Assembly: GCA_944390345.1 (NCBI GenBank)
Contig: CALXPP010000002.1
Location: 26,060 to 90,059 of the forward strand
Length of the DNA stretch: 64,000 nucleotides
Source: an uncultured Clostridia bacterium
GTDB taxonomy: Bacteria > Bacillota > Clostridia > TANB77 > CAG-508
Direction: 5' to 3'
The translations under genes were made by a program, and so were the position numbers. The notes below the pieces were generated by a model. The model made no database searches. It had not been told where the DNA came from and saw only the letters and a program-made list of their open reading frames with translations. How positions within the stretch are numbered: position 1 is the first letter of the stretch; every line of letters starts with the position of its first letter. This document shows positions 1 through 64,000 of the stretch, piece by piece.

Positions 1-1
1 T

Positions 2-301
2 ACTATTACTTTTAAAGAATTAGTTTTAGATTTAAACAATCGAGAAGTAAAATATAAAGGGAAAGAAGTAGTTTTACAAGGTAAGCAATTTGATGTTTTA
101 GAGTATTTATTAAATTCAAAAAATACAATAATAACCAAAGATCAAATTTTTGATAAAATTTGGGGCTTTGACAGTGAAACAAGTACAAATGTAATAGAAG
201 TTTATGCTAGTGGTCTAAGAAAAGAACTAAAAAAAATAGGTTATGATAAATATTTAAAAACAATTAGAGGTGTGGGCTATATTTGGAATGACAAAGAATA
301 A
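2..301 (+). CDS. Response regulator, C-terminal OmpR/PhoB-type winged-helix domain (5' end outside window)
   Basis: Frame 2 is open from the window edge to TAA at 299-301. It reads ...LDLNNREVKYKGKEVVLQGKQFDVLEYLLNSKNTIITKDQIFDKIWGFDSETSTNVIEVYASGLRKELKK...IRGVGYIW, a typical trans-reg-C pattern. A sensor kinase gene starts 27 nt downstream. Confidence 0.85.
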   Translation, partial: TITFKELVLDLNNREVKYKGKEVVLQGKQFDVLEYLLNSKNTIITKDQIFDKIWGFDSETSTNVIEVYASGLRKELKKIGYDKYLKTIRGVGYIWNDKE

Positions 302-328
302 ATAGATTTAATAAAGTAAGGAGATTTA

Positions 329-1657
329 ATGAGCGAACAAGATAGATTTAAAGGACAAATAATTAAACATACTTTATACAATATATCTGCTTTTACAATT
401 ATATTTCTAATTTTTGGAATATTAGTATTTTTTTTAGTTAGAAATATAACATTTTCTTCTGTAGATTTAACCTTGAAAGAATCTGCTAATTTATATTTAG
501 AAACGGAAAATAGCATACAAGGTTTATCTGATTATTTTTTTGAAACTAGAGGAGTAGGAAAGGAAGAATTTGAAAGTTCTATAAATGCTATAAGAGATTA
601 TGTTTTAGCAAGAAAGATTACAAATCCAAAAGTTATAGTAATTATTAGAGATAAGAATAAAAATGTTTTAAATGAAGAAGATTTAGGAAGAAGCTACCAT
701 GAATATCTAACACAATTAAATTTTAATGATAAACTTTTAAATAAAATTTATAATATTAGAATAAATAATACATATAATTATCGTTCTATAAATTTAGAGC
801 TTTATCCAGATACCGATAATACAAGATATGTTCAATTACTTATAAATGTAGATAGCGAAAATGAACTAGTAGCACATTATTTTGACATAATAACAGTTGC
901 TATTTTATCAGGAATTACAATGTCTATAGTAGCAAGCTATATATTGTCAAAAAAGACTTTAGTACCAATAGCAGATACTCTAAAAAAACAAATGGAATTT
1001 GTTCAAAATGCATCACATGAACTAAGGACGCCTCTTACAATAATTCAGGCAAAACAAGAGCTTTTACTTGAGGAACCTGATGCAAAGATTATAGATAAAT
1101 CAGAAGAAATAATGCTAACATTAAATGAAACTAAGAGATTAACAAAATTAACAAAAGATTTAATGACTTTAGCTAGGGCTGATGAAAATAAGATAAAATT
1201 AAAAAAAGAAAAAACAGATATTGATGAATTAATAGAAGGACTAGCTAAGCCATATATAGAAATGGCAGAATTAGCAGAAAAGAAGATAAATCTAAATCTG
1301 CAGTACAACGAAGAGGTTTCAATTGATGCTAGTAAAATATATCAAGTATTGGTAATATTGCTAGATAATGCTATAAAATATACAGAAAAAGGAGATACAA
1401 TAGAAATTTTAACTTATAGTAAGGATGGCAAATTTACACTTGAAGTAAGAGATACAGGAATAGGAATTAGTGATGAAGCAATAACACATATTTTTGATAG
1501 ATTTTATAGAGAAGATAAAGCTAGAAATAGAGAAACAGGAGGAAGTGGACTTGGTTTATCTATTGCTGATGTAATAGTTAAAGCACATAATGGAACTATA
1601 AAGGCTTCTCATAATAAACCAAAAGGAACAATTTTTACTATAAAATTACCAAAGTAA
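329..1657 (+). CDS. Two-component sensor histidine kinase
   Basis: 442-aa ORF with two N-terminal hydrophobic segments. It has H-box SHELRTPLT, N-box LDNAIKYT, and G-boxes DTGIGI and GGSGLGLSI. It is adjacent to a response regulator. Confidence 0.9.
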   Translation: MSEQDRFKGQIIKHTLYNISAFTIIFLIFGILVFFLVRNITFSSVDLTLKESANLYLETENSIQGLSDYFFETRGVGKEEFESSINAIRDYVLARKITNPKVIVIIRDKNKNVLNEEDLGRSYHEYLTQLNFNDKLLNKIYNIRINNTYNYRSINLELYPDTDNTRYVQLLINVDSENELVAHYFDIITVAILSGITMSIVASYILSKKTLVPIADTLKKQMEFVQNASHELRTPLTIIQAKQELLLEEPDAKIIDKSEEIMLTLNETKRLTKLTKDLMTLARADENKIKLKKEKTDIDELIEGLAKPYIEMAELAEKKINLNLQYNEEVSIDASKIYQVLVILLDNAIKYTEKGDTIEILTYSKDGKFTLEVRDTGIGISDEAITHIFDRFYREDKARNRETGGSGLGLSIADVIVKAHNGTIKASHNKPKGTIFTIKLPK

Positions 1658-1731
1658 ATTATAAAAAATATATTGTTAAAAAATAATTTATTTGATAAAA
1701 TAATTAAGTAAAAAACAGAAGAGGAAGAATT

Positions 1732-2202
1732 ATGGAATTAATATTTATTATAGGCTTAATTATTGCTATGTTAATAGCTTTTACAATAATTTTATATGAG
1801 TATAATAGTGGCAAATATAATGTAGAAAATAGCTTAATAGAAGAAAAAAGCTTAGAAGATTATCAAAAAGATTATCCTAGTAAAACAACAGAAGAATTAA
1901 AAATAGAAATAGAAAAAATAGCAGATAGACTTATAGATAATCTAAAAAGTAATAGATATACAGAAAAAATAAGAAAAAAAGCAGAAGATGATGAAGAAAT
2001 AAGAAAGCTTAAAAACCAAATTGTAGATAATGTAAAAATAATAAATTATAAGGATAAGAAGTTAAAAGCAAGAGTAGATTATAATTTAGAAAATCTTGAA
2101 TATAGTTTAATTTTCGATATGATAACAGTAAATAGAGGTAGAGTTTTCTTAAAAAAATATAAATTAATGAAGCAAAAATTAAAAAAAGAATTCAATTTTT
2201 AA
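1732..2202 (+). CDS. Hypothetical membrane-anchored protein (Lys/Glu-rich)
   Basis: 156-aa ORF with one N-terminal hydrophobic helix (LIFIIGLIIAMLIAFTIILY). A purine-rich SD lies upstream and a strong terminator follows. I recognised no family. Confidence 0.5.
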   Translation: MELIFIIGLIIAMLIAFTIILYEYNSGKYNVENSLIEEKSLEDYQKDYPSKTTEELKIEIEKIADRLIDNLKSNRYTEKIRKKAEDDEEIRKLKNQIVDNVKIINYKDKKLKARVDYNLENLEYSLIFDMITVNRGRVFLKKYKLMKQKLKKEFNF

Positions 2203-2267
2203 AAAAATTAGCAATCAAAAGAAAAGAGTGCTAAAAATATCAAAAAAACGCCTAAATATAGCAAAAA

Positions 2268-2297
2268 CATTCAAATTTCGGATTTGAATGTTTTTTT
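2268..2297 (+). terminator. Rho-independent terminator
   Basis: The stem CATTCAAAT / ATTTGAATG has a 5-nt loop and is followed by T7. Confidence 0.8.
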
Positions 2298-2355
2298 ATT
2301 TGGTAGTATATTATATCTGTGAAATTGGTAAAATATAGAAGAGGAGATGATTATT

Positions 2356-2895
2356 ATGCTATGTGATCGTTGTGGAAAAAGAGAAGCAACCATACAGTAT
2401 ATTCAAATTATAAATGGAAATAGACAAGAATTGCATTTGTGTTCAAAATGCGGAAAGGAAGTTGGCGTTGATGATTTTAGTATGCCTATAGACTTATCTG
2501 GCTTTTTTGGAGATATTTTTGGTGAATATGATTTACCATTAATAAATAGAGAAAGTAGATTAGTTTGTGAAAATTGTAGAACTAGTTTTGAAGAATTTTT
2601 AAATACAGGAAAAATGGGCTGTGCAAATTGTTATAAGACTTTTGAAAAGAAGCTAAATCCTATATTGAAAAGAATTCAAGGAGGAAGTGAGTATTTAGGA
2701 AATAGTAAGCAAGATACTACAATAGAAAAAATTAATACAAAAAAGAAAGAAGAAACTAATGAGGATAAAATAAAGAAATTAGAAGAAAAAATAAAAAAAT
2801 GCGTAAGAGAAGAAAATTATGAAGAAGCAGCTAAAGTAAGAGATGAAATAAAAGCTTTAAAAGAAAAATCTAGCAAGGAAGGGGGAGAAAATTAA
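2356..2895 (+). CDS. mcsA: McsA, activator of protein arginine kinase (UvrB/C-motif protein)
   Basis: Paired CxxC motifs are present (CDRC..CSKC and CENC..CANC). The C-terminal UVR-like motif is EENYEEAAKVRDEIKAL. The gene sits directly upstream of mcsB-clpC. The ATG at 2356 has better spacing from GAGGAG (2341-2346) than the ORF-track start at 2347. Confidence 0.85.
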   Translation: MLCDRCGKREATIQYIQIINGNRQELHLCSKCGKEVGVDDFSMPIDLSGFFGDIFGEYDLPLINRESRLVCENCRTSFEEFLNTGKMGCANCYKTFEKKLNPILKRIQGGSEYLGNSKQDTTIEKINTKKKEETNEDKIKKLEEKIKKCVREENYEEAAKVRDEIKALKEKSSKEGGEN

Positions 2896-3911
2896 TGAAT
2901 TGGTATGAAGAGCCCGGAAAAGAAAATGATGTAGTTTTATCTACAAGAATAAAAATATCAAGAAATTTTGCAAACTTACCCTTTATGTATAAGGCTACAG
3001 AAAAAGATTTGTTAGAAAGTGCAAATAGAATAAATAAATTATTGCCAAAGCTAGGTTATGGATTAAAGTTTTATAAATTAAAGGATATGGATATAATAAC
3101 AAAGCAAAGTTTGCTAGAAAAAAACTTAGTTAATCAAGAATTTATTTCAGATAACACAGATGTTGAAGCGATTGCAATAAATGAAGAAGAAAATATTTGT
3201 ATAATGATAAATGAGGAAGATCATATTAATATACAAGTTTTTTGTAGTGGATTAGAATTAGACAATTGTTTTAATTTAATTTCAGAAATAAATGAGAAAT
3301 TACAAAAAGAAGAAAAAATTGCATTTGATAAAAAATATGGATATCTAACAAGTGAGTTAACTAATGTTGGAACAGGATTAAAAGCTTCAATATTAGTACA
3401 TTTACCAGGACTTAAAAAGACAGGAAATCTCCAAAAAATATTAGATGTAGTAGAAAAGTTTGGAATGAATATAAGAAATGAGTATGGAGAGTATACTAAA
3501 CAAAATACAGATGTGTACCAGATTTCTAGTAGACAGACACTTGGAATTTCAGAAAAAGATACCATAGAAAATCTAAAGATAATTACAGAAAAAATAGTAG
3601 AACAAGAAAGAGTTGCTAGAAAATTTTTAGCAAAAAATAGTAAAACGCTTGAAGATACAATATATAGAAGCTTAGGAATTTTATTATATGCAAAAAGGAT
3701 GTCTTTAGAAGAGGCAAATAGTTTAATTTCAGAAGTGAAATTGGGCGTAGATTTAGGAATATTACAAGAGCTTACAGATTGTAAAATAAAGAAAATGCTT
3801 TTATATGCTAAAACAGCAAATTTGCAAAAGTTATTAGGAAAGAATTTAACTAAAGATGAATTAGAAATAGAAAGAGCAAAGTTTTTACAAAAGATAATAA
3901 AAGAAAATTAA
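2895..3911 (+). CDS. mcsB: Protein arginine kinase McsB (ATP:guanido phosphotransferase)
   Basis: 338 aa with guanido-kinase-type strings LSTRIKISRNFANLPF, NEEDHINIQ and SELTNVGTGLKASILVHLPGL. Its start overlaps the mcsA stop (TAATG). Confidence 0.9.
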   Translation: MNWYEEPGKENDVVLSTRIKISRNFANLPFMYKATEKDLLESANRINKLLPKLGYGLKFYKLKDMDIITKQSLLEKNLVNQEFISDNTDVEAIAINEEENICIMINEEDHINIQVFCSGLELDNCFNLISEINEKLQKEEKIAFDKKYGYLTSELTNVGTGLKASILVHLPGLKKTGNLQKILDVVEKFGMNIRNEYGEYTKQNTDVYQISSRQTLGISEKDTIENLKIITEKIVEQERVARKFLAKNSKTLEDTIYRSLGILLYAKRMSLEEANSLISEVKLGVDLGILQELTDCKIKKMLLYAKTANLQKLLGKNLTKDELEIERAKFLQKIIKEN

Positions 3912-3933
3912 TAAAAAGAAAGGAGAGCTTTTT

Positions 3934-6387
3934 ATGACATATAAATTTACAAAAAGTGGAGAAAAGGTTTTAGAAATAGCAAATGAACTTGCTATAGAAC
4001 TAGGACATAATTATATAGGTACAGAACATATTTTGTATGGATTAGCTTGTGAAGAAAGTGGAGTAGCAAGTAAAGTATTAGAGAAGCAAAATGTGACACC
4101 AGAAACTGTAATAGAGAAAATAGAAGAATTAATAGGTGTAAATACAATGAATGAAGCTATTGTTATTGGGTTTACACCTAGAACTAAAAAAATTATAGAA
4201 AATGCCTTTTTAGAAGCAAAAAGACTAGGTTCTGATTATATAGGAACAGAACATTTATTAATTGGAATTATGAAAGAAGGAGACAGCATAGCTGTTAGAA
4301 TAATACTAGATTTAGGAGTAAATCCAGAGGAATTATATGATGACATAAATCAAGTTTTAAATGATTTTGAAAATTATACCAATGAGAGCAAAGATATAAA
4401 GCAAGAAAAAAATAGCTTTAATTCAACACAAACTCTAAATCAGTATGGAACAGATTTAACAAAGCAAGCAACAGAAGGACTATTAGATCCTGTAATAGGA
4501 AGAAAAAAAGAAACAGAAAGAGTTATTGAAATTTTATCTAGAAGAACTAAAAATAACCCTTGCTTAATAGGTGAACCAGGAGTTGGAAAAACAGCAGTTA
4601 TAGAGGGATTAGCGCAAAAAATAGTGAATGGAAATGTACCAGAAATTTTAAAAAATAAAAGGGTAGTTACATTAGACATAAGCTCAATGGTAGCTGGAGC
4701 TAAGTATAGAGGAGATTTTGAAGAGAGAATAAAGAAATGTTTAAATGAAGTAAAAAAAGCAAAAGATATAATACTATTTATAGATGAAATTCATACTATA
4801 GTAGGAGCTGGTGCTGCAGAAGGAGCAATTGATGCAGCAAATATTTTGAAACCTTTACTTGCAAGGGGAGAAATTCAAGTAGTAGGTGCAACTACATTAA
4901 GTGAATATAGAAAATATATAGAAAAAGATAGTGCACTAGAGAGAAGATTTCAACCAATTATAGTAGAAGAGCCTTCATTAGAAGATTGTAAAAAAATCTT
5001 AGCAGGTTTAAGAGATAAATATGAAGCTCATCATAATGTAAAAATTACAGATGAAGCTATAGCTAGTGCAGTAGAGCTTTCTAGCAGATATATAAATGAT
5101 AGATTTTTACCAGATAAAGCAATTGATTTAATAGATGAAGCTTCTGCAAAAGCAAGACTAAAAACTTATATTGAACCAGAAGACTTAAAGAAAATAGAAG
5201 AAAAATTAGAAAAAGCAAGCAGAGAAAAGGAAGAAGCTATAAATGTACAAGATTTTGAAAGAGCAGCTAAATTAAGAGATGCAGAAAAAAATTTAAGAGA
5301 AGAATTAGAAAAAGAGAACAATCTTTGGAAAGAAAAAAATACTAAAAAAATAGTAAATATAGGAAAGCAAGAAATAGCAGAAGTGGTTGCAAGCTGGACT
5401 GGAATAGAAACCAGCAAAATTACAGAAACAGAAACCAAAAGATTAAAAAATTTAGAAAAAGAATTGCATAAAAGAGTTGTAGGACAAGATGAGGCAGTGA
5501 GTGCAGTAGCAAGAGCAATTAGAAGAAGTAGAGTTGGCTTAAAAGATCCTAATAGACCAATTGGCTCTTTCTTATTTTTAGGACCAACTGGTGTGGGAAA
5601 AACAGAACTTACAAAAGCTTTAGCTGATTGCTTGTTTGGAGATGAAAATGCAATGATTCGAGTAGATATGTCAGAGTTTATGGAAGGGCATTCTATTTCT
5701 AAGTTAATAGGTTCTCCTCCAGGTTATGTAGGCTATGATGAAGCAGGAGGATTAACAGAGAAAGTTCGTAGAAAACCATATTCTGTAGTATTATTTGATG
5801 AAATAGAAAAAGCTCATCCAGATGTAATGAATTTATTATTGCAAATATTAGATGACGGTAGATTAACAGATAATCAAGGAAGAACTGTAAATTTTAAAAA
5901 TACAGTAATTATAATGACTTCAAATGTAGGAGCAAGATTAATTACAGATAAGAAGACTTTAGGATTTTCTGGTATTTTAAGTAAAGAAGATGAAAAGCTA
6001 AAAGTAGAAAATGAGACTATAAAAAAAGATGTTATGCAAGAAGCAAAACGAGAGTTTAAACCAGAGTTCTTAAATCGTATAGATGAAATTATAGTATTCC
6101 ATAAATTATCTAAAGAAGATATAACACAAATTATTAATAATATGCTAAAAACAGTACAAATGCGTATGAGTAAACAAAATATTAAATTTGATGTAGATGA
6201 AAAGGCAAAAGAATTAATAGCAAAAGAAGGAACAGATTTAAATTATGGAGCAAGACCACTTAAAAGAGCTATTCAAAATTTAGTAGAAGATAGAATTGCA
6301 GATGGAATTTTAAATGACGAAATAAAACCAAAAAAGAAGGTTACACTTACTGCAAAAGATGAGAAAATAATAATTGCTAATTCATAA
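3934..6387 (+). CDS. clpC: ATP-dependent Clp protease ATP-binding subunit ClpC
   Basis: 817 aa with duplicated Clp-N repeats (GHNYIGTEHILYGL / GSDYIGTEHLLIGI). The two Walker A sites are GEPGVGKT and GPTGVGKT. A UVR-like middle motif (FERAAKLRD) and GARPLKRAIQ are also present. Confidence 0.95.
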   Translation: MTYKFTKSGEKVLEIANELAIELGHNYIGTEHILYGLACEESGVASKVLEKQNVTPETVIEKIEELIGVNTMNEAIVIGFTPRTKKIIENAFLEAKRLGSDYIGTEHLLIGIMKEGDSIAVRIILDLGVNPEELYDDINQVLNDFENYTNESKDIKQEKNSFNSTQTLNQYGTDLTKQATEGLLDPVIGRKKETERVIEILSRRTKNNPCLIGEPGVGKTAVIEGLAQKIVNGNVPEILKNKRVVTLDISSMVAGAKYRGDFEERIKKCLNEVKKAKDIILFIDEIHTIVGAGAAEGAIDAANILKPLLARGEIQVVGATTLSEYRKYIEKDSALERRFQPIIVEEPSLEDCKKILAGLRDKYEAHHNVKITDEAIASAVELSSRYINDRFLPDKAIDLIDEASAKARLKTYIEPEDLKKIEEKLEKASREKEEAINVQDFERAAKLRDAEKNLREELEKENNLWKEKNTKKIVNIGKQEIAEVVASWTGIETSKITETETKRLKNLEKELHKRVVGQDEAVSAVARAIRRSRVGLKDPNRPIGSFLFLGPTGVGKTELTKALADCLFGDENAMIRVDMSEFMEGHSISKLIGSPPGYVGYDEAGGLTEKVRRKPYSVVLFDEIEKAHPDVMNLLLQILDDGRLTDNQGRTVNFKNTVIIMTSNVGARLITDKKTLGFSGILSKEDEKLKVENETIKKDVMQEAKREFKPEFLNRIDEIIVFHKLSKEDITQIINNMLKTVQMRMSKQNIKFDVDEKAKELIAKEGTDLNYGARPLKRAIQNLVEDRIADGILNDEIKPKKKVTLTAKDEKIIIANS

Positions 6388-6518
6388 TACAAATTATTAT
6401 TTAAAATATTAATATATAAATTCGTAAAATAAGGAATTAATGCTAAGTTAGTTTCTTATTTTATTTTAAAAGTACAAATTTATAAGTGTTTTCATAATAT
6501 ATAATAGGAGGGATTATT

Positions 6519-7034
6519 ATGTGTTGTGAAAAAAATATTCTAAGTAAAATGATATTTATTTTGCTTATAATAACCTTAGTAATTTTTGCAATTATTCTTA
6601 ACCAGGAAAATACTAGAAATCCAAATATACTAGTTGCTATAGCTGAAAATGGAGACAATACTACTTTGGGAATAACAACAATTAAATTTAGCCAAAATGA
6701 AATAGAAGAGGGAACTGCTATAACTCATCAAACAGGAAGTGATGAAATAATTATAAATGAAAATGGTATTTATCAAATATCTTATCAATTATATGGAGTC
6801 CAAGATGTAAGTGGGACTTTTAATTTTAATGCGGCCCTTTCTGTAAATGGACAAATTTTAGAAGATACTTTTAATCAATCTCCAGTAATAAGAAATAGCA
6901 CAGAAAACAGAATGACTATAACTAGTACAGTAATTCTTAAGTTACAAGCGGGGAATGTCTTAAAATTAAATGGAATATCTATAGAAGATATAGAATATCA
7001 AACAGCAAGGATTGACATAGAAAAAATAAGATAA
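6519..7034 (+). CDS. Hypothetical membrane-anchored protein with a beta-rich C-terminal domain (possibly C1q/TNF-like, BclA-CTD-like)
   Basis: 171 aa with SD AGGAGGG upstream and an N-terminal hydrophobic helix. The C-terminal pattern GIYQISYQL...LSVNGQIL...LKLQAGNVLKL resembles C1q-like jelly-roll domains. That assignment is by eye only. Confidence 0.5.
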   Translation: MCCEKNILSKMIFILLIITLVIFAIILNQENTRNPNILVAIAENGDNTTLGITTIKFSQNEIEEGTAITHQTGSDEIIINENGIYQISYQLYGVQDVSGTFNFNAALSVNGQILEDTFNQSPVIRNSTENRMTITSTVILKLQAGNVLKLNGISIEDIEYQTARIDIEKIR

Positions 7035-7040
7035 AAAGCT

Positions 7041-7078
7041 AAAACTAAAAAAGGAAATTATTTCCTTTTTTAGTTTTT
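7041..7078. terminator. Bidirectional terminator between convergent genes
   Basis: AAAACTAAAAAAGGAAA tta TTTCCTTTTTTAGTTTT is a near-perfect palindrome with A-runs and T-runs on both sides. Confidence 0.75.
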
Positions 7079-8006
7079 ATTTTTCTGGGGTATCATTTTT
7101 GGGAGTTTGATTTTCTTTTCTGCTGTCGATTTGATAATCCTTATCCTTTTCATATTTTTTAACAATTTCAGCAGTATTTATTTGAATTCTAATTTTTTCC
7201 TCTGGATCTAGTTCCCAAGATTTTTTTTCTGTAGTTTCTGTTCTATTACTAATTTCTTGAAGTAATTTTTCAGCGTGTAAAATTTCTTTTGATACTTGAG
7301 TAGTATCAATATTATTTTTAGAGTAAGATTCATACATTTCGTTAAGAAATTCCAAAGATTTCTTTAGTGAAGTAGCAAAGATATTATTTTTGTGTGTTTG
7401 AGGGCTTGGAATATTGTCTAAATCTTGTAAATAATTATATAGTTTATTTCCAGATAGTGTAATAGAGAAGCTTTTTTCTTTTGCACCGTTGTAAGAAGAA
7501 AAAGCAGTTATATTATCTTGCTCAGAAAGTTTTTGGATAATATCTTGAGTTTTTATATTATCTTCATTTATTTCTAACATTACCATTGGAATATTATCGC
7601 TTTCTTTTGTAGTACAGGCTATAGTTTTTATACCTTTACACCATAAATTTTGTAAAGCAATTGATAAATCTTGCTTACCATTAGATATACTATTAGCCAT
7701 ATTTTGTTGTTCTTTAGGAGGAAGAGATATTATGTAGTCTGGTTTTATTAGATAAAAATCAGACAGATTTGATTGAATATGGTCATTCAATAATCCTTCT
7801 AGTATATCTATACCATTTTGGTTAGGAATCAAGTCGTGTAATTTTCCATTTTTTATAAAATTATCTAATATGGATTCTACTGTAACTTTGTCAAAAATAG
7901 TGTCTAACTTTTTACCACCTAATACATCCTTTAAATCTGCTTTAGAATAATTTCCTTGTTTTATTCCATTTATTATCTCGAAAATTTTTTCTTCATCAAG
8001 TTTCAT
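7077..8006 (-). CDS. Hypothetical protein
   Basis: 309-aa ORF with an SD (AAGGAGAAAT) upstream on the minus strand. It is a soluble protein with a Lys/Glu-rich C-terminus. I recognised no family. Confidence 0.5.
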   Translation of the reverse strand: MKLDEEKIFEIINGIKQGNYSKADLKDVLGGKKLDTIFDKVTVESILDNFIKNGKLHDLIPNQNGIDILEGLLNDHIQSNLSDFYLIKPDYIISLPPKEQQNMANSISNGKQDLSIALQNLWCKGIKTIACTTKESDNIPMVMLEINEDNIKTQDIIQKLSEQDNITAFSSYNGAKEKSFSITLSGNKLYNYLQDLDNIPSPQTHKNNIFATSLKKSLEFLNEMYESYSKNNIDTTQVSKEILHAEKLLQEISNRTETTEKKSWELDPEEKIRIQINTAEIVKKYEKDKDYQIDSRKENQTPKNDTPEK

Positions 8007-8087
8007 TATAATATTTCTCCTTAATTTTGATAAAATTTTATCATTTAAGTATTAGATTGTAAATTACTTTTATAATTTTCATTAAAT

Positions 8088-8124
8088 ATAAAAAGAGAAC
8101 GATATAAAGTATCGTTCTCTTTTA
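8088..8124 (-). terminator. Rho-independent terminator of the cotJ operon
   Basis: The stem AGAGAACGATA / TATCGTTCTCT has a 5-nt loop. A T-run follows on the minus strand. Confidence 0.75.
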
Positions 8125-8170
8125 AAAAAGTTTTTATAATTATTTGTTACAATTTTTACTAATTTAAATT

Positions 8171-8845
8171 TTAGTAATTACAACCACAAGAGCCATTTCT
8201 ATTATTTGTATTCATATTCTTTAAATTACTTATAGTATTTACGCCATTTACTGTATTATTTCTCATTCCAGTGTACCATCTTTTTTCTGCTAATTTATCT
8301 TGAACATTATTTAAAGCTTCACCAAATCTTTGAAAATGGACAATTTCTCTTTCTCTTAAGAAACGAAGTACATCTATAACATCTGGATCATCTTTACAAA
8401 GATCTATCAATTTTTCATAAGTTGCTCTTGCTTTTTGTTCAGCTGCTAAGTCTTCAGTTAAATCAGCAATAGGATCACCTTTTACTGCAATTGCTGCTGC
8501 TGAAAAAGGGAAGCCACCTGCAGACTGAGGATATACACCAAAGCCATGATCTGTGTAATAAGCACTTAAGCCCATTTCTTGCATTTGTTGAGGAGTGCAA
8601 CCTTTTGTTAATTGGTGTACTAAAGTTCCTACCATTTCTAAGTGTCCTAATTCTTCAGTACCGATATCGTTTAATACTGCTTTTGATTTTTGATCTGGCA
8701 TACCAAACCTTTGAGATAAATATCTTAAAGATGCACCTAGTTCACCATCAGGACCACCATATTGTGATATAATTACTTGAGCAAGTTTTGGGTTTGGTGT
8801 TCTAATATTAATTGGATATTGTAAATGTTTATTATAAGTCCACAT
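8171..8845 (-). CDS. cotJC: Spore coat protein CotJC (manganese-catalase family)
   Basis: The sequence MWTYNKHLQYPINIRTPNPKLAQVIISQYGGPDGELGASLRYLSQRF...GTEELGHLEMVG...REREIVHFQRFGEAL is a typical CotJC/Mn-catalase sequence. The ATG at 8845 has SD AAGGAG at 9-nt spacing, and the ORF-track start at 8893 would overlap cotJB. An extra Asn/Cys-rich C-terminal tail is present. Confidence 0.85.
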   Translation of the reverse strand: MWTYNKHLQYPINIRTPNPKLAQVIISQYGGPDGELGASLRYLSQRFGMPDQKSKAVLNDIGTEELGHLEMVGTLVHQLTKGCTPQQMQEMGLSAYYTDHGFGVYPQSAGGFPFSAAAIAVKGDPIADLTEDLAAEQKARATYEKLIDLCKDDPDVIDVLRFLREREIVHFQRFGEALNNVQDKLAEKRWYTGMRNNTVNGVNTISNLKNMNTNNRNGSCGCNY

Positions 8846-8850
8846 ATTTT

Positions 8851-9117
8851 TTAACTCCTTTCCCAAGGCCAAGGTAAATCTATCCAACGCCATTTATTGC
8901 AAGGACATTCAATAGTTAATGGCCCATATTTTCTTTGATATTCATCTGTTAAGTTTCTTAGCTCTCTACTATATTGATTATGAAGAGCAATAGCTCTTCT
9001 ATCGCAAGGGTGAGTGTCTAAATAAAGAGCTAAATCATTTACAGAAAATCTTAATTCTCTAATTTGCATAAGCATTTCTTGTTGATTTGAATTATTGCAA
9101 CCACAATTACAACCCAT
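8851..9117 (-). CDS. cotJB: Spore coat protein CotJB
   Basis: The sequence QQEMLMQIRELRFSVNDLALYLDTHPCDRRAIALHNQY...YGPL is a CotJB-type pattern. The gene lies between cotJA and cotJC. The start could be 9117 or 9132. Confidence 0.8.
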   Translation of the reverse strand: MGCNCGCNNSNQQEMLMQIRELRFSVNDLALYLDTHPCDRRAIALHNQYSRELRNLTDEYQRKYGPLTIECPCNKWRWIDLPWPWERS

Positions 9118-9481
9118 TATTTTCACACCCACTTTCTATTACATTTGATTCTAAAAAATCAGCTTCGATAACAGAATCATTTGGAGCATACGGACTTACA
9201 AGCTCAGGAAAAATAGTTCCATTTGCTAATCCGCAATCTTGTCTAAAAACCTCTCCCATTTTTTGATTAAGCACATACGCGTGCCCATACATTGGATTTT
9301 CTGAAAATCTTTCATTACTCGATTCAGAGAAGCCACATTCACATTCTTCATATTCTGTATTGCAAGAATAATTAGAAGTTCTGGGCATTATATTGTTTGT
9401 ATTATATAAATTGCAACAGCCACCTGTTCTTTGGTTATAGCAATTTGAGTTGCAATTTCTATTATTACAACATCTTCTCAT
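9107..9481 (-). CDS. cotJA: Spore coat-associated protein CotJA with a Cys/Asn-rich N-terminal extension
   Basis: The C-terminal half (YGHAYVLNQKMGEVFRQDCGLANGTIFPELVSPY) matches the CotJA core. It is the first gene of the cotJ triad, with SD AAAGGAGG upstream. Confidence 0.7.
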   Translation of the reverse strand: MRRCCNNRNCNSNCYNQRTGGCCNLYNTNNIMPRTSNYSCNTEYEECECGFSESSNERFSENPMYGHAYVLNQKMGEVFRQDCGLANGTIFPELVSPYAPNDSVIEADFLESNVIESGCENNGL

Positions 9482-18600: not shown

Positions 18601-19497
18601 ATGATTGAAATAAGAAATTTAAGTAAATCTTATGGAAAAAAGAAAGTATTAGATAAATTGAACTGTAATATAAAAACAGGTTCAATTTACGGATTAATTG
18701 GAGCAAATGGAGCTGGAAAATCTACTTTACTTAGAATTATAAATGATGTATTTAAAAGAGATGAAGGCACAGTTTTAATTGATGATGTAGAAATAGAAGA
18801 TAATGAAGAATTAAAGCAAAGATTGGTATTTGTTCCAGATGATTTATACTTTTTTCCAGGATATACATTAAAAGAAATGGCAAAGTTTTATGAGGCTATG
18901 TACAAAAAATTTGATATGAAATACTTAGAAGAATTAGCTAAAATACTAAAACTAGATTTAAATGTGAAAATTCAGAATTTTTCAAAAGGAATGAAAAGAC
19001 AATGTAGCTTAATTTGTGCAATAGCTACAAATGCAGATTATATGTTTTTTGATGAAACTTTTGATGGACTAGATCCAGTAGTAAGAAACCTTATGAAGAA
19101 AATTTTAGCAAAGCAAATGGAAACGAAGACAACTACAATAATAATGACTAGCCATAATTTGAGAGAATTAGAAGATATATGTGATAATCTAGGATTATTA
19201 TATAAAGGAGGAATTTTATTTGAAAGTGAAGTAGATACTTTAAAAACAAATATTTTTAAAGTTCAAATATCTTTAAAAGATGATTTCTCAGAAAAAGATT
19301 TTGAAAAATTAAATATTCTAAATTTTAAGAAAACAGGTAGTGTTGCAACTATGATAGTAAAAGGTGAAAAGGGAGAATATGAAGACTATTTAAAGGAAAA
19401 ACATCCATTAATTTTAGACTTTTTAACTCTAACTTTGGAAGAAATTTTTATTTATGAAATGGAGGTATTAGGCTATGAATTTAACGAAGTTATTTAA
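18601..19497 (+). CDS. ABC transporter ATP-binding protein
   Basis: It has Walker A GANGAGKST, signature FSKGMKRQ, and Walker B YMFFDETFDGLD. Confidence 0.9.
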   Translation: MIEIRNLSKSYGKKKVLDKLNCNIKTGSIYGLIGANGAGKSTLLRIINDVFKRDEGTVLIDDVEIEDNEELKQRLVFVPDDLYFFPGYTLKEMAKFYEAMYKKFDMKYLEELAKILKLDLNVKIQNFSKGMKRQCSLICAIATNADYMFFDETFDGLDPVVRNLMKKILAKQMETKTTTIIMTSHNLRELEDICDNLGLLYKGGILFESEVDTLKTNIFKVQISLKDDFSEKDFEKLNILNFKKTGSVATMIVKGEKGEYEDYLKEKHPLILDFLTLTLEEIFIYEMEVLGYEFNEVI

Positions 19498-21553
19498 TAA
19501 AAATTATTTTATTCAAAACTTAAAAAAGTCTAAAACTTTACTAGGAATTACTATTTTAGCTGTTCCTGTTTTAACGGTATTAGTATTAATAAATTTATAT
19601 CTTACAGATGCTTGTAATATAGATTATGAAGAAACTACAAAAGCTTTTAATATTGTAAATATTTTAGGAATGTATATTATTCCTGTTGCAATTTCACAGA
19701 TATTGTTTGGATATATCTTTAAAAGAAAAAGTATAGATTTTATAGGTTCTATGCCTATTAATAGAAGAAATATTTTTTTAACAAATATTATAGGTGGAAT
19801 TTTATTAATTTTATTGATACAAATTTTAACTTTTATTGCTGCTTTAACTACTTTAACTATTTTAAATAATACAATTATAAATATTAAAATGTTAATAGAT
19901 TCTTTGATACTAGGAGTAGTTTCTTACATATTTGTTTTTTCTGCAACTAGTATAGGAATGGCAATTTCTGGAAATTTAATTACACAGATAGTAGTAACTT
20001 TATTAGTTTTATTTTTAGTTCCATTTACAACTGATGCTATAAGCGGGTTTGATACTTATGAGGAAGTAGAATTTGTTCAAAGCGGAATGGAAAATGTCTC
20101 AGTAAGTACAGAAGAACTTAAAGATTATACAATGCCTTATAATTACTTTAGAACTTTTATCTATGAAAATATAATGTTTACAAATAGTATAATTATAAAA
20201 ATGTTAATACTTAGTGTTATTTATATGTTTATAGCATATTTCTTATTTAAGAAAAGAAAAATGGAAAACACAGAGGAAGGTATTTCAAATACATTAGTAC
20301 ATTTTTTAATAAAGGGCTTAACTTTAGTTCCAATGATAGCTGTAGTGGTAGTTGTAGATGCACCGATTAAAACAATGATATTATTATTTGCAATTATATT
20401 TGTATACTATTATATATATGATATTTTTACAAATAAAAGAGTAAAGCTTAAAATAGAAATTCCAATATTTATATTAACATCAGTAGTTCTTTTTGGAACA
20501 CTATATTTTGTAAAAACCTTAAATGAAAAATCTGTAGAAGAATATGCAAGAGCAGATATAAAAAGTATAGGTATTGTAGAATTAGAAAATTATTATAATA
20601 GAGATAATTTTTTGACCTTAGAAGAAATAAATTATGAGATAACAGATGAAAAGGTTTTAGATATATTTTATAATGGATTAATAACGGGAAGAAGTAGTTC
20701 TTCTCAAGAATATTTAATTGGTGATTATATTTTTGTAAAAATTAATTTTAAAAATGGAAAAGAAATATTTACAGATGCATGCTTAGAAAAAAATAGTTAC
20801 AATAAAATATTAGAATATGTAGCTAATGATGAAGAATATATAAATAATTTAAACAAAGATTTAACAATAGAAAATACAAATGATTATTCAATAATTTATG
20901 ATAATCAAAAGCTAACAGGAAAAGATAAGGAAGAAATTATTAATTTAATAAATAAAAGCATAAAGAATAATTATAGAGAAAGAAACACTTATAGTGAAAA
21001 TTACTACGGAATTAAAATAATAGACTGTTTTTATTATAAAAATCATAGATTATATAATTTAAGAGTACCTGTAAATATAAGTGATGAGCTACAAGAATAC
21101 ACTATGAGCTTATCAAATAAAATAACTTTAGAAGTACTAACAAAATTAGAAAATAAAAAGGAAAATAAAGAAGATGTATATTACAATGTGTTAGAATATA
21201 AACCAGAAGAAACAGGATATACCTATTATGAGATGATTTACGATAGAAATGGAAATTTATTGAATTTTATAAAAAATGCAGATTTAACAGTTAGCAAAGA
21301 AAATGCTTATTATGAAATACTTATAAATATTTCTGGTGAAAATTATTATAGATATTGGTTTTATACTAATGCTATAGAAGATTTTATAGAAGCTATTGGT
21401 GGAGAAAATATTTTAATGAATAATGAAGTATTTACAGAAGATTTAAATACAGATGATTTAAACTTAATAACTTCTACAGTAGAAACATATCCAGAAAGTA
21501 TAGAAAATACAGCAGAACCAGTGATTGAAAACACAATAAAAACGAATAATTAG
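19475..21553 (+). CDS. ABC-transporter-associated polytopic membrane protein with a large C-terminal soluble domain
   Basis: 692 aa with multiple hydrophobic segments in the first ~350 aa, then an Asn/Tyr/Glu-rich ~330-aa domain. Its start overlaps the ATPase gene by 23 nt. The permease role is inferred from context. Confidence 0.6.
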   Translation: MNLTKLFNKNYFIQNLKKSKTLLGITILAVPVLTVLVLINLYLTDACNIDYEETTKAFNIVNILGMYIIPVAISQILFGYIFKRKSIDFIGSMPINRRNIFLTNIIGGILLILLIQILTFIAALTTLTILNNTIINIKMLIDSLILGVVSYIFVFSATSIGMAISGNLITQIVVTLLVLFLVPFTTDAISGFDTYEEVEFVQSGMENVSVSTEELKDYTMPYNYFRTFIYENIMFTNSIIIKMLILSVIYMFIAYFLFKKRKMENTEEGISNTLVHFLIKGLTLVPMIAVVVVVDAPIKTMILLFAIIFVYYYIYDIFTNKRVKLKIEIPIFILTSVVLFGTLYFVKTLNEKSVEEYARADIKSIGIVELENYYNRDNFLTLEEINYEITDEKVLDIFYNGLITGRSSSSQEYLIGDYIFVKINFKNGKEIFTDACLEKNSYNKILEYVANDEEYINNLNKDLTIENTNDYSIIYDNQKLTGKDKEEIINLINKSIKNNYRERNTYSENYYGIKIIDCFYYKNHRLYNLRVPVNISDELQEYTMSLSNKITLEVLTKLENKKENKEDVYYNVLEYKPEETGYTYYEMIYDRNGNLLNFIKNADLTVSKENAYYEILINISGENYYRYWFYTNAIEDFIEAIGGENILMNNEVFTEDLNTDDLNLITSTVETYPESIENTAEPVIENTIKTNN

Positions 21554-21568
21554 AGAGGAGTGATATGT

Positions 21569-21916
21569 ATGATTAATTTAGACTATCAAAGTAGAACTCC
21601 AATTTATGAACAAATAGTTGAACAAGTAGAAAGGTATGTAGCACTAGGAATTTTAAAACCAGAGGAACAAATACCTTCTGTAAGAGATATGGCAACAGAT
21701 TTAGGAATTAATCCAAATACTGTAAAAAAGGCATATACAGAACTTGAAAGAAGAGGAGTTACAGTAACTATTTCCACAAAAGGAACATTTATAGCTAGCA
21801 ATACTAAAAAAATAGTAGAAGATAAAATAGAAGAAAAATTAAAAAAAATAAGAAATCTAATAGAGGAAATAGAACAATTAGGATTAACAAAAGAGGAAAT
21901 AAAAAAGATGCTATAA
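21569..21916 (+). CDS. GntR-family (YtrA-subfamily-like) transcriptional regulator
   Basis: The short winged-helix regulator has PIYEQIVEQVERYVALGILKPEEQIPSVRDMATDLGINPNTVKKAYTELERRG. ATG 21569 lies 8 nt after GAGAGGAG. Confidence 0.8.
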   Translation: MINLDYQSRTPIYEQIVEQVERYVALGILKPEEQIPSVRDMATDLGINPNTVKKAYTELERRGVTVTISTKGTFIASNTKKIVEDKIEEKLKKIRNLIEEIEQLGLTKEEIKKML

Positions 21917-22042
21917 TAAAAAGAAAGTTTAGAGAAACTATCAAGATTTTGATAGTTTCTCTTTTAGTCAAATTCAAAAAAAATCTTGCAAAATTCTAAG
22001 AAAAATTATATAATTACACTAAATTTGAATTAGGTGGAGTTT

Positions 22043-22609
22043 ATGAATAAAACAAAGAGAAAAATTTTTGAAACCTCGATGAAGCTCTTTGCTGAAAAAG
22101 GTTATGATGCAACTAGTATAGAAGAAATAACTTCTGTAGTTGGAGTTGCTAAAGGAACTTTATATTATCACTTTTCAAGTAAAGAGGAAATTTTTAATTT
22201 TCTTGTAGAAGAGGGAATGAAGCTTTTAAAAAATAGTATAGAAATAAAAACTTCTAAATGTGAAACTACAATAGATAAGTTAAAAGCTATTTCTATTATT
22301 CAATTAAAAACTATTTATAAATATGAAAATATTATAACTATAGTTTTAAGTCAAATGTTTGGAACAGGTTCTAGAAATGTTTTTTGTAGAGAAAAAGTAA
22401 TAGAATATATAAATGTAATACAGAAGATAATAGAAGAAGGCTTAAAAAAAGGAGATATACGAGAATGCAATAGCTCAGTTATGGCAGCTCAAATATTTTC
22501 TTTAACTTGTACTAGTTTAATATATATTAGAAAAACTAAGCAAGAATTACAAATAAAAGAGTTAGAAAATGAATATGAACTAACATTTTTAAATTTGTTA
22601 GGAAAGTAA
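22043..22609 (+). CDS. TetR-family transcriptional regulator
   Basis: The N-terminal HTH is KIFETSMKLFAEKGYDATSIEEITSVVGVAKGTLYYHFSSKEEIF. ATG 22043 follows AGGTGGAG. Confidence 0.85.
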   Translation: MNKTKRKIFETSMKLFAEKGYDATSIEEITSVVGVAKGTLYYHFSSKEEIFNFLVEEGMKLLKNSIEIKTSKCETTIDKLKAISIIQLKTIYKYENIITIVLSQMFGTGSRNVFCREKVIEYINVIQKIIEEGLKKGDIRECNSSVMAAQIFSLTCTSLIYIRKTKQELQIKELENEYELTFLNLLGK

Positions 22610-22636
22610 CATATTATTTTAGAAGGGGAAGATAAA

Positions 22637-24373
22637 ATGGAAGAAAGAAAACATACTTGTACAAAAAAACTATATGAACCACAAAAATTTAACAATATAA
22701 AAGAAATTATAAACAATACACAAGAAAAATTTGGAAATAAACCAGCATTTAAAATGAAGACAGAAAAAGAAGGAGAATTTAAAGAAATTTCTTATAAAGA
22801 CTATATAGATGAGGTAAAAAGCTTAGGAACTGCACTTATAAGTATTGGCTTAAAAGATAAAAGAATAGGAGTTATAGGAGAAAACAGAAAAGAATGGCAA
22901 CTTAGTTATTTATCTATTGTTTGTGGCACAGGAATAGTAGTTCCTTTGGATAAAGCTTTGCCAGATAATGAAATTTTAAGTTTAGTAGAAAGATCTGAAA
23001 TAGAAGCTATTTTTTATTCTGAAAAGTATAATGATGTTATGCAAAAAATTAAAGATCAAAAAATAGGAAAAATTAAATTTTTTATTTCTATGGATGCAGA
23101 AGAAACTAAAGATGGAATTTATTCACAAAAAGAATTAGTAAGATTAGGAAAAGATTTATTAAAAAATGGTGCTAGAAGCTTTTTAGATGCAGAAATAGAT
23201 AACGAAAAGATGTCTATAATGTTATTTACTTCTGGAACTACATCAAAGTCTAAAGCTGTTGCTTTGTCACACAAGAATATATGTTCAAATATTTACGATA
23301 TATCAACAGTTTTTGATGTAAACGATAATGATACTCTTTTATCATTTTTACCATTACATCATACTTTTGAGTCTACAGTAGGATTTTTGTATCCAATAAG
23401 TGTAGGAGCATGTATAACTTTTTGTGAAGGTATAAGACATATAGCAGAAAATATAAAAGAATATAAAGTTAGTGTAATGATAGCAGTACCTATTTTATTT
23501 GAGAGTATGTATAAACAAATATGGAAAAATATAGATAAACAAGGAAAAACTCGAAAAGTAAAATTTGCAATGAAATTAAGTAATTTCTTACTAAAATTTG
23601 GAATAGATATTAGAAGAAAAATTTTTAAGGAGATTCACGAAAACTTAGGAGGAAAATTAAGATTATTTGTTGCTGGAGCTGCAGCTTTTAATCCAGAAGC
23701 AGAAAAAGGATTTAACAATTTTGGTGTAGAAACTTATCAAGGATATGGATTAACAGAAACATCACCAGTTGTTGCAGCAGAGCATAAAGAATGTGTAAGA
23801 GTAGGTTCAATAGGAAAGTTATTCCCAAGCTTTGAAGGAAAAATAGTAGATCCAAATGAACAGGGAATAGGTGAGCTTGTAGTAAAAGGTCCTTGTGTAA
23901 TGCTTGGATACCAAAATGATGTAGAAGCTACTGAAGAAGCAATAAAAGATGGTTGGTTCCACACAGGAGATTTAGCTTATTTTGATAAAGATGATTATAT
24001 ATTTATTACAGGAAGAAAAAAGAGTGTAATTGTTTTAAAAAATGGAAAAAATATTTATCCAGAAGAGCTAGAAGCTTTAATAAATGAAATTCCTGGAGTA
24101 AAAGAATCTTTTGTATATGGAAAATCAGATAATGAAGATAAAGATGATTTAAAAATCTGTGCTAAATTAGTATACGATAGAGAAATATTTGAAAAAGAAT
24201 TTGGTTTAAGCAAAGAAGAAGATATAAAAAATAAGTTATGGCAAGAAGTAAAAGCTATTAATAAAAAAATGCCAACTTACAAATATGTAAAAGAAATTAA
24301 AATTACGGAAGAAGAATTAATAAAAACAACAACTCTTAAAGTAAAGAGATTTGAAGAGATGAAAAAAGTATAA
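22637..24373 (+). CDS. AMP-dependent acyl-CoA synthetase (long-chain fatty-acid-CoA ligase-like)
   Basis: The AMP-binding motifs are LFTSGTTSKSKAV, YGLTETSP and TGDLAYFDKDDYIFITGRKK. Confidence 0.85.
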   Translation: MEERKHTCTKKLYEPQKFNNIKEIINNTQEKFGNKPAFKMKTEKEGEFKEISYKDYIDEVKSLGTALISIGLKDKRIGVIGENRKEWQLSYLSIVCGTGIVVPLDKALPDNEILSLVERSEIEAIFYSEKYNDVMQKIKDQKIGKIKFFISMDAEETKDGIYSQKELVRLGKDLLKNGARSFLDAEIDNEKMSIMLFTSGTTSKSKAVALSHKNICSNIYDISTVFDVNDNDTLLSFLPLHHTFESTVGFLYPISVGACITFCEGIRHIAENIKEYKVSVMIAVPILFESMYKQIWKNIDKQGKTRKVKFAMKLSNFLLKFGIDIRRKIFKEIHENLGGKLRLFVAGAAAFNPEAEKGFNNFGVETYQGYGLTETSPVVAAEHKECVRVGSIGKLFPSFEGKIVDPNEQGIGELVVKGPCVMLGYQNDVEATEEAIKDGWFHTGDLAYFDKDDYIFITGRKKSVIVLKNGKNIYPEELEALINEIPGVKESFVYGKSDNEDKDDLKICAKLVYDREIFEKEFGLSKEEDIKNKLWQEVKAINKKMPTYKYVKEIKITEEELIKTTTLKVKRFEEMKKV

Positions 24374-24520
24374 TAATTAATAAAATTATTTAATAAAAAG
24401 GTTTAGATTGAAAATTTCTAATACCTTTTTTTCTTTATGTAAAATAGACTAAAAAAAGCAATTTATAATAAATGTTTACAAAATGTAATGAAAATGTAAT
24501 AGAAAAAAGTCGAAAATCAC

Positions 24521-24549
24521 TTGAAATGAAAAGCAAAACAAAGTATAAT
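24521..24549 (+). promoter_or_regulatory. Sigma-A-type promoter
   Basis: TTGAAA (24521-24526), a 17-nt spacer, then TATAAT (24544-24549). Phased AATGT repeats lie just upstream. Confidence 0.55.
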
Positions 24550-24604
24550 TATTTTAGTATTGATAAAGTATTAGGGAAACAGTACGAAGGAGGTATGTTT
24601 ACAA

Positions 24605-25585
24605 ATGTCATTTTTTCATAAATCAGGCATAGTAAACGTGAAAATGGTAATCACGGAAGAAAAAATTTTATCTAATATAGATAAAGTTCAAAAGTTAATA
24701 AATCCAAATAGCAAGAAACAAATTGTTCAATTAGAAGATGATTCTTATTTTAAAGATTTAGTAGAATCAATCAAAACTTATCTTTTAGAATACCCTAAAA
24801 AGAAAAACTTTCCAAGAAGTGTTTATAAGGCAGCATACAATTTAGTAGAATATGCAACAAACCAATTTGAAGAAAACACAAAGAAGATTGAAGAACTAAT
24901 TCGTAAAAGAGAGAAGAATATTAAACTTGCCAGTGTTTTAAGAGATGCAACAGCAGCTGTAAAAGCAAGAGCAAAAAATTGGAAAGAAATAGTAAAAAAA
25001 TTACAAACTAAATATCCTGCAGATGTTGCAGAAGCTTTAAATATAATTGGGGGAACTAAAGATAAAGAATCTGATGAATATAAAGGTGCTTGCAAATTAA
25101 TAGATGCTAAAATAAATAATTTAGAAGCAAATTTACATATTGAAATAGATATGGAAAGAATTGAGGATAAATCAAAGGCTTTAAGTTATATAGGAATAGA
25201 AATTGCAGAAGCTTTAAAATATATACCAGCACCAATAGAAGAATTTGTTCAACAAGAAGAGCAGACTGTAAATGCTACTGTACAACCAGAAGAAGTAAAA
25301 GCTTCTAAAGTTCAAGAAATAGTAGTACCAAAAGAAGTAAAGGTTGAAACAAAGAAAGCAGAAGTTAAATCTGAAATTATTCCAGAAGTTGTTAAAGAGG
25401 AAGTTTCTCAAGCTCAAGCAGAAGAACAAGAAGCTTTTGTTCAAGAAACTAGATTTGAAACAAAACCTTCATTATGGCAAAGAATTAAAAACAGTAAATT
25501 TGTTAGAACTATTAAATATATAATGCAAATTAAAGTTGTTTTGGATTATCCTGCTTTACCAGAAGGTAGAGGAGACAATTTCTAA
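24605..25585 (+). CDS. Hypothetical protein with a Glu/Lys/Val-rich low-complexity region
   Basis: 326 aa with AGGAGG at 24589-24594. The low-complexity stretch is EEVKASKVQEIVVPKEVKVETKKAEVKSEIIPEVVKEEV. I recognised no family. Confidence 0.5.
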   Translation: MSFFHKSGIVNVKMVITEEKILSNIDKVQKLINPNSKKQIVQLEDDSYFKDLVESIKTYLLEYPKKKNFPRSVYKAAYNLVEYATNQFEENTKKIEELIRKREKNIKLASVLRDATAAVKARAKNWKEIVKKLQTKYPADVAEALNIIGGTKDKESDEYKGACKLIDAKINNLEANLHIEIDMERIEDKSKALSYIGIEIAEALKYIPAPIEEFVQQEEQTVNATVQPEEVKASKVQEIVVPKEVKVETKKAEVKSEIIPEVVKEEVSQAQAEEQEAFVQETRFETKPSLWQRIKNSKFVRTIKYIMQIKVVLDYPALPEGRGDNF

Positions 25586-25599
25586 TAGATAAATATTTT

Positions 25600-25627
25600 A
25601 GGAATGTAGAAATACATTCCTTTTTTG
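25600..25627 (+). terminator. Rho-independent terminator
   Basis: AGGAATGTA gaaa TACATTCCT followed by T6. Confidence 0.8.
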
Positions 25628-25699
25628 TTTTTTAGTGTAGCTATTTACTTTTTATAAACTTAATGATATATTTACAGAAAATGATTTTAGGAGGATAAT

Positions 25700-26557
25700 A
25701 TGACAGAAGCAGATAAAAATTTTATAGAAACTTGTAAAGAAATATTAAAACACGGATATTCTTCAGAAGGTACTAATGTTCGTACTAGGTGGGAAGATGG
25801 AACAGAAGCAAATTATATTTCTATAATAGGAGTTTCAAATAAATATGATGTTGGAAAAGAATTTCCAATGATAACTCTAAGAAATAATAGTGGAACAGTA
25901 AAAAGAGCAATAGATGAAGTTTTATGGATATGGCAAAAAAAGTCAAATAAAATTAGCGATTTAAATTCTCATATATGGGATCAATGGGCAAGAGAAGATG
26001 GAACTATTGGAAAAGCTTATGGATATCAAATGGGAAAAAAATATGAATTTAAAACAAAAGATGGAATAAAAGAAATGGATCAAGTAGATTTTGTGCTATA
26101 TTTGCTAAAAAATGATCCATCAAGCAGAAGAATTATGACAAATATCTTTAATCATGCAGAATTAAAAGATATGGCATTAGAACCTTGTGTATATGGTACA
26201 CAATGGCTAGTAAAGGAAAATAAATTACATTTAATATTAAATCAACGCTCTCAAGATATGTTAGCAGCAAATGGTTGGAATACTATGCAATATGCAGCTT
26301 TACAATGTATGTTTGCTCAAGTATCTGGATTAGAAGTTGGAACATTAACACACAATATTGGAGATTGTCATATATATGATAGACATATTCCTTTAGTAAA
26401 AAAATTAATAGAAGGAAAAACAATGAATGTATCTCCAAAATTAATAATAAATAATCCAACTAAGAATTTTTATGAATTTAAAGTTGAAGATTTTGAAATT
26501 GAGGGATACGAATATAACAAAGAAATGAAATTGGGAAAAATACCAGTAGCAGAATAA
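25700..26557 (+). CDS. thyA: Thymidylate synthase (B. subtilis ThyA-like type)
   Basis: The strings VLWIWQKKSN, IWDQWAREDGTIGKAYGYQ, DPSSRR, EPCVYGTQW, NQRSQD and IGDCHIY match thymidylate synthase. Confidence 0.9.
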   Translation: MTEADKNFIETCKEILKHGYSSEGTNVRTRWEDGTEANYISIIGVSNKYDVGKEFPMITLRNNSGTVKRAIDEVLWIWQKKSNKISDLNSHIWDQWAREDGTIGKAYGYQMGKKYEFKTKDGIKEMDQVDFVLYLLKNDPSSRRIMTNIFNHAELKDMALEPCVYGTQWLVKENKLHLILNQRSQDMLAANGWNTMQYAALQCMFAQVSGLEVGTLTHNIGDCHIYDRHIPLVKKLIEGKTMNVSPKLIINNPTKNFYEFKVEDFEIEGYEYNKEMKLGKIPVAE

Positions 26558-26567
26558 GGAGAAAAAA

Positions 26568-27062
26568 ATGTTAAGTATAATAGTAGCAAAAGCTAAAAAC
26601 AATATAATTGGAAAAAATAATAAACTTTTATGGTCTTTACCTGAAGATTTAAAAAGATTCAAAAAACTAACTACTGGACATACTATAATTATGGGAAGAA
26701 AAACTTTTGATTCACTTGGAAGAGTTTTACCAAATAGGAAGCATATTGTATTTACACAAAATCCAGATTTTAAAGTAGAAGATGAAAATGTAGAAATAGT
26801 ACATTCAATGCTTGAAATTAAGCAATATATAGATGATGAAAATGAAAATTTTGTAATTGGTGGAGCAATGATCTATAATTTACTTTTACCATATACAAAG
26901 AAAATGTATGTTACAGAGATAAATCAAGATTTTGAAGGAGATGCATTTTTTCCAAAAATTAATTTAGAAGACTGGAAGATAATAGAAAAAGAAAAAGGCA
27001 TAAAAAATGAGAAAAACAATTTAGAATATGAATATGTAACCTATGAAAGAATTGAAAAATAG
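26568..27062 (+). CDS. folA: Dihydrofolate reductase
   Basis: It has IIVAKAKNNIIGKNNKLLWSLPEDLKRFKKLTTGHTIIMGRKTFDSLG and sits immediately after thyA. Confidence 0.9.
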   Translation: MLSIIVAKAKNNIIGKNNKLLWSLPEDLKRFKKLTTGHTIIMGRKTFDSLGRVLPNRKHIVFTQNPDFKVEDENVEIVHSMLEIKQYIDDENENFVIGGAMIYNLLLPYTKKMYVTEINQDFEGDAFFPKINLEDWKIIEKEKGIKNEKNNLEYEYVTYERIEK

Positions 27063-27137
27063 ATATAAATTACAAAGTTATCTAATTCTTTAGATAACTT
27101 TGTAATGAAAATGAAATATAAATTTATGCATAAATAC

Positions 27138-27166
27138 TTGAATTTAGAAATATTATTAGGTATAAT
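27138..27166 (+). promoter_or_regulatory. Sigma-A-type promoter of tRNA-Asn
   Basis: TTGAAT, a 17-nt spacer, then TATAAT. The promoter lies about 40 nt upstream of the tRNA. Confidence 0.6.
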
Positions 27167-27207
27167 TTTAAAGAAGTTAGAAATACTAACAATATTAAAC
27201 TTAATAT

Positions 27208-27283
27208 TCCTCGTTAGCTCAGTCGGTAGAGCGTTCGGCTGTTAACCGAAATGTCGTAAGTTCGAGTCTTACACGAGGAGCCA
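27208..27283 (+). tRNA. tRNA-Asn (anticodon GUU), CCA encoded
   Basis: A cloverleaf can be read by hand. The acceptor stem is TCCTCGT/ACGAGGA, the D arm is GCTC..GAGC, the anticodon arm is TTCGG-CTGTTAA-CCGAA, and the T arm is GTAAG-TTCGAGT-CTTAC. The discriminator is G and the 3' end is CCA. A hairpin terminator follows at about 27290-27318. Confidence 0.92.
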
Positions 27284-27390
27284 TAAATAGCAGATAAGAA
27301 ATTATCTGTTATTTTTTTTGTTTACTAGTAATTTATTAGTAAATATTGTATAATTTTATATAAATATTAAAATTTGAAAGGAATAAAGAA

Positions 27391-28188
27391 ATGGATAATA
27401 AATTGGGAGAATATTTAGAGTTTGCAAAAGATATAGCTAAATATGCTGGAGAAATAATGATAAAGTACTTTAATCAAAGTAATGGAGCAAGCTACAAAGG
27501 AGATAAAACAATTGTAACTCTTGCAGATAAAGAAATAAATTCATATTTAATTAAAAAAGTGAAAGAAAAATATCCTACACATTCAGTAGATGGAGAAGAA
27601 GAACAATTTGGAAAAAGTGATTATGTTTGGGTATGTGATCCTGTAGATGGAACAGCAATGTATGCTAGACATATTCCAGTTGCTGTATTTTCATTAGCTT
27701 TAGTTATTAAAGGCATTACTATGGTTGGAGTAGTATTTGATCCATTTACAAATAGCTTATATACAGCTATAAAAGGAAATGGTGCATATAAAAATGGAGA
27801 GAAGATTTCAGTAAATAATTATGATTTAGAAGATATGCGAACTATATGTCACTATGATTTATGGGTAGGGGCAGATTATAATTTGTCTAGTATTTTAGAA
27901 GATTTAGGAAAAAAAGCCTATATCGTAGGTATAGGAAGTGTAATTAGAGCATGTATGTGTGTTGCTTCAGGAGATTTTACTCTTGCAATTTTTCCAGGTA
28001 CAAAACATAAAAACTGCGATATTGCAGCAGTAAAAGTTATAGTAGAAGAAGCTGGTGGAAAGGTTACAGATTTATTTGGAAATGAACAAAGATATGATGA
28101 GAGTATAAATGGAGCAGTTATTAGTAATAATAAAGTACACGAAGAAATAGTTGAAATAATAAATAAATATTTAAAAAACCGAAAATAA
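27391..28188 (+). CDS. Inositol monophosphatase family protein
   Basis: 265 aa containing the motif WVCDPVDGT and a C-terminal GG/GD region typical of IMPase/SuhB-like enzymes. Confidence 0.8.
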   Translation: MDNKLGEYLEFAKDIAKYAGEIMIKYFNQSNGASYKGDKTIVTLADKEINSYLIKKVKEKYPTHSVDGEEEQFGKSDYVWVCDPVDGTAMYARHIPVAVFSLALVIKGITMVGVVFDPFTNSLYTAIKGNGAYKNGEKISVNNYDLEDMRTICHYDLWVGADYNLSSILEDLGKKAYIVGIGSVIRACMCVASGDFTLAIFPGTKHKNCDIAAVKVIVEEAGGKVTDLFGNEQRYDESINGAVISNNKVHEEIVEIINKYLKNRK

Positions 28189-28256
28189 TTGCAAAAGAAT
28201 AAAAAAGCATTATTACTTTTTAGTAATGGTGCTTTTTTAAAATTAATTTATGATAT

Positions 28257-28730
28257 CTAAATTTTATTTTTAATTGCTAATAAAACTTCTTTAGGTAAAT
28301 ATTTTTCTGCATTTAAGCCATGTTCTAATAATTCTGTTACCATACTTGAACTTATAAATCCAAGTAATCCAGCTCGAATATATATGGTATCTATATCAGA
28401 GATTTCTTCATTTATTTGAGCTAAATTTTCTTCATAGCTATAATCCATATCATTTCTTAGGCCACGAATTAAAAAATTTGCATTATTTTCTAGTGCGGCA
28501 GAAACAGAAAGATTATTATACAAAACTACTTCTACATTTTTTAAATTCTCTGTTTCAAGAGTTTTTTCAATGGCTGTTTTCATTAGTACATTTGAAAATC
28601 GACGCTTTTTTTGTGAATTAATACCAATTCCAATAATTACCTTATCAAATAATTTAGCTGCTGTTTTTACAACATGCAAGTGACCATTAGTAAATGGATC
28701 AAAACTTCCAGGATAGAACCCAATTTTCAT
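28257..28730 (-). CDS. coaD: Phosphopantetheine adenylyltransferase
   Basis: It has MKIGFYPGSFDPFTNGHLHVV and ..ISSSMV.. Confidence 0.92.
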   Translation of the reverse strand: MKIGFYPGSFDPFTNGHLHVVKTAAKLFDKVIIGIGINSQKKRRFSNVLMKTAIEKTLETENLKNVEVVLYNNLSVSAALENNANFLIRGLRNDMDYSYEENLAQINEEISDIDTIYIRAGLLGFISSSMVTELLEHGLNAEKYLPKEVLLAIKNKI

Positions 28731-28875
28731 CTATAAACCTCCATTTATGTAAATGTAATACAAGTATAGCATATATTATTAAAAAAAACTATTAGAAAAA
28801 TAAATTATTTCATATATTGCTTTAAATTAATTTATAATATAAAATATAAATATATTATTTTAAGGAGGAGATTGA

Positions 28876-38008: not shown

Positions 38009-38047
38009 AAAGCTTTTAAATAGAAACCCTATTTAAAAGCTTTTTGT
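38009..38047 (+). terminator. Rho-independent terminator of typA
   Basis: GCTTTTAAATA gaaaccc TATTTAAAAGC followed by T5. Confidence 0.8.
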
Positions 38048-38131
38048 TTTTATAAAAACTATAATATTAATAATTTTATGTAAGACTTTATATAATAAAA
38101 ATTTTAAATAATTATCTGATTAAAAATGGAC

Positions 38132-38159
38132 GACGCCCCACTGGAGCCAGTAGGGCGTC
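38132..38159 (-). terminator. GC-rich hairpin terminating cassette 2
   Basis: GACGCCC pairs with GGGCGTC, with an inner ACTG/CAGT helix. On the minus strand it is followed by GTCCATTTTTA. Confidence 0.65.
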
Positions 38160-38168
38160 TTGAGGATG

Positions 38169-38513
38169 TTATTTGTTTCGGTAATATAGCTCTCGAAAAC
38201 CGTATTTGGAAGGAGTGGTTGAAAATGCCCAAAAGGGCTTATGTATGTTTAATTCCTGGATTTTATTGTGTATTACTCCTTCCTGCAGAAACTTTAAAGT
38301 GTGCCGATTTGACACAAAGAACCGAAGAGGCTTAATAAAGTTGCCAACTTCGTATTCAAAAACAATCTCGTCTCTTGTCTGTAGATGAAAGATCATAGCT
38401 TTATCAAGTAAATTCATTTCCACGCCGTTTAACTGTCTTTCTAAGGTTTCGAGAAATTGTTTCTCCAAAGTTTCTTCTTCTTCTAATTCTAACCGAGCAA
38501 ATATTCTTTCCAT
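38169..38513 (-). CDS. Small hypothetical protein (114-aa ORF), GC-rich cassette 2, distant paralogue of 18153-18398
   Basis: AGGAGGA lies 8 nt before ATG 38513. The N-terminus MERIFARLELEEE parallels MERNIDKQKLEEL, and FLQEGVIHNK (residues 75-84) parallels LLAEGCYRNQ*. The last ~30 codons look like a read-through of a former 3' UTR. Confidence 0.55.
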   Translation of the reverse strand: MERIFARLELEEEETLEKQFLETLERQLNGVEMNLLDKAMIFHLQTRDEIVFEYEVGNFIKPLRFFVSNRHTLKFLQEGVIHNKIQELNIHKPFWAFSTTPSKYGFRELYYRNK

Positions 38514-38563
38514 ATAGGAATCCTCCTTCTTCTAAATTTAAAAAATTTTTTTGCGCCTAACTT

Positions 38564-38592
38564 ATTATATCACAAATTTACATAAATCGCAA
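38564..38592 (-). promoter_or_regulatory. Sigma-A-type promoter with TTATGTAA spacer motif (cassette 2)
   Basis: The minus strand reads TTGCGA T TTATGTAA ATTTGTGA TATAAT, a 17-nt spacer. Confidence 0.65.
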
Positions 38593-38758
38593 ATTTTGAT
38601 TTTAAGTGTATTAACTTTATAATAATTATTATTAATTGATGCTTATTGTTTTGCACTTATAATTGTATTATTTATAAATTTAATACTTAAGAAAAGCAAG
38701 ACTTGTTTTTTGACATAAAAAATGATATAAATAAGTGAAGTAAGAAAAAGGAGCAAAT

Positions 38759-39349
38759 ATGATAAATCTAGAAGAATTAGAAAAAATAAAGAAAAAAGCT
38801 TTAGAAGAGCATATTCCAATAATAATGGATGATACTTTGGAAGTAATAAAAAAGATTTTAGAAGAAGAAAAACCAACAAATATTTTGGAAATAGGAACAG
38901 CAGTAGGCTATTCTGCTATACAATTTGCAAGATATTCAGAAGGAGCTTGTGTAGATACTATAGAACTAAACGAAGAAAGAGCAAAAACAGCAAAGGAAAA
39001 TATAAAAAAAGTAGGACTTGAAGAAAAAATAAATATTTTAATTGGAAATGCTGTTGACATTTTGCCTACTATAAATAAAGAGTATGATATTATTTTTATA
39101 GATGCAAATAAAGGAAAATATCCTATATTTTTAGAAGAAGGAATTAGATTAGTAAAAAATAATGGAATAATTTTAGCAGATAATATTTTATATAAAGGCT
39201 ATGTTTTAAGTGACTATAATAAACATAAACAGAGAACAGCAGTAAGACATTTAAGAGAATATATAGCAAAGGCAATAGAAGATGAAAGACTGAAAAGTCA
39301 AATATTAGAAGTAGGTGATGGACTAGCTATTTCTAGAGTAACCAAATGA
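38759..39349 (+). CDS. Class I SAM-dependent O-methyltransferase (family 3, YrrM/TrmR-like)
   Basis: It has the SAM-binding motif ILEIGTAVGYSAI and IFIDANKGKY. Confidence 0.75.
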   Translation: MINLEELEKIKKKALEEHIPIIMDDTLEVIKKILEEEKPTNILEIGTAVGYSAIQFARYSEGACVDTIELNEERAKTAKENIKKVGLEEKINILIGNAVDILPTINKEYDIIFIDANKGKYPIFLEEGIRLVKNNGIILADNILYKGYVLSDYNKHKQRTAVRHLREYIAKAIEDERLKSQILEVGDGLAISRVTK

Positions 39350-39523
39350 ATAATGTCGAATAATATATATTAAAAAACAAGATAAATTTTGCAAACAGAC
39401 AAAATTTTGTAAAAACATTGCTAAAAAATGTAAAATATGATATTCTAAAATCGTTGAAATTAATAAAAATAAAGATTATTGGTTCGAACAATAAAATTTC
39501 TTAAAAAGAAAGGAAATTTACTT

Positions 39524-40804
39524 ATGAAAATTTTAGATAATGAAGAATATGTAATTACTGTTATAATGGCTGCTGGAAAAGGTACAAGAATGAAATCAAA
39601 TAAATCAAAATTAGTACATAAAATTTACGGAAAAGAATTAGTAAGAAGAGTAGCTGAGTTAGCTTACAAGATTGGTTCAGATGAAGTAGTTACAGTAGTG
39701 GGGCACTTAAGAGAACAAATTCAAGAGGTCTTAGGTGATAGTGTTAAATATGCATATCAAGATGAGCTTTTAGGTACAGGTCATGCTGTAATGCAAGCAA
39801 TACCTTATCTACAAGGAAAAAAAGGAAAGGTTGTGGTTTTGTATGGAGATGTTCCTATTATAAGACCAGAGACCTTAAAAAAATTAATAGAAAAAAGTGT
39901 TACAAGTAAGGAATATGCTACCTTGCTAACGGCAATATATGAAAATCCAACAGGTTATGGAAGAATTGTGCGTGATGAAGGTGGAAATATTGAAAAGATT
40001 GTAGAAGAGAAGGATGCAAATCCACTTGAAAGAAAAATCAAAGAAATTAACTCAGGTATTTATTGCTTTGATATAGAAGAATTATTAAAAGCTTTAAAAT
40101 TTATAAAACCTAATAATGCACAAGGTGAATATTATTTGACAGATGTTATAAAGATAATGAACGATAAAGGTTTAAAAACTGGTGCTGTTATTGTAGAAGA
40201 CAATACAGAAATATTAGGTGTAAACGATAGAGCTCAATTAGAACTATTAACAAGAGTACTAAGAATGCGTATAAATAGTGAACATATGAGAAATGGTGTA
40301 ACTGTAGAAGATGCAAATTCAACTTATATTTATGATGATGTAAAAATAGGAAAAGATACGGTTATTCATCCAAATACTATAATTCAAAGTAATGTAACTA
40401 TTGGAGAAAATTGTGAAATAGGTCCAAATGCTTTTATTAGAGAAGGTTGTGTATTAAAAAATAAAGTAAAGATAGGAAACTGTGTAGAAATAAAGAAAAC
40501 TACAATAGGAGAAGGAACTAAAGTACCGCACTTAACTTATTTAGGTGATTGTAAGGTTGGAAAAAATTGTAATATAGGATGTGGAACTATTACTTGTAAT
40601 TATGATGGAGTAAATAAACATCAAACAATTATAGGAGATAATAGCTTTATTGGTTCAAATGTAAGTTTTGTAGCTCCTGTTAAAATTGGTAATAATGTTA
40701 CAGTTGCTGCTGGTTCTACTATTACAGAAGATATACCAGATAATACTTTATCTATAGCAAGAGAAAGACAGATAAATAAAGAAGGTTATTACAATAAAAA
40801 ATAA
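39524..40804 (+). CDS. glmU: Bifunctional UDP-N-acetylglucosamine pyrophosphorylase / glucosamine-1-phosphate N-acetyltransferase
   Basis: It has MAAGKGTRMKS, YGDVPI and C-terminal left-handed beta-helix hexapeptide repeats. ATG 39524 follows AAAGGAAA. Confidence 0.92.
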   Translation: MKILDNEEYVITVIMAAGKGTRMKSNKSKLVHKIYGKELVRRVAELAYKIGSDEVVTVVGHLREQIQEVLGDSVKYAYQDELLGTGHAVMQAIPYLQGKKGKVVVLYGDVPIIRPETLKKLIEKSVTSKEYATLLTAIYENPTGYGRIVRDEGGNIEKIVEEKDANPLERKIKEINSGIYCFDIEELLKALKFIKPNNAQGEYYLTDVIKIMNDKGLKTGAVIVEDNTEILGVNDRAQLELLTRVLRMRINSEHMRNGVTVEDANSTYIYDDVKIGKDTVIHPNTIIQSNVTIGENCEIGPNAFIREGCVLKNKVKIGNCVEIKKTTIGEGTKVPHLTYLGDCKVGKNCNIGCGTITCNYDGVNKHQTIIGDNSFIGSNVSFVAPVKIGNNVTVAAGSTITEDIPDNTLSIARERQINKEGYYNKK

Positions 40805-40906
40805 TTAGAAAAGCACTTTTAAAAGTGCTTTTCTTGTTTCATACTGTTTACAGATTAGAAAAAATCTTTGTATACCTTTTTTGCTCTAATAGAAATAGAG
40901 TAACAG

Positions 40907-41287
40907 TTAAGGATTTTGTTCGCCTGGAATTATATAATCAATTACTCCATAAATTAGAGCACCAATAATAGCAGCTACCCAAGAAATTGAATATCCTGCA
41001 ACAAAAAATTGTGTAACATATAAAGTGATAACTGCTAAAACAAATCCAACAAAGCCTTTTCCAAAAGCAATAGAATGAAGACCAGTAAATTTTACTATTA
41101 AATAATCCATAACAGTTAAAACAATTGCAGCTAATGCTAAAGCCCAAAGATTGTTAATAGAAAAACCAGGTGTAAAAAATGCAGTAATTCCAAGGATTAT
41201 AGCTGCGACAATAAATCTTCCTAAAATTTGTCCAAAAGTACCCATTGTACTATTGCTGGATTGTATATCAGTATTATTGTTATCCAT
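40907..41287 (-). CDS. Four-TM membrane protein with two-fold internal repeat, unknown function
   Basis: 126 aa. The repeat halves are FTPGFSINNLWALALAAIVLTVMDYLI and FVAGYSISWVAAIIGALIYGVIDYII. ATG 41287 follows GGAGAA. Confidence 0.55.
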   Translation of the reverse strand: MDNNNTDIQSSNSTMGTFGQILGRFIVAAIILGITAFFTPGFSINNLWALALAAIVLTVMDYLIVKFTGLHSIAFGKGFVGFVLAVITLYVTQFFVAGYSISWVAAIIGALIYGVIDYIIPGEQNP

Positions 41288-41401
41288 TTTGTTCTCCTTC
41301 CTTTTTTTAAATATATTTATTTTTAATATAAAAAACAAATATATAAGTATATTTTAATATTTTTTGCAAAAAATATTCACATAAAAGAAAGGAATAAATA
41401 A

Positions 41402-42076
41402 ATGATATTAATATTTGTAAAAAGTATTATTTTATATACAATTGTTTTAATTGTTATGAGGTGTATGGGAAAAAGAGAAATTGGACAGATGCAGCCTTTT
41501 GAACTTGCTATTGCAATTATGATTGCAGATTTAGCAACTACACCAATGACAGAAATAGGTATACCTTTATTATATGGAATTATTCCTATTTTAGGTCTTC
41601 TATTTATGCATATTATTATTTCACTTGGAAATTTAAAAAGTATAAAAATGAGGGAATTTATATGTGGGAAGCCTAGAATTTTAATATATAGAGGTAAAAT
41701 AGATGAGCAAGCTTTAAAATTAGAAAATTTTACAATTAACGAATTACAAGAAAGATTAAGAGTAAACAATATAAACAACTTAGGAGATGTGGAATTTGCA
41801 ATACTAGAAACTAGTGGGCAAATAAGTGTAGTGCAAAAACCAGAAAAAAGAGCTTTAAAGCCAGAAGATTTTAATATAGATGCTAAATATGAAGGAATTT
41901 CTTACGATTTAGTAATAGATGGAAAAATAATGGAGGATAATTTAAAGAAGCTTGGGAAAAGTAGAGCTTGGTTAGAAAGGGAAGTTGGCAAATTTAATAT
42001 GAAACCTGAGGAAGCTTTAGTAGTAGTCTTAAATGGTGATAGAACAATTTTTTGTCAAAAGAAGGAGGAAAATTGA
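41402..42076 (+). CDS. YetF/DUF421-like membrane protein
   Basis: The N-terminal TM region contains MRCMGKREIGQMQPFELAIAIMIADLA, and a soluble C-terminal domain follows. Confidence 0.7.
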   Translation: MILIFVKSIILYTIVLIVMRCMGKREIGQMQPFELAIAIMIADLATTPMTEIGIPLLYGIIPILGLLFMHIIISLGNLKSIKMREFICGKPRILIYRGKIDEQALKLENFTINELQERLRVNNINNLGDVEFAILETSGQISVVQKPEKRALKPEDFNIDAKYEGISYDLVIDGKIMEDNLKKLGKSRAWLEREVGKFNMKPEEALVVVLNGDRTIFCQKKEEN

Positions 42077-42534
42077 AAAAAATAAAAAGGGAAATATGGC
42101 TTTTAATTTTAATATTAATAATTATTGCAGTTTTAGAAATTATAACCAATTTAATATCTAATAATAGTGTAGAGCAGATACTCGGAAATCTAAAAGAAGT
42201 AAAAACAAACTTAGAAAATGTAGAAAAAAATGAAGAAGAAAAATTGTCTTTAGCTAATAGTCAAAAACTAGAAATAGAAGAATCCAGTGAGGAAATAAAT
42301 GGTTTAATGGAACAAATAGGTAAATTAAAAGAAGAATGGTTTAAGGCTGAAAAAAAATTATCTTTTTTTGCAGAACACGATGAACTAGAAAAAATAAGTT
42401 ATGCTATTACTATATTAGAAGAAAATGCAAAAAATAATGAATATAATGATGCTTTAGAAAATATTGTAGAAGCAAATTATTGGCTAGAACATGTAAAAGA
42501 AAAAGATAGTTTCAAATTAAAAAATATTTTTTAA
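42052..42534 (+). CDS. Membrane-anchored coiled-coil protein (DUF4363-like by context)
   Basis: It overlaps the end of the DUF421 gene and has an N-terminal TM helix. The start may be TTG 42073, after AAGGAGG. Confidence 0.5.
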   Translation: MSKEGGKLKKIKREIWLLILILIIIAVLEIITNLISNNSVEQILGNLKEVKTNLENVEKNEEEKLSLANSQKLEIEESSEEINGLMEQIGKLKEEWFKAEKKLSFFAEHDELEKISYAITILEENAKNNEYNDALENIVEANYWLEHVKEKDSFKLKNIF

Positions 42535-42567
42535 AAGCTCAAACTTAAATGAAAAGTTTGAGCTTTT
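42533..42567. terminator. Bidirectional terminator between convergent genes
   Basis: AGCTCAAACTT aaatgaa AAGTTTGAGCT, flanked by A4 and T4. Confidence 0.8.
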
Positions 42568-42594
42568 AAGATCTATTAATTTAAATATTTAATT

Positions 42595-43533
42595 TTATTT
42601 TGGATTTTCACTAGTTTCTCTAACAATGTATACAGGCCTTTTCTTTACTTCTAAATAAGTTTTTGATAAATATTGTCCTATAATTCCAAGTGAAAATAAT
42701 TGGATACCACTTACCATAAATATAATACAAACTAAAGAAGGCCAACCACTAGTAGGATCTCCATATATAAGTGTTTTTCCTATAATAATTATTATTAATA
42801 GGAAGGAAATTATACAAAATAAAATTCCAAGAACAGAAGAGAAAATTAAAGGAGTAGTAGAAAAAGCAGTAATTCCTTCTATAGCATATTTAAATAATTT
42901 CCAAAAAGACCATTTTGTTTCTCCAGCAACTCTTTCAATATTTTCATATTCTAACCATTTTACTTTGTAACCAATAAAACTAAATAGTCCCTTAGAATAG
43001 CGATTGTACTCTTTTAATTCTAATAGTGAGTTTGTAGCTTGTCTTGTCATAAGCATATAATCTCTTGCACCATCTACCATTTGAACTTTTGACATTTTGT
43101 TTATAATCTTATAAAACATTCTAGCAAAGAAGCTTCTAATAGGAGGTTCTCCTTTTCTAGTTACTCTTCTAGTTCCAACTATATCAAACCCATCATTTTT
43201 TATATAATCATACATCTCTTTTAGCAAAGCTGGTGGATCTTGTAAATCAGCATCCATTAAAGTAACAAAATCACCAGTGCTAGCTTCTAAACCAGCATAC
43301 ATGGCAGATTCCTTTCCAAAATTTCTAGAAAAGGAAATATATCTAACTTTAGAGTCTTTTTGATGTAGGTCTTTCATTATTTTTAAAGTATTATCTGAAG
43401 AACCATCATCTACAAAAATATATTCAAATTCTACATTTTGAAAATTTTTTATTTGTTTTTCCATTTCTTTATAAAACAAAGGTAAAGCTTTTTCTTCGTT
43501 AAAGCAAGAAACAATAACAGATATTTTATCCAT
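42595..43533 (-). CDS. Family-2 glycosyltransferase, polyprenyl-phosphate sugar synthase type (GtrB/CsbB-like)
   Basis: It has ISVIVSCFNEE, VDDGSSD and MDADLQDPP, plus two C-terminal TM helices. Confidence 0.85.
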   Translation of the reverse strand: MDKISVIVSCFNEEKALPLFYKEMEKQIKNFQNVEFEYIFVDDGSSDNTLKIMKDLHQKDSKVRYISFSRNFGKESAMYAGLEASTGDFVTLMDADLQDPPALLKEMYDYIKNDGFDIVGTRRVTRKGEPPIRSFFARMFYKIINKMSKVQMVDGARDYMLMTRQATNSLLELKEYNRYSKGLFSFIGYKVKWLEYENIERVAGETKWSFWKLFKYAIEGITAFSTTPLIFSSVLGILFCIISFLLIIIIIGKTLIYGDPTSGWPSLVCIIFMVSGIQLFSLGIIGQYLSKTYLEVKKRPVYIVRETSENPK

Positions 43534-43536
43534 AAT

Positions 43537-45126
43537 TTAATTCCTTTCTATATTAATTTTTTTATTTATTAATTCAAATAAAATTTCAAATCCATTTGCA
43601 GCAGAAGGAAGCAATAAGAAGTAAAAAGGTATTACATAAATACATTTTGTCTCCCATAATATATGAAATAAAAAGCCTCCTAAAAAGCAAAGTAATAGTA
43701 CAAAGTTTTGCTCATTAAATTTTTTATTTTTAATATTATAAATAGTAGAAATACTAGCTGTTATAAAAATTAAAATATTAAAAATATTTAAATAAAAATC
43801 TAAAAAACTATGAAGCTTTCCATGAAAAATACTTTGCAAAACTTTATTATTTTCTACATAATTTTTGTATTCAGTAGAATTATTTTCGAATTCATCTAAA
43901 GGTTCTGCTGTCCATATTGTTTGAAAAGCTGGTTCACACCAAGTAGATAAAATTTTATCTGCATAAAATTTTACAAAACTTATAGGTGAATCTAAAAAAT
44001 CATTTAATCTATTTTTAATAATTTCTATGCTTTCTTTAGTAGTTTCATTTTTATTATAATTATTTTGAGCATAGATAGCTTCTACATTTTTACTTTCATT
44101 GTACCAACCAGCATTTCTGGTAGCTGGTTTTTGAATGCCCATAGCAATATAAGAAATCATTGGAATACCTTCATTTATCTCTTTTCCTGTGCGAAGTTCT
44201 GCAAATTTTAATATTGCTTTATTGGAGCATAGGCATAATACTAATATTAATAATACTATCAAAAGGTTTCTTTTGTCAAATTTTTGAATAAAATCCAACA
44301 CCAAAGAGATTATAATACCAATCATAATAATTTCATAATTACTTTTTAGTATTATGGAAAAAGCTAAACTAAAACTTACAAAAATTAAATACTTAATTTT
44401 TCTATTTTTATAGTACAAAAGTAAAAGAAAAATTGCTAAAAGTGAAAAGGTAAAGCCAAAAATATTTCCATAAACTAATATAGAAAGCATAGGTAGTACC
44501 AAAAAACTAGGAAATATAATTAAAACTAATTTATTTATTTTTTCATCTTGATAAAGTAAATTTGTAATTTTAAACATTAAATAAAAAGAAATTAGTACAA
44601 AAACTATATTTAAATTCTGAATTAATAAAGGAGAATTATTTGAAAATATAGTAATTATAAATTCTAAAAAAAATACAATTCCAAGTTGTAAAGGATGTAA
44701 GAAAAGATACTTTCCTTCTTCTAAAAAATCAAAATTATTATTTTTAAAATTAATTGCAGCAGCAAGCACAAATTTTTGATCAGCTCGTACTGGTGCTTGA
44801 ACAAAATTTACCCAAAACAAGCTAAAGATTGTAATAATAGCTAAACTAATAGCTAGAAGTATTTTTATATTTATTTTTTTAAATAAAGTATATAAAAGAT
44901 AGAAAATGCCTAATAATATAATTACTCCAATTAAAATAATAGGAAGAAAATTTATAGTATAATAAAGTCCTTCATTATAATCTGTATAGCTAGTATTTCT
45001 AAAATTTGCTCTTATAAAAATAGTACAAATACTTAAAGCTATTAGAATAATTGTTACTAAAATAGTTACAAAATTAATTGAAAAAGAATTAAAAGCTTTT
45101 TTTGGATTTAATTTATCTATTTTCAT
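43537..45126 (-). CDS. Polytopic membrane protein, putative GT-C-fold glycosyltransferase
   Basis: 529 aa with more than 10 hydrophobic segments. It lies 3 nt upstream of the GT2 gene. The function is inferred from context only. Confidence 0.45.
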   Translation of the reverse strand: MKIDKLNPKKAFNSFSINFVTILVTIILIALSICTIFIRANFRNTSYTDYNEGLYYTINFLPIILIGVIILLGIFYLLYTLFKKINIKILLAISLAIITIFSLFWVNFVQAPVRADQKFVLAAAINFKNNNFDFLEEGKYLFLHPLQLGIVFFLEFIITIFSNNSPLLIQNLNIVFVLISFYLMFKITNLLYQDEKINKLVLIIFPSFLVLPMLSILVYGNIFGFTFSLLAIFLLLLYYKNRKIKYLIFVSFSLAFSIILKSNYEIIMIGIIISLVLDFIQKFDKRNLLIVLLILVLCLCSNKAILKFAELRTGKEINEGIPMISYIAMGIQKPATRNAGWYNESKNVEAIYAQNNYNKNETTKESIEIIKNRLNDFLDSPISFVKFYADKILSTWCEPAFQTIWTAEPLDEFENNSTEYKNYVENNKVLQSIFHGKLHSFLDFYLNIFNILIFITASISTIYNIKNKKFNEQNFVLLLCFLGGFLFHILWETKCIYVIPFYFLLLPSAANGFEILFELINKKINIERN

Positions 45127-46739
45127 TAATTGTTTCCTCCGAAGTTTAAAGAATTTTTATCTATATTTTCTATTTTACCAATTTCTCTGCAAACAACTGA
45201 TGAAATATGATTTTGCAAATCTTCTGGCAAAAGGAATATTGCTGTTTCTAAGCTTGATTTTGGAAGCTCAAAAATAATTTTTTCACTAATATCTGATACA
45301 GGATGTCTAGAGTTTAAAATTCTAGTAGCAATTATATTATTATTTTCATCAACTACAGAAAAAGAATTGTTAGTTCTAATATCTGTATTTATTTCTATTT
45401 GACAGTAGTTTTCTCTAACACTATAAATAGCAGCTACACTAAAATATCTTGCAGCAAATTGATTAATAAAATCATTATTTAGAGAATCTAAAAAATTATC
45501 ACAAATTATATTTTGAGGTGGTATTTTATCAGTATACTCAAATTTACTTACAACTAAAGTAGAGGCACCTGCTTGTTTTTGACTTTCTGCTTCTGATAAA
45601 TATTGCTCTTTATAAGGTTTTAGATATTTTATACAAAATACAGAATTGCTAAATAATGGAAATAAACTGCAAAAACTAAAAAGTATAGTGGCACCAATTA
45701 AAAGCTTATTTCGAGCTTTGGTATTTTTTAAAAGAGATTGTAAGTTATAGATTATTCCACTAATTACTAAAACTTCATAAGGTAACATACTTCTATCGTA
45801 AAATTCAGATATTATAAGCATTGGTGATATAGCAACAGCACAAGGAAAAATAACATATTTTAGTTGATCTAAACAAATTGCATAATTTTTCTTTGAACTA
45901 TTTTCTTTTAAAAATACAGCCAAAAACAAAACAATATATATAACTATTAGATTTTGTATATGAAAAAGATTTCTTGCTACATTTATAAAATATAACTGAG
46001 AACGGTTTTCTGTATTTAATCTAACAAAATTACCAGGTGCAAATATTAGAAGCATACTACCTATACCAAAGATAGCAATACTTATAAGCCAGTATAGTTT
46101 TCTTTTTATAGGTAATTTTAATAATTTTTTTATATTAAACAAAACTAAAGCTATTATAAAAGAGCCTGTTACAAAAGCAGTGTTTTCTTGGGACCAACCA
46201 GTAAGAAAGGCTAGAATCCAATACAAAAAGCTACTTATTATAGAGTATTTTTTTTCATAAACAATTCCATTATAAAAAAAGCTTAAAGTATAAAGCATTA
46301 AAGTTACAGGCCATAAATAATTAAGACTTCCAGAAATCCAAATATATTTTTCATTAAAGGCATAAGTACAATAAATAATAAGAAATAGAGTAATTGCTAA
46401 ATGAAAAACAGAAACTTTATTTCTAAATAGTTTTATAATTCCTATTAAAAATAATATAAAAACTATAGAATTAAGTACATAAAATAAATTTATATTTAAC
46501 CATAGAAATAATTGTATCGCTCCATGCACTAAAATTCTACCAGTCCAATTATTGTAAAAACCAGATAAAGATACTCTTAGATCTGATAAAGAAGAGACTC
46601 TTTGAGTAGTATTGTAAATATTAGAATAGTTATATTCATCTGGTGCAAATAAATTTGCATTACCTATTAAAAATATACAAATAGCAGTAAAGATGAGAAA
46701 AACTGTAATAGGTAAATATTTTTTAATATATTTATTCAT
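45126..46739 (-). CDS. Polytopic membrane protein with C-terminal soluble domain, putative GT-C-fold glycosyltransferase
   Basis: 537 aa. An acidic motif (APDEYNY) follows TM1. The stop overlaps the next gene's start (ATGA-type junction at 45126). Confidence 0.45.
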   Translation of the reverse strand: MNKYIKKYLPITVFLIFTAICIFLIGNANLFAPDEYNYSNIYNTTQRVSSLSDLRVSLSGFYNNWTGRILVHGAIQLFLWLNINLFYVLNSIVFILFLIGIIKLFRNKVSVFHLAITLFLIIYCTYAFNEKYIWISGSLNYLWPVTLMLYTLSFFYNGIVYEKKYSIISSFLYWILAFLTGWSQENTAFVTGSFIIALVLFNIKKLLKLPIKRKLYWLISIAIFGIGSMLLIFAPGNFVRLNTENRSQLYFINVARNLFHIQNLIVIYIVLFLAVFLKENSSKKNYAICLDQLKYVIFPCAVAISPMLIISEFYDRSMLPYEVLVISGIIYNLQSLLKNTKARNKLLIGATILFSFCSLFPLFSNSVFCIKYLKPYKEQYLSEAESQKQAGASTLVVSKFEYTDKIPPQNIICDNFLDSLNNDFINQFAARYFSVAAIYSVRENYCQIEINTDIRTNNSFSVVDENNNIIATRILNSRHPVSDISEKIIFELPKSSLETAIFLLPEDLQNHISSVVCREIGKIENIDKNSLNFGGNN

Positions 46740-46990
46740 AAATAAAAACCCCTATATTTAAAATTAGTGGAATTATATCATAAAAGATAAGATATAACAA
46801 TAAGAAAAGATTTTTTAAATAAAAATGTAGAATAATAAATTATACAAATTTATATATAAAGGTTGATATTTTACTAAAAGTGTAATATAATCGTAACATA
46901 AATGTAATGAATAAATTTTATATAAAAATTACATACTTTAAATTGGTAATTTTTTATACATAGATAAATTAAGAAGGGGACGAAGATCTG

Positions 46991-64000: not shown

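Follow-up and report, generated by a model that had tools for sequence, protein, structure and literature searches.

ORFan accessory genes found in intergenic "islets" are short, monocistronic and equipped with their own promoter and terminator; they are atypical in composition, patchily distributed among close relatives, fast-evolving and unannotated. These features are shared by the small gene analysed here, designated gene B, which lies on the minus strand at 38 kb of a 64,000-nucleotide stretch of contig CALXPP010000002.1 of an uncultured Clostridia bacterium (this whole stretch is referred to as the window). Islet genes are AT-richer than their host, whereas gene B is GC-richer, which is expected only because the host has a G+C content of 27%. 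Also unlike islet genes, the family of gene B is tied to one syntenic slot over identities down to about 20%, with its GC3 staying high, and unrelated occupants of this slot have a common promoter motif. The locus is, very probably, a single, self-contained, vertically resident accessory gene and not a composite cassette.

Judging by its sequence, the locus appears to be a single monocistronic unit occupying 38122–38592 on the minus strand, in which a sigma-A-type promoter with hexamers at a 17-nt spacing precedes a strong ribosome-binding site, an ORF of 114 codons and a strong intrinsic terminator (Table 1). We take the promoter hexamers to fit the consensus of sigma-A with an extended −10 element, rather than those of the sporulation factors F, G, E, K and H. 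Gene B is convergent with typA and divergent from an O-methyltransferase gene of the TrmR/YrrM-type family. An earlier sequence-only reading of this DNA had placed the locus directly behind the typA terminator, with a GC hairpin at the 3′ end of the gene, and both statements are confirmed, the typA terminator being bidirectional; the positions and strings it quoted and its count of 23 G+C out of 60 at 38161–38220 are also correct. The terminator of gene B is kept in the ortholog L009 and in L043.

Table 1. Features of the gene B and gene A loci (positions counted from the first nucleotide of the window)
Feature	Position	Strand	Description
Gene B promoter, sigma-A-type	38564–38592	−	−35 TTGCGA, 17-nt spacer, extended −10 TGATATAAT; 10/12 in the consensus scan, with TG
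Spacer motif ATTTATGTAAAT	38576–38587	−	Dyad ATTTA-TG-TAAAT; core TTATGTAAAT; candidate operator
Gene B RBS, AGGAGG	38522–38527	−	8 nt upstream of ATG; read from the sequence; kept in L009
Gene B	38169–38513	−	114 codons and TAA; listed ORF; soluble, mildly acidic protein of predicted alpha+beta fold
Gene B, last 30 codons	38172–38261	−	Predicted C-terminal beta-hairpin, integral to the domain
Intra-ORF hairpin GCCC-TTTT-GGGC	38226–38240	−	4-bp stem, −8.0 kcal/mol; absent from the terminator-scan list
Gene B intrinsic terminator	38122–38159	−	GC-rich 12-bp stem (hairpin 38132–38159), then GUCCAUUUUU; −23.8 kcal/mol; terminator scan
typA terminator, bidirectional, AT-rich	38009–38043	both	Found on both strands; −16 kcal/mol; downstream boundary of the slot
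Gene A promoter	18433–18461	−	TTGCAA, 17 nt, TATAAT; TTATGTAAAT core one base off relative to gene B
Gene A	18153–18398	−	Acidic 81-aa protein, predicted all-helical; carB–ABC transporter slot
Gene A terminator, common to convergent carB	18102–18127	−	Preceded by a small hairpin at about 18128–18143

The ORF is a real gene. When it is compared with L009, pN is 0.135 and pS is 0.72 over the whole ORF (pN/pS of about 0.19), and purifying selection is found along its full length. It is strongest in the last 30 codons, where pN is 0.054 against a pS of 0.83 (pN/pS of about 0.06). The N-terminus of the protein is variable even among its orthologs, and the very last residues vary as well, the orthologs ending in ...YYRKK or ...YYRKHN and the wider family in ...AYKPE or ...YYFIP. 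Short unannotated ORFs with strong hairpins, such as this one, might be spurious and stand for a functional non-coding RNA or antisense regulatory element. For gene B the probability of this is negligible: synonymous changes greatly exceed non-synonymous ones over the entire ORF, frame and ORF length are conserved throughout the family down to about 20% identity, the protein has a confident fold prediction, and the unit overlaps neither of the neighbouring genes. Apart from one tRNA located elsewhere, an Rfam search with gathering and E-value thresholds gave only noise of a terminator-like kind, with scores far short of the gathering ones.

Gene B belongs to an undescribed and unannotated family limited to a clade of uncultured AT-rich gut Clostridia, the relatives of 'Candidatus Scatovivens' and Clostridium sp. 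CAG:440. The family contains 25 database proteins and 34 clusters at 50% identity, with members of about 100 aa each. Gene B matches the profile over its full length, including three motifs: F-x-Q-x-G-(E), (K/D)-P-F-x-A and, at the C-terminus, E-x-x-x-Y. Residues D37, F66, Q77, G79, L88 and F94 are invariant. Three proteins that look like assembly artefacts, P0028 (a MarR fusion) and P0003 and P0009 (frameshifted tails), were left out of the profile alignment. The family HMM recovers gene B at E 1.6e-26 and diverged paralogs from a second slot at 4e-7 to 2e-3; the hhalign comparison of the G1 and G2 groups of the family gives a probability of 91% (E 1e-6, 87 columns). Its members are common in gut metagenomes of humans and animals: the exact gene B protein is present in 284 assembly blocks, and in those that were read it always has the typA–methyltransferase context.

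In the AlphaFold (AF2) model (pLDDT 84, pTM 0.75), the gene B protein, which is hydrophilic (GRAVY −0.50), is predicted to consist of one long helix at the N-terminus, a pair of short helices and a sheet of four strands. The last 30 codons would supply the strands at residues 94–98 and 107–112, a block modelled with a pLDDT of 89–96. Neither the single gene B protein nor the profile found a match among PDB sequences, and a Foldseek search with the gene B model against PDB and BFVD returned nothing at E < 0.6. Pfam, NCBIfam, PHROGs and PADLOC contain no match for genes A and B, 19 family members and the other ORFs found in the slot, the exception being a sub-threshold SUKH-1 match of the slot ORF L084. 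No relatives were found in IMG/VR with either protein family. The B family is a real, unannotated family of small proteins with a confident predicted fold that is matched in neither PDB nor BFVD.

The sequence-only reading had interpreted the gene B locus as the second copy of a cassette that also contains gene A, situated at 18 kb in the window, and had proposed a modular make-up: promoter, 5′ and 3′ end modules recombine, a tandem 3′ module has been duplicated, and loss of the stop lets the ORF continue into the second module. The two loci were compared by local alignment, as a global MAFFT alignment mis-aligned the promoters and was uninformative. The likeness of the promoters is real, the proteins both begin with M-E-R and both end with Y-R-N-(Q/K), and the alignment of the 3′ end of gene A with the terminal end of gene B, TTACCG(C/A)AAC(C/A)A(G/A)TAA followed by a hairpin, is marginal (p of about 0.01–0.04); however, the Y-R-N-(Q/K)-stop ending is not kept in the orthologs or in the family. 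The remaining modules do not stand out. The supposedly shared 5′ coding region is at background (p = 0.075), and the internal copy of the 3′ module resembles neither the 3′ end of gene A (p = 0.75) nor the terminal copy (p = 0.59). When the whole window was scanned with the 5′ UTR and CDS start, the internal module or the terminal module of gene B, the 18-kb locus was not among the top matches.

The part of the ORF that was read as an extension also speaks against the cassette. Every family member has a C-terminus that aligns with the last 30 codons; this segment is ancestral and structured, and no other part of the protein is as constrained. The out-of-frame TAA, regarded as the ancestral stop, is absent at that position in L009 and L043. 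The "remnant hairpin" GCCCTTTTGGGC has a 4-bp stem and encodes K-P-F-W-A with the family-invariant Phe (F94), and it is absent from the DNA of L043 and the G2 members. This hairpin is a by-product of the K-P-F-W-A codons and not a remnant of a terminator. As for exchange at conserved cassette ends, a similar promoter does stand before unrelated interiors, but the search for repeats at the cassette boundaries revealed no terminal repeats, target duplications or attC-like sites, only low-complexity AT-rich repeats and terminator stems. The modular cassette is therefore very improbable, and a false lead is removed: there is no duplicated or read-through module.

Proteins A and B are unrelated. 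The BLASTP comparison between them gives E = 0.34, and their predicted folds are all-helical and alpha+beta, respectively; the AF2 model of protein A has five helices and a pLDDT of 64. Whether gene A might encode a shortened B-family protein was considered, and this was rejected on account of the hhalign E-values (0.14 and 0.03) and the difference in predicted folds. Gene A has only three database homologs. In comparison with its syntenic ortholog it has a pN/pS of 0.17 (dN/dS of about 0.10 after Jukes–Cantor correction), and its promoter is identical in the ortholog locus L001. What genes A and B have in common is an anomalous composition. With GC3 values of 0.43 and 0.36, they are the only strong outliers among 60 genes of the window, the others having 0.07–0.22. 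For gene B, this is three to five times the GC3 of host core genes, and the genes that flank it have 0.09–0.10.

The second common feature is the promoter. Local alignment of the 38-kb and 18.4-kb promoters gives 37/45 identities and a score of 41, compared with 22 ± 2.8 in shuffled sequences; on both strands of the window, the gene A promoter is the best non-self match of the gene B promoter, and the next scores are 33, 29 and 28. The gene B promoter is kept in L009, L043 and diverged family members, with fixed TTTG-N20-TATAAT spacing. The core TTATGTAAAT is found at the same position or shifted by one nucleotide in the promoters of gene A and of B family members, and also in those of two unrelated slot genes, L053 and L084, and of the gene that L104 has in the second slot; in L146, the motif lies within a perfect 15+15-nt palindrome. 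Apparently, the likeness of the two loci is limited to their promoters and reflects a common design, with a TTATGTAAAT motif in the spacer that probably serves as the operator of a shared repressor. The case for an operator is a weak one: three species have the motif in their typA promoters, it is also seen in promoters of unrelated phages, and only 20 of the 102 high-GC3 genes carry it; it may simply be a favoured sigma-A spacer. The motif is associated with a GC3 of at least 0.22 with an odds ratio of 5.2, for observations that are not phylogenetically independent. A third exact TATGTAAATT at 25130–25139 lies within a coding region and was dismissed as a chance match, and a literature search on the spacer motif gave irrelevant matches only.

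In every context checked, all from related uncultured gut Clostridia, members of the B family lie on the opposite strand in the interval that separates typA from the O-methyltransferase gene; diverged paralogs occupy the neighbouring slot, which is bounded by the methyltransferase gene and glmU, and among the loci examined these two slots are the only places where the family was found. In related genomes, the typA–methyltransferase slot is empty or contains diverged B members or unrelated small ORFs, all on the same strand, with a similar promoter and their own terminator. Of the species sampled, the two nearest, L018 and L019 (96% and 95% typA identity), have no gene in it. Gene B is dispensable, being absent from these species and patchily distributed within the clade on the typA tree. 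Its slot is hypervariable, and it changes several-fold faster than its neighbours: for the same genome pairs, pN is 0.18–0.52 in the cassette and 0.00–0.16 in typA, the methyltransferase gene and glmU.

This variability can also be explained if the typA–methyltransferase and carB–ABC slots are hot spots that swap divergent small genes through homologous recombination in the flanking core genes, the high GC3 being a by-product of foreign origin or GC-biased conversion. Across 80 species, the former slot contains at least four mutually unrecognisable types of ORF or none, and the carB–ABC slot follows the same pattern, with gene A, an unrelated 84-aa ORF in L146, or no gene. GC3 is raised in every occupant. 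Between L023 and L104, pS is 0.05 in glmU and 0.19 in typA but 0.37 in the methyltransferase gene and 0.42 in the cassette, a locally raised divergence that is compatible with allelic replacement via recombination in the flanking core genes, although pS plateaus near 0.5 in AT-saturated core genes, which blunts some of these contrasts and makes them uninformative. The identity of the L043 contig to the window switches from 74% to 98% inside typA; however, this mosaic may be an assembly chimera formed within a highly conserved gene. Against such swapping, all detectable B homologs belong to this lineage and slot, and no external donors were found in 5.8 billion proteins or in IMG/VR. We regard the hot-spot explanation as possible though less likely than not, and it can coexist with that of a single resident accessory gene.

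The resident gene remains our preferred explanation, but vertical residence is a putative part of it: many independent losses would be required, and the non-decay of GC3 is not explained by residence itself. Recombination or horizontal replacement is also suggested by the raised local synonymous divergence and by the mosaic structure of the L043 contig. With the shared promoter design read as an operator, genes A and B would be co-regulated members of a lineage-specific set of small genes and not copies of one cassette. A further extension of this idea, which is rather unlikely, is that genes A and B and the unrelated slot genes of sister species form a lineage-wide regulon of fast-evolving small proteins with functions in immunity or counter-defence, repressed through a TTATGTA(A/T)AT dyad operator, and that their abnormally high GC3 is actively maintained, either through selection or because recombination hot spots undergo GC-biased conversion. 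If the hypervariable slots behind core genes, the promoter motif common to unrelated small genes, the persistently high GC3 and the very fast evolution reflect co-regulation and diversifying selection, new functions in immunity or counter-defence would have to be considered for these genes of an uncultured, reduced-genome lineage of Clostridia.

Several known systems can be compared with the locus. A type I or type II toxin–antitoxin system was rejected: gene B is monocistronic between two terminators, its product is hydrophilic, and PADLOC finds no match. A precursor of a RiPP or signalling peptide was rejected as well, given the variable C-terminal residues, the typA, methyltransferase and glmU neighbours and the predicted folded protein. 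Like integron and other mobile cassettes, the slot has variable coding interiors at a fixed chromosomal position. Unlike them, each unit has its own promoter and terminator and lacks attC-like or terminal repeats, and gene B is single rather than part of an array; among the loci examined and in IMG/VR, its family was found neither outside this slot and the adjacent one nor on mobile elements.

Unlike polymorphic-toxin systems, the surroundings of gene B contain neither a toxin gene nor an array of immunity genes, and gene B resembles no immunity family in sequence or fold. Membership in the SUKH/SMI1_KNR4 superfamily was not indicated by Pfam (PF09346), which has no match for gene B and 19 family members, or by Foldseek, which gave no PDB match at E < 1. 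The likeness is instead one of general character: orphan immunity proteins of polymorphic toxins, such as SUKH/SMI1_KNR4 and YezG-like proteins, are small, soluble, mildly acidic alpha+beta proteins, fast-evolving and encoded by scattered single genes, as gene B is. In another species, the same slot contains the weakly SUKH-1-like ORF L084 (E 0.003, below the Pfam cut-off), and the window itself has a YezG-like immunity gene, inserted between gpmI and eno. Given the SUKH-1-like occupant of the slot, together with the fast evolution, patchiness and small acidic alpha+beta architecture of the family, one might speculate, tentatively, that the gene B protein acts in immunity, or against toxins or mobile elements, as a binding or neutralising module.

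The small gene behind typA (gene B) forms a separate unit in the space between typA and the O-methyltransferase gene, and its elements are listed below. The window has 27% G+C. The strings and coordinates quoted in the sequence-only reading of this region, and its count of 23 G+C in 60 nt, were all right when rechecked on the sequence.

Elements of the gene B unit and its borders
Feature	Window position	Strand	Details
Promoter of B, sigma-A-type	38592-38564	-	TTGCGA, 17 nt, TATAAT with TG in front
5' UTR of B		-	~45 nt
Ribosome-binding site of B	38527-38522	-	AGGAGG
ORF of B	ATG at 38513, TAA at 38169	-	114 codons
Terminator hairpin of B	38159-38132	-	12-bp GC-rich stem, then U-tract; -23.8 kcal/mol
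Bidirectional terminator of typA (convergent with B)	38009-38043		~90 bp beyond the B hairpin
O-methyltransferase gene, divergent neighbour of B	at 38759		Pfam family Methyltransf_3

Sequence comparison indicates that the ORF of B is a real gene and that its end, earlier described as an extension into a second 3' module, is ancestral. In a comparison with the ortholog at the related locus L009 (75% amino acid identity), pN is 0.135 and pS 0.72 over the whole gene, and the last 30 codons are its most constrained part (pN 0.054, pS 0.83). The out-of-frame "ancestral TAA" is absent from L009 and from L043, the locus with the closest genomic relative of B. The supposed remnant hairpin, GCCC-TTTT-GGGC, encodes K-P-F-W-A, in which F94 is invariant; neither L043 nor the diverged family members have this hairpin in their DNA. 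An AlphaFold2 model (19-sequence alignment, pLDDT 84, pTM 0.75) contains helices 2-27, 35-46 and 63-68 and strands 73-77, 80-82, 94-98 and 107-112. The "internal module" (FLQEG...) is the first beta-hairpin, carrying the family-invariant Q77 and G79, and the "terminal module" (RELYYR) corresponds to the final strand. Thus, by their strand positions in the model and by the family alignment, the two modules are different parts of one domain, not a duplication.

A profile search of 5.8 billion proteins revealed 25 relatives of B, and an exhaustive HMMER search of 1.84 billion representatives revealed 34 clusters at 50% identity; the small proteins among the matches measure about 100-125 aa. No Pfam domain was found in any of the 25 relatives with Pfam precomputation, except for one apparent MarR chimera. 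The close group (the window, database protein P0002 and L043) and the diverged group (loci L023, L028, L032 and L034) align with an hhalign probability of 91% (E 1e-6, 87 columns), and the alignment takes in the C-terminal 30 residues. The exact B sequence is listed for 284 metagenome blocks, and each of the six places shown has it in the typA-methyltransferase context. B is a soluble, mildly acidic protein (pI 6.1; family median 5.1). Searches of Pfam, NCBIfam, PHROGs, PADLOC and PDB sequences gave no match, Foldseek of the model against PDB and BFVD gave nothing better than E = 0.6, and the family was not found in IMG/VR.

Gene B had been proposed to be a second copy of the cassette of gene A (81 aa, between carB and an ABC transporter operon), sharing its promoter and end modules. 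The promoter likeness was borne out: the 38-kb and 18.4-kb promoters align locally with a score of 41 versus 22 +/- 2.8 for shuffles, and, across both strands of the window, no other non-self match of the B promoter scores as high as the 18-kb promoter (runners-up 33, 29 and 28). When the window was scanned with the 5' UTR/CDS start, the internal 3' module and the terminal 3' module of B, the 18-kb locus was not among the top matches. Against a background of random window segments, the 5' coding likeness of A and B (p = 0.075), that of the A 3' end to the internal copy (p = 0.75) and that of the internal to the terminal copy (p = 0.59) were not supported. The A 3' end does match the terminal end of B marginally (p ~0.01-0.04), in the codons Y-R-N-(Q/K)-stop and the hairpin; however, this is not an inherited module, because the orthologs of B end in ...YYRKK or ...YYRKHN and the wider family in ...AYKPE or ...YYFIP. 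Relatedness of the A and B proteins was not detectable by BLASTP (E = 0.34) or hhalign (E = 0.14). The resemblance is confined to promoter design.

This design recurs throughout the slot genes, A and B included: all have the TTTG-N20-TATAAT spacing, usually with TRTG ahead of the -10 element, and most have TTATGT(A/T)AAT in the spacer, offset by one base in A and in the slot genes of L053 and L084. In B, the motif is a dyad, ATTTA-TG-TAAAT. Within 130 nt upstream it was found in 20 of 102 genes with GC3 of at least 0.22 versus 26 of 581 others (odds ratio 5.2, from phylogenetically non-independent observations). It is not exclusive to slot genes, being present in three typA promoters, in the promoter of the XRE-family regulator of the window and in several IMG/VR phage promoters with a correctly spaced -35 element. 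Possibly, A and B are co-regulated through this motif. The next-best window match to the B promoter, TTGACTTTATGTAACCTTTTTGATATAAT (57626-57654, plus strand), lies ahead of the XRE-family HTH gene (57688-58695, plus strand; 335 aa; GC3 slightly raised, 0.22), whose product could, purely speculatively, be the regulator acting on the spacer motif.

The carB-ABC slot is variable in the same way as the typA-methyltransferase slot: among relatives keeping synteny, one carries gene A, in L146 an unrelated ORF of 84 aa (start 2272, GC3 0.26) fills the slot, and four are empty. Upstream of the L146 ORF, a perfect 15+15-nt palindrome, TTTTATGTATATTTT-AC-AAAATATACATAAAA (2322-2353, minus strand), abuts the -10 element and includes the TTATGTA core; it looks like a candidate operator. 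Two hairpins follow gene A: a short GUGCC...GGCAC stem straight after the stop (18128-18143, minus strand, -6.8 kcal/mol), kept with an altered loop in the ortholog L001, and a terminator common to A and the convergent carB. A repeated, GT(A/G)C-rich motif upstream of the ABC operon (18520-18560), TTTGTATTATTTGTGTTAGTACAGATGTATCA, is shared with L001 and L146. It has no relation to the cassette promoter and looks like an operator for the GntR-family regulator that this operon encodes.

The typA loci of 80 GTDB species were compared, all of them from uncultured Clostridia of the gut ('Candidatus Scatovivens' and Clostridium sp. CAG:440 among them). In most, L018 and L019 (the nearest two, with typA identity of 96% and 95%) included, the typA-methyltransferase gap is only 10-250 bp. 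About ten species have a 450-590-bp insert, in which the minus strand carries an ORF of 96-116 aa. Among these ORFs are members of the B family; others (L046/L052, L053, L084 and L020, the last with a 214-aa ORF) are mutually unrecognisable, and that of L084 is weakly SUKH-1-like (E 0.003). In a single-gene, neighbour-joining typA tree, the B family is patchy within the clade of the window. Diverged paralogs occupy the methyltransferase-glmU slot at L104 (1790-2176), L023 (7052-7327) and L063 (6610-7002); that of L104 has the promoter TTGACTTTATGTTAATCTTGATATATAAT and GC3 of 0.35. Many species of a more distant clade carry a small basic plus-strand ORF in the typA-methyltransferase slot. These lysine/arginine-rich ORFs (L051, L055, L057, L072, L089, L091, L092 and L094; 90-145 aa, GC3 0.12-0.24) are a different kind of occupant.

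Slot genes also differ in composition and rate. GC3 is 0.43 in A and 0.36 in B, whereas the remaining 58 window genes, including the glycolytic ones, have 0.07-0.22; all 12 slot genes examined have 0.22-0.44, and in the same genomes typA and the methyltransferase gene have 0.07-0.15. In eight genome pairs, pN is 0.18-0.52 for the cassette versus 0.00-0.16 for neighbour genes; pS of AT-saturated core genes plateaus near 0.5, and not every rate contrast is informative. Between L023 and L104, the glmU protein is identical (pS 0.05), whereas the cassette is 69% identical (pS 0.42). Further high-GC3 accessory ORFs are scattered over the 80 loci, for example in L075 (122 aa, 0.47) and L068 (79 aa, 0.37). 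At L034 (3033-3066, plus strand) and L032 (3055-3088, plus strand), a similar promoter precedes a predicted membrane protein of 235-246 aa upstream of typA (GC3 0.40-0.46).

Several other window genes can be noted. Between gpmI-like (53775-55304) and eno-like (56270-57583) genes lies a gene (55317-56069, plus strand; GC3 0.16) whose 250-aa product carries a YezG-like immunity domain (PF04634, E 9e-22); apparently, this is an orphan immunity gene of the polymorphic-toxin kind, inserted into a glycolytic cluster. G+C is raised to 0.32-0.38 over three minus-strand ORFs (8171-8893, 8851-9132 and 9107-9481) whose N-termini, judged by eye, make them look like a cotJA/cotJB/cotJC spore-coat operon. 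Together with DUF421 (YetF-like) and DUF4363 genes at 41402-42534 (Pfam matches on same-species loci), we take them to suggest a spore-forming organism.

The best-supported reading makes B an ordinary accessory gene, monocistronic and from an undescribed family that is lineage-restricted and evolves fast; the gene would reside at one syntenic slot and often be lost. The cassette exchange proposed earlier holds in part: flank recombination or allelic replacement probably adds to slot variability, as the L043 mosaic and the locally raised divergence between L023 and L104 suggest, but conserved ends, boundary repeats (none were found in a search) and a duplicated module are absent. Relative to the window, the L043 contig (CALXAQ010000011.1) is 74% identical in the N-terminal half of typA and 44-66% in the upstream genes, and 98% in the C-terminal half of typA, 84% in the methyltransferase gene and 94% in glmU. 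This can be explained either by a chimeric metagenome assembly or by genuine recombination with a breakpoint in typA. As for the function of B, the leading though tentative guess, drawn only from its evolutionary behaviour and from the other occupants of such slots, is a binding, immunity-like or counter-defence protein.
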